Part shown: positions 1 through 64,000 of the stretch, piece by piece | How positions within the stretch are numbered: position 1 is the stretch's first letter | Layout: every line of letters starts with the position of its first letter | Made by a program: the position numbers and the translations under genes | Assembly: GCA_047602425.1 (NCBI GenBank) | Contig: JASGHG010000001.1 | Location: forward strand, 832,001-896,000 | Length of the DNA: 64,000 bases | Reading direction: 5' to 3' | From: Nibricoccus sp. | Lineage (GTDB): Bacteria > Verrucomicrobiota > Verrucomicrobiia > Opitutales > Opitutaceae | The notes under the pieces: model-generated | The model's input: the letters and a program-made list of their open reading frames with translations, nothing else | The model's database searches: none | Told to the model about the DNA's origin: nothing

Positions 1-642
1 CACCTTTGCCGCTCCGAAGAGAAAAGCGCTCCGAATCGCGAACTGGCCGACAGGACCACAACCCCAGACCGCCACCACCGAATGGCCGCGCACGATGTCG
101 CAGTTTTCCGCAGCCATGTAACCGGTCGGGAAAATATCCGAGAGGAACAACAGTTTATCGTCCGGCAGGTTGTTCTCGATCTTCAACAAGCCGACGTCCG
201 CGTGCGGCACGCGCGCGTATTGAGCCTGTCCGCCGGCGTACCCGCCCGTGAGGTGTGCGTATCCAAACATCCCCGCGGGCGAGTAACCCATCATCGTTTC
301 TGCAATGTGCCAGTTCGGGTTGGTGTTGTCACAGGCGGAAAATTGTCGGCGTGCGCAATGAATACAATGCCCGCAGGAGATGGTGAACGGCACCACCACC
401 CTGTCGCCGACACGGATCTTTTGCACCTTCGGCCCGACTTCGACCACTTCGCCCATAAATTCGTGGCCCAGGATGTCGCCTTTTTCCAGTGTCGGTATAT
501 AACCATTAAAAAGATGGATATCGGATCCGCAAATCGCGGTCGACGTGATCTTCACGATGCAGTCGCGCGGGTTGAGGATCTTCGGATCGTCAACGGTCTG
601 CACTTCGACTCTCTTCTTTCCCATCCAAACGAGAGCTTTCAT
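1..642 (-). CDS. Zn-dependent alcohol dehydrogenase (glutathione-dependent formaldehyde dehydrogenase-like), runs off the left edge
   Basis: Manual minus-strand translation from ATG at 642 begins MKALVWMG and contains [27 protein letters not shown], an MDR-family N-terminus. The start overlaps the SRPBCC stop (ATGA). Confidence 0.9.
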
Positions 643-1235
643 GACTCGTCCTCCTCGTTGCGGCGTGAGCCGCCTGCTGGCTGTCCAGCCGTCGTGGGAA
701 TTTCGCCCGCCTCCATTAGTGCCTTGAGACGGCGCAGCGCATCGTAGACCTGCGAGCCGGCCGCATCCCGCGAGAGTTTCGCCAAAGCTGCGCCCACTTT
801 TCCGCCCGGAGGATCGTATTCGAGCGCGACTTTTATCTCCGTGCCTTCGTCACCCGGCGCCGGGTCAAAACGCACCGAGCCTGCATGGTCGACATCTCCG
901 CCGTCGCGCGAACGCCACGCAATCAGTCGGCCGGGTTCGTCGTTAATGATCACCGCGTCCCATTCCACCCGTCGGCCCAACGGCGCGCTGACCACCCAAT
1001 GAGACTCGTTTGCGGACGTCTGCGTGATCGTCACCGGATGTTTGACCACCTGCGCCAAGTTGCGCACATCGCGCCAGAAGTTATAAAGTTCTTCGGGAGA
1101 TTTCAAAATCGTGACCGCTTGGACCACCTTCGTGCCCCGATTGCCGGGCACTGCGATTTTGGAGTTATTTTCTTTTGCCTCTTCGCGGGCCTTGGAGCCT
1201 CGGGAGGTCGAAACGGTTTTTCCTAGAGTAGGCAT
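639..1235 (-). CDS. SRPBCC (polyketide cyclase/START-like) family protein
   Basis: [16 protein letters not shown]...[20 protein letters not shown]...GSVRF...GEIPT. Start taken at MPTLGK (1235). Confidence 0.88.
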
Positions 1236-1911
1236 ATAATATTCGGGCTGAGGGTTGGGCGGCGCTGTGCCGAAATGGGGCAAAACCCGCCGATCTTTTT
1301 CGCAAGAAAACTGACCGCACATTAGCTTACAGGTAATTGCCTGTCGCGCGGAGCCTCTCCGCGATGCCGCATCGGGCTGCGGTACTAATACTATTCCCGT
1401 TCCGCGGCAGCTGGATCATCTCCTCCCGGCGCGTTTCCGATTCACGGAAAGTCTCTTTCTATTGTTTCGTTATCGCTCTCTTTTGAACTGAACCGATTCC
1501 TCAAGGCCGCGGTTTTTTCGTAAAACCAAACCCAAGCAAACACTGTCAAAAACCCCAAGGCACAAAGACGAATCAGCATCCAGATACAGCGATTCCTTGG
1601 GCGGCGTATGCCTCCGGAGATCCGATCTAACGAGGACCACGCCCAAGAACGCGGGAATGGGCAAACCACTTGCGCGAGCCAAAAATCAACTGTGAAGCCC
1701 GTGATACACTGAAGGCTCATGCCCGCCTCCAATACCCATCGCCCGTCAGCAAAGAAAATCATCCCTGAATTTGAGAGGAATGGCGGCCAACACGTGAGTG
1801 CAATCAGCTGACTTCCTTCCTGCGGCATCCAACCAATGCAGTGATTCCCCCCACTCGGCCACTGGGGAATCAGCCGCTACAGGGCGGGTGGCGAAACGCT
1901 ACAATAAAGAC

Positions 1912-2559
1912 GTGCAGAAGTTACTTCGGCGAAACGGGCTCTCGATTGCCGTGATGGGGCTGTTCCTCGTCACTTTTTTGGGTGGTCAGCTCTTGACCGG
2001 GTTGGCCGCTTACAATGACGACCGTTCCGAGCACGGCGAAACGAAGATCGGCCTGCTGGAATATTTAGCCAGTGCCCACTTTTTGGAAGCGACGGCGGAA
2101 AATTGGGAAAGCGAGTTTCTGCAAATCTTCGTGTACGTTTACATCACCGCCTTCCTTTTTCAGAAGGGTTCCGCTGAATCCAACGATCCAGACAAGCCGC
2201 GAGAGCAACACCGCATAACGCCGGATTCTCCGTGGCCGGCGCGAAAGGGCGGCCTCTGGCTAAAGCTTTATTCGCATTCGCTTTCGCTGGCGTTCGCCTT
2301 GCTATTTTTTGGCAGCTTTTGGCTGCATCTTTGCGGCAGCGTACGCTTGGAAAACGAAGAGCGGGCCAGACTCGGTTTGGCCGCAATCTCGCTCAAAGAG
2401 CACTTGGGCGGTGCAAAGTTCTGGTTTGAATCGTTTCAGAACTGGCAAAGCGAATTCCTCGCGATTGGAAGCATGGTCATCCTCAGCATCTTCCTGCGGG
2501 AAAAAGATTCCCCGGAATCGAAACCCGTGGAGGCGCCTCATAGTGAAACCGGTGGGTAA
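1912..2559 (+). CDS. DUF6766-like membrane protein
   Basis: Internal repeat motifs ENWESEFLQ and FESFQNWQSEFLA plus several TM segments. GTG start inferred. Confidence 0.75.
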   Translation: MQKLLRRNGLSIAVMGLFLVTFLGGQLLTGLAAYNDDRSEHGETKIGLLEYLASAHFLEATAENWESEFLQIFVYVYITAFLFQKGSAESNDPDKPREQHRITPDSPWPARKGGLWLKLYSHSLSLAFALLFFGSFWLHLCGSVRLENEERARLGLAAISLKEHLGGAKFWFESFQNWQSEFLAIGSMVILSIFLREKDSPESKPVEAPHSETGG

Positions 2560-2576
2560 TCCCCCGGGGAAAAAGA

Positions 2577-2605
2577 AAGGCCCGTTTCCGAAGAAAACGG
2601 GCCTT
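2577..2605 (-). terminator. Intrinsic terminator hairpin downstream of tRNA-Asp (possibly bidirectional)
   Basis: aaggcccgttt...aaacgggcctt inverted repeat with a T-rich tail on the minus strand. Confidence 0.75.
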
Positions 2606-2612
2606 ATCAAAA

Positions 2613-2689
2613 TGGCGGGATGGACGGGACTCGAACCCGCGACCTTCTGCGTGACAGGCAGACGCTCTAACCAGCTGAGCTACCACCCC
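2613..2689 (-). tRNA. tRNA-Asp (GTC)
   Basis: Reverse complement GGGGTGGTAGCTCAGCTGGTTAGAGCGTCTGCCTGTCACGCAGAAGGTCGCGGGTTCGAGTCCCGTCCATCCCGCCA: cloverleaf, anticodon GTC, encoded CCA. Confidence 0.97.
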
Positions 2690-2710
2690 GTGAAACGGGA
2701 AAGGAGGCGG

Positions 2711-2738
2711 ACGTTAGGTCCGAGAAAAGGCAAGTCAA
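2711..2738 (-). promoter_or_regulatory. Putative sigma70 promoter of tRNA-Asp
   Basis: TTGACT-N16-TAACGT followed by GC-rich CCGCCTCC on the minus strand. Confidence 0.55.
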
Positions 2739-2946
2739 GCGTCTGTTTTCACAAATTGCATTTCCCTAAAACCTCGCTCCTTTTCTCCTTCGAAATCCCC
2801 TCCCAAAATCCACCTTTCCTCGCCTGTTTTCCTCCCCGAAATCGAGAAAGGTCCGCACTTTTAAGGTCGCTCTCCCCCGTCCTCTCTGCGAACTACCTTC
2901 CCTGCCAAGAGTTAAGTCCCAGCCAGTTTGGCCGATAACAAACGGA

Positions 2947-3798
2947 ATGACGGTCGCCAGTCCTACCTCCAAAGAGCTTTTGCTGCTCGCCCAGCAGCTG
3001 CCGGCATCGCCACAGATTCTGCTCAAGCTCGACGCGTTGATTAACAACCTCAATTGCACGCTTGAGGAAATCGCCGTCCTGCTCCGCCGCGACGCCACCC
3101 TCGCCGCCCGCATTATCCGCATCAGCAACAGCACCGTCTACGGCGGCGAAAGCCCGGTGACCTCCGTTGAAGAGGCCGTCGGCCGGGTCGGCTTTTCTGA
3201 AGTCTATCGACTCACCGGTCTCGCCGTCGCGGCCCAGCTTGCCAGCGAACACCTCCCTTTTTACGGCCACAATGGACAACAACTCCGCGACAACACGCTT
3301 ATCACCGCGCTCGTCGTCGAAGTTCTCGCCCGTCAGGCCCGCATGGATTCCCGCGCCGCCTATGCCACCGCGCTTCTGCGCTCCATGGGCAAGCTCGTGC
3401 TCGACCGTTACGTCAAAAAGCACCTCACGCCGATGCAGCATTTCAACCGTTCCGGCGTGCCTACGCTGCTCACGTGGGAGGATAAGATTCTCAGCTGCAA
3501 CAATGCCTCGATTGCCGGCCTCATTCTCGAGACCTGGCATTTCCCTCCTTCGATCACCGAACCAATCCGGCAACACTATCTCGTCGAGCCGCCCACCGGC
3601 GAACACACCCGCACCACTTATTTGCTCAACCTCGCGAGCGGAGTCGCCTGCGATCTCGGTTACGCGCTGCCGGGCGAGGCGAATTATTGGGAATTGACCG
3701 ACGAAAAGATCGAGTCCGCCGGCTTGGACGGTGTCGACCTCAACGAGGTTGGCGAGGAGGCCCAAGCTTCCTTCGAAGCGATGCGCGATTCGCTCTAA
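2947..3798 (+). CDS. HDOD domain signal-transduction protein
   Basis: LPASPQILLKL...DATLAARIIRISNS...SVEEAVGRVG...ALLRSMGKLVL...ILETWHFP. Confidence 0.88.
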   Translation: MTVASPTSKELLLLAQQLPASPQILLKLDALINNLNCTLEEIAVLLRRDATLAARIIRISNSTVYGGESPVTSVEEAVGRVGFSEVYRLTGLAVAAQLASEHLPFYGHNGQQLRDNTLITALVVEVLARQARMDSRAAYATALLRSMGKLVLDRYVKKHLTPMQHFNRSGVPTLLTWEDKILSCNNASIAGLILETWHFPPSITEPIRQHYLVEPPTGEHTRTTYLLNLASGVACDLGYALPGEANYWELTDEKIESAGLDGVDLNEVGEEAQASFEAMRDSL

Positions 3799-3927
3799 CC
3801 CGCCGCCTCATGATTCGTTGCGCGCGGCTCTTCGTCCTGCATGATGGCGAGGCGCCGAAGCCAGCAAATTCATTGAACGCAACGTGTAGTTGAAAAAGCA
3901 CGACGATCTCCCCACCCTTTAAACGCC

Positions 3928-5124
3928 ATGAAACTGCTGCGCGTCATCGCCTCGGTCGACCCCGCCACCGGCGGCCCCGTGGCCGGTCTGCGCGCCGTCA
4001 CTCCCGAGCTCGATGTGCTCGGCCATGAAACCGAGTTTTTGACCGTCGACGATCCCACCGACGGTTTTCTCCAAAGCTGGGTGGGCCGGGTTCACGCTCT
4101 CGGACCGGTGAAAAATCGTTACGCGCGTTCTGGCCGCCTCAAGCCCTGGCTGGAGAAAAACATCAAGCGTTACGATGCGGTGGTGGTTCACGGTCTTTGG
4201 CAGGATCTTGGCCGCACTGTCAGCGAAATCTGCCGCCAGCCCGGGACTCCACCCTACTTTGTCATCCCGCACGGCATGCTCGATCCCGGGCTGAAAAAAA
4301 CGTATCCGTTCCGTCATTTCAAAAAATGGATTTACTGGCAGCTCGTCGAACGCCACGTGCTGCGCGAGGCCCGCGCCGTGCTTTTCACCTGCGAGGAAGA
4401 GCGCCGTCTCGCCAGTCAGACTTTCCCTCGCTACGAGTGCAACGAGGCCGTGATCACCTATGGCGCGACTGCTCCCGACCGCAACGACCCGACGTTCGCC
4501 GCTGCCTGGCAGGCGCGCTGCCCCGCCGTCACGCAACGTCCGTTCTGGCTCTACTTGGGCCGGGTGCATTCGAAAAAGGGGGTCGATCTCCTCTTGCGCG
4601 CCTACGGACGTGTCCGCCAGCTCAGCGCCGGCCTCGCCCTGCCTAACTTCCCAGATCTCGTGATCGCGGGTCCCTGCCTTGACCAAGGCTACCTGACCGC
4701 GCTCAAACAACTCGCCACCAACAAAGGCATCGCTCCGTACGTGCACTGGACCGGCATGCTGACAGGCGCGGCCAAATGGGGCGCCCTGCAAGCCGCTGAA
4801 ATGTTCGTCCTCCCTTCGCATCAGGAAAATTTTGGCATCGCCGTCGTCGAAGCGCTCGCCTGCGGTCGCCCCGTGCTCATCACGGATCGGGTTAACATCT
4901 GGCGTGAACTCGCAAAAGACGGCGCCGCCCTCGTGGAAACCGACGACGAAAGCGGCGTCGAGCGTCTGCTTCAACGCTGGCTGGCGCTGACCGACGACCG
5001 CCGCCGCCACATGTCCGAAGCCGCCGCAAAATCCTTTGCCGACCGTTTCGAAATCACCCACGCCGCCCAATCCTTCTCGGATCAACTCGCGGAGCTGCTG
5101 AAGCCCGAAACGGAAAATCCCTAA
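3928..5124 (+). CDS. Glycosyltransferase family 4
   Basis: LYLGRVHSKKGVDLL and FVLPSHQENFGIAVVEALACG. Confidence 0.92.
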   Translation: MKLLRVIASVDPATGGPVAGLRAVTPELDVLGHETEFLTVDDPTDGFLQSWVGRVHALGPVKNRYARSGRLKPWLEKNIKRYDAVVVHGLWQDLGRTVSEICRQPGTPPYFVIPHGMLDPGLKKTYPFRHFKKWIYWQLVERHVLREARAVLFTCEEERRLASQTFPRYECNEAVITYGATAPDRNDPTFAAAWQARCPAVTQRPFWLYLGRVHSKKGVDLLLRAYGRVRQLSAGLALPNFPDLVIAGPCLDQGYLTALKQLATNKGIAPYVHWTGMLTGAAKWGALQAAEMFVLPSHQENFGIAVVEALACGRPVLITDRVNIWRELAKDGAALVETDDESGVERLLQRWLALTDDRRRHMSEAAAKSFADRFEITHAAQSFSDQLAELLKPETENP

Positions 5125-5133
5125 CCACTCGCC

Positions 5134-6285
5134 ATGCGCATCACCATTGCCCAGGGCGCCTTCCTTCCCGTGCCGCCGCTTCTGGGTGGCGCGGTGGAAA
5201 AAGTATGGTTTAACCTCGGTCGTGAGTTCGCCCGCCGCGGCCACGAGGTCACACATCTTTCGCGCCGGCATCCCGATTTGCCCACTCGCGAGACCATCGA
5301 GGGCGTGCGCCATGTGCGCGTCTCCGGGTTTTCGTCGCCAGCCAGGATTTCACAACGACTCCTCCTCGATTTTTGGTACGCCCTGCGCCTCTCTGCCAAA
5401 CTGCCGCCTGCCGACCTTCTGGTGACAAACACCTTCTGGCTGCCCGCGCTGCCTCACCGTCGCTCGCGCGGGTTGCCGTATGTACATGTCGCCCGTTTTC
5501 CCAAGGGCCAGCTCAAGCTTTACCGCAACGCCGTTCTCCAAACGGTCTCGGAGGCCATTCGCCAGGCGATCCTGGCCGAACTGCCAAACGCCGCCAAACG
5601 TCTCCGCGTCATCCCGTATCCACTTTCTGAACACCACTTGCGCCCGGCGGTCGCGCCCGCCTCGCAAACGATCCTCTACGCTGGCCGCGTACATCCCGAA
5701 AAAGGCATTCACTTGCTGATCCAAGCTTTCGCCCAGCTTCCATCTGCCGATCGCATGGGATGGAAACTCCAGATTGTGGGTCCGTGGGACATCGCCTTGG
5801 GCGGTGGCGGCGATACCTACCTCGCCGAGCTTCACGCCTCCGCCGCGCCCGCGGCCGGCGACATCGAGTTCGTCGGCCCGGTTTTCGACGAAAAACGACT
5901 CGTCGCCTACTACGAAAACGCCCGCCTGTTCGTTTATCCTTCGCTGGCGGAACAGGGCGAAACCTTCGGCCTCGCCGTCCTCGAAGCCATGGCCGCGGGC
6001 TGCGTCCCCCTCGTGTCAGACCTGGCGTGTTTTCGCGATTTTATCCGGGCCGATGTCAACGGCCAGATTTTCGACCATCGCGCGCCCCAGCCGGCCGACC
6101 GCCTCGCCGCCGTGCTCGCCACGCTCATGCGCAGCCCGGCCTCGACCCAACCGCTTCGCGAATCCGCCTGGCTCACCGCCCGCGACTACACGGTGCCGAA
6201 AATCGCCAGCCAGTTCCTCGCCGATTTTTCCCAGTTGACCGGACAGCCTGTCGTGCCGAACCTTGCTCCCGCCCCAAACCGATGA
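5134..6285 (+). CDS. Glycosyltransferase family 4
   Basis: ILYAGRVHPEKG and VYPSLAEQGETFGLAVLEAMAAG. Confidence 0.92.
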   Translation: MRITIAQGAFLPVPPLLGGAVEKVWFNLGREFARRGHEVTHLSRRHPDLPTRETIEGVRHVRVSGFSSPARISQRLLLDFWYALRLSAKLPPADLLVTNTFWLPALPHRRSRGLPYVHVARFPKGQLKLYRNAVLQTVSEAIRQAILAELPNAAKRLRVIPYPLSEHHLRPAVAPASQTILYAGRVHPEKGIHLLIQAFAQLPSADRMGWKLQIVGPWDIALGGGGDTYLAELHASAAPAAGDIEFVGPVFDEKRLVAYYENARLFVYPSLAEQGETFGLAVLEAMAAGCVPLVSDLACFRDFIRADVNGQIFDHRAPQPADRLAAVLATLMRSPASTQPLRESAWLTARDYTVPKIASQFLADFSQLTGQPVVPNLAPAPNR

Positions 6286-6857
6286 GCACCCCGCCCCGCG
6301 AAGTCACCACGCATGCCCAGGCCAGCGCCTACGCTTCGCCGTGGAGTCTTCAGGCCCGTCTGGGCCTGTTGCTTTGGTCGGCCGCGTGGACATTTCTCTG
6401 CGCTTGGACGCCCAAGCCGCTCAACCTCTGGCGCCTTTTCGTGTTGCGCTGTTTCGGCGCGAAAATCGAAGGCCTGCCCTTCGTGCACGCCCGCGCCCGC
6501 ATCCACATTCCGTGGAATCTCCGTCTGGCCCACCGCGCCTGCCTCGGCGATCGTGCCAACGCCTATTCGCTCGGAGAAATTGTCCTCGGCGAAGGCTGCA
6601 CTGTCGCGCAAGAGGCCTACCTTTGCACCGGCACGCATGATTTCGCTTCGCCCGCCCTGCCTTTGCAAACCGCGCCGATCGTCGTCGGCAAAGATGCTTT
6701 CATCGGCGTTCGCGCCCTTGTCCTGCCCGGTGTCCAAATCGGCGAGCGCGCCATCGTCGGGGCCGGAGCCGTCGTAACAAAAGACGTCGGCCCCAACTCC
6801 ATCGTCGCCGGCAACCCCGCCAAAGTCATTGGTACCCGGTCGGCCTCTCACGAATAA
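6282..6857 (+). CDS. WcaF-like hexapeptide-repeat acetyltransferase
   Basis: ATG overlaps the GT stop. PWNL...YLCTGTHDF...IGERAIVGAGAVVTKDV...VAGNPAKVI. Confidence 0.85.
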   Translation: MSTPPREVTTHAQASAYASPWSLQARLGLLLWSAAWTFLCAWTPKPLNLWRLFVLRCFGAKIEGLPFVHARARIHIPWNLRLAHRACLGDRANAYSLGEIVLGEGCTVAQEAYLCTGTHDFASPALPLQTAPIVVGKDAFIGVRALVLPGVQIGERAIVGAGAVVTKDVGPNSIVAGNPAKVIGTRSASHE

Positions 6858-6991
6858 AGCCAACCTCGAGAGAGTCGCGTTTGCCTTATGCTCCGCGCTG
6901 CGAGGAATTTCCTCTTCTACTAGCCCGCCCGACGGCCGGAAAAACACTTTGAACAAAATCCCGCTCCGCCTACCGTGCGCTTCACAACATC

Positions 6992-7228
6992 ATGAGTCAG
7001 CCGAACCAAAAACTCGTTTCCCCCGCCAGTCTCGCCGTCGATGCCGTGCTTGTGCTCGGATTTTTCCTGTATCTGTTTTCGATCCTTCGAGCCCACGTGC
7101 AATCGCACGATCTCTTTAACATCGTTGTTTGGGCCGGACTCACGTCCGCTTGCTTAAGTTCGGTGTTTTGGCTCGCGATTCAAATGTTCCGCGTCGTCTA
7201 TCGCGCCCAAAAAGCCCGCGGCAAATAA
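6992..7228 (+). CDS. Small two-TM hypothetical membrane protein
   Basis: 78-aa ORF with two hydrophobic segments, followed by a terminator. Confidence 0.7.
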   Translation: MSQPNQKLVSPASLAVDAVLVLGFFLYLFSILRAHVQSHDLFNIVVWAGLTSACLSSVFWLAIQMFRVVYRAQKARGK

Positions 7229-7278
7229 CTCGGGTCGATTTTGTCCGCCGTCGCAAATCCGACCGCACTTCACTTTTC

Positions 7279-7317
7279 AGGCCGCCCATTCGCACGAATC
7301 GGCGGCCTTTTTATTTT
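7279..7317 (+). terminator. Intrinsic terminator between convergent genes
   Basis: aggccgcc...ggcggcct hairpin followed by a T-run. Confidence 0.7.
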
Positions 7318-7323
7318 GGCGGT

Positions 7324-8184
7324 TTAGCCGTTCTTCAACCGGCGCTTCTCGATGATGACGCCGGCAATGATGGCGATTTCAAAAAGCAGGTAGAGGGGCG
7401 CCGCGAAAAGCGTCATCGTAATGAAATCCGTGGTCGGCGTAATGATGGCAGAAAGGATGAAAATCACGATGATCGCGTGCCGCCGGTACTTTTTCAGAAA
7501 GGCGGTGCTCAAGACCCCGAGATAAACCAGCAGCAAAATCAACAGGGGAAACTCGAAGCCCAAACCAACGCCAAGCACCAACCAGGTCAAAATGCTATAG
7601 TAGCTTCCGGGCGTCCAGTTCGGCACGCCAAAGCCCATCAGTTCGTTGAGATCCAGCGCCGTCTCGATTGTTTTTGGAGTTAAAAAGAAGAACCCAAACG
7701 CCGCGCCTATCAGAAACAGGCACAAGGCCGCAAAACCCGCGGGTATCACCATTCTCAGCTCCTTTTTCGTCAGCGCCGGCGCCACAAATTTCGCCACAAA
7801 ATAGACGATAAACGGTGCCGCCGGCCCGAGCGCCCCCAATAAACAGACCTGAAACGTGATGCCAAAGATCTCCGAAATCCCCACCGGCCTGAGATCCAGC
7901 GCAAAACCCGGCTTGGCCGCCTTGATCTGTTCCAGCGGCCAGAGGAGGAGGTGGTTAAACTCCTTCAAGTAGATGCCGATGAGCACGGCAAAAATGCCGT
8001 AGGCGATCGCGCTCTTCACCAGCGTCCAGCGCAACTCCTCCAAATGCTCAAAGAACCCCATCGGTTTTTCGCCGGGCGGGAGCGGAGCTTCGTCTTCTTC
8101 AGGATATTCTGGATAAGTCACAGGCGGGAAAGCTGGCGATCTTGCGTATTCTCGCAACGAACGGAAGCGAGGAATTTTCCTCAC
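7324..8184 (-). CDS. tatC: Twin-arginine translocase subunit TatC (start uncertain)
   Basis: MGFFEHLEELRWTL, FVAPALTKKE, GFEFPL, SAIITPTTD, PLYLLFE. Confidence 0.92.
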   Translation of the reverse strand: MRKIPRFRSLREYARSPAFPPVTYPEYPEEDEAPLPPGEKPMGFFEHLEELRWTLVKSAIAYGIFAVLIGIYLKEFNHLLLWPLEQIKAAKPGFALDLRPVGISEIFGITFQVCLLGALGPAAPFIVYFVAKFVAPALTKKELRMVIPAGFAALCLFLIGAAFGFFFLTPKTIETALDLNELMGFGVPNWTPGSYYSILTWLVLGVGLGFEFPLLILLLVYLGVLSTAFLKKYRRHAIIVIFILSAIITPTTDFITMTLFAAPLYLLFEIAIIAGVIIEKRRLKNG

Positions 8185-8345
8185 CGGGAATCGGAAGTCG
8201 GAGGTCGGATATCAAAATTCCGAGGGCCGGACAAAGCACGTAGTGGAGAGACGGTGGGGGCCGCCGCGCCGGTCGAGGATCCAACGCCACAGCAAAGCAA
8301 CTTGCAGTCGAGTCTTCCGACTCCCGTCCGGCCTCTGGCATCTGG

Positions 8346-8702
8346 CTCGTTCTCGTCGCGTCCTGAAGGGTATCCGCTCCTCCAACCCTCCGCTATCGCT
8401 CCGGGCGGACCGCTTAACGCAATCCGCGCGGCCCACCATCTCCGCGCTGCCGCGCTCCGTCCGACTCGTTCTCGTCGCGCCCAAAGGGCACCCGCTCCTC
8501 CAACCCTCCGCTATCGCTCCGGGCGGGCCGCTTGACGCAATCCGCGCGGTCCACCATCTCCGCGCTGCCGCGCTCCGTCCGACTTGTTCTCGTCGCGCCC
8601 AAAGGGCACCCGCTCCTCCAACCCTCCGCTATCGCTCCGGGCGGGCCGCTTAACGCAAACCGCGCGGCCCACCATCTCCGCGCTGCCGCGCTCCGTCCGA
8701 CT
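8346..8702. repeat. Three tandem copies of a ~118-119-bp unit
   Basis: Units start at 8346, 8465 and 8583 and are near-identical (ctcgttctcgtcgcg...ccgctcctccaaccctccgctatcgctccgggcgg...ccgcgctccgtccga). Confidence 0.95.
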
Positions 8703-8785
8703 TCCGACCTCTGGCATCCGACTTCCGGCCTCCGGCTTCTGGCTTCTGGCCTCCGGCTTCTGGCTTCTGGCTTCCGCCTCCGTCC
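8701..8785. repeat. Degenerate 7-bp tandem repeat (cttctgg/cctccgg/cttccga)
   Basis: cttccga cctctgg catccga cttccgg cctccgg cttctgg cttctgg... Similar heptamers occur at 8315-8345 and inverted at about 8190-8210. Confidence 0.85.
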
Positions 8786-8897
8786 ACCCTCCTCAAAACT
8801 CCTCTGCGCCGTTGACAGCCCCCCGGGGGGTGCGTATCGCGTTGTCCTTTGCGTCACTCAAATCCCCGTTCCTTTTTTAACCAACTAATCCATATCC

Positions 8898-11687
<2,790 letters not shown>

Positions 11688-11689
11688 AA

Positions 11690-11716
11690 GGTAGGGACGG
11701 CCCGCCGGGCCGTCCG
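11690..11716 (+). repeat. REP element (family B, GTAG + palindrome)
   Basis: ggtagggacggcccgccgggccgtcc, the same family as the doublet at 11886-11969. Confidence 0.75.
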
Positions 11717-11755
11717 ATCTTTCTCTTTATTCTTTCTCGTTCTCTTTCTCCCTCA

Positions 11756-11789
11756 GCCCCGCGCCTCAAAAGCGCGGGGCTTTTTTATT
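11756..11789 (+). terminator. Intrinsic terminator of ppdK
   Basis: agccccgcgc-ctcaaaa-gcgcggggct followed by a T-run. Confidence 0.85.
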
Positions 11790-11808
11790 CAATAGCTACT
11801 GTGGCGTT

Positions 11809-11836
11809 AGGTGGCGCGGCTTGACCTCAAGACGCG
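11809..11836 (+). repeat. REP element (family A, RAYT-associated type)
   Basis: aggtgg cgcggcttg-acct-caagacgcg, which resembles the REPs flanking the RAYT. Confidence 0.65.
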
Positions 11837-11849
11837 TTCCGAATCCCTC

Positions 11850-12013
11850 ATACCAAGTTGCATTCAAAGATATCGAAACGGTCGAGGTAGGGACGACCCG
11901 CCGGGTCGTCCGCCAACGTTGCCTGCGAATGGCCCGAGCGGACGGACGGCCCGGCGGTCCGTCCCTACCCATCGTATGCCGACAATATTTACACGTTGAT
12001 TGCAACTTGGTAT
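11850..12013. mobile_element. MITE-like element with 18-bp terminal inverted repeats and an internal REP doublet
   Basis: ataccaagttgcattcaa ... ttgattgcaacttggtat (1 mismatch in 18), TA at both ends. Inside: ggtagggacgacccgccgggtcgtcc ... ggacggcccggcggtccgtccctacc. Confidence 0.75.
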
Positions 12014-12744
12014 CACACCCTCCCCGTCCGCAGCGCCCTTGCCCATTCTGGAAAACCATTCGCTATGGCCAGCGCAGCCGCCTTCTCCCAATCGTAAGCC
12101 ACCGCCCGGAGCGCAGCCTGCCAGCTTTCTCCCGTTCGCTCCACCAGGGCGTAACGCGCGTGCGGACTGCCTGCTTCCATTTTGTGCAGAAACGGCAGTG
12201 CATCCGCATATGCAGGCAAACCCACGCTGCCGGCGTTCACGACCAGGGAACCGTCCGGGAGAGACAAAGTAGCCGCAACGTGCGTGTGGCCGCATAAAAC
12301 CAGCGCTGCACCATCGTCTTTCAAAATCTCCGCCACTTCCTGCGGACTTCGCAGCTCGACCACCGTCGGCGTCACTTTCTCCAAAAGATACTCCGTGTCG
12401 CTCCGTGGCGAACCATGACATGCCACTAACCATTCTTCCCGTGCCACCGCCGGCCAGCTGGCGGCAAAAGCCAGATCCTCCGCCGTGAGCTTCGTCCGCG
12501 CATAGAGCGCACTCTTGGTCGCTTTCTCCGGCCCGATACCCAGCACCATCCGCTCGCCGTTTCCGCGCACATGCACCGCCTCGATAGTTTTGAGCAGACG
12601 AACGACGCCCTGTGGATTGATCGGACCGTTGAACGCATCGCCGAGGTGAACGATGCGGTCCACGCCCGCACTGGCGATATCCTCCAGCACCGCCGCCAAA
12701 GCGAGGTCGTTACTGTGAATGTCAGCTATGACAGCGATCCGCAT
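12013..12744 (-). CDS. Metallophosphoesterase (calcineurin-like)
   Basis: IADIHSN, HLGD, VRGN, CHGSP, LCGHTH, VNAGSVG. Confidence 0.92.
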   Translation of the reverse strand: MRIAVIADIHSNDLALAAVLEDIASAGVDRIVHLGDAFNGPINPQGVVRLLKTIEAVHVRGNGERMVLGIGPEKATKSALYARTKLTAEDLAFAASWPAVAREEWLVACHGSPRSDTEYLLEKVTPTVVELRSPQEVAEILKDDGAALVLCGHTHVAATLSLPDGSLVVNAGSVGLPAYADALPFLHKMEAGSPHARYALVERTGESWQAALRAVAYDWEKAAALAIANGFPEWARALRTGRV

Positions 12745-13019
12745 GGATTTTAAAAGCGCCCCAACCTACCTCTCACTACCATCCCCGCAAGGCCGATCTG
12801 AGTCCTCGGCGGATGCGGAGCATCCGCCCCACCCTCGATCTCCACTGACGTCCTTAGCGCCTTCGCGCCTTGGCGTGAGCCCAACTCCGACTCCACGTCC
12901 ACTTCAATCCCGGCGCTGACAGCGCAGCGTCCTCCCTGCAAGTCATGCCTTCCTGGAAGGCGACCCTGCGTCGGCATCAGGGTTTGACCGGTCTGAGGGT
13001 TCCGGCACTGTGAGCGATC

Positions 13020-13544
13020 ATGCAGGCTGCCGATGCAGTGTCTCAACCGTGTGTAATTCGCCTATGCACGGCAGATGAAATCCCGGAAATATGCGCCATC
13101 GTCAATGATGCCGCCATCGCCTACAAGGGCGTGATCCCGGAGGACCGCTGGCACGAACCTTACATGCCGCTCCGCGAACTCGAAAACGAGATCGCCGCCG
13201 GCGTCCGCTTTTTTGGTTACGCCGTGAACAACAGACTCGTCGGCGTCATGGGCATTCAGGACGTAAAAGACGTCACGCTCATCCGCCACGCTTACGTCCG
13301 CACCAGCGTTCGAAACCAAGGCATAGGCGGAAAACTGCTCGCCCACCTCGTCGCCCTCACGTCGCGCCCCGTCCTGATCGGCACCTGGGCCGCCGCCACG
13401 TGGGCGGTTCGTTTCTACGAGCGCCATGGTTTCCGCGTCGTCACCGAAACCGAGAAAAACCGCCTGCTGAAAATCTACTGGACGGTCCCCGACCGCCAGA
13501 TCGCCACGTCCGTGGTGCTCGCCGACGGAAAGTGGAAAAGCTAA
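13020..13544 (+). CDS. GNAT family N-acetyltransferase
   Basis: LIRHAYVRTSVRNQGIGGKLL and AVRFYERHGF. Confidence 0.92.
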   Translation: MQAADAVSQPCVIRLCTADEIPEICAIVNDAAIAYKGVIPEDRWHEPYMPLRELENEIAAGVRFFGYAVNNRLVGVMGIQDVKDVTLIRHAYVRTSVRNQGIGGKLLAHLVALTSRPVLIGTWAAATWAVRFYERHGFRVVTETEKNRLLKIYWTVPDRQIATSVVLADGKWKS

Positions 13545-13565
13545 ACAAGGACCGACGCGGCCAGC

Positions 13566-13727
13566 CTCGATCAGACCGCCCCGCCCAGCCGCTTCGATTT
13601 CAAACTCTTGTTCTGCGAAGGAGTCTCCGCTCGCGAGTTCCAGCAAGCGATCCAAGAACAACTCGGCCTCGAACTAGTTCCCGGCCCCGCCCAACCCGTC
13701 GAAGTTTTTGTCGTCGAAAGAAAGTGA
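13566..13727 (+). pseudogene. C-terminal remnant of a TIGR03435-like protein
   Basis: Manual translation LDQTAPPSRFDFKLLFCEGVSAREFQQAIQEQLGLELVPGPAQPVEVFVVERK*, matching the QEQLGL-x-L...PVEV C-terminus. No start codon. Confidence 0.55.
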
Positions 13728-13759
13728 AGGCTCGTCCTCAGCTTGAGGACATAAACAAC

Positions 13760-13791
13760 AAAAAAGCATCTTCAGATGAAGATGCTTTTTT
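13760..13791. terminator. Bidirectional terminator
   Basis: Perfect inverted repeat aaaaaagcatcttca-ga-tgaagatgctttttt. Confidence 0.85.
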
Positions 13792-13844
13792 CCGCTTAAC
13801 CCAACGCGTCCTACCGAACGTTCTCTCTCGGATTCAGTACAAAG

Positions 13845-14615
13845 TTAGCCTATCGCACCATATTGTCGGAGAATTTTCATGTATCGCTCTAGTTTCTCCG
13901 GATCCATAGTCGAATCGAGGGCAAGAGTGACATTTATCTGAGCGCGCGGAACCGAATGCGAAGATAAAGATTCGCGATTTGATGCAGCGCCAGTGCCCTC
14001 TGCATTGCTTCCAACACCTGAACCGTCGTCAGTTCGAACTGGGGTGTCTACTGGAGTGCTATCGTCTGTTCTACCCTCCTCCACTGCTGTTGCTTCAGAC
14101 GACTTAGCCAAATTGGAAATCGCAATTCCATCTCCACTTTCAGTCGCAACGCCCGCAAAAAGGGCCGACTGAACAAATATATCGACACACTTATCGACAA
14201 CATCTGGGTGTACCTTCAATTGAAGAGCTTGTTGGCGTATTTTGGCACGAGAGACTGTATCATTTTGGAAAGTCTCGAAAATCATTTTGAACACTGGCGG
14301 TTTCAGAAGCGCAGTCCTAATCAAGGGGGCTACTTCTCCGTCTGGCGTAGAATTTATGGCCCGTGCAGCGCCCGTTGCGTCGTACGCATCCGTTTCACCT
14401 GTGAGGAGATCATATTGCTTCAATGCCGATGCCCGAATTTTTCCCTCAGAGGTAGCACTATTGAACACCCCTTTGAGGACAACTGTGTCCGGTTGCGGTC
14501 CTGTGTGTGTTTTTGCTACGAGCTTCTTAGCGTATTCAACCGCCTGCTTGAGAGGGACGTTTGGAAAGCGCGTACCGCCTTTGCGCCCACCCCTGGGTAT
14601 CTTGGTTTCAGCCAT
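13845..14615 (-). CDS. Hypothetical protein: wHTH-like N-terminal domain, low-complexity linker, short C-terminal domain (DUF5343-like layout)
   Basis: 256-aa ORF with FPNVPLKQAVEYAKKL...ASALKQYDLL...ALLKPPVF. Starts 2 bp after the TIR gene stop. Confidence 0.75.
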   Translation of the reverse strand: MAETKIPRGGRKGGTRFPNVPLKQAVEYAKKLVAKTHTGPQPDTVVLKGVFNSATSEGKIRASALKQYDLLTGETDAYDATGAARAINSTPDGEVAPLIRTALLKPPVFKMIFETFQNDTVSRAKIRQQALQLKVHPDVVDKCVDIFVQSALFAGVATESGDGIAISNLAKSSEATAVEEGRTDDSTPVDTPVRTDDGSGVGSNAEGTGAASNRESLSSHSVPRAQINVTLALDSTMDPEKLERYMKILRQYGAIG

Positions 14616-14617
14616 AT

Positions 14618-15544
14618 TTATTTGCGTTTTAAGGTTTCTACGAGTTCACGGAGGCCATCTTTATATGATTTACTGAAGTCGGCGTATTTCTTGTCCTTCA
14701 GCAGAGTCGGAATTTCACATTCACTTATCTTGAGCGGAAGCACCACGACGTTACGTCGTTCCACCTCCGAAATTAGTGCTCCACTGAGCTCTTTTTGTAC
14801 CCATGTGGATCCCACAGATGCTTCGCTCAAAGCAATAATGAAGTAGTCGCTTTGCGCGAGGCCCTGCCCGATTTTCTCCGTGATTGAATCGCCAACTAAA
14901 ATTCGCTGCTCATCGAGCCAGACCTCCACACCAACTGCTACCAGATCTGAAGCGAGTTGCCGGACAAAGGGTTTGTCTTTGGAGCTGTGCGAAAGGAAGG
15001 CTACGACTTTTTTTGCGTCCTTTTCGTGACGGGTCTCTTTTTGCTTGGCGGCAGCGTCGACCAAATCTTCGACGCCTATATGCGGATCAAGAGCCTTCAG
15101 TTCAAGAGCCCATTTTAATAGCGGTGCGATCGCATTCTCTACATAATTCTCAACGCCGATCATCGTTGCAGCTTTCCGCACCGCTATCGAATGATTGTCA
15201 CCGAGGCTTAAGAATTGCCGAGTATGAATGATTAGGGGCAATTTAAACAGCGACTCCTTAAGAACCGCCTCTTTTTGTTCACGCTCCCCTTTGTATGGGT
15301 AGGGAAGACGCAACGTGTAAGCATCGCCAATTTCTTCGATCAGCCGTAGCGTCAGGCAATTTTTGATGACTTTGCCCGCGGTTCTTGGATCGATATCGGC
15401 AAACTGCGTAATTTTTTTTAGGGACGCCTGCCCGATCCATGCAATAGCATCGAGAACAGCGAATATTGAATCAACTCCGACTGGTTCAAAACGTAAGCTA
15501 CATTCCCTCGACCCATTAGCCAGGCGTCTAATCTTAGTACTCAT
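14618..15544 (-). CDS. TIR-domain protein with an uncharacterised helical/wHTH-like N-terminal domain
   Basis: C-terminal TIR_2 motifs: AFLSHSSKDKPFVRQLASDL, VWLDEQRILVGDSI, SEASVGSTWVQKEL, YADF. Confidence 0.9.
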   Translation of the reverse strand: MSTKIRRLANGSRECSLRFEPVGVDSIFAVLDAIAWIGQASLKKITQFADIDPRTAGKVIKNCLTLRLIEEIGDAYTLRLPYPYKGEREQKEAVLKESLFKLPLIIHTRQFLSLGDNHSIAVRKAATMIGVENYVENAIAPLLKWALELKALDPHIGVEDLVDAAAKQKETRHEKDAKKVVAFLSHSSKDKPFVRQLASDLVAVGVEVWLDEQRILVGDSITEKIGQGLAQSDYFIIALSEASVGSTWVQKELSGALISEVERRNVVVLPLKISECEIPTLLKDKKYADFSKSYKDGLRELVETLKRK

Positions 15545-15682
15545 TGCTGGTGCATCTCATGAAAAGACCTAAACATTATTATGCAACTAATTTCAAATCG
15601 GCCAGATTACTACAATATATCTCGAAGCAAGCCAGCATGAGCCGAAGATCTTAAGTGTTGAGCCTTGATGCCCTGGCCCCGC

Positions 15683-15713
15683 CCAAAAAAGCCAGAGCGC
15701 ATTAGCTCCGGCT
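15683..15713 (-). terminator. Intrinsic terminator (minus strand)
   Basis: Minus strand AAGCCGGAGC-TAATGC-GCTCTGGCTTTTTT. Confidence 0.6.
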
Positions 15714-15729
15714 TGAGGTTTTTCACAAA

Positions 15730-15759
15730 CCACCGCGTTGAGGTCAACGCGGTCCACCT
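15730..15759 (-). repeat. REP element (family A)
   Basis: accgcgttga-gg-tcaacgcggt ccacct, which reads AGGTGG + palindrome on the minus strand. Confidence 0.8.
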
Positions 15760-15776
15760 CGATCAGGAATACCCGC

Positions 15777-15990
15777 TTAGCTCGTGCCGGCGGGTTGCGG
15801 AGTTTTGCCGGTGGCGGGAGTTTTGGCGGGGAGTTCGGCGACGTGGTCGATGATCACTCGCGCGCGGGTTCAGGCTTCGACCAGGCGTTTGCCGGCGATC
15901 AAACCGTCGAATTACACCACGAGGTCGTTGAGGGGAGGGACCGCGCGTTTACGACAGCGAAACAGAGGCCTTCGCCAAAGCAGATATAGG
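15777..15990 (-). pseudogene. Degraded 3' remnant of a hypothetical gene
   Basis: Minus-strand frame ...PLNDLVV*FDGLIAGKRLVEA*TRARVIIDHVAELPAKTPATGKTPQPAGTS* with in-frame stops. A homologous remnant lies at 17420-17515. Confidence 0.55.
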
Positions 15991-16137
15991 TGGCCGAGAC
16001 TGCGGCTGCTTGTCACCCGACTGAGGTTCGAACCGTGTAAAAACCCGCCCGGAGGCGTCTCGGGAGCAAAAGAGGTGGTGTGAAACCTGGAAAAATAGGT
16101 GCAATTGCAGGTCACTTGCGTGCAGAAGCGCGCCGCA

Positions 16138-16450
16138 CCGTGTAAATCGGTGGCCGCAGCGTGTCAGCTGGCCGCCGGAGCGTGTCAATCGACTGCCGGA
16201 GCGTGCGAGTGCCCTGCCGATGCGTGTAAGTCGGTCGCCGGAGCGTGCGAGCTTTCCACCGGCGCGTGTAAGTTGGGCGCCGGAGCGTGCGAGTTGTCCG
16301 CCGACGCGTGTCAATCGACCGCCGCAGCGTGTAAGTGGGTCGCCGACGCATGTTAATTGCAAAACGGTTGAAGACAGCGCGCCGCCGCAGCGTGCAAATT
16401 GGTCGCCGGCACGTGTCAGTCGCTCCCCGCAGCGTGCGAGCGGTCCGTGT
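16138..16450. repeat. Degenerate 21-bp tandem array (~15 units; heptad-peptide coding)
   Basis: GCGTG core recurs at an exact 21-nt period (16159, 16180, 16201 ... 16390, 16411, 16432). + frame reads ACQLAAG ACQSTAG...; - frame reads LTRCGGR LTRVGGQ... Confidence 0.9.
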
Positions 16451-16479
16451 TGTGGTGTAAACCTGAGAGTCCGACCGAT

Positions 16480-16667
16480 CCAACGCGTTGAGCCGTTTCG
16501 ACAGGCTCAAGGTCCCGAGTTAGTCGAGGGGGTCAATGCGTTCCATCTATCGAGCTCCAGAGTGCTCCTTCCGACACTGTCCACTTCCGAGGTAGAGCGG
16601 CTTCACCGAAGACGCTTTTCTGAGCCCATCAGCCAAACCAACGCGTTGGGGTCAACGCGTTCACCTT
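16480..16667. repeat. REP-cluster direct repeat, copy 1 (with a 39-bp insertion)
   Basis: Aligns with 17194-17342 and contains three REP palindromes. Confidence 0.9.
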
Positions 16668-16711
16668 TATGAATCCAATGATCTCTCCGACAAGCTGCGT
16701 CCTGCTTCGAG

Positions 16712-17176
16712 CTATTCGGCTTTGTTAGGGCTCCACCACCAAATCCAATCGTCCTCGGTTTGACACAAATCCTTCACGACTGGATTTCGCCGAATGTACC
16801 ACCACTTCTCATCGCCCTGTTTTTCACTGCGCAGGCGATGGTCGAAGAAATTTTCCTGCCATTTCACCTTCTGAAAGCGTGCTGTGCCGCGTTTCCAATT
16901 CCGCATCACCTGCGCCATCGGTTTGTCGGGAGCAAAGGAAAGCAGCGCATGGAGGTGATCCGGCATGAGCAAAACCAAGCTGCACCACCAGAGACCTGTA
17001 CCGTGATAACGTCGCACGGCATGCAGGAGATCCGGAGCCAAATGCGCATCGATCAGCGGCGTCGCCTGTTCCTTGGAGACTCTGATGCGTATGTGATACA
17101 AGGCGCCATCCTCGACCCAAGAAGGTACTTCATGACGCAATCTACCCGGGTATTTCGTTCGCTCCGAATCAGCCAT
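16712..17176 (-). mobile_element. REP-associated tyrosine transposase (RAYT/TnpA-REP, IS200-like Y1 HUH)
   Basis: LMPDHLHALL (HUH), WQENFFDHRLR and YIRRNPV (catalytic Tyr), flanked by REPs. Confidence 0.9.
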
Positions 17177-17193
17177 AGGCAGGCAATGGCGAA

Positions 17194-17342
17194 CCAACGC
17201 GTTGAGGTCAACGCGTTCCATCTATCGAGCTCCAAAGTGCTCCGCCAGACACTGTCCACTTCCGAGGTGGAGCGGCTTCACCTGAAGACGCTTTCCGACC
17301 CATCAGCCAAACCAACGCGTTGGAGTCAACGCGTGCCACCTT
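17194..17342. repeat. REP-cluster direct repeat, copy 2
   Basis: ccaacgcgttgaggtcaacgcgttccatctatcgagctcc...gaggtggagcggcttcacctgaagacgc...ccaacgcgttggagtcaacgcgtgccacctt. Confidence 0.9.
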
Positions 17343-17419
17343 GGTAGATCCGATGGCGCTGTTCCGATCCAAACGCGTTCAACCTTTCCGAAGGTTATTC
17401 AAGACGCGTTCCGGACCGG

Positions 17420-17515
17420 GCTTGGTTCGCTCCGGCAGGTTGCGGAGTTTTGGGTGTGGCGGGCGTTTTGGCGGGCATCTCGGCGACGCGGTCGATAACT
17501 ACGCGGGCGCGGTTG
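17420..17515 (-). pseudogene. Second copy of the 3' gene remnant
   Basis: Minus strand RVVIDRVAEMPAKTPATPKTPQPAGANQA, similar in DNA to 15777-15870. Confidence 0.55.
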
Positions 17516-17538
17516 CTGTCCGCCGAAGGGGATTTATT

Positions 17539-18120
17539 TTAACCCGATCTTTTTCGGCGGCGGACTGTTCGCGGGACTTTTTTGCGGTTCAACTTTCCAT
17601 CGCAGATGACGACCGGGTGGAGTCGTTTCATTCGATCAATAAGATAACCCGGGAAACGGGAGGCGTCATACTGGCAAAGGGCCGTGAACTGCAAATAAAA
17701 GTGCGCGTCCAATTCCTCTTCATAGCTAACCATCTGGGCGAGCGCGGAAGGCAAATCAAGCGCCCAGGAGAGTTCACCCGCTGCCCTAAAACCGTTAAAC
17801 CCCGACGCCAGTGCTCCGTCGACTGCGCTACACAAATCGACAATCATTTTAGTCGGTTCGAAAACTCCATGGCGAAGGTAAGTCTCATGTTTAGTGACGA
17901 CGCTCAGGGCTCCCCGCTTTGTTGTCCCCTCCACGTCCACGCCAAACTCCTGGAGCTTCTGACAAATTTCAGCCGGCGAGCTTGCATCGGCGATATATAG
18001 ACATTGCTCGTTCCGCTCGAGACCGATGGCAATAAATGGAATGACGGTGGCAAGCTGCTCCTCTTTCGTTTGAAAAAAGAAAGCGGCATGATCTCCGCGT
18101 TTAATTTTTTTTACCGGCAT
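17539..18120 (-). CDS. Stand-alone MEDS (DcmR-like sensory) domain protein
   Basis: GDHAAFFF...PFIAIGLERNEQCLYIAD...GFRAAGELSWAL...YEEELD...ALCQYD...LHPVVI. Confidence 0.88.
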   Translation of the reverse strand: MPVKKIKRGDHAAFFFQTKEEQLATVIPFIAIGLERNEQCLYIADASSPAEICQKLQEFGVDVEGTTKRGALSVVTKHETYLRHGVFEPTKMIVDLCSAVDGALASGFNGFRAAGELSWALDLPSALAQMVSYEEELDAHFYLQFTALCQYDASRFPGYLIDRMKRLHPVVICDGKLNRKKVPRTVRRRKRSG

Positions 18121-18257
18121 AGGTCAAAAAAAGTTTTCCTATCGGTTTCGTTGTCAGTTCCGGGCCCTTTGAATGGACCTCGATGTGAAGGCGTGAAACC
18201 AGGCTCAACCTTTGCGCTTCCTGGCAGCCTTCGTGTTCAAACCCATTTCGAGATGAA

Positions 18258-18339
18258 TTTTTTTCACGCGAAGCTCGCGAAGGATGTGAAGGATTGACGG
18301 CTGTGATCGAAAGGTAGGGCGACCCGTCCATGGGGAGCC
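18258..18339. repeat. ~80-bp direct repeat with a GTAG REP, on the left (3') side of the LRR gene
   Basis: tttcacgcgaagctcgcgaaggat...gacggctgtgatcgaaaggtagggcgacccgtcc...gagcc, matching 20380-20459. Confidence 0.8.
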
Positions 18340-18451
18340 TCGTTTGGTTCGGCGCGGCAAGCCTTTCGACGAATTCGGAGCCCCGAGCCCGGTTTGCCAA
18401 GGACGCCTCGCCCCGCCCTCGCGTCTTTGGGGTGAGATTCTCCGCGAACCC

Positions 18452-20254
18452 TCACCAATCGTGTAGATACGGCCGCTCGGCGGGGGGCTCGGGGAGTTGG
18501 TGCCAGTCTTCGAGATTCACGGGGCCGAGGAATTCGAGGACGTCAGCGGCTTCCTCCTCGTGTATCCATACGATGTCCCGGCAGAGCCAAAGTCTGAAGA
18601 TCCGGTCGTCGACAAACTCGCTGTCGTCTTCGTCTGAATCCTCGTCGTCGTCAACGGACGGGCTGGGCTCCTCCGGTTTGTCTCCTTCCTGCGGTTCGTC
18701 CCCGGTCGTCGCGGCGTCGGTGTCGATGACGAGGCCTTGTTGTTTCTGAAGGTTCAACTGGTGTTCGCGCTCCAGCATTTGCTTGCGCTCCTTGATCCGT
18801 TCCTGCGTGTCCTCCCACTCTTCGCGTTCGCGCTCGACATCAAACACGTCGTAGTCGGGTGTCTCATCCCATCTGTCTTCGTCCGGATCGCCGGCCAGTT
18901 CCACGTAGAAGACGAAGTCCCAATGGAAACGCGTGAGGCGGAGAAGCGGGTTGAGCGCGTCGACCATCTGCCGGAGGCGGAGCGTTTCGGTAGGGCGGAA
19001 AAGTTTCACCATGATCGTATGGCCCAAATCGGAGAACTGGATCCATTTCTCATCGCCAAAGGGGCTCAGTTTCTCGCGCGCGAGACGGGTGAACCATTTT
19101 CTCTCGGCGGGATCGAGCAGCGGATCGTCGCCAAAGAAGGCGGCGCGCTCCTGGGTGGGCATTTCGCGTCTGAGCGCCTTGTATTCAGGGTCGGTCGAAC
19201 GCCAGGTGATGAATCGGAACGGGCGCACGGGGCGCGGTTCGGGCGCGAAAAACTCCGACTCGTCGATAAAGCCGAGCGCGGCGTTCAACGTGGCGAGTTC
19301 GGTTTTGAGGACTTCGCAATTCGACTTCACCTCGCGCAAACTCGGGGAGTCGGAGAGCGGCGTAAGATCGAGGCCGTGTTCGCGCGTCAATTCGAGGGTG
19401 CGGAGTCGCGGCAAGCGGGCGAGCGGCGTGAGGTCGGTGAAGCGTTCACCCGTGAGCGTGAGTTCGCCCAACTGCACGAGCGAGGCGATGGGCGAAAGGT
19501 CTTCGAACGGGCCGCCGATTTTCAGTTTCTCCAACCGGGCGTAACGCTCCAAACCACGCAGGTGCGCGGTGGAATTGAGCTCCAACTCGCGCACAAGCGG
19601 CATCGCCGGGGCCTGCTCAAGCACGCGCAGGGGAATCGTCGCGCGATACCGTGAGAACACCGCGGTCTCCACGACGGGGAGTTCCGGCACTTCAGCCATT
19701 GCCAGAATATTTCCCTCGAAGGACAACTGTTTCAACCGTGGCAGTGTCGCGAGGCTCGTCAGTTCGGGCCAGGGCCATTCGAGGTTGAGAGAAAGTTTAT
19801 CCAATTGCGGATGGTTCGCCAGCGGCCCGAGGTCGGCGAGCTTCGTGTCGCGCAGTTCAAGCACGCACAACGACCGCAAGGCGTTCAGTCCTGAGAGGTC
19901 CGCCAGTTCGGAGCGAAGCTCGACCTTCGTGACATGCGGGAAAAATCGCAGCGCCGAAAGATCGCGCACCGGCCGGTCATGATACCGGTCGTTCGAGACG
20001 CCTTCGACCTGAGCCCAAACCTCGACGGTGTGCGCGAGTTTGTCGCGGTTGAGTTTCGGCCGATAGCCGGGGTTGAGCAGGCGGCGTTTGCGGTGCGTCA
20101 CCATCGCATCGTAGTCGTCGCGCGACCAAGGAGCTTTCGTAAGGCGTTTCCAAACGCTGTGCCCTTCTTCGATCAGCAGCTCGGCAAGATAGAGCTCTTC
20201 ATTGGTTCGGCGCGGGTCGATGGCCCACGTGGAAAATTCCTCGGCAAGATTCAT
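18452..20254 (-). CDS. Leucine-rich repeat protein with an acidic C-terminal region
   Basis: Repeated DLSxLxxLxxLxxLxL units (DLSALRFFPHV, DLGPLANHPQL, DLSPIASLVQL, DLTPLARLPRL). Confidence 0.85.
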   Translation of the reverse strand: MNLAEEFSTWAIDPRRTNEELYLAELLIEEGHSVWKRLTKAPWSRDDYDAMVTHRKRRLLNPGYRPKLNRDKLAHTVEVWAQVEGVSNDRYHDRPVRDLSALRFFPHVTKVELRSELADLSGLNALRSLCVLELRDTKLADLGPLANHPQLDKLSLNLEWPWPELTSLATLPRLKQLSFEGNILAMAEVPELPVVETAVFSRYRATIPLRVLEQAPAMPLVRELELNSTAHLRGLERYARLEKLKIGGPFEDLSPIASLVQLGELTLTGERFTDLTPLARLPRLRTLELTREHGLDLTPLSDSPSLREVKSNCEVLKTELATLNAALGFIDESEFFAPEPRPVRPFRFITWRSTDPEYKALRREMPTQERAAFFGDDPLLDPAERKWFTRLAREKLSPFGDEKWIQFSDLGHTIMVKLFRPTETLRLRQMVDALNPLLRLTRFHWDFVFYVELAGDPDEDRWDETPDYDVFDVEREREEWEDTQERIKERKQMLEREHQLNLQKQQGLVIDTDAATTGDEPQEGDKPEEPSPSVDDDEDSDEDDSEFVDDRIFRLWLCRDIVWIHEEEAADVLEFLGPVNLEDWHQLPEPPAERPYLHDW

Positions 20255-20379
20255 GGATGGATGTTTCGGTTGGCCCCAGTCGCCGGAAATGCCGGGGATC
20301 GGTGGTTGTGGTAAAGGGCGAAACCACGCAGGGCAAGCGCAGGGTGCAAGGGCGCAGGCGGCTTACAACCGAAACCCCC

Positions 20380-20459
20380 TTTTTTACGCGAAGTTCGCGA
20401 AGGATAAGAAATACTGACGGCCCTGATCGAATGGTGGGGCGACTTGTCCCCGTAGAGCC
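20380..20459. repeat. ~80-bp direct repeat with a GTGG REP, on the right (5') side of the LRR gene
   Basis: ttttacgcgaagttcgcgaaggat...gacggccctgatcgaatggtggggcgacttgtcc...gagcc. Confidence 0.8.
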
Positions 20460-20498
20460 GGGTTTCGTGGCGGGCCCTTTCGCGCAAAGCCGCTGGCC

Positions 20499-20903
20499 CT
20501 AGCCCTCCTTCGACCCTTCGCCATTCGCCAGTTTCTCGGCTTCGGTCGTCTCCCATTTCAGCTCGTCGACCCGAAACAAGCGCTCCCCACAACTGCAAAC
20601 GAGCTGTTTTTCGTCGTACCATATTTTTTCGCATCGGCGGCACAGCAGACCATTGATAGGTGTACGGCGACGGCGGACGCGGGGTATTCCGAAGGCCACA
20701 ATCACCAGCACGAGCGGCATGAGGAGGAGCATGAACACTAGCCTCTGAAAATCCCTGGGAGCGTACTGATGCCTGGAAAAGAAATCCACGAAAACGAACG
20801 TCCACGAAAAAACCAGCAGGACCGTCCCAAGCCATCGCCACCCTTTCTTTCGTCGGGCTTCACGAGCCGCTTCGATTTCCTCGATTTTTCTGATCTGCCA
20901 CAT
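20499..20903 (-). CDS. Hypothetical 2-TM protein with a C-terminal Cys cluster
   Basis: MWQIRKIEE..., two TM segments, CRRC...CSCG. Confidence 0.6.
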   Translation of the reverse strand: MWQIRKIEEIEAAREARRKKGWRWLGTVLLVFSWTFVFVDFFSRHQYAPRDFQRLVFMLLLMPLVLVIVAFGIPRVRRRRTPINGLLCRRCEKIWYDEKQLVCSCGERLFRVDELKWETTEAEKLANGEGSKEG

Positions 20904-20986
20904 GCTGGGCAATGGTGGTACTCGCGGCGCCGGGTAAAGCCGAGCTAAAATCCGCTCGGCTGCCTGAGCTTCGCAATTTGTTTCAG

Positions 20987-21586
20987 CTAGGCGGCCTTCC
21001 CCTCGAGGCGGGGGCGCATGAGCAGCATTCCATAATGATATTGGCAGCAGGCCGATAAATCCTGGTCGCGCAGGAAAACGAAACCCGCCGCTTCCGCCCA
21101 GGCCCGGCATTGCTCCGGGCGTGGACGAACCGTCATCGACGGGCCGCGCGGGGTCGTCGGATCGTATTTCCAGTGAATAATCGAAACCACGCCGCCCGGC
21201 TTCAAAATCCTATAAGCCTCCGCCAGCAATCGCACCGGCTGTTCGATATGCAGGAGATTGTAGATCATGGTGTGGTCGACACTTGAGGCGGGCAAGGCCG
21301 TGCCTTGGGTCACAAAATCGCGCACCTCCGCCCGGACGTTCGCCAGGCCCAGGCGACGAGCCTTCTGTTGTACCTGTGCCACGAGTTCGGGTTCGATGTC
21401 GAAAGCATGGACGATGCCGGTCGTTCGCGTGGCGACCGGAAATGTGAAGGTGCCATAACCGCTGCCAAACTCCGCCACGTGCTCGGTTTTGCCGCGGGCA
21501 CATTCTAATTTTTCAACGATGCACTCGGCGTCGTAGAAGGACTGCCAATAGGTTTCGTCGGGCATGCCACTTTCACGACCTTTCAT
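20987..21586 (-). CDS. Class I SAM-dependent methyltransferase
   Basis: VAEFGSGYGTF, HAFDIE, EAYRILKPGG. Confidence 0.9.
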   Translation of the reverse strand: MKGRESGMPDETYWQSFYDAECIVEKLECARGKTEHVAEFGSGYGTFTFPVATRTTGIVHAFDIEPELVAQVQQKARRLGLANVRAEVRDFVTQGTALPASSVDHTMIYNLLHIEQPVRLLAEAYRILKPGGVVSIIHWKYDPTTPRGPSMTVRPRPEQCRAWAEAAGFVFLRDQDLSACCQYHYGMLLMRPRLEGKAA

Positions 21587-21760
21587 AAGCGCGGTAAAAT
21601 AACATTCTCGCTCAACCCGGCAAGGCGCCCTTCAACTTTGCGCTTCGCGTTGTCTTCCTGATTGTTTACACGTCTTTCATCCTGCTCAAACCCAGCCACA
21701 AGGAACTTCGCGACACCGAACCTGACTGATCTGCCTTCCTCTTTGCATTCCAAATTTTCC

Positions 21761-23677
21761 ATGACCTCCCTTTCCTTTCGCCAACTCTTCCGTGCCCTCG
21801 CCGCGCTGGGCGCTTTGTCCTTCGCGCTCGCGCTGACCGCCGCGTCCGCTTTTGCCGACGATACGCCGGCTCCCGCAGCCACGGCGGCCGAAGCCGACAC
21901 GATCATTTCGACGAAACCAATGGCGTTCGAAACCGAAGACGGCAATGCCCACGGCGATCTCACCGTTCCGCCCGAGGTCCTCGGCACCGAAACCATTCCT
22001 CATCTTTTCTTCACCATCACCGCCAATCCGCAGCATGGCCGTGTCGGCCTGGCTGGCGGTGACGACGCCGATTTCTACAACAACGCCACTTCCCGCCAGG
22101 GCTATTTCCTCTATCAGGCGAATCCCGACTACGAGGGAACTGACTCCTTCAGCTATTCCGTGCGCAACGAAACCACCGGTCTCGTCTCCAAGAACACGGT
22201 CACAATCACGATGAAGATGCCGGCGCCCATGGTATTGGACAAATACCAGATCGAGGCCACCCAGGACCGCACCTTGACGGTCCGCGAGGTCGAAATCACC
22301 ACCCGCCCCAACCTGCCCGTCACCCAAAAGGTCCTCAGTCACGAAGATTTCATGGCCTCGGACGTCCGCGCCGCCATCGCCAACGCCAAGATCGCCTACG
22401 TGCTCGACGAAAAGAAGAAGCCCAAAAACGGCACGGCCAAGCTCGATCGCACCACCGGCCAGCTCACCTACGCGCCCAACCCGGGTTTTGTCGGCGAAGA
22501 CCGGTTCGGCTATTATACGTTCGACGAAAACAACCAGCAGCTGGGCGTCGACAACTTCATCAAGGTCTCGGTCGAACCCATTCGCACGCCCCAACACATC
22601 ATGGTTGACCGCTCCAAGAGCCGCGAGGTCGACCTCGTCTTCGTTATCAACAATTCGCCTTCGATGGCCGCGCATCAGAGCCGGATCGCCGCCAACCTGA
22701 GTCGCTTCCGCCAGCTCTTCCGCGAGCGCGATCTCGACTACCGCATCGGCGTACTCACGACCGACTTCGTCAATGCCGAGCCGGGCCGCAGCGTCAATGA
22801 CCAGCCGTATTTCAAGCAGGTCCGCTCCACCGAATTCGACAAGGCCGGAAACCCCGTGCTCGACAAAAACAAGAAACCAAAGACCACCACCAAACGCGTG
22901 GCCAGCAATGGCCTGCTCGTGACTCTTCCCGTGCTGGACCAGCCGTGGATTACGCCGCAGACACCCGACAGCCTGTTTGCCGAACTGGTCAAAGTAGGCA
23001 CCAACGGCAACAGCAACCGCACCGCATTTACCTCGGTGTATAATTTCGTCGCCGGTTACTACAACAAGCAGCACACCTTCCTGCGTCCCGACGCCATGAC
23101 GATCGTCGTCTTCTTCATGGACGAAGAAGAGACGCGCATGGCCACTTGGAAGGACGACAAGCCCGGCCGTGATGGCGTTCGTGAAGCCGAGTGGATTGAA
23201 GACGGCAAACTGCCCGACCTGCTTAACCAATATAACAAACGCAATCCCCAGAAACGCCTGACACTCGACGGCTACATCGAGCAATGGGTGCTGCGCCCCT
23301 TCATCATCGTCAAAGGCAACAAGCGCGGAAAACTCGAAATGGACGCGGTGGTGTCGCCGAAAAACATTTCGCATCGCCGCGCTGCGGAACTCACCGGCGG
23401 CACCGTGTTGAACATCGAAAGCGATTTCTCCGGCGCGCTCGCCGCGCTCGGCGACCGCATCGCCGAGACTGTCGCCGTCGCGCTCGACCCTGTCGCGCCT
23501 GGCTCCACGCTCTACAAGAAAAGCCTCCGCGTGCTGGTCGACGGCGAGGAAGTCGGCGCCGATCCAGAAAATGGATACAGCTACGACGAGCGCACGCACA
23601 GCGTCCGCTTCCAAGGCGCCGCCAAGAAAAAAGCTTTCACCGCGAAAATCGACATCACCTACGAAGAGCACCGGTGA
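21761..23677 (+). CDS. Secreted protein with two Ig/cadherin-like (Big_9-type) repeats and a vWA-like domain
   Basis: Signal peptide; YQANPDYEGTDSFSYSV and YAPNPGFVGEDRFGY; VDLVFVINNSPSM; YRIGVLTTD. Confidence 0.8.
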   Translation: MTSLSFRQLFRALAALGALSFALALTAASAFADDTPAPAATAAEADTIISTKPMAFETEDGNAHGDLTVPPEVLGTETIPHLFFTITANPQHGRVGLAGGDDADFYNNATSRQGYFLYQANPDYEGTDSFSYSVRNETTGLVSKNTVTITMKMPAPMVLDKYQIEATQDRTLTVREVEITTRPNLPVTQKVLSHEDFMASDVRAAIANAKIAYVLDEKKKPKNGTAKLDRTTGQLTYAPNPGFVGEDRFGYYTFDENNQQLGVDNFIKVSVEPIRTPQHIMVDRSKSREVDLVFVINNSPSMAAHQSRIAANLSRFRQLFRERDLDYRIGVLTTDFVNAEPGRSVNDQPYFKQVRSTEFDKAGNPVLDKNKKPKTTTKRVASNGLLVTLPVLDQPWITPQTPDSLFAELVKVGTNGNSNRTAFTSVYNFVAGYYNKQHTFLRPDAMTIVVFFMDEEETRMATWKDDKPGRDGVREAEWIEDGKLPDLLNQYNKRNPQKRLTLDGYIEQWVLRPFIIVKGNKRGKLEMDAVVSPKNISHRRAAELTGGTVLNIESDFSGALAALGDRIAETVAVALDPVAPGSTLYKKSLRVLVDGEEVGADPENGYSYDERTHSVRFQGAAKKKAFTAKIDITYEEHR

Positions 23678-23765
23678 GCTAAAGTGGAGAGGCCTGACCG
23701 CTGGCGGCATTCCTAAACCTAGGCCACGCATTATTCTCTCTCGTTCTCTTTATCTTTTTCCAACC

Positions 23766-23798
23766 AAAGCCCCGCGCCAAACGCGCGGGGCTTTTTGC
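23766..23798 (+). terminator. Intrinsic terminator
   Basis: aaagccccgcgc-caaac-gcgcggggctttttg. Confidence 0.85.
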
Positions 23799-23921
23799 AT
23801 CTTGGAAACGAGAACCCGCCTGCCGCCGCCATTCGATCTCCTGATGCATACGATAAAAAAGCCTCATTCGTGACAGATCTGTGACATGTTCCTCACGCCA
23901 TTCGACTAAAGTCCGAGTCGA

Positions 23922-25538
23922 ATGAAAAATTGGACAATTGCGAAACGTATCACCACCGGTGGTACCACTCTCCTCGTACTCTTGCTCGTCGTTAGCGCCG
24001 TAGCTGTTTCCGCCCTCTCGCGTCTGGAAACCTTCGCCGGCAAACGGTTGCGCGATGATGCCATACCCGGCATCGTCTACGCCTCAGAGCTTACTTCACA
24101 AACGCTGCGCGGCTATATCCGTCTGCTCATGGCGGCAAATGCTCCCACCGAAGCCAAACGCGACGACCATCTCGCGAAGGGAGACAAGGCCGTGGAAGAC
24201 GCCTCAAAAGCGATGGACAGCTATGAGCAACGCATAACCGCTGCGGAGGATCGCGCCAATTTCGAAGACTTGAAAGTCAAACGTGCCGCCTTCCGCGAGG
24301 CTCGGGCCACGTACATCGCTTTTCTTAAGGCCAACAAAATTGCCGAAGCAGAAGCCTTCGAGCAGGAAAAGATGGAGCCTCTCTACTTCTCGTTTCGCGA
24401 ACAGATCACCAAGATCGCTGCCTGGAACGAAGCGGTGGCAATAAAGGTGACCGAAGAAATGGTCACAACTTCTCACGGCGCCAAGTTCGTCGCCACACTC
24501 GTCGCCAGCCTCAGCATTCTCACCGCCCTTGTGCTTGGCTGGATAATCATTCGCAGCACCAACCGCGCTTTGCAGCAAATGGCTGGTTCCCTCGACGACG
24601 CCTCCAGCCAGGTGGCCGCCGCCGCGCGTCAGGTATCCGTCGGCAGCCAGTCGCTCGCCGAAGGCGCCAGCGAACAGGCTTCCAGCCTCGAAGAATCCAG
24701 CTCTTCCCTCGAAGAACTCGCCTCCATGACCAAGCGCAATGCCGAGAGCGCCGTTTCCGCCAAAACTTTTTCGGGCGAAGCCCGCATTGCTGCCAATGCC
24801 GGCAACGGTGATATGACCGAAATGCGCCGGGCAATGGACGCCATCAAAACCTCTTCGAACGATATCGCCAATATCATCAAGTCCATCGACGAAATCGCCT
24901 TCCAAACCAACATCCTCGCCCTAAACGCCGCCGTTGAAGCCGCCCGCGCCGGCGCGGCCGGAGCCGGTTTCGCCGTCGTCGCCGACGAAGTTCGCGCTCT
25001 CGCGCAGCGCTCGGCCACCTCCGCCAAGGAAACCGCCTCCAAGATCGAAGTCGCCATCCAGAACAGCGACCACGGCGTACGCATCTCCGAGAAGGTCGCC
25101 AGTTCCCTCGGTGTCATCCTCGAAAAAGTCCTCAAGGTCGACGAACTCGTTGCCGAGATTTCCACCGCATCCAGCGAACAGAACCAAGGCATCAGTCAGA
25201 TCAATACTGCGGTGAGCCAGATGGACAAGGTCACGCAGTCCAACGCCGCGAACGCCGAGGAAACCGCCGCCGCGGCTGAGGAACTCACCGCCCAGTCCGC
25301 CTCGTTGAAGGACACTGTCGGCCATTTGCGCGAGCTCGTCGGTGGCAACGACAAAACGAATCAGCCGGCAATTTCCGAACCGGACGCTCCAGCCAAATCG
25401 GTTTCTGCGCTTCCCCGGAAACGATCGACTTTCAGCGGCCCCGCGCTCATCTCCACCCGCCCTCCACAGCGCCATAAGCCGCTCGCCTCAACCGGATCTC
25501 ACAACGATGCCAACGGCAACTTTTTCAAAGACGCCTGA
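23922..25538 (+). CDS. Methyl-accepting chemotaxis protein (4HB sensor)
   Basis: Two TMs; [23 protein letters not shown]...[10 protein letters not shown]. Confidence 0.95.
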
Positions 25539-25607
25539 TCTGCAAACAACCCTGGGCCGTCACCGTCTTCAAAATAACATCAGTCACAGAAAACCGTCTT
25601 TCATCCC

Positions 25608-26111
25608 ATGAGTACCGATGCAGTCCTCGCCTCTTCTCTCCAAATTCTCGCCGGCAAATATCTGACCGTCGTCCTCGACAACGAAGCCTACGGCATCTCG
25701 GTGCTGAAGGTGCGTGAAATTATCCGCATGCAGAAAATCACTCCGATCCCGCAGATGCCGGAATTCGTCAAAGGCGTGATCAATCTGCGCGGCCGTGTGA
25801 TTCCCGTCGTCGATCTGCGCGTGAAGTTCGGACTCAAGGGCGAGTTCACCGAGCGCACCTGCGTGGTTGTTGTCCAAGTCGAAGTCACCTCGGCCAAGAC
25901 CATGCAAATGGGTCTGGTGGTTGATTCGGTTGAGGAAGTCCTCAACGTCTCCGCGGACATGATCGAACCCACGCCTGAGTTTGGCACAGTCATCGACACC
26001 AGCTACCTTCTCGGCATGGTGAAGGCCAAGGGCCAGGTCAAAACCCTCCTCGACATCAATCGCGTGGTTGCGCCGGAAACCGTGCAATCCCTCGCTCGCA
26101 GCGCCGCCTAA
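25608..26111 (+). CDS. cheW: Chemotaxis protein CheW
   Basis: VREII, PEFVKGVINLRGRVIPVVDLR, GLVVDSVEEV. Confidence 0.95.
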   Translation: MSTDAVLASSLQILAGKYLTVVLDNEAYGISVLKVREIIRMQKITPIPQMPEFVKGVINLRGRVIPVVDLRVKFGLKGEFTERTCVVVVQVEVTSAKTMQMGLVVDSVEEVLNVSADMIEPTPEFGTVIDTSYLLGMVKAKGQVKTLLDINRVVAPETVQSLARSAA

Positions 26112-26302
26112 AAACTGCGTTCTCTTCAGCATTCTGATCGCGCGCCTCGCTTTCCGGGGTGCCGGGAAGGTCGCGTGGCCGCATTCCCGAATTCGGGCAG
26201 GGTATTTTACCGAGGTGCTTTTTACGCTTTTAAGAGAATTAACCCGGTGGTTGTGACGATAATGTGACAAGCCTCCAGCTCTTCCTCGTTATACTCTCAT
26301 CC

Positions 26303-28441
26303 ATGAAATTGGAAATCGGCTCACCGATCACTCCGCGCAAGACATCCTTCGGCGACACCCAGTCCGGGAAAAAAGCCCGCTTTTTTTCCCGTACAAAAAT
26401 TAGCACCAAAATCACTCTGCTGGGTGGCGTGCCGGTCGTCGTCACGGTGGCGGCGATTTGTCTCAGTATATTGTTTCAGCGCGAACGGCTCGCGCAGAAT
26501 GTCGATAGCACGATCAATCAGCAGGCGGTCAACGAGGCTTCGAAGATCGCCCGCAACGCCTATTTACTTTGCGCCAGCAATGAGGCGCGCAATCAGCGGG
26601 AACTCGCGCACAGCTTGGAGGCGGCGCGCGATTTGCTCGCTCAAGCCGGCGGCGTCCGGCTGTCGGAGGAAACCGTCACCTGGCAGGCGGCCAATCAGTT
26701 GACCAAGCAGACGGCGGAACAGGCCCTGCCGAAGCTTTTAATCGGGACCCGCTGGCCGGGCCAGAATACGCTAGCCACCACGCCGGCGCCCGTGGTCGAC
26801 GACGTCCGCCACTTTACCGGAAGCTTCTGCACCATCTTTCAACGCATGAATGACGCCGGCGATATGCTTCGCGTTTGCACGAGTGTGCTCAAAACGGATG
26901 GCACGCGCGCGCTCGGCACTTACATTCCCGCGAAAAACCCCGATGGCTCCAACAACGTCGTGGTCGAGACCGTGCTTTCGGGCAAAACTTACAGCGGGCG
27001 CGCCTTCGTGGTGAACGACTGGCACGTGGCCTCCTACGAACCGATTTGGGACGATGCCCACGGCCGGATCATCGGCATGCTCTACGTCGGCGTGCCGCTC
27101 GCAACGATCAATCAGGAGCTCCGCGATGCCATCATGAAAATGAAAGTGGGCAAAACCGGTTACGTTTTCGTCATCGGAACCAAGGGCGATCAACGCGGAC
27201 GCTATATTATTTCGCATCAAGGCAAACGTGATGGAGAAAACCTCTGGGAGGCGAAAGACGCCGCCGGAAGTCTCTTTATCCAGAACATCGTCAACAAGGC
27301 GCTGGCCACCCGCGATGGCGACACCGCCGTAGAAACCTACCCTTGGAAAAACGAAGGTGACGCGGCCCCTCGCCTCAAGCTGACCGCCATCACTTATCAT
27401 CCCGCGTGGGACTGGGCCATTGGGGCAGGAGCTTACGTGGACGATTTTTCAGAGGTGCGCAGCCATCTCGACAACGCCCAGAAAAGGCTCATCTGGTCCG
27501 TGGTGGGTGTGGCCCTTGTAGGCGCGGTGTTGGCGACGTTGGCTGGTTTTCTTTTTTCACGTCGCATCTCGAAACCCGTTACGGAAGTGATTGCGGAGCT
27601 CCGCAAGGGGGCCGATCAGGTCACAAGTTCCGCCAATCAGGTTGCGATGGCCAGCAAGTCTCTGGCTGATGGTTCGAGCTCGCAGGCTGCCAGCCTCGAA
27701 GAGTCGAGCGCCTCGCTGGAGGAGCTCTCATCGATGACCAAGCGCAACGCCGAGAACGCCTCGTCGGCCAAGGAAGCTGCCGTTCAAGCGCGGCAGTCAG
27801 CGGAAGCAGGCACGGATCGCATGCAGGCCATGTTGAACGCGATGCAGGCCATCACCGCGGCCAGCGACGAAATCTCCAAGATCCTCAAGACCATCGACGA
27901 AATTTCCTTCCAGACCAATATCCTCGCCCTGAACGCCGCGGTCGAAGCCGCAAGAGCCGGTGAAGCCGGCGCAGGTTTTGCGGTGGTCGCCGAGGAAGTG
28001 CGGGCACTCGCCCAACGCTCCGCCATGGCCGCAAAAGAAACCGCCGCCAGAATCGACGATTCCGTGACCAAGAGCCGGCAAGGCGCCGGGATCAGCGAAG
28101 AGGTCGCGCGCAGTTTTGAGGCAATCCAACAGCAGATCGTCCAGCTTGACCGCTTGGTCGGTGAAATAGCCACTGCCTCCAACGAACAGAGTCAGGGTCT
28201 CGAACAAATTACCACCGCCATCGCTCAAATGGATCACGTCACCCAGGCCAACGCCGCCAGTGCCGAAGAATCCGCCGCCGCCTCGCAAGATCTCGATGCC
28301 CAGGCGAAGCTGCTCAGCGGCGCCGTAGGCAGCCTGCAGGCGCTCGTCGGAGGTGCGAAAGAATCTTCCGAGCAAAAACCACCTGCCATGAGTAAAACGC
28401 CTTCCGCAGCCAAGGCGCGACGCGAGCGCGTTGCGGTTTAG
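26303..28441 (+). CDS. Methyl-accepting chemotaxis protein with Cache sensor domain(s)
   Basis: TIFQRMN...RALGTYI...GRAFVV...YEPI...IGMLYVG; MCP hairpin [20 protein letters not shown]. Confidence 0.93.
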
Positions 28442-28467
28442 GATTTCTCGCACCCCGCACGCTCCGC

Positions 28468-28543
28468 TGTAGGAGCGGGTTTATCCCGCGACGGCTTGCG
28501 TTCGTTCCCGTTAAAAAATCACGGCGTAAAGCCGCTCCTCCAG
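28468..28543. repeat. REP doublet (family D)
   Basis: tgtaggagcgggtttatcccgcga ... tcacggcgtaaagccgctcctccag as an inverted pair. Confidence 0.7.
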
Positions 28544-28824
28544 TTGGACCTCATGCGCCTGACTGCGAAGGGTAGAAATTGGGGTTGCTAGCATCACCCG
28601 CTCCTTTCAAACAGGGCGGAGATAGTCAGGGAGGAGAATCTTTTGAATTTTTCATCCATACCCCAGGGAGCGTCGTGCGGTTGCGTTCATTACCTCGTGA
28701 ATCGGCACCACCATGCCCTCGCGCATCCTCTCAATCGTCGTGGCGCAAACGGGCCCTTAACGGCGTCACGACGCAAACTCTCTAGTTCCGACTACAACGT
28801 CACAACATCGTAACTATATCAGTC

Positions 28825-31089
28825 ATGAAAATTAAAAGAATACCCCTCGGGATCGCCCTGTTGGCTGTCTCTGTATGTTCGGCGTTTGCGCAAACTCCGG
28901 TCGCGCTTTGGACTTTTGACCAAGGCAGCGGTACCACGGCCGCCGATGCCTCAGGTCGCGGCCATATGGCCACGTTGACCAGCGCGAGTTGGACCAACGC
29001 GGCGAAAGTCGGCGCCTATGCCCTCTCGCTCTCCGGCTCCGGCTACGGCGAAGCACCGGGCGCGGTCGTCAATACCTCTGCAAGCTTCACCGTGACCACA
29101 TGGGTGAAACTGAGCTCGGTTCAAGGCTATCAAACGCTTCTAAGTATCGATGGAAATCAAGTCAGTGGATTCTATCTTCAGCTCAACGCTGGTTCTGGCG
29201 GTAAGTTCGTCTTCAATCGACTGGCGAGCGATTCGACCTCGGCGGCGCCCACCGTGGCCGTCGCCAAGGCGGCGGCGGCAACCGGCTCGTGGTATCATTT
29301 GGCCGGTGTCTACGACGCGAGTGCGAAGACCATTGCCCTGTATATCAACGGAGCGCTTCAACAGTCGGTGGCTTTTACTTCGCCGTGGCAGGCGACGGGC
29401 ACCACCGCGATCGGACGCGGCAAGTTCAGCGGCAACAAGGTGGATTTCGTGCGAGGCGTAGTCGACGATGCGCGGATCTATGCTTCGGCCTTAACTGCCA
29501 GCCAAATCCAAACTTTAGCGACAGGCGGCGGTTCGAGCAGCAGCTCCAGTAGTTCAAGCAGCAGTTCGTCCAGCAGCAGCTCGAGTTCGAGCTCAAGCAG
29601 TTCCAGCTCGTCCAGCAGTTCAAGTAGCTCGAGCAGCTCAAGTGGTTCGGCCAGTTATTACACCTGGCCTTCCTATACACCCGTACTCGCCTACGACTAT
29701 GCCAATGAATATGGCACCATCGCACATCCCACTTCCGTGGCCAACGATGTCTCGAACGTCGCCGGCACGGCGATTTCCGACTGGTGGTGTTTCCGCTATG
29801 GCCCGAACAAAAACTCTCTGGTGACGGCCAATGCGTGGAATCCCATGCTCTCGCGCCTCAATGCCGATTTTGCCTATATCACCGACATCATGCGCTGGCC
29901 GCGCGATGGCCGTGCGCGCAATGGAAATTACAGCGCGGTTTATCTGTACGGCTCCGGTCTCTCCACGGACAACGCTTCGAACACGGCAACCGGCGGCTGG
30001 CAATCCTGGGCGGGCAACGGTCCGATCATCCTCGCGTCATATTATCCGGTGTACTCCTTCGATCCCGCCTGCACCTATGGTGATAGGGTCGCACAACAAG
30101 GTGCGATGGTGCACGAAGGCATCCACTGCATTCTCTCCACCATGCCTGGCTGCAAAAATGCCGCCTGGTTCCAGGAAGGTGGCAACACCTGGCTGCAAGC
30201 CGTGATGGAGTCCCAGCGCACCGGCGATTATAGCGATATGGGTTGGTTGAGCGCAGGCATGGCCCTGGCGCCTTTCATGCCGATCGAATGTTACAGCGGC
30301 TGGCTGCAGGACGGCAGTTTTGGCGGACCGAGCGCCGAAGCCGTCAACATGACCAATTCCAGCGGCCAGCAGGTTTGCACATGGAGGAAGCTGCTCGGCG
30401 GCAATCAATATGGGGAATGTTTTCCCCACGCCTGTGAAGTGATTCTTGGCCCGAAGAGCGTGGCGTGGATCTGGCGTTATTGCAGCGCCAGCGGTCGCGT
30501 GCTCCAGGACATGGCCCAGGTCAGCGGAGGTCTCGGCGACGTCCAGATGCGTCGCTTGATTCAGGAGTTTCGCGCGCGCCAGGCGATGTGCGACTTCGGC
30601 AAATGGTCCACCGCCTACAAAAACCTCCTTCTCGATACCTGGAACATGGTCATCGGACCGGAATGGTCGCCCTACTGGATCAACTGCCCGACATGGACGG
30701 CAACGTGTTACGTCGCCACAACCAACAGCAATGGTACACTCATACCGGAAACGCGCACGCTGCCCGGCTGGTCTGGCGCCAATCAAATCCCGCTGAAAGT
30801 CAGCGGCTCCTCCGCCACCGTGACGTTCAATCCCATCGGTGCCAACATGAGCTGCCAGCTCGTCTATCGCGATACCAGCGGCAATATCCGCTACAGCGTT
30901 CCCGTGAGCAGCGGCACCTGCACGATCCCGTTGAGCAATGTAAAAAACAACGTCGTCATCGCCGTCATCTGCAACACCGACTACATCTACTACGGTGAGT
31001 CGACCCGAACCGCCCACTATGACTATCGTCTCACCCTCGGCGCGGGCGTAACCGGTACGGCCGACATCAACACCCAATGGTTTAACTGA
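28825..31089 (+). CDS. Secreted LamG/ConA-like + poly-Ser linker + HExxH metalloprotease-like domain (DUF6055-like)
   Basis: Signal peptide; WYHLAGVYD...DDARIY; poly-Ser linker; MVHEGIH. Confidence 0.85.
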   Translation: MKIKRIPLGIALLAVSVCSAFAQTPVALWTFDQGSGTTAADASGRGHMATLTSASWTNAAKVGAYALSLSGSGYGEAPGAVVNTSASFTVTTWVKLSSVQGYQTLLSIDGNQVSGFYLQLNAGSGGKFVFNRLASDSTSAAPTVAVAKAAAATGSWYHLAGVYDASAKTIALYINGALQQSVAFTSPWQATGTTAIGRGKFSGNKVDFVRGVVDDARIYASALTASQIQTLATGGGSSSSSSSSSSSSSSSSSSSSSSSSSSSSSSSSSSSSSGSASYYTWPSYTPVLAYDYANEYGTIAHPTSVANDVSNVAGTAISDWWCFRYGPNKNSLVTANAWNPMLSRLNADFAYITDIMRWPRDGRARNGNYSAVYLYGSGLSTDNASNTATGGWQSWAGNGPIILASYYPVYSFDPACTYGDRVAQQGAMVHEGIHCILSTMPGCKNAAWFQEGGNTWLQAVMESQRTGDYSDMGWLSAGMALAPFMPIECYSGWLQDGSFGGPSAEAVNMTNSSGQQVCTWRKLLGGNQYGECFPHACEVILGPKSVAWIWRYCSASGRVLQDMAQVSGGLGDVQMRRLIQEFRARQAMCDFGKWSTAYKNLLLDTWNMVIGPEWSPYWINCPTWTATCYVATTNSNGTLIPETRTLPGWSGANQIPLKVSGSSATVTFNPIGANMSCQLVYRDTSGNIRYSVPVSSGTCTIPLSNVKNNVVIAVICNTDYIYYGESTRTAHYDYRLTLGAGVTGTADINTQWFN

Positions 31090-31114
31090 GTTGAATCGCA
31101 CCGCACTAAATGCC

Positions 31115-31150
31115 AACCGCCAGTCCTGCATCGCCGGGACTGGCGGTTTT
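31115..31150 (+). terminator. Intrinsic terminator
   Basis: aaccgccagtcc-loop-ggactggcggtttt. Confidence 0.65.
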
Positions 31151-31156
31151 CCCGCC

Positions 31157-32494
31157 ATGCCAATTTCATATCTGCGCGTCGTTGCCATCGCCAGCATGCT
31201 TCTTTTTTCCTGCGCGTTGATCCACGCTCAGACGAACCCTTCATCAAGATCCAAAACCGTGGCCCTGCTCGAGGGACATGCGGTGACCGAATCCGATTTC
31301 GACCGATTTCTCCGCGGCAATCTTGCTTCGGGGGAAATTCAGAAGATCCAGAGCGACCCCGCGAGCCATCGCCAAATACTCGACGAATTCTTCGATTTGA
31401 TCGCTCTCGCGACCAAGGCGAAGAAGGACGGTTTGGACCAAAGCATTCGTTTTAAGAAAGCCCGTGAACTGCTCGAAATTAAATTGCTGGCGCGCTGCCT
31501 TCAGGAGCGTCTTCACTCGGAATCGCTCGCCTCGATCCCTCGCGTCGACGAGTCCGAACTTCAAGACTTCTACAACCAGCATCGCGAGCGCTTTGAGGTT
31601 CCGGCACGTTTCACCGCGCGACACATCCTGGTGTGGGTCAAAGGTAATTCCGCTTTCCCCGAAAAAGGCCTGGACGCCGCTGCCGCCCGGAGAAAAGCCG
31701 AGGAAGCCCGTCAAAAATTGCAGGCTGGCGAAAGCTGGGAAAGTGTCGCCCGCGACTACTCGGACGATATCGCCTCCAACCAACAGGGCGGACTGCTCGC
31801 CGAGACAACGTTTGGGATTTTTCCACCGGAGTTTGAGGCCGCCATCCGACAACAAAAAGCGGGCGGGTGCGGAGAGGTTATCCGAACCTCCTTCGGCTAC
31901 CACGTCGTGCGCGTCGAACAATATTGCGAGGGAAAACAGAAAACCTTCGAAAGCGTGAAGACGGATATCGCCAACGATTTGGTCGCGAAACGACAAGTCC
32001 TCGCAACGAAAGCCGCCATGAAGGCTCTGCGCGATGAAATGGGCCTCGTCGAACTGCCCGCGACGGATGCGTCCACGCCGAGCCGTGAGAGGGAGGGAAA
32101 CAACGTCCTCGCGATGCTGGGCGGCGAAGCCGTCCGTGAGATCGATTTTCAATGGTTCGTTCGCGATGCCTATCGGGCCGGACAACGCGATCGCGTCCTG
32201 CAAAAACCCGGAGCACGCCAGGTATTGTTGCAGACCTACCTCGACATGCGGACCCTCGAGGCAAAAGCCAAACAGGATGGCATCGACAAACAATCCGACT
32301 ACGCTGACGTGTATTTTGTGATGGAAATGCGCCTTCTCGCCGAGTTCCTTCAGGAGCGCGACAAAACCAATCCTTGGAACGTGCCCGCCGGCACCGACGC
32401 AGAACGCTCCCTCGCCCTGCGCAATTATCTCCAACGTATTCGCGCGGAAGTTGGGCTCATTCCGTACAACGAGTTTTCCGCCTCCGCACAATAG
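31157..32494 (+). CDS. PpiC/parvulin-type peptidyl-prolyl isomerase
   Basis: ARHILV, VARDYSDD...GGLL, PEFEAAI, RTSFGYHVVRV. Confidence 0.88.
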   Translation: MPISYLRVVAIASMLLFSCALIHAQTNPSSRSKTVALLEGHAVTESDFDRFLRGNLASGEIQKIQSDPASHRQILDEFFDLIALATKAKKDGLDQSIRFKKARELLEIKLLARCLQERLHSESLASIPRVDESELQDFYNQHRERFEVPARFTARHILVWVKGNSAFPEKGLDAAAARRKAEEARQKLQAGESWESVARDYSDDIASNQQGGLLAETTFGIFPPEFEAAIRQQKAGGCGEVIRTSFGYHVVRVEQYCEGKQKTFESVKTDIANDLVAKRQVLATKAAMKALRDEMGLVELPATDASTPSREREGNNVLAMLGGEAVREIDFQWFVRDAYRAGQRDRVLQKPGARQVLLQTYLDMRTLEAKAKQDGIDKQSDYADVYFVMEMRLLAEFLQERDKTNPWNVPAGTDAERSLALRNYLQRIRAEVGLIPYNEFSASAQ

Positions 32495-32605
32495 CCCTGG
32501 CGGGTATTGCCGATCCTGTGTTTTAAGCGCGCGTCAAGCAGATGGAGCGGCCTGCCCCTCAAAGCACTTCGCGAAACAGGCCGCCCCACCTGAAAACCCT
32601 GTTCA

Positions 32606-32950
32606 CTACCCGCGAATGTGCGCATCCGCCATTTCGCGGCACGCTTCCGCGCAGCGATGGCAGGCTTCGGAACAACGCTGGCAGTGATCCATGTCATGCT
32701 TGCCGCATTCCTCGCCGCACGCTTCGCAGATTTCCGCACACAACGCGCAAACGCGTTCGGCGAATTCGGAGCCGCGGGCCATTTCGTTTGCCGCGAAGGC
32801 GCAGATGTACGCGCAGCTACGATCGAGTTCGATGCAGCGCGAAAGCATTTTCACGTCGTCCTCGCGCAGACAGGCGCTCGAACAGTGTTCGCATTCGGTG
32901 ATACACGCCTGGCAGGCGTCGATACAATGTTGGTATTTTTCGTGAGACAT
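32606..32950 (-). CDS. Cys-rich four-helix-bundle copper-storage protein (DUF326/Csp-like)
   Basis: Repeated CxxxCxxC units: CIDACQACITECEHC, CAEICEACGEEC, CQRCSEACHRCAEAC. Confidence 0.9.
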   Translation of the reverse strand: MSHEKYQHCIDACQACITECEHCSSACLREDDVKMLSRCIELDRSCAYICAFAANEMARGSEFAERVCALCAEICEACGEECGKHDMDHCQRCSEACHRCAEACREMADAHIRG

Positions 32951-33166
32951 AATGATTCCTTGCTTCTGACGTTTGGTTGAGCAGGTGCCGGGCACCCGCC
33001 GTTGCATGCTTCCCGCTCAAAGCCACGGGGACGGACAGCGACCGCTGTTGAAGCAATGACTCTGGGCAAAACATCGCGCAACGTGCCGCTCGCAAGGCCG
33101 ATCAACAATGAGGTTTATCCCGCCGGATCGAATGGGAAAACGGCCTGCCTTCGCACAATCTAGTAC

Positions 33167-34480
33167 TTAATGGGGCGAACTGGCTGGCTTTCGCCCTGGC
33201 CGTGCGAAGAGGATTCGCGCCTTTCTTCGGCCATTGAGCAACGCACCGAGGAAAGTGGAGCGGACAAAAAGATCGTAGGTCATCAGCGTGAGCGCGACCG
33301 TGGCGAGCGAAATGCCGGCAAGCTTCAGCCACCAGGGCGCGAGCCACTCGGCAACTGCGACTTGCAGCCATACGACGATGGGCAGGTGCACGAGGTACAT
33401 CCAATACGACGAGTCCGCGAGGTAGCGCACGACCGCGTTCGGCCGAGCAAAGAACTTTCCGAAAAAACCCAGCGTCAGCGAAACGAGCGTCCACAAGAGC
33501 GTGGCGTAGCCGATCACAAAGCCGAGATGCGCAGCGAAATAGTACGGCTGACCGAGCTCGCCTTGAAAGCGGCTGAGCCACAGCACCGCCCCGCCGCTCA
33601 GCACAGCGAGCACGCCGTTCACGAGCGTAAGTCGGCCAAACCGCCCGATCGTCCCAGGCTCGCGCGCGAACAACCAACCGAGTCCAAAGGATCCGCCATA
33701 AATCGCCAACACCGGCAAATGGAGCCGCAATGACTGGTCCGGCGTATCCAAACCCCACCTACGCATATGCCAGAGCGCCCATGCGGTCAGTCCGACCAAC
33801 GGCGCCAAAGCCCACGTTGATCTGGCCAGCCACGCAATTGCAGCATCGACGCGATGCCATCCACCGCCTGACGTTCCCGTTTCATTCGGATCTCTCGTGA
33901 ACAGCCCGACGATGGTTCGCACTACGAGCGTCAGCGCTGTGACGAGAAGCAGATAATAGAGAAACCACAGATGCGTGCCGACGAAGAGTCCCGCCGGCAG
34001 GCTGCGAAGACTTTGGAAGCCGGTGCGGATTGCCGTCCAAAAATCGTAATCTCCATGCAAGCTCATCGCACCCATGATCCAGCCTGACACCACCAAAGGT
34101 CTCAGCAGAAACCAACCGGCCACGAAGGGCAGGCCGAGGCGAAACCCTCGCGACCGAAGAAACCCGGCCAGGCCCCGGCGTTGGAGCAGGCCCTGACTGA
34201 AAAACCCAGCCAGGAGAAAAAAGGTCGCCATGCGGAATGAATGACTGATCTGGATAAACCCCAAAACCAGTCCGCTGGTGGAAACATCCTGCACGGCCCA
34301 GCCAAGAAAGACCGGCGAGAAGGACAGGCTCGCGTGAAAGACTACGCCCAATATGAGAACAAAAGCTCGCGCCGCATCGAGTGAATCGATCCGCCCAGCC
34401 TCGATAGGCATCGCGTCCGAAAGAACAGCCGCGTCCGTGGGAGCCGGAGTCACGACGGGAGGAGCAGAGTCGGTGTTCAT
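33167..34480 (-). CDS. Acyltransferase family 3 (OpgC/MdoC-like)
   Basis: LDAARAF, HSFRMATFFLLAGFF, HLWFLYYL, SYWMYLVHLP. Confidence 0.9.
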   Translation of the reverse strand: MNTDSAPPVVTPAPTDAAVLSDAMPIEAGRIDSLDAARAFVLILGVVFHASLSFSPVFLGWAVQDVSTSGLVLGFIQISHSFRMATFFLLAGFFSQGLLQRRGLAGFLRSRGFRLGLPFVAGWFLLRPLVVSGWIMGAMSLHGDYDFWTAIRTGFQSLRSLPAGLFVGTHLWFLYYLLLVTALTLVVRTIVGLFTRDPNETGTSGGGWHRVDAAIAWLARSTWALAPLVGLTAWALWHMRRWGLDTPDQSLRLHLPVLAIYGGSFGLGWLFAREPGTIGRFGRLTLVNGVLAVLSGGAVLWLSRFQGELGQPYYFAAHLGFVIGYATLLWTLVSLTLGFFGKFFARPNAVVRYLADSSYWMYLVHLPIVVWLQVAVAEWLAPWWLKLAGISLATVALTLMTYDLFVRSTFLGALLNGRRKARILFARPGRKPASSPH

Positions 34481-34515
34481 GGCGAACGGTTGGCGAAGCT
34501 ACACCTTGGCGGCAC

Positions 34516-35100
34516 TCAATAGAAGCCAATCTCGTCGATCTCGTAGGCAAATGCCGTTTTTTCCATCGCAAAAGCGACAAGATTCACGCTGGTCACATTT
34601 TTGGTGTTGAGCGGAACTTGTTCCGACCAAGAGCGCTTGAAATCGCCGAATGGTAACCGAACCTCGACATACGTTCCACGCTTCGCCGCTACGACCGCCG
34701 CGTGATAATCGAAGTTTTGGATGTCCGCGCTGGAAACCTGCACGGACAAGGGACCTTTCAACACTTTGAGGCGCAAGCGAACGCCGGCATACGCGCTGAT
34801 GTCCTGTGGTTTTCCGTCCGAAACAAGTAATAGAGGTACAGAGACAAACGCCGGTACGCCGCGACCGGGGATCAGTTCGCCTTCGACCGCGAGCACGCCG
34901 TCGGCGCAATGTTGAGTGGCGTGCGATTGACTGCCGAGACTTTTGTCATCGACAATAAACCGCCCCATGCCGCCGGTCGTGTGAGCCGGGGCGGAGAAAT
35001 CGTCAATCAGCGCGGGCGTCGCGGCGCAGGCCATCGCTGGCAAAACAAATGCCCCGATGAAGGCGAAGCGGAAATAAATAGGGAGGGAATGTATTTTCAT
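34516..35100 (-). CDS. CIA30/CBM11-like secreted protein
   Basis: Signal peptide; LIDDFS, DDKSLGSQS, DISAYAGVRLRLK, EVRLPFGDF. Confidence 0.75.
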   Translation of the reverse strand: MKIHSLPIYFRFAFIGAFVLPAMACAATPALIDDFSAPAHTTGGMGRFIVDDKSLGSQSHATQHCADGVLAVEGELIPGRGVPAFVSVPLLLVSDGKPQDISAYAGVRLRLKVLKGPLSVQVSSADIQNFDYHAAVVAAKRGTYVEVRLPFGDFKRSWSEQVPLNTKNVTSVNLVAFAMEKTAFAYEIDEIGFY

Positions 35101-35243
35101 AACTTGAGACAGATTGAGTTGATTTGGTTCGCCCATGGGTGCCCGCGTCTCGGCATTAGGTGACAACCTTTTTGCGATTTTCTCGAAATGGAAAATATTC
35201 TGTCACCGCTTCGACCTTTTCGGGCACTTATGTCCGAACGCTC

Positions 35244-36896
35244 ATGACCTCTTCGGAACACCTGCCTCCAATCGATACCACCACCAGCGACGCCGACCTC
35301 GTCGCGGCCACGCTGGCGGGCGATCGTCGCGCCTACGGACAAATCGTCGAGCGCTATCAACGGCTGCTATGCTCCCTCGCTTATTCCGCAACCGGTCAGC
35401 TGAGCCTCAGCGAAGACATCGCCCAGGAAGCCTTCGTCGAGGGCTGGCGCCAACTCGGTACGCTGCGTGAGCCAGAAAAACTCCGGCCGTGGTTGTGCAG
35501 TATCCTTCGTTTCAAAGTCAGCCGTCAGCGACGCAGCGACGAACATGATCCCGTGCACCACGCGGAGGCGCTCGATGCCGCGGAAAAAATTCATGCGACC
35601 GACGAGTCCGCCGCTCACCTTGCCATGCAACAAGAGGAACGAGCGTTATTGTGGAGCACACTGGAACGCGTGCCCGAGCTCTACCGCGAGCCGCTGATTC
35701 TTTATTATCGTGAGCACCAATCGGTGGAGCACGTGGCGACATCGCTGGACCTGACCGAAGACACAGTGAAACAGCGATTGGCGCGTGGCCGCAAGATCCT
35801 GCAAGAGCAGATGCTCGCCTTCGTCGAGGGCGCACTCGCCCGGAGCACACCGGGAAAAGCCTTCACCGTCGCCGTTCTCGCCGCATTGCCAAACCTGATC
35901 GCACCGACAACCGCCAAGGCGGTCACCGTGGGTGCAGGCGTCGCCGCGAAAGGCGGCCTGCTGGCGAAGACCACGTGGTTCGCCTCAGTACTGGCCTCGG
36001 CGTCGGGCGTCGCCAGCGCCTTGCTCACCTTGCGAGCCAATCTCGATCAATCGCGAACGCCGCGGGAACGCCGGGCCGTGGTGAAGATCACCGTCGGGTT
36101 TTTCGTCGGCGCGCTTGGATTTCTTATTCTGCTGCACGGCGTGCGGTCCGCCGCCTTCCATGCGTGGGACAATCGTGGTGGATGGGCGTTGGTTGCGCAA
36201 ATGCTGGTGCTCAGTTTCGCCATTGCCTGGCCGTGGGCGATCACGCGCGTGATGCGTCACATGCGCGTCCTGCGTTCGGCGGAGCGTCGGGCCCATCCGG
36301 AATTATTCATCCACCCGCGCGACCACGCTGGCTCGACTGCCGGCGAATACAAAAGTGTGCGCACCCTCTTCGGCGTGCCGTTGATCCATGTGCGCTACGC
36401 GTCGCCCGACGAAGGCGAGCCGCCGGTCTTCGCCTGGTTCGCGGGTGGAGACCGGGCACGCGGACTCATCTGCGCGTGGGGCGCGGTGGCCATCGCACCG
36501 ATTAGCGTTGGTTCGGTCGCCGTGGGTTTGGTTGCCGTGGGAAATCTTTCCCTTGGCCTGTTCTCTTTCGCCACAGTTGCGGTCGGCTGGCTGGCCATCG
36601 GTTGTGCCTCAATCGGTGTGCATGCCGGCGGTTGGCTCTCAGCTTTGGGTTGGTCGACGGCCCAGGGCAGCGGATTCTCCGTCGCGCGGCTCGCGGCGGA
36701 AGGCCCTCTGGCTTTCGCGCCGCATGCCAACGACGCGGCCGCACGCGCGCTCATGGGCGCCCCCGCTTCTCCGCAGGACCAGCTCGGCCTTATCACTGTG
36801 CTGACGCTCGCCGCGCTCGTGCCAATCATTGCCTACGCCTTGGGGGTCCGAAAACGCCTTGGTCCGTTCAGCAAAGACAATCACCGCCGTTCGTAG
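35244..36896 (+). CDS. ECF sigma factor fused to a C-terminal membrane domain
   Basis: SDADLV...YGQIVERYQ...EDIAQEAF...PWLCSI...YREPLILYY...VKQRLARGR, followed by TM segments. Confidence 0.88.
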   Translation: MTSSEHLPPIDTTTSDADLVAATLAGDRRAYGQIVERYQRLLCSLAYSATGQLSLSEDIAQEAFVEGWRQLGTLREPEKLRPWLCSILRFKVSRQRRSDEHDPVHHAEALDAAEKIHATDESAAHLAMQQEERALLWSTLERVPELYREPLILYYREHQSVEHVATSLDLTEDTVKQRLARGRKILQEQMLAFVEGALARSTPGKAFTVAVLAALPNLIAPTTAKAVTVGAGVAAKGGLLAKTTWFASVLASASGVASALLTLRANLDQSRTPRERRAVVKITVGFFVGALGFLILLHGVRSAAFHAWDNRGGWALVAQMLVLSFAIAWPWAITRVMRHMRVLRSAERRAHPELFIHPRDHAGSTAGEYKSVRTLFGVPLIHVRYASPDEGEPPVFAWFAGGDRARGLICAWGAVAIAPISVGSVAVGLVAVGNLSLGLFSFATVAVGWLAIGCASIGVHAGGWLSALGWSTAQGSGFSVARLAAEGPLAFAPHANDAAARALMGAPASPQDQLGLITVLTLAALVPIIAYALGVRKRLGPFSKDNHRRS

Positions 36897-37136
36897 TTTT
36901 TTTCGAACGAGCTCGGTTTGCTACAAGACGGGTTCGGAGCCGCGCGTTTGCTACGGTTCCGCATCCGAAAATTTGCGGGAGAAGACGCCGGACAATCCCC
37001 GGCTTAACTCTGCGCCCGTGTCGATGAGACGCGGATTATATTGTCCATTTCCAATAGCGTTCGGCGTGTGTGGCACTACGTTGTGCCCGCGCAACGTTCG
37101 CCTGCCAGGGATGTGCGCGTTTCACAGAAACTCACA

Positions 37137-38681
37137 ATGAACTCCTCACCCAACGATCGCTCCGCTGAGTTTCCGGCCGGGCTCGGGGCGACGCGACGCA
37201 CCATGCCGTGGTTGGTGGCAGTGGCGTTGTTCATGGAGAATCTCGACGCAACCATTGTGAACACCGCCGTGCCGACGATGGCCGCGAATCTGCAAGTTGC
37301 GCCGCTCAGCCTCAAGGCCGTGCTCACGAGTTACACACTGAGCCTCGCGGTCTTCATCCCCGTGAGCGGATGGCTGGCCGATCGTTTTGGCACGCGACGG
37401 ATTTTTAGTCTGGCGATTTGGCTCTTTTTGATGGGTTCGCTCGGTTGCGGATTCGCACCCAATGTGCCAGCGCTCGTCGCCGCGCGGATTCTCCAGGGCA
37501 TCGGCGGCGCGTTGATGACGCCGGTCGGACGGCTGGCACTCGTGCGCACTTTTCCACGTTCCGAAATGCTGCGCACGATGAACTACGTCATCATTCCGGC
37601 GTTGCTCGGTCCGCTGCTCGGCCCAGTCGCTGGCGGGTTGATCGTGCACGTCACATCGTGGCGTGTGATTTTTTTCGTCAATATTCCACTCGCGCTTTTC
37701 GGGCTTTGGCTTACGCGCCGGTACATGCCGGATTTTCGCGACGCCGAGGTGGCTCCGCTCGACCGGGCCGGTTTCGTGTTCTTCTGCAGCGGCATCGCGC
37801 TGCTTTCGTACGTGCTCGAAGTTTTTGGCGAGCATCACCACGCGTCGGGGCCGGTGATCGCGTTGTTGCTGCTCTCCTTCGTCTTGCTGGCGGCCTATGT
37901 CCGGCACGCGGGGCAGGTCGCGGCGCCGTTACTCAATCTCCTGCTGCTGAAAATCCGCACATTCCGCATTTCAGTGCTCGGCGGCTTTGTCACACGTCTT
38001 GGTTTCGGCGGCATGCCGTTTTTGCTTCCGCTGCTGTATCAAATCGGACTCGGCTATCCGGCGTGGCAGGCGGGCCTTTTGACCGTCCCGCAAGCGCTCG
38101 CCGCGATGGGCATGAAGATCATCAGCCGTCCGCTCCTGCAACGCTTCGGACACCGCACCACGCTGCTCGCCAACACCGTGTTGCTCGGCGCCACGATGAT
38201 GGTGTTTACCCAAATCGACCGCGAAACGCCGCTCCTCGCGATCCTGGCGCTGAGCTTCTTCCAAGGCTTCGTTTCCTCACTGCAATTCACGTCGATGAAT
38301 TCGCTGGTCTACGCCGACATCGACGACCGCGACGCGAGCAAAGCCAGCAGCATCTCCAGCACTGCGCAGCAACTCTCGCTCAGCTTCGGCGTCGCCATCG
38401 GCTCGCTTGTCGCCGCGTGGTTCATCGGCCAGGTGGACCAGAACGATGCCGTCCAGACGTTGCCCGCGCTGCACAAGGCCTTTTTCACCCTCGGCCTCAT
38501 CACGATTGTCTCTGCCGTCACGTTCCTCGGCCTGCACCCGCACGATGGCAACAACATCAGCCACCGCCAACCACTCCCTCCGCCCCGTTACCAATCCCGC
38601 GCCGAAAGCCGCGCCGCCATCGGTGCCCCCGAGCGAATGCCCATACCATCCGAGGTTCCGGGAGCGTCAACGCAGCGCTGA
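37137..38681 (+). CDS. MFS drug:H+ antiporter (DHA2/EmrB-QacA type)
   Basis: FMENLDATIVNTAVP, GWLADRFGTRR, ARILQGIGGA, SWRVIFFVNIP. Confidence 0.93.
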   Translation: MNSSPNDRSAEFPAGLGATRRTMPWLVAVALFMENLDATIVNTAVPTMAANLQVAPLSLKAVLTSYTLSLAVFIPVSGWLADRFGTRRIFSLAIWLFLMGSLGCGFAPNVPALVAARILQGIGGALMTPVGRLALVRTFPRSEMLRTMNYVIIPALLGPLLGPVAGGLIVHVTSWRVIFFVNIPLALFGLWLTRRYMPDFRDAEVAPLDRAGFVFFCSGIALLSYVLEVFGEHHHASGPVIALLLLSFVLLAAYVRHAGQVAAPLLNLLLLKIRTFRISVLGGFVTRLGFGGMPFLLPLLYQIGLGYPAWQAGLLTVPQALAAMGMKIISRPLLQRFGHRTTLLANTVLLGATMMVFTQIDRETPLLAILALSFFQGFVSSLQFTSMNSLVYADIDDRDASKASSISSTAQQLSLSFGVAIGSLVAAWFIGQVDQNDAVQTLPALHKAFFTLGLITIVSAVTFLGLHPHDGNNISHRQPLPPPRYQSRAESRAAIGAPERMPIPSEVPGASTQR

Positions 38682-38749
38682 AGATTAAGAGATACAGATT
38701 AGTTCGTTTGCCGTGAACGGTGTTCCTGCCAATATTGCGCACTCGAAAT

Positions 38750-39850
38750 CTAGTCGAAGCTTTTGTGTTGTCCGCCCTGTGAGGGCACTTGCACGCCAAG
38801 GGATTTCAGCGCCTTCTCCACGCGCGCAGGATCGAAACCCATCACGGCGTCCACCACCTGCATGTCCTGGTTGAGGACGAGTGTAACGGGATACGCCTTC
38901 ACGCCGGCTTGCTGTGCAAGTGTCATTGCGTCCCGGCCGATGATCGTGGGAAACGGCAGCGCGCTCTTATCGATCGTACGTTGCGCAACGTCGCTCTTGT
39001 CGATCGTGTTTACCCCGACAAATGCAATTCCGTGGTTCTTGAGCGAGGTTTGGAGTTTCACAAGGTAAGGCATTTCTCGCACACACTCCGTGCAGGCGGA
39101 GAACCAGAAATTCAGGACCGCACCTTTGCCCGAAGGGCCGATGAGTTCGGCCAGCGAGACGACATCCCCGCGTGTATCGTGCCCCATCACAGCCGGTAGG
39201 CGGGCCCCAATTTTGATCAGCGCGCCGAGCGGATTAAACTCGCCCGCCGGTCGGGCGTTCGGCGGTGCGAAGAAGCTGACTCGCTCCCGCCCCTGCGCTG
39301 CCACCCGCACGGTACGATAAACGGTTTCGTAGCATACGCCTTTCAACTCCACACGCGTGCCGCGCGGCAGCAGCGTTTCCCGCTCGACGAAGAGCGTGAT
39401 GACATGCCCCGCCGTTCCTTTACAGGGGATTTGATAACAGGCCCAGTCGTGGAACATAGTTTCGGTGGTTGGACCTACCTGCTGATTCGGCTCCGTTTGT
39501 TCCGGCCAGAGTGCGTCGAAGCCAATCGGCAACGGATTGCCCGGCGGACGCGTTTGCGTCGAAAATTCCTGTCTGTCGGCGAAGTAGGTCGTTTTGTTCA
39601 CCGCGTCCGTGTACTGCTCGCTCGCCGGATACTTCGCATAGAAGAAGCCGTCCGGCGAGATACGGAAAGTGATTGGGACGACCGATGGGCTGACAATCTC
39701 GGCTTCAATCTCCACACCGGGCATCGCCTTCACTTTCGCCGCCACCTCAGCGAGCCCCGGCCCCGCCGCTAACCCCCGACAGGCCACCACAAAAACTCCG
39801 AGGCCCAACAAAATCAACGAACTTGGTTTCAACACATGTTTCATCGTCAT
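38750..39850 (-). CDS. TlpA-like thioredoxin with an N-terminal periplasmic domain
   Basis: VLNFWFSACTECVREMP and GVKAYPVTLVL; N-terminal signal. Confidence 0.82.
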   Translation of the reverse strand: MTMKHVLKPSSLILLGLGVFVVACRGLAAGPGLAEVAAKVKAMPGVEIEAEIVSPSVVPITFRISPDGFFYAKYPASEQYTDAVNKTTYFADRQEFSTQTRPPGNPLPIGFDALWPEQTEPNQQVGPTTETMFHDWACYQIPCKGTAGHVITLFVERETLLPRGTRVELKGVCYETVYRTVRVAAQGRERVSFFAPPNARPAGEFNPLGALIKIGARLPAVMGHDTRGDVVSLAELIGPSGKGAVLNFWFSACTECVREMPYLVKLQTSLKNHGIAFVGVNTIDKSDVAQRTIDKSALPFPTIIGRDAMTLAQQAGVKAYPVTLVLNQDMQVVDAVMGFDPARVEKALKSLGVQVPSQGGQHKSFD

Positions 39851-40123
39851 CGTTGGAAACCCTAAAAAGCGTCACCCAAAGTCGGATTTGTCTACGAAAA
39901 GAAACAATTTTTATCCGCCGCATTTTGGCTATAGAAGCAGGTTTATTCTGCGATGGTTTGCTGTTGAGGCGGTGATTTTTCTTCGCAAAGCCCGTCCTTG
40001 GCCGGACGCTCCCACGGCTCTCCCATTGTAAAGCGAGAGCGCCGCCCCTCTGAAACACCCCGATTGCACCCATCGGGTAAGACCCCATGGCTTCCCTCCA
40101 GTCTTGGCGTTATATTTATGGGT

Positions 40124-40492
40124 ATGAGTACACTTACCCACGAAAAGATTGCCCATGAAGCCCAACAAATCTGGCAGCAATGGGGATGCCCCGCTGGCCG
40201 CGATACAGAAATCTGGCTCGAAGCCGAGCGTAAGCTGAAAGACGAACCCACGCCTGACTCATTTGTCGCGCGCAGCCGCGCGGAAGCGGCGGCGGAGAGC
40301 GAAGTTGAGAATCTACTCTCGCCGCCTCAGTCGGAGCAAAAGTCCATTCAGGCCGCGATGCAGAAGGAAGATGCCCGCGCTCCGAAAACACCGCGCCAAA
40401 GCGCTCCGAAGCCTAAGCCCGCCGAGGTGGGCAAGCCTCTCTGGGATCGGCCACGTTCGGCAGGCTCCGCCACTCAAAAAAGATCCGCCTAG
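40124..40492 (+). CDS. DUF2934 domain protein
   Basis: IAHEAQQIWQQWGCPAGRDTEIWLEAERKL. Confidence 0.85.
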   Translation: MSTLTHEKIAHEAQQIWQQWGCPAGRDTEIWLEAERKLKDEPTPDSFVARSRAEAAAESEVENLLSPPQSEQKSIQAAMQKEDARAPKTPRQSAPKPKPAEVGKPLWDRPRSAGSATQKRSA

Positions 40493-40600
40493 AGGCGCTT
40501 CGTTTCTAACTCAGATCGGTTTCACGTCAGACGTTTTCCGAGACCGAACCAACGCCGAGGTCCATTTTGCCGGAAGCGATATCACGCCCCGCTCCTATAA

Positions 40601-40693
40601 AGGTGGAGCGGGGCGTCCCGACTCGCTGGATCGAAATTCGCCAAACATCCTGCGACGTCGCTCAGCACGCGTCGGGGACGTCGCATGCCACCT
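40601..40693. repeat. REP doublet (family C)
   Basis: aggtggagcggggcgtcccgactcgctgg...gtcggggacgtcgcatgccacct, with relatives at 48979 and 54757. Confidence 0.65.
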
Positions 40694-40727
40694 TTCAAAA
40701 CGAGCGCCCCCGCCGGCAGTTTCCGTC

Positions 40728-41087
40728 ATGCGCTCGATTAGTTTTTCACTCACCGAACGTCAGTTTCTTAACGGTAGCAAAGACATCACGCGCCGCACAG
40801 GCTGGACCAAGCTCAAGTCGGGCGAGCAGCTAAAAGCTGTACGCCAGACGATGGGCCTCACAAAGGGCGAGAAACAACATCAACTCGGCGTGATCGAAGT
40901 GGTGAGCGTGCGCCGCGAGCCATTGGACGCGCTTTTAAAAAGCACGGCCTACGCCGTCGCTGAAGTCCGACGCGAAGGTTTTCAACCGATGACGGGCGAG
41001 CAATTCGTCGCATTTTTTTGCGCAAGCCATCGGGGCTGCAAACCTTCCACCATTGTCACCCGGATCGAATTTCGGCGCATCGCGTAG
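40728..41087 (+). CDS. ASCH domain protein
   Basis: MRSISFSLT...GSKDITRRTGW (GxKxxTxR) and EVRREGF. Confidence 0.8.
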   Translation: MRSISFSLTERQFLNGSKDITRRTGWTKLKSGEQLKAVRQTMGLTKGEKQHQLGVIEVVSVRREPLDALLKSTAYAVAEVRREGFQPMTGEQFVAFFCASHRGCKPSTIVTRIEFRRIA

Positions 41088-41193
41088 GAACATCTTCAAA
41101 CTGGTGCCGATCTTCGCCGGTCGAACCGTCAAGTAGCGGCTCACTCGACACGGCCACGCCAAAAGAGAAAGTATCCTCGCATCTCCATCTTTT

Positions 41194-41970
41194 ATGCGTC
41201 ACCTCACCCTGTTGCTAGCTTCCGTCCTTCTCGCGACAAACCTTTTCGCTGATACAACTCCGGCCGCCAACACACCCGCGGCTCCCTCGAAAAATCGCAG
41301 CTACACGTTTGTCCTCGTGCACGGCGCCTGGGCCGGCGGTTGGGAGTGGAAAAAACTCGGCAATGCCCTCCTCGCCGACGGGCACACCGTTTATCGCCCG
41401 ACGCTCACCGGCCAGGGCGATCGCTATCACCTCGCCAACCGGGATATTGGTCTAAATGTCCATATTCAGGACATCGCTAATTTTATCGTTTGGGAAGATC
41501 TGCGCGACGTCGTGCTCGTGGGCCACAGCTATGGCGGGGCGGTCATCACAGGCGTCATCGACCAAATTCCGGATCGTATCAAACACGTCATTTACGTTGA
41601 TGCGATCGTGCCCGAGAACGGCGAATCCGCCTACGACGCCTTCGGCCGCGGACATCCGCGGGGCAAAGCAGTCGACGGCTTCCTCAGCCTCGGCGACAAA
41701 ACCCAGCGTCCTCCACCTCACGTCGTGCCGCAATCCGAGAAAACCTTCGCCGAACCGATCGCTCTTCACAATCAGGAGCGCGCCCGTCGCCTGCCCAGCA
41801 CTTACATCCTCACCGCCGACAAAGCCTCCGAGCCGGAAAAAGACGGATTCTATGTCTTCTACGAACGGGCCAAAAAGTACGGCTGGAAAACGATCGTCAT
41901 GGAAGGCGACCACATCGTGCACCTCACCAAGACCCAGGAACTCGCACGCCTTCTCGAAGAAGCTCCGTAA
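41194..41970 (+). CDS. Secreted alpha/beta hydrolase (esterase)
   Basis: FVLVHGAWAGGW and VLVGHSYGG. Confidence 0.92.
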   Translation: MRHLTLLLASVLLATNLFADTTPAANTPAAPSKNRSYTFVLVHGAWAGGWEWKKLGNALLADGHTVYRPTLTGQGDRYHLANRDIGLNVHIQDIANFIVWEDLRDVVLVGHSYGGAVITGVIDQIPDRIKHVIYVDAIVPENGESAYDAFGRGHPRGKAVDGFLSLGDKTQRPPPHVVPQSEKTFAEPIALHNQERARRLPSTYILTADKASEPEKDGFYVFYERAKKYGWKTIVMEGDHIVHLTKTQELARLLEEAP

Positions 41971-42011
41971 TGGGCGTTTGACTCTCTGAGTGCTGACCGA
42001 ACCAACGCAGA

Positions 42012-42068
42012 CTACCTCCGAGTTGGGGCGACTTCACCTGAAGGCGCCTTTCGGAACCAACCCACCCG
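42012..42068 (+). repeat. Degenerate family-A REP cluster fragment
   Basis: ctacctccgagttggggcgacttcacctgaaggcgcctt resembles ccacttccgaggtggagcggcttcacctgaagacgctt at about 17256. Confidence 0.6.
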
Positions 42069-42121
42069 CTCTAATCCCTCTCTCCAGTTAAAGCCGACCA
42101 CACCGCAGTTCGCCTGCAACT

Positions 42122-43468
42122 TCACAACTGCGAGCGAAAGAGCCCGCAGACCTGATCGAACGCTTTCACGAAGATCGACCGGTCGTCGTACTCTTCAAAC
42201 CGAAGAACGCGGGATTTTTGGCGGTCCGCTTCGAACGTTTTCGTCAGATCGCGCACAAAATCGCGGTCGAGCACGTTGATATTAGCTTCGTCGTTGATGG
42301 CGAAAGAGCGATTGTCGAAATTGACCGAACCCACCGTCGCAAATACGTCGTCCACGATCATCACTTTGCAATGATACATCGCTGGTTCGTAGAGGTAGAA
42401 CTCCACGCCGGCTTTGAGCAGTTCGCCCCAGCGGGAGCGCGCGGCGGCGCGGCCGATGCGCGAATCGTTGGTGGCCGGCACGACGACCTGAATCGTCACA
42501 CCGCGTTTGCGGGCGGCCAGCAGCATGTCGATGGCGAGTTGATCGGGTACAAAGTACGCATGGGAAATGCGGATCATTTTTCGCGCCGAAGCGATGGCCA
42601 TCAGGTACGAGATGCGCGCGTTTTCCGGATCTTCGTTGGGACCGCTCTTGAAGCATTGTACGGCGGCGGAACCGGAACCCTTTGTCTGCGGGAAATAGTG
42701 ATCGCCGACCAGAAGCGTTGACGTGGTTTGCAACCAGTTTGTCGCGAAGATCGCCTGCATCTGCCGCACAGCCGGCCCTTCAAGCTTCACCTGCGTTTCG
42801 CGCCAGACTTTTTTCGATTCTGCGTTGCCGAGCCAGTGATCGTCGATGCACACACCGCCCGTGAACGCCACGCGGCCGTCGATGATCAGGAGTTTTCGGT
42901 GCGTGCGATGGTTCACGTTGGGTTTGATGTCATACCAATGCTCGCGTCCGTACTTAAGCAGTTCGACGCCCGCTTCCTTCAGACGCGTTTTGTCGGAGTG
43001 GCTTAGCTTGAGCGCTCCCATGCCGTCGACCAAAGCGGTGATTTTTACGCCCTGCCGCGCACGGTCGGTGAGCGCGTCGATGATCAGGTCGCTCGCACGC
43101 CCGGACGCCCAAATGTACGTCTCCAATGTGATGGTGTACTTCGCCTCGTGAATCGCTTTCACCATCGCGGGAAAAATTTCATCGCCGTTGACGAGCACTT
43201 GCAGCCGGTTGCCCGCCGTAAATTCCGCCCCGAGCAAGGGACCAAGCGATGATGCGAAAACCGGGTCGGAGGGCCCGTAGGAAACTTCGATTGGCTCGCC
43301 GAGCACGCGCGCCGTCGTCGCCCAGAAATAGACGCCCATCAGGACAAAACCACCGATGAGAACCCATTTCAGCCACGTCTCCCGCTCGCGATTCGGACGT
43401 CGGGACGAGCGGGGCCGCTCCTTGCGCGAATGACGAAAGACGCGGAATTTTTCGAGGAGACCAGTCAT
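42122..43468 (-). CDS. cls: Cardiolipin synthase / phospholipase D family
   Basis: Two HKD motifs: HRKLLIID and HCKVMIVD...GSVNFDNRS. Confidence 0.9.
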   Translation of the reverse strand: MTGLLEKFRVFRHSRKERPRSSRRPNRERETWLKWVLIGGFVLMGVYFWATTARVLGEPIEVSYGPSDPVFASSLGPLLGAEFTAGNRLQVLVNGDEIFPAMVKAIHEAKYTITLETYIWASGRASDLIIDALTDRARQGVKITALVDGMGALKLSHSDKTRLKEAGVELLKYGREHWYDIKPNVNHRTHRKLLIIDGRVAFTGGVCIDDHWLGNAESKKVWRETQVKLEGPAVRQMQAIFATNWLQTTSTLLVGDHYFPQTKGSGSAAVQCFKSGPNEDPENARISYLMAIASARKMIRISHAYFVPDQLAIDMLLAARKRGVTIQVVVPATNDSRIGRAAARSRWGELLKAGVEFYLYEPAMYHCKVMIVDDVFATVGSVNFDNRSFAINDEANINVLDRDFVRDLTKTFEADRQKSRVLRFEEYDDRSIFVKAFDQVCGLFRSQL

Positions 43469-43628
43469 GCTGAGGGGTTAAAAAGGGTTCAGCGGGCGCC
43501 GGCGTGAGGGACCGAGGCCCGGAGATGCAGTTCCGCCCGCAGCCCGCGTTACCTATCGGAAAAATTGCGGTCCGAACAATGGGTCGCTTCACCGCAAAGC
43601 GGGAGCCCTCTCGAGCCAACCTTTTCCC

Positions 43629-44309
43629 ATGCCTTTTTCGTTCCCGTGGTTTACCCGATTAAAGATCCTCCTTCCGCGCTGGTGGTTGTGGCTGCTCGTG
43701 CTGGTTGCGATCAGCGTCGGGAGTATTGTGTTGCTTCGACTTTATCCCGTCGACTGGCGGGCGGTCCGCGAGTGGCTGGTGAGTTTCGATGGGGTCACGA
43801 TGATCGCGTTGATGGCCCTTCTGCCCATCGGCGGGTTTTCGATCGGGATCGTGTATTTGGTCGCTGGCGCAAGGTTCGGCCCCTTCTGGGCCGGTGTGAT
43901 CATCGCGGGAATCACCGCCGTTCATCTGCTGGCGTCGCACGCCATCAGCCGAAGCGTGTTGCGCGCACCGCTGCAACGGCTGTTCGAACGGCGTGGACAC
44001 AAATTACCTGTACCCAAGCGCGACACGCATCGCTCCATCGCCGCGATTGCGGCGCTCGCGCCAGGTCCGCCCTACTTCGTACGCAACTATCTGCTCGGAC
44101 TCAGCGGCATTCCCCTGCGCGTGTACTTTTGGATCTGTCTGCCGATTTATGTGGCGCGGTCTTACGTCACCATTCTGCTTGGCGATCTCACCGACGATCC
44201 GAACTCCCGACAAATATCCATCCTTATCGCCGTCTACCTCGTCAAACTCGCGCTCTGCGCGCTGCTGGTCCGGCATCTCGCCCACACGCGCGAACCCGCA
44301 GCGAACTGA
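43629..44309 (+). CDS. VTT/TVP38 (DedA-like) membrane protein
   Basis: LVAGARFG and PGPPYFVRNYLLGLSGI. Confidence 0.8.
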   Translation: MPFSFPWFTRLKILLPRWWLWLLVLVAISVGSIVLLRLYPVDWRAVREWLVSFDGVTMIALMALLPIGGFSIGIVYLVAGARFGPFWAGVIIAGITAVHLLASHAISRSVLRAPLQRLFERRGHKLPVPKRDTHRSIAAIAALAPGPPYFVRNYLLGLSGIPLRVYFWICLPIYVARSYVTILLGDLTDDPNSRQISILIAVYLVKLALCALLVRHLAHTREPAAN

Positions 44310-44410
44310 AGGGCGTTGGTTCGTAGCCGAACCACTTTAAAACAACCACCCAGAGCCCGCAAAGAACGAGGCTCTGCGATCCGAAGGCAGGACAGATCTA
44401 TCACGGTCGA

Positions 44411-44443
44411 ACCAATGCGCTGAGGTCAACGCGTTCCGTCTAC
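44411..44443 (-). repeat. REP element (family A)
   Basis: accaatgcgctgaggtcaacgcgttccgtctac, located between convergent genes. Confidence 0.7.
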
Positions 44444-44452
44444 AATGGGTTC

Positions 44453-44833
44453 TTACCCTGCTTTTTTCGGCAGCCGAAACGCAATGGGGACCACCATGCG
44501 CGTTGAGATCGGACGTCCCCTCATGAGTGCCGGCGAAAACTTCCATTTCCGCACTGCCTCGAGGGCCGGTTCTTCGAAAATTTCGTGCTGGCTGAAAAAC
44601 GCCCGTGCTTTCACCACTTCGCCTTTCGCATTCACCACAAAAGCCACGTAAATTTCGTCCTCCAGGTTTTCAGAAAGCGCTTGGGGAGGATAGACAGGTT
44701 CGACCCGCTGGGTGAGCACGGGTTGCTGCACCGTCGGATCGGGCGTGGCTTCCGGCGGCCAAGGCTGCGGCATCTTCTCCTGACAATAGCCGTAACCCGC
44801 TGCGAAGAGAGCAATTACAATAAAAAGAACCAA
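44453..44833 (-). CDS. TonB C-terminal domain protein (start uncertain)
   Basis: EPVYPPQA...VAFVVNAKGEV...ALEAVRKWKFSPA...VPIAFRL. Confidence 0.8.
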   Translation of the reverse strand: MVLFIVIALFAAGYGYCQEKMPQPWPPEATPDPTVQQPVLTQRVEPVYPPQALSENLEDEIYVAFVVNAKGEVVKARAFFSQHEIFEEPALEAVRKWKFSPALMRGRPISTRMVVPIAFRLPKKAG

Positions 44834-44876
44834 TTTCGTGCGCTTTATGGGATGTGAAAATAAATCTTTGTCGTCT

Positions 44877-46526
44877 TCACGGCACCTTGAGCAAGTCTGG
44901 ATTAGCCGCGCGTTGGAGGTGTTTCTCGATAAGCGCGACGGTTTCTGGTGTGCCATTAAAGACCAGCAGTCGTTCGATAAAATCGCTCGCATCCAACGTA
45001 TCGCCCGCGCCTGCCATGATCTCGATTTGCCCGGCTGCCCAACCGACAAAACCCTGTCGACGCGCCTGCCTGACGGCTTCGTCGACATCGACGGCGTGGG
45101 CGCTCTGCACCATGTGCTCCCACGCCGATTTTGTCTCCGAATAAGGCATTGCCTTCGCCAGATCGACATAACGACGCTCCTTGAGAAGCGGGGCTCTCAA
45201 TGTATCGATGATATGGTTGCGGCGCGGATCGCCGGTTTCCAATGAATCGAACAAGGCCCGCGTCCTCTGATTCTCGCCCAACACGCGGTTGATCTGGCCG
45301 AACTCTTTGCCCAGATCCAAATCGTTCGCGCCCTCCTTAAGCTTTGTTTCGGCCGCATCGCGCCGGAGCCGCAACGCTTCCAGCGCCTGAGGATAACTTT
45401 TCCCCAACGCCACGATACCGTCCAAGACTGCGGTGTGGCGCGTGATGAAGTAGCCGGACACCTGACGCGTGCCGATGTCGTAACACCAGAGAAATTCCCG
45501 CAGCGCTTCTTCGTGACGGCCCTCCTCGGCCAGCTTCCTGGCATGCTTCAAACGAGCATCGACCATTTCGCGGGTAATCGCCTCCGGCGCACGCAAAGTT
45601 TGCGCGCTGTTCGACGTGAGTTTCTCCGCCGGCTCATCCGCGTGGACGCGGTCCGTCCTCGTTTGCGCGAGTTCTTTTTCCAAGTGCGCGACTTTCTCCA
45701 CCAATTCCGCTTCGCGACGCGATGACTCCGCGAGCTTGGCGCGTTCCGTTTCATGCTGCCGGTGTTGCTGCACTGCCACACTCAGAGCCACCACCGCGGC
45801 AACTGTTGTGGCTGCTACAAAGATTTTTGTTTTCGTCATAAGTTCTAGAAGGGTGAAAACCGAAACTCCGCTCCCGGTCGCCACGCCTGCCGCCAGCGCT
45901 GCTCCGGAAACCTGCTGTGCCAGCGCCGCCGGAGCAGCGTGTGTCGCAGGGATCGCCAGCGCGCCGGCCAGCGCCGCGGCCGTGGAAACCACACCGCGCT
46001 TCGAAAGCGCACCGTGCAGCTTTTCCAACGCACGTTCCACACACATCCGCGTGGCATTCTCGCTCAACCGCAACGCCTCGCCCACCTGGGCGTAGGTTCG
46101 GTTTTCGAAGAAACGCAGCAGAATCGCCTCGCGATCCCGCGGCTTCAATTCACCGAACGCGTCGTCGATGACCGGCCGCAGTCGGTTCCATTCCGTGTCG
46201 TTTGCGGGAGGTTCGGCTTCCTTCATGGCATAGGCCCTCTGCTCGCGCACCCGCCGGCGCGACTCGGCCCGCCGGTGCTCGCGCGCGGCCAATTGCGTCG
46301 CCGTGTACAACCAGCCCGTCAGTGCGGTGTGATGTTTCAACAACGACGCCTTGCGCACCAGGGAAGTGAAAACATTCTGCGCCACCTCCTCGGCCGCGTG
46401 CGTGTCTCCCCCCATCTGTCGCAACGCCGCGTGATAAACCAAGTCCACGTGCCGTTTCACCAGTTCCGTGAAGGCGGCTTCGGAACGTTCATCGATGTAA
46501 GAGCGAAGAAGTGAGGCGTCGTCCAT
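44877..46526 (-). CDS. ECF sigma factor with a long C-terminal extension (TM + helical/TPR-like region)
   Basis: MDDASLLRSY...AFTELVKRHVDLVY...GWLY...DREAILLRFFE. Confidence 0.9.
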   Translation of the reverse strand: MDDASLLRSYIDERSEAAFTELVKRHVDLVYHAALRQMGGDTHAAEEVAQNVFTSLVRKASLLKHHTALTGWLYTATQLAAREHRRAESRRRVREQRAYAMKEAEPPANDTEWNRLRPVIDDAFGELKPRDREAILLRFFENRTYAQVGEALRLSENATRMCVERALEKLHGALSKRGVVSTAAALAGALAIPATHAAPAALAQQVSGAALAAGVATGSGVSVFTLLELMTKTKIFVAATTVAAVVALSVAVQQHRQHETERAKLAESSRREAELVEKVAHLEKELAQTRTDRVHADEPAEKLTSNSAQTLRAPEAITREMVDARLKHARKLAEEGRHEEALREFLWCYDIGTRQVSGYFITRHTAVLDGIVALGKSYPQALEALRLRRDAAETKLKEGANDLDLGKEFGQINRVLGENQRTRALFDSLETGDPRRNHIIDTLRAPLLKERRYVDLAKAMPYSETKSAWEHMVQSAHAVDVDEAVRQARRQGFVGWAAGQIEIMAGAGDTLDASDFIERLLVFNGTPETVALIEKHLQRAANPDLLKVP

Positions 46527-46693
46527 TTGTTGGCTCACTCCATAACGGCCACGGATCAAAAAAACCGCACAAAATTTCAAAATTTCTGAACGCCTTCATT
46601 TCCTGCCGTGCAGAACCATGGCGAAGAGATAACACAAAACGCACGCCAGCTCCAAGGCGGCTCGACCCTCTTCCGCGTCTCCGCCTATTCCGC

Positions 46694-46936
46694 TTACAAA
46701 CGAAGATTCTTCACCTCGATCAGCCCGTTTAGCATCAGGACGACCGACTGCACCATTGGGCATGGTGGACAGGAAAAACGCACGCGATCGCGGATGTAAG
46801 CGATATCGTCGACCGACAATTTCTTCATCTCGTCATTGATCTCCCGCAACAGCGCCTCATCGCGCATATCCTGAGGCCCTGCCGCCAACCGGCGCAGCGC
46901 CGCACGAACGCGAGGAGTGAGTGAATGACGATTCAT
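46694..46936 (-). CDS. Hypothetical protein
   Basis: 80-aa ORF filling the intergenic gap; no recognised motif. Confidence 0.4.
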   Translation of the reverse strand: MNRHSLTPRVRAALRRLAAGPQDMRDEALLREINDEMKKLSVDDIAYIRDRVRFSCPPCPMVQSVVLMLNGLIEVKNLRL

Positions 46937-47145
46937 GACGAAAGTAGCTCAAAAAAGCTGCACACCTCGCCCCAAATTTCCAGCCTCATGCCAGCCTTTT
47001 CAGGCAACGGCTTGAGCCAAGATGTGTTCTATAGGGAACGGCACTTCATCGGCGAAGTTAATTTGAACCACAGGATCAGCGAATTCATCCTCTTTTCATC
47101 TGAACTTCACAAAGACTTCATCGGCGGCGGTTATGGTTCTAGCCT

Positions 47146-47862
47146 ATGGTTACAACTCGTTCATTCGCGGCCTTAGGCGCGTTACTCGCACTCGGGCTGG
47201 CTGTCTTTGGTTTTCAAATTGGCGCGGCGGTTAAAAAGGGTCGTGAGTTCGACCGCTACTTTACCGTGCGCGGTCTCTCCGAGCGCGAGGTCAAAGCCAC
47301 CTTGGTGATTTGGCCGGTGAAATACAATGTGTCGGCCGATGATCTGCCCATGTTGCGGACGGAAATGGACAACGCCAAAAAAGTGGTGCTGCAATTTCTC
47401 GAAGAAAACAATGTGGCTCTCGACGAATGTTCGTTTGGGCTCCCGAGGATTCAAGATCACGCCGGTGAATACGGGAGGCGCGAAGACGACAAAATCAAGC
47501 TGCCTCGGTACAGCGCTTCCATGACACTCGTGGTGCGAAGTCAGCAAGTGGACTTGGTGAAGAAAGCCGTGCAGAAATCGGAGGAGCTGGTCTCGAAAGG
47601 GCTCCCACTGACAACGGAAGAGTACGGCCGCAGCATCGAATTTTCCTTCGATGGGATCAACACGATCAAGCCAGCCATGATCGAAGAGGCCACCGCCAAT
47701 GCACGCGCGGCCGCGGAAAAATTCGCTCAGGATTCGAAAGCAAAAGTCGGCCGCATCCGCAAAGCGACGCAAGGAGTCGTCGAGATCGAAGACCGCGACA
47801 TGGCCTCGCCTGAACTCAAAGTCATCCGCGTCGTGACCACGATCGAATTTTTTATCGAGTAA
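47146..47862 (+). CDS. SIMPL (DUF541) domain protein
   Basis: VRGLSEREVKA, IKPAMIEEATANARAAAEKFAQDS, IRKATQG, RVVTTIEF. Confidence 0.9.
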   Translation: MVTTRSFAALGALLALGLAVFGFQIGAAVKKGREFDRYFTVRGLSEREVKATLVIWPVKYNVSADDLPMLRTEMDNAKKVVLQFLEENNVALDECSFGLPRIQDHAGEYGRREDDKIKLPRYSASMTLVVRSQQVDLVKKAVQKSEELVSKGLPLTTEEYGRSIEFSFDGINTIKPAMIEEATANARAAAEKFAQDSKAKVGRIRKATQGVVEIEDRDMASPELKVIRVVTTIEFFIE

Positions 47863-48080
47863 AGTCTCCCGGCTCGGTTGGGCAAACAGCAGCGAAGTCT
47901 GTACCGCGTTAAAAAGGCCGCGCAGCCAAGGATGGTTGGTCGAATGGCTCCGTGCAGGTCTCTGGTGCGTACACGCCGAGCAGTCCCTAACCTTGCTCAC
48001 ATTCAATGGAGCCTGCAGAGGAAGGCGCCAGTATGCCTCTAGGCAAGGGAACCTTTTTGATTTCGTCCGGTTCAAGAAGG

Positions 48081-48920
48081 ATGCGCCTTCCCCTCAAACT
48101 GCTTGGCAAACTGGTTGTGTTACTCGCGGGATGCTCTGGGATTGCGATCGCGAAAGTTCAGACACCGACAGCGGTGGCGACCGAGCAGCCGTCGTTGCTC
48201 GCTGCGGCGTTCGATGCCTTTCTGGCGAGTCAGGGCCGGTGGGCCTACGTCGAAACACACACCAGTATTGGCTCCAACGGAAAGCGAACGAGCGAGTCGG
48301 TCCTCCGCATCGACCCTTCGCTGCCCTATGCCCAACAAACCGTCCCGCTCAAGCTGAACGGCCAGCCCCCGACGGAGAAACAGCTCAAAGACTGGGCCGC
48401 GCACAACGAGGAAGTCGCGCGGCGGCGCAGTGAAAATGCAAATCGACAAAGCAGCCCCGAAAACAAGGAAGAGTTCCGCCTACGCGTCGGCAAGGACGAC
48501 GTCACACCCCTACTCGACCGTGCGAGCATCATTGCGGAAGACAATGCGACGGTGACCTATCTTGTCCCTATGCGCTTGGTTGGCCGCGTCGATGCACCGC
48601 TCTTCGAAACCTTTCAACTCACTGCGCGTGTGAACAAACAGCAGCAGCAATTCGAACACGCCACCTTGCGACAGCAAAAACCTTACAAGATCGCAGCCGG
48701 CACCTACTCGGATGGAGTGATCGAAATCGAATTCGCGCAACCCGACGCGCAGTTCCCCGCCACACCGACAAAGCGCACCCTCATTCAAACTAACAAGCCG
48801 CTGTTCGGAAAAGCGCACTCGATGCACGAGGTGATCGAGCGGACGGATTTCCGACACGTGACACCCTACGATGAGCGCTTCGGCGTGAAATTCGGCACGC
48901 TCCGGACGTTGCAATTTTGA
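48081..48920 (+). CDS. Hypothetical exported protein
   Basis: Signal-like N-terminus; beta-rich ORF. Confidence 0.7.
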   Translation: MRLPLKLLGKLVVLLAGCSGIAIAKVQTPTAVATEQPSLLAAAFDAFLASQGRWAYVETHTSIGSNGKRTSESVLRIDPSLPYAQQTVPLKLNGQPPTEKQLKDWAAHNEEVARRRSENANRQSSPENKEEFRLRVGKDDVTPLLDRASIIAEDNATVTYLVPMRLVGRVDAPLFETFQLTARVNKQQQQFEHATLRQQKPYKIAAGTYSDGVIEIEFAQPDAQFPATPTKRTLIQTNKPLFGKAHSMHEVIERTDFRHVTPYDERFGVKFGTLRTLQF

Positions 48921-48978
48921 GCTGGGAAATCGAGCTACGAATTTCCTCGCGCCGGCTCACAGGGTCGAACCACTTCCA

Positions 48979-49086
48979 AGGTGGAGCTAAGCGTCGCGGC
49001 CCGCTGAATGGCAATGTGGCAATACGACGCCCAATAACCGGCGACCTCGCTCCAGGCGCACCGGGGACATCGCATACCTACCACCT
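48979..49086. repeat. Degenerate REP doublet (family C)
   Basis: aggtggagc...cccgctg ... ccggggacatcgcatacctaccacct. Confidence 0.5.
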
Positions 49087-49432
49087 AGGCGACGGGTGGC
49101 GGAGCACTTCGTCGGAGCGATGCGGCGACCAGCGCTTTCTCATGACGAGCCCGGCGGATCTCGAAGCGCTTTTGCGCCACGTATCTGGCACTATAATGAC
49201 CCATTGCGCCGAGCCATTCAGCCATAATCTTGCTCGCTTTAAGAGTCGCCCGCCAAATCGTCATCAGATGACTTTTTTTTAGTACGGGGACAAAGAGGGA
49301 GAGGCAAAAGAGAAACGTGAAAACCACGAACGGGACGACGCTCCACCCGTTCTCAGTTTCGGTCCAAACAGCGATTCCGCCCAAAAGGGAGATAATCGCG
49401 AGAAGAAGCATCAGGATGGGATTTAAAATCAT
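49085..49432 (-). CDS. Hypothetical 2-TM membrane protein
   Basis: 115-aa ORF with two clear hydrophobic helices. Confidence 0.55.
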   Translation of the reverse strand: MILNPILMLLLAIISLLGGIAVWTETENGWSVVPFVVFTFLFCLSLFVPVLKKSHLMTIWRATLKASKIMAEWLGAMGHYSARYVAQKRFEIRRARHEKALVAASLRRSAPPPVA

Positions 49433-49638
49433 GGTGAACGAAGACTCGTCAATGTATTCAGGTTACGAGCACGCGCTATGGGGGATTTCACCGTTGATGA
49501 GCTAGGACGGATTTCCAGTTCGGAGAGCCACCGATCCTTTTACACAGAACCAAAACCGCCAGCGCGAAAGACCAGTCAAGCGCCTGACTTTCCCTTTCCC
49601 ATCATGAGCAACGGAAATCGCCGCCGGTCGCAGGCAGA

Positions 49639-50313
49639 TCAGCGCGCGGCGTTGATTTTTTCGACCAACGCGATTTTGGCGGCTGAATCGTTCCCGAGCA
49701 TGACCGTCCGGTCGTTCTCGGAAGCGCGCCGCATCTCCACGAACACGCGGCTGGTCGCGCCAGGATCGGGCACGGCTGGCGAAATGAACCAGCCCACGCC
49801 GTTGTCGACGGAGCCCGCGCCATTCGTGCGGAACCGAACCGCTCCAAATCCGGAAAGTTCGTTGGTCTTGGTTTGAAATTCATTGCCGCTCCAAAGGTAG
49901 ATGAGTTGCATGGTCTCGTCGTCGATCCACGCCTTGTAGCTCGTCCATTCCGCCGCGGGTTTGCCTTCCTTCGAATAAGCGTCGCCGACCAGGGTGAGCG
50001 CACCGGTTTTCGGCGAATGCTGCACACGGACAAAACTCAGCGAGATGTTGTCCTTGCCCGTGACGAGTTCCCACCAGCAGCCCTCGATCATTTTGGCTTC
50101 CTCCGATACCTGACCGCCAAAAAAAGAGGCCGACTTGAACAACGCGATCACCGCCCCGATGACTTCCAAAATGAGCGCGCTAAAAAGAGTGTTCAGATAT
50201 CCGTCGCGAATCGTGATGACGTTGGTGATGCCCAGCAAAGTCGTGACAGCCGTAGCCACGAAAATTGTGATGAACACGATGAACAGTACGCTGCGGTAGG
50301 TGGTGGCAGTCAT
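49639..50313 (-). CDS. Hypothetical protein: 2 TM + beta-strand-rich domain
   Basis: Two N-terminal TMs, then IEGCWWE followed by alternating beta-strand patterns. Confidence 0.75.
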   Translation of the reverse strand: MTATTYRSVLFIVFITIFVATAVTTLLGITNVITIRDGYLNTLFSALILEVIGAVIALFKSASFFGGQVSEEAKMIEGCWWELVTGKDNISLSFVRVQHSPKTGALTLVGDAYSKEGKPAAEWTSYKAWIDDETMQLIYLWSGNEFQTKTNELSGFGAVRFRTNGAGSVDNGVGWFISPAVPDPGATSRVFVEMRRASENDRTVMLGNDSAAKIALVEKINAAR

Positions 50314-50528
50314 GCGTCGTCCCGCAAGCTATGCGTGACCGATGGAAATGAAAGAATTCTTTTTGGGGCTGAGGGTTGCCAGGACGAATCAGGAACGCCT
50401 CCGCCCCTCGTAAAACAGGAATCGAACCCTTGATACAATAATAGCGCCGGTCTTGAAAAAGCTGTAATTCGAACCGCCGCCCCACTCCGAATTTGCGCAA
50501 CCCGAGGGCCTTGGATGTAGATCGAGTA

Positions 50529-52478
50529 ATGCAGTATGGGAATATATTATCGGTCTTTCGCTTTTGCGTACTTGGGACGGTTCTCCTGCCGCTGATCAAA
50601 CCGCTTCCCGGTGCCACTTCCGTCAGCCAATATGGCATCACTTGGACGTTTAACGGCGACTACGTCGTGGGGCAGTATTGCAACGGAGACTACTATGTGG
50701 TCGCTCCTTCCGGGCTCACGATCACGAGCATCAACCCTGCTTCCACGCTGGTGGCCGGACGCACGCGACATGGCAGCATGGTCAATCCCAACGCGGCGGA
50801 ATACCCGCTGAACGGTTTCGACTCCACTCTCCCCAACTATTCCGCGGCGGTCAATGCAGCCCGGCCCGGCGGCAACGATCTTTCCGCCGGAAATCCCTTG
50901 GTTCTACCCACCGGTTCGTCGCTCATCTCTAGCATCACCGTGGAAGCGGCGGCGGCGCGCCCTCAACTCAGCGATGCCGCCGTTTTGACCGTGGTATCGT
51001 CCGCACCTCCGGCCGGCTCCTTTCGTCCACCGTATACGGGCGCGGATAAAACACCTTATTGGAACAAAGCCTCGCTGAACTATTCCATCCTGCGTTCGCT
51101 GGCGCCCGTCGCGGGTTCGGTAACTTCGCTCGATGCAACCGCCGCAAGCTTTCAACGCCCATGGATTGAAATCTGCACGTCCTACAACGGCCGCGAATGG
51201 CATCCCAGCAATAACCAGCCCATATACGGAAGAGACATGGCTTATGCGCTGGGTGGAGGCGTGCTCAACCTGCACCTCAACTTCTCGAACGCGCAAAAGG
51301 AACCGGCGTTCGTCAACATCGTCCAATATGGCATCGATGTGTACGGCGCCGCGAAAACCGGAGGCGACTGGCATGCCAATGGCGGACACAGTTCGGGACG
51401 CAAACTCGCGCTGGTGCTCGCCGGCCTGGCGCTCAACGACACAAACCTGCTTTGGTACGCCAATAAAACCAATTTCTACACCCCAAGAGGTTTTCAGGAA
51501 GACCAACAGGTTTTCACGGTGGCGGCGGCCGATGTCGGCAAGGCGGTGTACGATCAATTTATTTCCCAAGGCCGGCTGCGGATGACCTACACCAGCAGCA
51601 TGGTGGGCCTGCCCGAGTGGGGCATTACCCACATCGATTCGCCTGGCACCTACGATGCCTCCAACTGGTCGGCCATCTATCGCTCGGTCAATTCGGACAA
51701 CTACGCAATCATGGCCCTCGCGGCCGGTTTGACGGTGGGCGGCTATTCGGCCTGGAACAATACGCAGTTTTTCGCTTACGCAGATCGTGTGGCCCACATC
51801 GACGGTCCCAACAGCTTCGCCAGCGGAGCGATGTGGACCGCTTATCGCGCCCTCAGCGCAGCCCCCGTCTGGCAACCGGTCGCGCCCGTTCCCACGCCGG
51901 CCTTCGTGACGGTGTCGGGCGATAAAATCAGCCTCGGCTTCACCTGCCCGATTGCAATCGGTTCGGGTGGCGCCTCCGGAATCGCGATCACCGCCAGCGG
52001 CGGCCCGGTCACCCTGGTCGGCAGTCCTTCGGACGGCACGGATCCGCAATTCCCCACGGACCTTGAAAAAGCCTGGACGCTTTCGCGCACGATCCTCGCC
52101 GGCGAGACCCTGACCGTTTCCTACACCCAACCCGGAAATGGTTTGAAATGCGCGGAAGACGGTTCAGCCGTCGCATCTTTCACCAATATTCCCGTCATCG
52201 TCTATAGCACGCAGGGTTCGAGTGGCTCGTCATCCAGTAGCAGTTCCAGTTCGTCGAGTAGCAGTAGTTCGAGTTCGAGCAGCAGTTCCTCCAGTTCATC
52301 CTCAAGCAGCAGCTCGAGTTCGTCGTCGAGCTCCAGCGGCAGCGCTTCACCGGGCAACAGCTCAGGCGGTGGAGGCGGCGCGCCAAGCGCCTTCTTCTTC
52401 CTCGCCTTCGCTGCTGCGGCGTGCCTTCGGATGTTCCATTCTCCGAATGCGGCGAACTTGAAGCTTCCGAACGGCTGA
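50529..52478 (+). CDS. Secreted/surface protein with a poly-Ser linker and a GlyGly-type C-terminal anchor
   Basis: Signal peptide; SVSQYGITWTF...; LTVSYTQP module; poly-Ser; SGGGGGAPSAFFFLAFAAAACLR. Confidence 0.8.
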   Translation: MQYGNILSVFRFCVLGTVLLPLIKPLPGATSVSQYGITWTFNGDYVVGQYCNGDYYVVAPSGLTITSINPASTLVAGRTRHGSMVNPNAAEYPLNGFDSTLPNYSAAVNAARPGGNDLSAGNPLVLPTGSSLISSITVEAAAARPQLSDAAVLTVVSSAPPAGSFRPPYTGADKTPYWNKASLNYSILRSLAPVAGSVTSLDATAASFQRPWIEICTSYNGREWHPSNNQPIYGRDMAYALGGGVLNLHLNFSNAQKEPAFVNIVQYGIDVYGAAKTGGDWHANGGHSSGRKLALVLAGLALNDTNLLWYANKTNFYTPRGFQEDQQVFTVAAADVGKAVYDQFISQGRLRMTYTSSMVGLPEWGITHIDSPGTYDASNWSAIYRSVNSDNYAIMALAAGLTVGGYSAWNNTQFFAYADRVAHIDGPNSFASGAMWTAYRALSAAPVWQPVAPVPTPAFVTVSGDKISLGFTCPIAIGSGGASGIAITASGGPVTLVGSPSDGTDPQFPTDLEKAWTLSRTILAGETLTVSYTQPGNGLKCAEDGSAVASFTNIPVIVYSTQGSSGSSSSSSSSSSSSSSSSSSSSSSSSSSSSSSSSSSSSSGSASPGNSSGGGGGAPSAFFFLAFAAAACLRMFHSPNAANLKLPNG

Positions 52479-52499
52479 AGGTGGCAGGCGGTTCGGCAT

Positions 52500-53369
52500 T
52501 CAAGCCCGCAGCACAAATGAGCGGAGTGCCGCGGCAACTTGTTCCGGCTGTTCGGAAGGAGCAAAATGTCCACAATTCGCCAAGAGGGCTCCTTCCACCT
52601 CTGCGCAGCCAGCGCGGCGCAGACCGTCGATATAGTCTTCAATGGCACCGTGCTCATGGTCACCACGAAGGTAAAGGACCGGCGTTTGCACGGGGCGGCT
52701 ATGATCGGCCCGGTTATCCCTCTCGTCCTGATCAAAGGCCCGGTACCAGTCGAAGCCGGTCTGCAACGCGCCGGGTCGCGCATATGCCGCGGCATAACGC
52801 GCGCGCTCTTTCTCCGAAACTCCGCGCGGGCCGCCAAGGGTATTGAAAAAGAAGGCGAAATATTTCGGAATATTACCGGTAACGAGTGTTTCTGGCAACT
52901 TGGGCACCGCATGAAAAGCGAAATGCCACAGGTGCGGGTTGCCAATGACTTTGTCCCAGGGAGATAGACCGGGGATCACGATGTTCATCAGCACGGCGCG
53001 GGCGAAGATTTCCGGACAGCGACGGAGGCAGGCGTAAACGATTTGTCCGCCGATGTCGTGACCCACGAGAGTCACCGCGCGGAGCCCTAGAGAGCGGATC
53101 AACGTGGCCACCCGGGCGGCGAGCCAGCGTTTTTCACCGGATTGCGGAACGGTTTCCGAACCACCGATCCCGGGAAGATCGATCGCAACCACGTGTGTTT
53201 CGGCAGAGAGGATTCCCATGAGCGATTCATAGAGAGACCAATCCTCCGGCCAGCCATGGAGCAGCAAAAAGTCCGCTCCGTTGCTCTCCCCTGCCTCGAC
53301 CACGCGAATGACAAGGCCATCCACTTCAATCTGCCTGTGCCGCAAATTTGTTTTCGTTTGTAACGACAT
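52500..53369 (-). CDS. Alpha/beta hydrolase (epoxide hydrolase-like)
   Basis: LLHGWPE, DLPGIGGS, VGHDIGG, CGHFAPSEQP. Confidence 0.9.
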   Translation of the reverse strand: MSLQTKTNLRHRQIEVDGLVIRVVEAGESNGADFLLLHGWPEDWSLYESLMGILSAETHVVAIDLPGIGGSETVPQSGEKRWLAARVATLIRSLGLRAVTLVGHDIGGQIVYACLRRCPEIFARAVLMNIVIPGLSPWDKVIGNPHLWHFAFHAVPKLPETLVTGNIPKYFAFFFNTLGGPRGVSEKERARYAAAYARPGALQTGFDWYRAFDQDERDNRADHSRPVQTPVLYLRGDHEHGAIEDYIDGLRRAGCAEVEGALLANCGHFAPSEQPEQVAAALRSFVLRA

Positions 53370-53644
53370 AAATTCCTTTCCGCGCCACATCCCCATAGAC
53401 CGCTTCTACGCGAGTTTGTTGGAAACAAAAAAACAGAAGATACACCGACCTGCATTTAACAAGATCTGCGGTGATATTCATACCAATTGGTTCGGTTAGG
53501 ATGGACTCCTTCTTCGTTTTCCGGAAATTCAACGACGGTATTATCTCCAAGGAATAAGCCCCACGTTGGGCCGCGCGGCTTCTCGACTGCAGGACCGGGC
53601 GTGCGCCCCATGGTCAGAATCTCGATGCTCGACCATGCTGAGGC

Positions 53645-54670
53645 ATGGAATATCTATCGCTATCAAATACTGGAATTACGCGCCGCGAGGCGATTCGAGT
53701 CGGAGCGGCGACGGCGGCTGTGGCACTGGCGGCAAGTCCGATCGCGCTGGGACAAACAAAACAAGGCAAAGAGGCGGTCGCCACGGCCGCGCCCCTGATC
53801 GATCCAAAAGACAAATATCCCAAACCACCATTTAAGGAACAATCCCAGCCCTGGCCCGGACTCGCGGGCAAGATGGAGCCGAGGCCCGATCATGGGGAAA
53901 AAAGTTATCGCGGCTCGGGAAGATTGGCCGGGCGAAAAGCGCTGATCACGGGCGGCGATTCCGGCATCGGCCGGACCGCCGCCATCGCGTTCGCGCGTGA
54001 AGGTGCGGACGTGGCGATCAATTATTTCCCCACGGAAGAACCCGATGCGCGCGAGGTCATCGAACTGATCAAAGCCGAAGGCCGCAACGGCGTCGCCATT
54101 CCGGGAGATTTGCGCGACGAATCCTTTTGCCAGCAACTCGTGAAAACGGCGCTGCAAAAGCTCGGCGGCGTGGACATCGTGGTCTGCAATGCGGCGCGCC
54201 AACAAGTGCGCGAGTCGATTCTCGATGTCACCACGGAGGACTTCGATGCCACGATGAAAACCAACATCTATGCTCCATTCTGGATCATCAAGGCCGCCGT
54301 TCCGCAGCTCAATCCAGGCTCCGTCATCATCGGCACCGCCTCGGAGCAGGCTTACGACCCGTCTGCCAATCTCTACGACTACGCGCAAACGAAAGCAGCC
54401 ACGGTCAACTACGTGAAATCGCTTGCGAAGCAGCTTGCGCCAAAAGGCATTCGCGTGAACGCCGTCGCGCCCGGTCCGTTTTGGACGCCCTTGCAAATCA
54501 GCGGCGGGGCCACGATGGAAAAAGTGAAGGCCTTCGGCGAGGATAGTCCGATGAAACGCCCCGGCCAACCCGCGGAACTGGCGTCGATCTACGTTCAACT
54601 CGCAGCCAACGACGGGACATACACGACGGGCAACGTCTACGGCGCCGGTGGAGGCAAGGGGCAACCGTAG
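53645..54670 (+). CDS. SDR oxidoreductase (YghA-like) with a twin-arginine-like N-terminus
   Basis: PDHGEKSYRGSGRL, ITGGDSGIG, YAQTK, GIRVNAVAPGP. Confidence 0.93.
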   Translation: MEYLSLSNTGITRREAIRVGAATAAVALAASPIALGQTKQGKEAVATAAPLIDPKDKYPKPPFKEQSQPWPGLAGKMEPRPDHGEKSYRGSGRLAGRKALITGGDSGIGRTAAIAFAREGADVAINYFPTEEPDAREVIELIKAEGRNGVAIPGDLRDESFCQQLVKTALQKLGGVDIVVCNAARQQVRESILDVTTEDFDATMKTNIYAPFWIIKAAVPQLNPGSVIIGTASEQAYDPSANLYDYAQTKAATVNYVKSLAKQLAPKGIRVNAVAPGPFWTPLQISGGATMEKVKAFGEDSPMKRPGQPAELASIYVQLAANDGTYTTGNVYGAGGGKGQP

Positions 54671-54756
54671 CAGACGACTAATCGCCGAGAGACAAACAAC
54701 GAGCATCAAGGGACAAAGGCCGGCGGCCGACGGCTTCTCGTAGTTTTGTCTCTGGC

Positions 54757-54850
54757 AGGTAGATTGTACATCCCGACCCGCTGGTCTGGAAGTCGCGCAC
54801 CGGTTCGTTTGCGACATCGCTCCGCGCGCCGGGGATATCGCGCGCCACCT
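54757..54850. repeat. REP doublet (family C)
   Basis: aggtag...cccgacccgctgg ... gccggggatatcgcgcgccacct. Confidence 0.6.
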
Positions 54851-55013
54851 GCTGAGTCGCGCCGTTGGCCCTCTCTTGAAATACCGCAAGAATCCGTCTT
54901 GGGGCTTGTCGGTGGATCGTTGGTGTGGACAGCTCTCCGAGCTGTCCACAATCGTCGCAGATTTTTTCCTGTCCCGACGATGGCCATGAGATTCCGCGAA
55001 GCGCGGAACCAGT

Positions 55014-55655
55014 TCAGGAGGGCGTTTGCATCGTGCGGATGAAGGCGTCGGCTTCGCGGATCGAGTTTTCCATTTCGGAAATCAGGCGCGAGATGTCGGC
55101 TTCCAAGCCTTTGGCCGTCGTGCTCAGGCCGGCGATGGCTTGCGCATTGAGATTGTGTTTTAGGAAGAGCACTTGATCCCGGAATTTCACGAGAATCGGG
55201 TCCATGCTTTTGGCGGCGGCCTTCATCGTGCGCAACAAGCCCAGATAACGCTCGCGAGTCTGGTCGTACTGGCGCTCGCTTTGCACGCGCAGATTTTGAT
55301 CTGAATATTGTTTCAATTCGCTGCGCCATTCCTTGAAGAGGGCATCGGCGACGTCCTCAACTTTGGCAATGCGATCATTGACCGCCTGGGCGCGCGCTTC
55401 ACTGCGCTTGAATTCGGAATCGAGTTTCTCGTAGCGCGTTTTCAGGTCGCCAGTCTTCACCTGCGTGATGGCGAGGAACTGCTGCAGGGCATCCGAGAAT
55501 TGTTCCTTGGCTTGCGCCTGTGCCTTGCGGGCGTCGCCGACTCGGTCCACGAGGATTTCGCGCTTGGCAAAGCCGATCTTTTCCATCGCGCCATAGTAGG
55601 CTCCAGAGCAACCCGCCAGAACCAAAGCCAAACCGAACATGGAGAGAGTTCTCAT
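55014..55655 (-). CDS. DUF2959 family lipoprotein
   Basis: LAGC lipobox; YYGAMEKIG, KREILVDRV, DQVLFLKHNLNAQAI. Confidence 0.9.
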   Translation of the reverse strand: MRTLSMFGLALVLAGCSGAYYGAMEKIGFAKREILVDRVGDARKAQAQAKEQFSDALQQFLAITQVKTGDLKTRYEKLDSEFKRSEARAQAVNDRIAKVEDVADALFKEWRSELKQYSDQNLRVQSERQYDQTRERYLGLLRTMKAAAKSMDPILVKFRDQVLFLKHNLNAQAIAGLSTTAKGLEADISRLISEMENSIREADAFIRTMQTPS

Positions 55656-55780
55656 TTTAGGATCACCCGGATCGCTGAATGCGAGTGGGATTAATCAGTG
55701 AATTCGCGGGTGAGCTTTTCGCAAGCAGCGAGGGCTCGGCGTGGCCTGGATTCAGAAACTTCCAAAAACCGCGAGAAACG

Positions 55781-55809
55781 AACTAACGCGTTGAGTCAAC
55801 GTGCCCACC
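55781..55809 (-). repeat. REP element (family A)
   Basis: aactaacgcgttgagtcaacgtgcccacc. Confidence 0.6.
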
Positions 55810-55826
55810 GCAAATCCTGTCGTCGA

Positions 55827-56504
55827 TCAGCCTTCGCCGAGGGCGGCTTTCAATTTGGCGAGTTCGGCGCGAAGGGAAACAACTTCGGCTTCGAGGGCTG
55901 CGAAACGCTTCTCGGCTTCAGGTGGGAGCGTGAGCGATACCATCAGCGGCGCGGGTTCGTTGGCGGTGGAAACTGGATTGTTACCCGTAAGGCGTTGGGC
56001 CCAGCGGGCCTCTTTTTGGCCGGGTTGACGCGGAAGTTTTTGCACCAAGCCGCCGGCCGGGCGCGCGGCGAGGTCGGTGAGGAGGGTTTCGATTTCGGCG
56101 AGATCGACCGGAAGCGGACAGAGGCGTTCGGCGTTGCCGCGAAGGGAGGCAGTGGTTTGCGGACCGCGAAGGAGAAGTTCGGCGAGCAGCGCGACGGCGG
56201 CGCGTTCGAGCGGAAGAACGAGGTCGAGCGTATGTTTATGTTTCGGCACGCGAGCTTCGGCGCCGGCAAAAACACTGGCGAGGCGGCGATTACGCAGTCC
56301 TTCGAGGGCGGCCTCGACTTCGGTCGCGCCGACGTTGAGGACGGGATCGCGATTGCTCTTCTGATTGCAGGCAGCGACAAGGGAGTTGAGTGTCAGCGGG
56401 TAATATTCGGGCGTGGCCATTTCCTTCTCGATCAGGCAGCCGAGCACACGGGCTTCAAAGGCCGTCAACGGAGACTCAAGTGGAAGAGGCGTCGTTGTTT
56501 CCAT
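55827..56504 (-). CDS. YceH/DUF480 family protein
   Basis: EARVLGCLIEKEMATPEYYPLTLNSLVAACNQKSNRDPV and LLLRGPQT. Confidence 0.93.
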   Translation of the reverse strand: METTTPLPLESPLTAFEARVLGCLIEKEMATPEYYPLTLNSLVAACNQKSNRDPVLNVGATEVEAALEGLRNRRLASVFAGAEARVPKHKHTLDLVLPLERAAVALLAELLLRGPQTTASLRGNAERLCPLPVDLAEIETLLTDLAARPAGGLVQKLPRQPGQKEARWAQRLTGNNPVSTANEPAPLMVSLTLPPEAEKRFAALEAEVVSLRAELAKLKAALGEG

Positions 56505-56617
56505 ATTGTTGAATGAGACGCGTTAAAATTCCTGGCGCAAGGTCGAAGACGGTCCTGGAACACAGCAATAATTGTTAAAGAAGTGGGCAGAAACCCCGAT
56601 AAACTATTTACAACTCC

Positions 56618-57124
56618 ATGGTTCCCGCCGCCCCGATTGCCGACGAGCTCATCCACAAGTCGATCGTTCATGCTGTGCAGAACGTTTGTTCCACCATGCT
56701 CAAGCAGGAGGCCGGCTTTCTGGAAAAAACGCTCGAGCCCGATAACTCCAAGTTTGCGAATACCGCCCATGTCTTCGGCTGCGTGGGGTTTGTCGGCAAG
56801 ATCGACGGCGTCGTGTACCTGTGTTTTTCCGACGATTTCGCCAAGCATGCCGCCTCAAATATTTTGGGCCTCACGCCGCTTGAAATTCTGGCTGAAGGTG
56901 ACGCAGTCACCAAAGACGTGGTGGGCGAGATCACCAATATGACCGCGGGTTGTTTCAAAAACGTCCTTTGCGATCAGGGCTACCCCTGCAAGCTTACGCT
57001 GCCGACGATCGTGCGAGGTGAAAATCTTTGTGTCGCCGCCATGAAAGGCTGCACGCGGCATATTTTCCATTTCGATACCAAAGGCCACCGCCTGATCGCC
57101 GATATTCAGATCAAACAGGGTTAA
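56618..57124 (+). CDS. cheX: CheX-family chemotaxis phosphatase
   Basis: VGFVGKIDG, DVVGEITNMTAG, LTLPTIVRG. Confidence 0.85.
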   Translation: MVPAAPIADELIHKSIVHAVQNVCSTMLKQEAGFLEKTLEPDNSKFANTAHVFGCVGFVGKIDGVVYLCFSDDFAKHAASNILGLTPLEILAEGDAVTKDVVGEITNMTAGCFKNVLCDQGYPCKLTLPTIVRGENLCVAAMKGCTRHIFHFDTKGHRLIADIQIKQG

Positions 57125-57178
57125 GGGCTGCGTCTGCGGGTTCGACTTCCGGCAAGGGGCGTTCAACGTGTCCGCATC

Positions 57179-58318
57179 ATGACGCGTGTCCTCCGCCTGG
57201 CTGCTAGTGCAATTCTCTGGTTCGTTACCGGCTCGTTTCTTCAAGCCGTGGAGAGTTTCGTGTACTTCGGCACGACCAACGAAAGAAACACCAGTGAAGG
57301 CATCTATGTCGCCCGCTTCGATTCCGACTCGGGCAAACTTAGCCCGGCCACGCTCGCGGCGAAGATCGACAGCCCGGCGTTCATCAATTTTCACCCGAAC
57401 AAACTCGTACTCTACTCCGTCGGCGAAACAAAAACCGCCAGCGGCAAAACCCAAGGCCATGTCTCCGCATTCGCTACGGACCGCTCGACGGGCGCGCTTA
57501 CGCTGCTCAACCGCCAGCCAGGCGGCGGAGACGCCCTCTGCTACGTGCTGGTCGATGCCGCCGGCCATGTCGCACTCACAGCGGCCTATCGTGATGGGTT
57601 CGTGGCTGCTCATCCCCTGAGGGAAGATGGTTCGCTCGGCGAATATTCGTCCCTTATCCGTCACACCGGTTCCAGTGTGGGGCCGCGCCAGAAATCTCCG
57701 CATGCGCACAACATCGACCTCGATCCCGCCAATCGCTTCGCGCTCGTGGCCGATCTTGGGACCGATCAGGTTGTCACCTATCGACTCGATCCCGCGGCGG
57801 GAACTCTTTCGCCGCAATCTCAACCTTTTCGCACCAAGCTCGGCGCCGGACCGCGCCACATCGCCTTCGGTCCATCAGGTCGTCACGTTTATATCCTTAA
57901 CGAAATCGACAACACGCTGATCGCGGCCGATTACGATTCCACAACCGGTCACCTGAAGGAAAAGCAAATAGTACCGCTTTTACCCTCCGATTTCAAAGAC
58001 CAGAGCACCGCCGCCGAAGTCGTAGTCCATCCGTCCGGCAAATTTCTCTACGCGTCGAACCGGGGCTTCGACAGCCTTGCGCTCTTTTCGATCGAACCGA
58101 CCACAGGAAAACTCACTTTCGTCGAATACGTGCGTGAAGGAGTCAATCACCCGCGCCACTTCGCCATCGACCCTTCAGGCCATTGGTTGCTCTGCGCCAA
58201 TCGCGACGCCAACACGGTAACCGTTTATCGCATCGCACTCGATTCCGGCCGCCTCAGCCCAACCGGGTCTGCGATTCGGATTCCAATGCCGACCTGCGTA
58301 AAATTTCGTACACCGTAA
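57179..58318 (+). CDS. Lactonase family beta-propeller (6-phosphogluconolactonase-like)
   Basis: RQKSPHAH, ADLGTD, GAGPRH, LYASNRG, PRHFAIDP. Confidence 0.92.
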   Translation: MTRVLRLAASAILWFVTGSFLQAVESFVYFGTTNERNTSEGIYVARFDSDSGKLSPATLAAKIDSPAFINFHPNKLVLYSVGETKTASGKTQGHVSAFATDRSTGALTLLNRQPGGGDALCYVLVDAAGHVALTAAYRDGFVAAHPLREDGSLGEYSSLIRHTGSSVGPRQKSPHAHNIDLDPANRFALVADLGTDQVVTYRLDPAAGTLSPQSQPFRTKLGAGPRHIAFGPSGRHVYILNEIDNTLIAADYDSTTGHLKEKQIVPLLPSDFKDQSTAAEVVVHPSGKFLYASNRGFDSLALFSIEPTTGKLTFVEYVREGVNHPRHFAIDPSGHWLLCANRDANTVTVYRIALDSGRLSPTGSAIRIPMPTCVKFRTP

Positions 58319-58401
58319 ATCGAGGTCGGACAAGGCCACGTATTCCATTGCCATGAGGCAGGAAACTGGTTTTTGCTGCCCGTCTATTTCCAAATAAATC
58401 C

Positions 58402-59856
58402 ATGACCTATTCCGGCGAACCAAGGGACCCCGCACACGGCAACAATGAATTCGTATCCGACGATGCGATTGATCTGCGCGATCTTTTCGCACGCCTCTGG
58501 CGCGGAATGCCGCAGATCCTCGGCCTCGCGCTGCTCGGCCTGGCTTTTGCCGGCTTCGGTTATATGATTTTCAGCCCGTTCCAATCGGTATCGACCAGCA
58601 CCCGCGTAGTCTTCGCCTTTGCCGGTTTCGAAAAGAATCAATATCCCGACGGATCCAAATTCCAAGCCGACGACATTCGTGCTCCTGACGTTGTGCTGGA
58701 AGCGCTCAAACGCCGCAATCTGGATACTTCCAGTAACTTCCAATCGCAGATTCGCGCCGCTCTCTCGATTGAGGGAATTATTCCGCCGTACATCATCAAG
58801 GATCGTGACCGTCTCCGCGCCGCCGGTCAGACGCCAGCGGTCTATGTGCCCGACGAATATACCGTAAAGCTGACCCTTCCGCGCAAATTCCCCCTCGATA
58901 AAGTACAACGCCAGCAACTGCTCAACGAAATCGTCTCGGTGTACCGCGAAAACTTCCGCCGCACTTATGCCGATACGCCGCTTTCACTCGGCAACGCCCT
59001 GACCGTGCTGAAAAACGCCGACTATCCGGATTACGAAGCCGTTTTCGACCGCGAGATGCGCAGCATCATGAGCTATCTTACCGAGAAGTCCGATACCGCT
59101 AAACTCTTTCGCTCCCCCACCACGAATTTGACCTTCAGCGATCTACTCAAACAAGCCCAGCTCTTCAGCCAGATTTACCTCTACGAAGTTTTGGGGCTCA
59201 TTCGCGAAAACGGTCTCGCGCACAATCGTAAGATCGCGCTGGTAAAGATGTACGATGCCTTACGCCAGCTGAACGATGAAGAGCGCCGCGCCCTCAATGC
59301 CGAGAGCGTGGTCACGGGCTTGCTCAAGCAAGCGGGAGAACGTGAGCAAAACTACGTCCTCGGCATCAAAGGCCAGGCCACCCAGCCGCGCACAAGCACC
59401 CCGGTTGTCGATCAAAGCGTGATCGATTCCCTGCTCGCCAACGATTCCTATTCCTTCCTCGTCAAGCAGGCTCTGCAAGCAGGTCTCAAAGTGAAACAAG
59501 TGCAGGACGAAAAAGCCTGGCAACTCGATCAAATCGAAAACATGAAGGCCGTCGAAAAAGCCGCGGCCAGCGACCAGGCCGCCGTCATCGCACAAGTGGC
59601 AAAATCGATGTCGAGACTGGAAATCGCCTACAACGATCTCATCGATAGCATCAGAAAGACCCATAATGATTATTCACGTCAGACTTTTGGCGATGCCGTC
59701 CGTCTTTCGGATCAGATTAACAACGAAAGCACGATCCGTCCCATCGTGATGCCCGCCGCCGTTGGCGGTTTTCTCGGGTTCGCCCTTGGCGCAGGTCTCA
59801 GCCTGCTTGGTATCTATATCGGCCGTAAAGTTCAGCCAGTCGCAACCGCGGCCTAA
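58402..59856 (+). CDS. Polysaccharide co-polymerase (Wzz-like) membrane protein
   Basis: DAIDLRDLFARLW before the N-terminal TM, a large helical periplasmic region, and a Gly-rich C-terminal TM. Confidence 0.65.
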   Translation: MTYSGEPRDPAHGNNEFVSDDAIDLRDLFARLWRGMPQILGLALLGLAFAGFGYMIFSPFQSVSTSTRVVFAFAGFEKNQYPDGSKFQADDIRAPDVVLEALKRRNLDTSSNFQSQIRAALSIEGIIPPYIIKDRDRLRAAGQTPAVYVPDEYTVKLTLPRKFPLDKVQRQQLLNEIVSVYRENFRRTYADTPLSLGNALTVLKNADYPDYEAVFDREMRSIMSYLTEKSDTAKLFRSPTTNLTFSDLLKQAQLFSQIYLYEVLGLIRENGLAHNRKIALVKMYDALRQLNDEERRALNAESVVTGLLKQAGEREQNYVLGIKGQATQPRTSTPVVDQSVIDSLLANDSYSFLVKQALQAGLKVKQVQDEKAWQLDQIENMKAVEKAAASDQAAVIAQVAKSMSRLEIAYNDLIDSIRKTHNDYSRQTFGDAVRLSDQINNESTIRPIVMPAAVGGFLGFALGAGLSLLGIYIGRKVQPVATAA

Positions 59857-59875
59857 GCGTTTCAAAAATATTCAT

Positions 59876-60685
59876 TCAAGGGCCAGCTTTTGTCGCTGGC
59901 CCTTTTTGCTGCGCTTTCAACAGCTGGCGTTCCAACCGGTCGGCCTTCTGGGCGTAAAACCACGAGTTCTTGATCAGTCCGCGATTGCCCACGATCGAAA
60001 ACGCCGCCGACATCAACAGCATGAACGCCGCCGCCCGAACCACTTCCCGCCAACTACTAAAAAGGCGCAAAGCAAAATAAATCGCGAGCAGGATGATCCA
60101 CAGCATCATCGTCAAATAACCAGTCGAAAGAAGGCAGCGTTTGAGGTTTCGCTCGTTCATGCCTTCCGGAATCATCGGACGCGGCAGTTTCACCCGGGCA
60201 GAGGGATCGGATGCGCCTTCCTTCATGATGAACTTCCAGCCCTTTTCCAGCGGCACGATTTCCGCGATATTGTGGAGGTCGTGGAAACTATCCTTGTCGA
60301 AGCGGCAAAGCTCCTCTTCGCGCCGATTGATCATGCGGAAATTGGTGATGGTGAATTCGCCCGCGCCATCCTTGTACGGATCGAGTCGCAAATCCACCAG
60401 CGGCGCATCCTGCAAGGGGAACGTGTAGGTGAACGCCATGTCGCTTGGGCCAATCGGAATACGGATCAAGTCGAGTTCGTTAAAGCGGCGGCCAAAATTC
60501 AAATAGATCTGAGTCTCGCCGTCGCGGTTCGCTGCACAGGTGATTTCGAGGTATTGCAGGCCGCTCGATGGATTGTTCAGCGGATAATACTCCAATGGAA
60601 TCGTCTGCGGCACGAACCAAGCACCAGCAGCAACAACAAGCACCAACAGGGCGCGCCACCAGGAGGGTTGGAAGGGATCGGGCAT
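59876..60685 (-). CDS. Hypothetical membrane protein
   Basis: 269-aa ORF with an N-terminal TM, a beta domain (LRLDP) and two C-terminal TMs. Confidence 0.75.
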   Translation of the reverse strand: MPDPFQPSWWRALLVLVVAAGAWFVPQTIPLEYYPLNNPSSGLQYLEITCAANRDGETQIYLNFGRRFNELDLIRIPIGPSDMAFTYTFPLQDAPLVDLRLDPYKDGAGEFTITNFRMINRREEELCRFDKDSFHDLHNIAEIVPLEKGWKFIMKEGASDPSARVKLPRPMIPEGMNERNLKRCLLSTGYLTMMLWIILLAIYFALRLFSSWREVVRAAAFMLLMSAAFSIVGNRGLIKNSWFYAQKADRLERQLLKAQQKGPATKAGP

Positions 60686-60756
60686 GGGAATGCGTCGGAC
60701 TTATGTCGACGTGCAGTTCAGGCGCAAATCTTTACGTCAAAACACCCCAACCGGAA

Positions 60757-61695
60757 TCAATGCCCCGCCAACGGCCGCTCTGGTTTGATGACGTAACCTG
60801 CGCCATCCATTTCAACCACAACCGTTCCGCAGAGACCGTTGACATACGCAGGGATCTTGCGCCCCGCACACCATTCGCGCGCACGCTTGCTACGCAACGC
60901 AAACCAAAGATCCCGCGGGGAAGGGATCAGCACGTCCTTCGGATTGACCTTCTCAAAAAACTCGTTGGGCGCCAACCCCTCCGTGCCGTGATGTGGCATT
61001 TTGAGCAAATCGGCCTTCAGATCGAAACCGCTCGTCGCCAGCCATGCTCCTAACTTCTGGTTGAGGTCGCCGGTAAACAATACCCGCGTCGAGCCATGTG
61101 TCAGCCGGAGGATGATACTTGTATCATTGATGTCGGTTTTGCCCACCGGAGTATCAATGCCATCATAAAGGCAGACAGCCTCGAGTGTCGTGGTCAGTCC
61201 GCCTCGTTTAACCTCAACCAATCGTTCGCCGATTCGAGGGATAAAATACGGAATGCGCCGATCGGACAGAAAACGGAGCAAATTTTGGACGTCTTCCCAG
61301 TTACAGCCCCAAGGTTTTTCAACGTCGGCCAATTCGCGAGATCCCGGAAGATTAAGCGCCACCCGGTCCACCTTCACACCACCATCGATGATGTCGCGCA
61401 ACTTGCCATAGTGATCCCAGTGCAAATGCGACAGCACAACCAAGCTGATCCGGTCGATTTTTCGCGCTTTCAACAAACTCAATGCGGCGCCTTTGGAGTC
61501 CCAACCTTCGGCCACGTCGATCAACACTCGTTGTCCGTCGGGCAACTCCAATAAATGGCAATCGGCCTGCCCCTGCGCGCCCTGAACGTTGAGCATCGTC
61601 CAGCGGGCATGCGAAGGCTTCCGGCAGGCCGTGACGCACAGCGTCAAAGCCAACACGACAAACATCAAAGTGCAGCGAAAAGACCGGACTAACAT
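60757..61695 (-). CDS. ComEC/Rec2-like MBL-fold metallo-hydrolase
   Basis: LSHLHWDHYG, NDTSII, LFTGDL, KMPHHG. Confidence 0.88.
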   Translation of the reverse strand: MLVRSFRCTLMFVVLALTLCVTACRKPSHARWTMLNVQGAQGQADCHLLELPDGQRVLIDVAEGWDSKGAALSLLKARKIDRISLVVLSHLHWDHYGKLRDIIDGGVKVDRVALNLPGSRELADVEKPWGCNWEDVQNLLRFLSDRRIPYFIPRIGERLVEVKRGGLTTTLEAVCLYDGIDTPVGKTDINDTSIILRLTHGSTRVLFTGDLNQKLGAWLATSGFDLKADLLKMPHHGTEGLAPNEFFEKVNPKDVLIPSPRDLWFALRSKRAREWCAGRKIPAYVNGLCGTVVVEMDGAGYVIKPERPLAGH

Positions 61696-61835
61696 CAAAC
61701 AGGGGTAGGAAGCTAGGGAGGAAGTTGGAGCCCCTAGAGAACACAGATTCCGCGCCTTTCCAATCCCTTTGCTCAAAAACGTTGAAAAAACCGCCAAATC
61801 GCACGGCTATGAAGGTGTCGAAACATCCCAAGCCC

Positions 61836-62819
61836 ATGCTGATAACCCGCTCCCCTCTTCGCATTTCCCTCGGTGGCGGCGGCACAGACCTGCCGTCCTA
61901 CTACCGCGAATACGGCGGCTTCCTCGTGGCGGCGGCGATCGACAAGTACGTCTATATTATCCTCAACCAACGTTTCACCGACAAATTTCTCCTGAAATAT
62001 TCGCGGTTGGAGGAAGCCTCGTCCGTTCAGGAAATCCAACATCCCATTATTCGCGAATCGCTTCTGGCCGTCGATCTGCAGCGCCCAAATCTGGAAATCA
62101 CCTCGATGGCCGACATACCGGCCGGCACCGGACTCGGTTCCTCAGGTAGTTTCACGACTGCACTGCTCAAGGCGCTTCATACCCAGAAAAAAAATATCGT
62201 CCATCCCGCGCAACTTGCCGAACAAGCCTGCCACATCGAAATCGACCGTCTCGGTGAACCCATCGGCAAACAGGATCAATATATCGCCGCAATCGGAGGC
62301 ATAACCGCCTTCACCTTTCATCCGGACGGTCGCGTGGACTATCGTCCATGCAAAATCTCCGAGGAAACTCTGTTCAACCTCGAGGATAACCTGCTGCTTT
62401 TTTTCACCGGTTATTCTCGAAGTGCCTCATCCATTCTCAAGGACCAAAAAGTTCGCAGCGAGCGGAACGACCAGGCCATGCTCGACAATCTGCATTTCAC
62501 CAAAGATCTCGGCTACAAATCCCTCGCCGCGCTCGAATCCGACAATCTGGAGGAATTTGCGCGCCTGATGGACGTCCATTGGCAGCGCAAGAAGGCGCGT
62601 TCCAACGGCATGAGCAACGACCAGATCAACCAATGGTACGACTTCGCCATGGCCAATGGCGCGCTCGGCGGCAAACTCATCGGCGCCGGCGGCGGCGGCT
62701 TCCTGATGTTCTACGCCGGCGATAAAAAGCGCCTGCGTCACGCGATGCGTGAAAAGGGCCTGCAGGAAGTTCGTTTTCGCTTCGATTTCGAAGGCTGCAA
62801 AGTCGAAGCGCAGAACTAA
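61836..62819 (+). CDS. hddA: GHMP kinase, D-glycero-D-manno-heptose 7-phosphate kinase-like
   Basis: RSPLRISLGGGGTDLP, DIPAGTGLGSSG, GKQDQY, GAGGGGF. Confidence 0.85.
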   Translation: MLITRSPLRISLGGGGTDLPSYYREYGGFLVAAAIDKYVYIILNQRFTDKFLLKYSRLEEASSVQEIQHPIIRESLLAVDLQRPNLEITSMADIPAGTGLGSSGSFTTALLKALHTQKKNIVHPAQLAEQACHIEIDRLGEPIGKQDQYIAAIGGITAFTFHPDGRVDYRPCKISEETLFNLEDNLLLFFTGYSRSASSILKDQKVRSERNDQAMLDNLHFTKDLGYKSLAALESDNLEEFARLMDVHWQRKKARSNGMSNDQINQWYDFAMANGALGGKLIGAGGGGFLMFYAGDKKRLRHAMREKGLQEVRFRFDFEGCKVEAQN

Positions 62820-62821
62820 GC

Positions 62822-63529
62822 GTGAAGGCGAACCAACTACCTGTGGCAATCCTGGCGGGCGGCCTCGCCACCCGGCTCCGTCCGATTACGGAAAAAATCC
62901 CCAAGCTGCTCGTCGAGGTCGCAGGGGAACCTTTCTTCTCCCACCAAATCCGACTGCTTAAAAACGCCGGCCTCACCCATTTGGTGCTTTGCATCGGTTA
63001 CTTAGGCGAACGCATTGTCGAACAGTATGGCGACGGTTCGAAGTGGGGAATCAAGATCGAATACTCCTTCGACGGCCCAACTCTCCTCGGCACGGGCGGC
63101 GCGCTGATCAAGGCACTGCCTTTGCTCGGAAAGGCTTTCTACGTGCTTTATGGCGACAGCTACCTGCCTATTGATTATTACTCCGCAGGCCAGGCCTTTC
63201 GCAGCTCCGGCAAGAACGGTCTCATGACCGTTTTCGAAAACCACGGACGCTATGATACGAGCAACGTCTGGTTTGAAAACGGCGCAATAAAACTCTACGA
63301 CAAGAAAAACAAAGTGCCTCAAATGCACTATATCGATTATGGCTTGGGGCTGCTGCGAGCTGCGGCGCTCTCAACCTATCCTCGCGACGCGGTCGTGGAC
63401 CTTGCCGACGTTTACCGCGATCTTGTTTCCAACAACCAACTCGCTGGCTACGAAGTCAAAAACCGTTTCTACGAAATCGGTTCCCACGCAGGCCTCAACG
63501 AACTCGACGCTCTCCTGCGTAAACAATAA
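62822..63529 (+). CDS. Sugar-phosphate nucleotidyltransferase (HddC-like)
   Basis: ILAGGLATRL...PKLLVEV, LGTGGAL, VLYGDSY. Confidence 0.88.
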   Translation: MKANQLPVAILAGGLATRLRPITEKIPKLLVEVAGEPFFSHQIRLLKNAGLTHLVLCIGYLGERIVEQYGDGSKWGIKIEYSFDGPTLLGTGGALIKALPLLGKAFYVLYGDSYLPIDYYSAGQAFRSSGKNGLMTVFENHGRYDTSNVWFENGAIKLYDKKNKVPQMHYIDYGLGLLRAAALSTYPRDAVVDLADVYRDLVSNNQLAGYEVKNRFYEIGSHAGLNELDALLRKQ

Positions 63530-63549
63530 GTTCAGCATCACTCTCTGCC

Positions 63550-64000
63550 ATGTCCTACTCCGTCCAACACCTGCGCGAAACGTCCGAGATCATCTCACGT
63601 CTCAACCCCGAGGACTCTGAAAAATGCGTCCGCGAACTTGTCGCCCTTCGTCAACGCGGCGGCCGCTTGTTTATCCTCGGCGTCGGCGGCAGTGCGGCCA
63701 ATGCCTCCCACGCTGTGAACGACTTTCGCAAGATCGCTGGCCTTGAAGCCTACGCGCCGACCGACAACGTTTCTGAACTGACCGCCAGAACCAACGACGA
63801 GGGTTGGGCCAGCGTGTTTGTCGAGTGGCTCCGCGGCTCGCGGCTCAATGCCAACGATGCCCTACTCGTGCTTTCGGTCGGTGGCGGCAACCTGGAGAAA
63901 AACGTTTCGCCCAATCTCGTTTCCGCCCTCCAGTTCGCCCGCGAAATTGGCGCGCGCGTGCTCGGCATCGTCGGAAAGGATGGAGGTTTCACCGCCACGG
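63550..64000 (+). CDS. gmhA: SIS-domain phosphoheptose isomerase (GmhA-like), runs off the right edge
   Basis: Manual translation MSYSVQHL...LFILGVGGSAANASHAVNDFRK...TARTNDEG...LSVGGG...GKDGG. Confidence 0.82.
   Translation, partial: MSYSVQHLRETSEIISRLNPEDSEKCVRELVALRQRGGRLFILGVGGSAANASHAVNDFRKIAGLEAYAPTDNVSELTARTNDEGWASVFVEWLRGSRLNANDALLVLSVGGGNLEKNVSPNLVSALQFAREIGARVLGIVGKDGGFTAT

Follow-up and report, generated by a model that had tools for sequence, protein, structure and literature searches.

A TIR protein and a predicted double winged-helix partner form a conserved two-gene cassette, probably defensive, in Nibricoccus

Two adjacent genes of a Nibricoccus genome were predicted, from their letters and translations, to encode an undescribed defence system, in which a TIR protein and a partner with a related N-terminal domain sense DNA together and activate NAD+ cleavage. 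The locus raises the question of whether these two genes are a genuine unit, what their N-terminal domains are, and whether such a system is already known under another name. We analyzed the pair within its window, the whole 64,000-nucleotide stretch of contig JASGHG010000001.1 to which all positions below refer, and named the first gene A and the second gene B.

The locus and its two proteins

Both open reading frames of the original prediction were recovered, co-oriented and separated by 2 nt at the junction TAA-AT-ATG (Table 1). The pair is indeed more AT-rich than its flanks. Its GC content is 0.47-0.49 versus about 0.61 on the left flank, and at 0.486 it ranks among the lowest 1.2% when the genome (57% GC) is cut into 1.7-kb windows. 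GC3 is 0.49 and 0.44 for the pair, as against 0.82 for the window gene at 8898-11687. The borders also agree with the prediction: the perfect hairpin, a likely terminator, and the truncated gene on one side are present, the latter being the C-terminal remnant of a DUF3738 gene, and the REPs on the other side correspond to REP-like palindromes accompanied by an IS200-like transposase ORF. The A-B pair is single-copy in the genome, where gene A is the sole match to the family TIR profile. Among the five flanking genes scanned we found no ThsA, cyclase or Argonaute, in line with the absence of such partners noted before. A search for a clean empty site found none; the neighbouring GNAT gene stands in other surroundings in two genomes of the same genus.

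Table 1. Positions of the cassette and of its flanking features in the window
Feature	Position	Strand	Description or basis
Gene A	14618-15544	minus	308 aa; HTH/wHTH in tandem, then linker helix, then TIR
Gene A N-terminal domain, residues ~15-172	15029-15502	minus	wHTH, then second HTH (DSSP of model, HHalign)
Gene A TIR domain, residues ~180-305	14630-15007	minus	Pfam TIR_2; structural matches
Gene A catalytic-type Glu252	14789-14791	minus	invariant in alignment
Gene B	13845-14615	minus	256 aa; predicted to have a basic double winged helix, then a disordered acidic linker and a C-terminal module
Gene B N-terminal double wHTH (predicted), residues ~7-170	14106-14597	minus	structure alignment (VIA-align); net charge
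Gene B linker	13950-14105	minus	pLDDT ~53; acidic
Gene B C-terminal module, conserved 30 aa	13848-13949	minus	invariant columns across homologues
Perfect hairpin with flanking A and T tracts	13760-13791	none	likely bidirectional terminator closing the cassette
DUF3738 remnant, last 59 aa	13548-13727	plus	27 bits versus cut-off of 22; flank, outside the system
Upstream flank, outside the system	15717-17334	none	REP-like palindromes, tandem repeat, transposase ORF
21-nt tandem repeat	16112-16447		in the upstream flank
IS200-like/REP-associated transposase ORF	16712-17221		Y1_Tnp, E 3.5e-4, below cut-off

The TIR domain with an intact WxxxE motif, said to lie behind a helical domain in gene A, was readily confirmed. 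Pfam TIR_2 matches residues 183-302 (E 1.5e-27, 97 bits versus a cut-off of 28), and within this region the motif STWVQKEL includes W248 and E252, both invariant in 52/52 aligned homologues; E252 is retained in every complete A. The gene A model (pLDDT 88, pTM 0.83) runs from a wHTH through a second HTH and a long helix to the TIR. We used the whole model for the fold search, and only TIR matches came back, with SPARTA TIR-APAZ at the top (Z 11.1, rmsd 2.7, 125 aligned) and AbTir and other NADase-type TIRs also among the best. The TIR of gene A is likely a NADase. In the N-terminal domain, which is almost neutral in charge (+1), the conserved stretch D52-R54-G57-K58-N62 sits on the predicted recognition helix. 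All PADLOC matches of gene A lie in or beside the TIR, and no PADLOC or NCBIfam model covers the N-domain.

Gene B matched zero families in Pfam, PADLOC and NCBIfam at E≤1, and neither Pfam nor the model revealed an enzymatic, membrane or ligand-pocket domain. In its model (pLDDT 83 on average and higher than 90 for residues ~21-170), two winged helices precede a disordered linker, and a short helix module forms the C-terminus. When aligned by VIA-align, the model matched BrxA (7zge; Z 9.8, rmsd 3.5, 151 aligned), FokI (Z 9.4), N.BspD6I (Z 9.2), 3bhw (Z 9.0), SspB (Z 8.0) and BpuJI (Z 7.7). Proteins with a single wHTH score Z 5-7 in this comparison, and values of 8-10 appear only moderately above the helical-fold background. 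Foldseek returned nothing for gene B at E≤0.001 and listed the same folds at E ~0.01-0.07. 3bhw is described as a BrxA homologue and BrxA as a dsDNA-binding protein (PMC9240713) that shares the two-HTH recognition mode of FokI and BpuJI (PMC9240713; PMC12839542). Our prediction for the N-domain of gene B is a double winged helix similar to BrxA, FokI and SspB, with the two-HTH fold that BrxA, FokI and BpuJI use for DNA recognition. The tandem winged-helix folds proposed earlier for both proteins thus find support in the BrxA/FokI-like model of B, and partly in the model of A, in which a wHTH is followed by a second HTH.

The N-domain of gene B carries an average net charge of +5, and the linker of 41-68 aa has a net charge of -3 to -18, with a mean of -9.4 (37 homologues). 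In the C-terminal module, D234, D238, K241, L242 and L249 are invariant across 84 homologues, and this module is also kept beside partners of the HEPN type and nuclease type described below.

Co-occurrence and spread of the pair

Protein searches found 201 relatives of B and 247 of the A N-domain; among the 120 A matches listed, all carry a TIR except three shorter proteins. A GTDB scan with B yielded 53 loci, and the 51 with a B N-domain match form the count. The survey revealed strict pairing, as expected from the original prediction: in 48/51 loci, B is immediately preceded on its own strand by a TIR-type A. Two of the remaining loci lack a TIR and have upstream a protein of 340-350 aa whose C-terminal part bears an RxxxxH motif (hereafter HEPN-type), and one lacks upstream DNA. 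Ten of the 48 were not scored as a full-length A in one ORF, some being contig ends and some frameshifts. In a metagenome sample of 34 loci, 29 had a B N-domain match, and in 22 of these a TIR-type A stands upstream of B (seven of the 22 are apparently one gut sequence repeated); the others comprise two HEPN-type loci, four without upstream DNA, and one true orphan B (L087). Conversely, for 10 of the 12 best A matches there is a B match on a contig of equal length, as read by eye, and one A-B match pair has consecutive locus tags.

The GTDB loci of B span Acidobacteriota, Verrucomicrobiota, Pseudomonadota, Bacteroidota, Planctomycetota, Gemmatimonadota and Bdellovibrio, and the flanks of the pair are unrelated between loci. 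Across the 53 loci there is no third conserved gene, and other neighbour clusters reach at most 4 loci. GC content of the cassette is below that of its flanks in 40/49 loci (mean difference -5.3 points), and a search of 60 relatives of this genome did not find the cassette. Tree distances of A and B correlate (rho 0.51 over 37 pairs, while the best of 999 permutations reached 0.32), as expected of genes inherited together. Taken together, the cassette is a real, tightly conserved and horizontally spread two-gene unit, whose distribution is sporadic.

Enrichment in defence islands, another expectation for such a pair, proved weak in bacteria. Of 252 neighbours within 2.5 kb, 150 were scanned for defence genes; these had been called by a longest-ORF rule, and some may be spurious. 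PADLOC at E≤1e-12 matched 7/150 neighbours in 6 loci (raw count), some of the matches being generic kinase or TIR domains. Most Pfam-annotated neighbours are housekeeping genes. A few bacterial loci adjoin restriction-modification, PD-T7-3, second TIR, transposase or integrase genes. B was absent from the plasmids, phages and IMG/VR sequences searched, and searches for the pair in plasmids, phages, E. coli and viral contigs came back blank; for E. coli, a betaproteobacterial copy of the cassette had no blastn match in 5,426 genomes. We also noticed a short A fragment on two Salmonella plasmids.

Homology of the N-terminal domains and exchange of the effector

Direct comparison of A and B failed: BLASTP found nothing, and HHalign of narrow alignments gave 0.7%. 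A link emerged through the HEPN-type family, whose N-terminus aligned with that of A by HHalign at 99.2% (E 7e-20, 140 columns) and with B at 87.5% (152 columns). The latter value rose to 96.6% with a broader B alignment, which includes archaeal sequences weakly matched by the HEPN-type profile, and 87.5% is the more independent figure. An N-domain profile built from TIR-type proteins only matches several HEPN-type proteins over the whole N-terminus, down to E 5e-23 in a set of 150 sequences. Because the N-terminus of this bridging family matches both, we conclude from profile similarity that the N-domains of A and B are distant paralogues. The predicted kinship of the two domains is therefore upheld by this indirect route.

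A profile search of 1.84 billion representatives returned 233 proteins at E≤0.001. The search alignment held one full-length HEPN-type protein, so that its HEPN part was scored too, favouring such proteins. From the best 150 of the 233, we took 88 non-TIR proteins of at least 280 aa and aligned 86, the two excluded being P0366 (repeat-like, 1013 aa) and P0250 (short at the N-terminus). The RxxxxH motif is nearly universal among them (R272 in 84/86, H277 in 86/86), and 5/86 match DUF4145, which we take to be a HEPN family. These relatives seem to carry a HEPN-like domain in place of the TIR. A replacement of TIR by HEPN had been put forward as an example of effector swapping, and the 86 aligned HEPN-like relatives, together with the HEPN-type genes beside B, indicate that this swap exists.

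Where the HEPN-like domain replaces the TIR, the architecture of B is unchanged (L047, L051, L067 and L089). In all, the effector slot holds TIR, HEPN-like, TIR/NDT-like or nuclease-like domains, while the wHTH parts and the C-terminal module of B stay constant. The TIR/NDT-like domain occurs in L068 and L072, the latter with a PADLOC TIR effector match, and the nuclease-like domain, recognised by eye, in L076 and the metagenome locus L109. HEPN-type genes adjoin B-like genes at the archaeal-phylum loci L063, L065 and L067, and an acidobacterial HEPN-type gene (L134) has a similar partner upstream. Loci L119 and L120 have at least five wHTH genes, among them a wHTH-ABC-ATPase next to a PIN gene, and the archaeal arrays adjoin ABC-ATPase+PIN, Schlafen, DUF2270, HD-CE and HerA genes. 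We also found a run of wHTH genes without an effector (L125) and stand-alone double-wHTH genes of 150-166 aa (L069-L075, L124).

The archaeal phylum of L047 is probably the Asgard archaea, going by its Atlas label. The HEPN-type profile matches 18/350 further genomes of that phylum, 2/300 of the phylum of our genome (one inspected match being an ABC ATPase tail), 2/350 of Pseudomonadota and 4/300 of Acidobacteriota, where some of these phylum-sample matches cover the HEPN part only. In nitrate/sulfonate ABC ATPases, this profile additionally matches the AAA_assoc_C tail. Since the domain family occurs on ordinary ABC ATPases, neither DNA binding nor defence follows from the fold alone.

Possible mechanism, alternatives and known systems

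With constant wHTH parts and a variable enzyme of toxic type, the TIR would be the effector, and the wHTH pair a sensor or scaffold. We consider the cassette probably defensive, and its best reading, at a probability of roughly 0.58, is a gated TIR NADase for abortive anti-phage or anti-plasmid defence. In such a system, A and B may co-assemble, their wHTH modules gathering on invader nucleic acid. The acidic linker of B might mask the basic DNA-binding face until a trigger appears, and the C-terminal module might oligomerise B. Assembly would cluster the TIR domains of gene A, with the result that NAD+ is destroyed and the infected cell arrested. SPARTA offers a precedent, as nucleic-acid-triggered clustering activates its TIR NADase, and by analogy the TIR studied here could be a NADase activated in the same manner. 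Because the recognition helices are conserved across phyla, the trigger would be a DNA structure or a conserved phage protein, not a variable sequence.

We considered whether the wHTH proteins might act first by coating invading DNA and blocking its expression or replication, leaving the TIR only as a backup. This model has been proposed for the poly-wHTH systems in a preprint that also notes effector-less wHTH runs (bioRxiv 10.64898/2026.10.19.760177), and the effector-less run and stand-alone double-wHTH genes found here would suit it. For the present pair we regard it as unlikely, given that conservation is higher in the TIR (mean identity 0.67) than in the two wHTH domains (0.56 and 0.51), that the TIR glutamate persists in every complete A, and that the wHTH domains are not diverging rapidly in the TIR clade.

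Alternatively, A could be a constitutive NADase toxin held in check by B as antitoxin and autorepressor, the two persisting as a selfish addiction module without phage sensing. The tight two-gene operon, its sporadic spread and mostly housekeeping neighbours would be compatible with this, as would the predicted DNA-binding fold and acidic disordered linker of B and the single B without A. However, the toxin gene stands first, a homologous N-terminal module is common to both proteins, and the five or more paralogues in archaeal versions fit a multi-subunit sensor better; furthermore, B is found on none of the plasmids searched. An addiction module is thus improbable.

In a Thoeris-like arrangement, the TIR of A would make an ADPR-derived messenger, and B would be a new effector responding to it. 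Weak ThsB profile matches exist but are confined to the TIR, and a survey lists 29 putative Thoeris effector types, some of unknown function, although its main text is silent on winged, HTH or DNA-binding effectors (bioRxiv 10.64898/2025.12.03.692087). As B keeps its architecture when a HEPN-like domain takes the place of the TIR, it would be independent of a TIR product, and a constant B with a variable effector argues against B as the receptor of a TIR-made messenger. B also has no domain of an enzymatic, membrane or ligand-pocket kind, and the TIR has its best structural matches among SPARTA NADases; a Thoeris-like role is very doubtful. Equally hard to credit is a chromatin or transcription regulator pair coupling NAD+ turnover to stress: the wHTH is a generic fold with kinship to AAA_assoc_C, a domain of ABC transporter ATPases, and island linkage is weak, but the cassette combines rarity (0/60 relatives), low GC and swapping among toxic-type effector domains, all typical of conflict systems.

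TIR effectors with a known trigger are mostly activated by a cyclic nucleotide, by an Argonaute carrying a guide, or by a phage protein. If the gated NADase reading is true, a TIR gated by restriction-enzyme-like winged-helix domains would represent a different input for these effectors, and it would provide a first function for uncharacterised domains spanning bacteria and archaea (AAA_assoc_C, possibly DUF5343 and DUF7226).

We then compared the pair with described systems. PADLOC, proposed at the outset as a check for a named system, matched no named, tested one. Thoeris was rejected, as the sole conserved partner is B, which has no known effector domain and is kept when the TIR is replaced. 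For CBASS, Pycsar and Retron-TIR, matches are confined to the TIR, with no cyclase, SAVED/STING or reverse transcriptase and no conserved third gene. BREX was likewise rejected, as no linked modification or ATPase core genes are conserved in the 53 loci. SPARTA likewise consists of two genes, and its TIR belongs to the same structural class (Z 11.1), but our pair lacks an Argonaute, APAZ or guide-binding module, and the PADLOC Aga models match only the TIR part of gene A (residues ~154-308) and leave B unmatched. The E. coli systems TIR-I, TIR-III, TIR-IV, TIR-VII and TIR-VIII each consist of two proteins, require the TIR for defence, and have partners partly without known domains (PMC11350192). 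Our pair likewise has two proteins and a partner without a known domain; identity with the published E. coli TIR-I to IX is unlikely, given the blastn search of E. coli genomes.

BrxA, SspB and the FokI/BpuJI/N.BspD6I group share the two-HTH fold with B, which aligns with them over 147-160 residues at Z 7.7-9.8. Unlike in these proteins' own settings, the 53 loci have no conserved partner of the methyltransferase, PglZ, BrxC, Ssp or nuclease kind, and sequence identity to B is only 7-13%. PDC-M34, a PADLOC candidate of two overlapping genes, pairs a DUF5343 protein with a HEPN-like protein, presumably Swt1-like. The DUF5343 protein has the layout of B and a similar C-terminal strand-helix module, and among named ESM Atlas clusters it is DUF5343 that comes closest to B (0.87). 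In contrast to our pair, the HEPN-like partner is a stand-alone protein downstream, without a wHTH fusion. Membership of B in PF17278/PDC-M34A was rejected: it has no match at E≤1, whereas true DUF5343 proteins match PDC-M34A at 1e-46 to 1e-55. HHalign of B against DUF5343 gave 12% (E 0.0024, with a two-sequence template), and homology between them is only suggestive.

Our literature search, which covered few subscription journals, found no paper describing the A-B pair, none for DUF5343 or PDC-M34, no occurrence of 'tandem winged helix' among the papers listed, and nothing relevant on AAA_assoc_C/DUF7226; poly-wHTH appeared in the preprint alone. This preprint, dated 22 Oct 2026, computationally predicts poly-wHTH (PRA-wHTH) systems, in which several wHTH domains occur as separate genes or tandem copies, up to many-copy arrays, together with an effector that is most often HEPN but also TIR, some runs being effector-less (bioRxiv 10.64898/2026.10.19.760177). 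Measured against the preprint's available text, our family is similar in having two double-HTH domains related by homology, in the archaeal relatives' arrays of at least five genes, and in an exchangeable effector (HEPN-like, TIR, TIR/NDT-like or nuclease-like), and the archaeal relatives L119, L120 and L122-L125 fit that text. Several points differ. In the same text, effectors are encoded by separate downstream genes and the wHTH domains are called rapidly evolving, whereas the TIR here is fused and comes first and the partner is fixed and well conserved; the acidic linker and C-terminal module of B and the link to the BrxA/FokI fold do not appear there. Poly-wHTH family members are also expected upstream of ParA plus Tox-RelA pairs; neither ParA nor RelA was found among the scanned neighbours of family members, a sample with few divergent loci. 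Since the archaeal arrays fit the description well, the balance tips towards the pair belonging to the poly-wHTH class, compared by description. The word 'undescribed' in the original prediction is accordingly probably too strong with respect to this preprint, which predicts poly-wHTH systems with HEPN or TIR effectors, and it stands insofar as no named, tested system matches.

A bolder idea, which we advance only tentatively and think rather less than probable, is that two paralogous FokI/BrxA-like double winged-helix subunits might together sense foreign DNA structure, independently of guides and methylation, and thereby turn on an exchangeable toxin: a TIR in bacteria, or a HEPN, nuclease or TIR/NDT-like domain in archaea and in other bacteria. 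This would be an unnamed immune architecture separate from PRA-wHTH, built on a domain common to the AAA_assoc_C tail of nitrate/sulfonate ABC ATPases. In either case, the 1.7-kb pair is the smallest and most conserved form that we found of a computationally predicted family, and it therefore offers the easiest way to test a class of the poly-wHTH type.

Variant, possibly mobile and orphan forms of the A-B pair

At three loci (L005, L028 and L046), gene B is directly followed by a second TIR or TIR-like gene, which is unrelated. What appears to be one and the same pair also occurs on seven gut metagenome contigs (L091-L097), where its neighbours are a tyrosine-recombinase-like gene and an excisionase-type HTH gene, and on one of the seven also a C5 methylase gene. 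These neighbours suggest that the gut pair is carried on a mobile element.

We also noticed a single protein of 349 aa (P0269) that joins most of gene A, including the TIR domain, to the linker and C-terminal module of B; a deletion may have fused the two genes, or else the protein is an artefact of assembly. The only clear orphan B was found at L087:807-1586, where B is full-length and an unrelated gene encoding 222 aa replaces A upstream. On a Salmonella plasmid (L133), a short piece of the A N-domain, without TIR and without B, is flanked by fimbrial and autotransporter genes, and the same match was observed on a second plasmid.

Features at the related loci and upstream of the cassette
Feature	Location	Remark
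Second, unrelated TIR or TIR-like gene	L005:8765-9613	directly after B
Second, unrelated TIR or TIR-like gene	L028:8857-10014	directly after B
Second, unrelated TIR or TIR-like gene	L046:6003-7748	directly after B
Short piece of gene A N-domain	L133:4001-4255	Salmonella plasmid
REP-like palindromes surrounding IS200-like transposase ORF	window:15717-17388	
Tandem repeat	window:16112-16447	21-nt unit, ~16 units
IS200-like transposase ORF	window:16712-17221	
Leucine-rich-repeat protein, 600 aa	window:18452-20254	acidic C-terminal region
Nitrate/sulfonate ABC ATPase, ordinary, with C-terminal AAA_assoc_C	L061:1441-2790	double-wHTH profile match
Nitrate/sulfonate ABC ATPase, ordinary, with C-terminal AAA_assoc_C	L117:1468-2799	double-wHTH profile match
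Archaeal double-wHTH gene array	L119:3092-9058	at least 5 double-wHTH genes
Archaeal double-wHTH gene array	L120:3616-10143	at least 5 double-wHTH genes

Repeats and neighbours upstream of the cassette

An open frame through the tandem repeat would encode a 7-residue repeat containing Cys, and two further arrays are present elsewhere in the genome. The REP-like palindromes gave 11 to 23 strand-matches genome-wide with 2-3 mismatches allowed, each palindrome being tallied on both strands. The leucine-rich-repeat gene lies ~3 kb from the cassette, on its upstream side.

The double-wHTH module outside the pair

The double-wHTH profile matched the AAA_assoc_C domain of two transporter ATPases (L061 and L117; E ~1e-8 to 1e-9), and thus the same module is present in a transporter subunit. 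Several archaeal genomes (L069-L075) carry double-wHTH genes of ~150 aa that stand alone in ordinary gene surroundings, without effector or partner. Both archaeal arrays include a HEPN-type member, and in them a wHTH-ABC-ATPase gene adjoins a PIN gene; the top PADLOC matches of this ATPase were NsnB and AriA.
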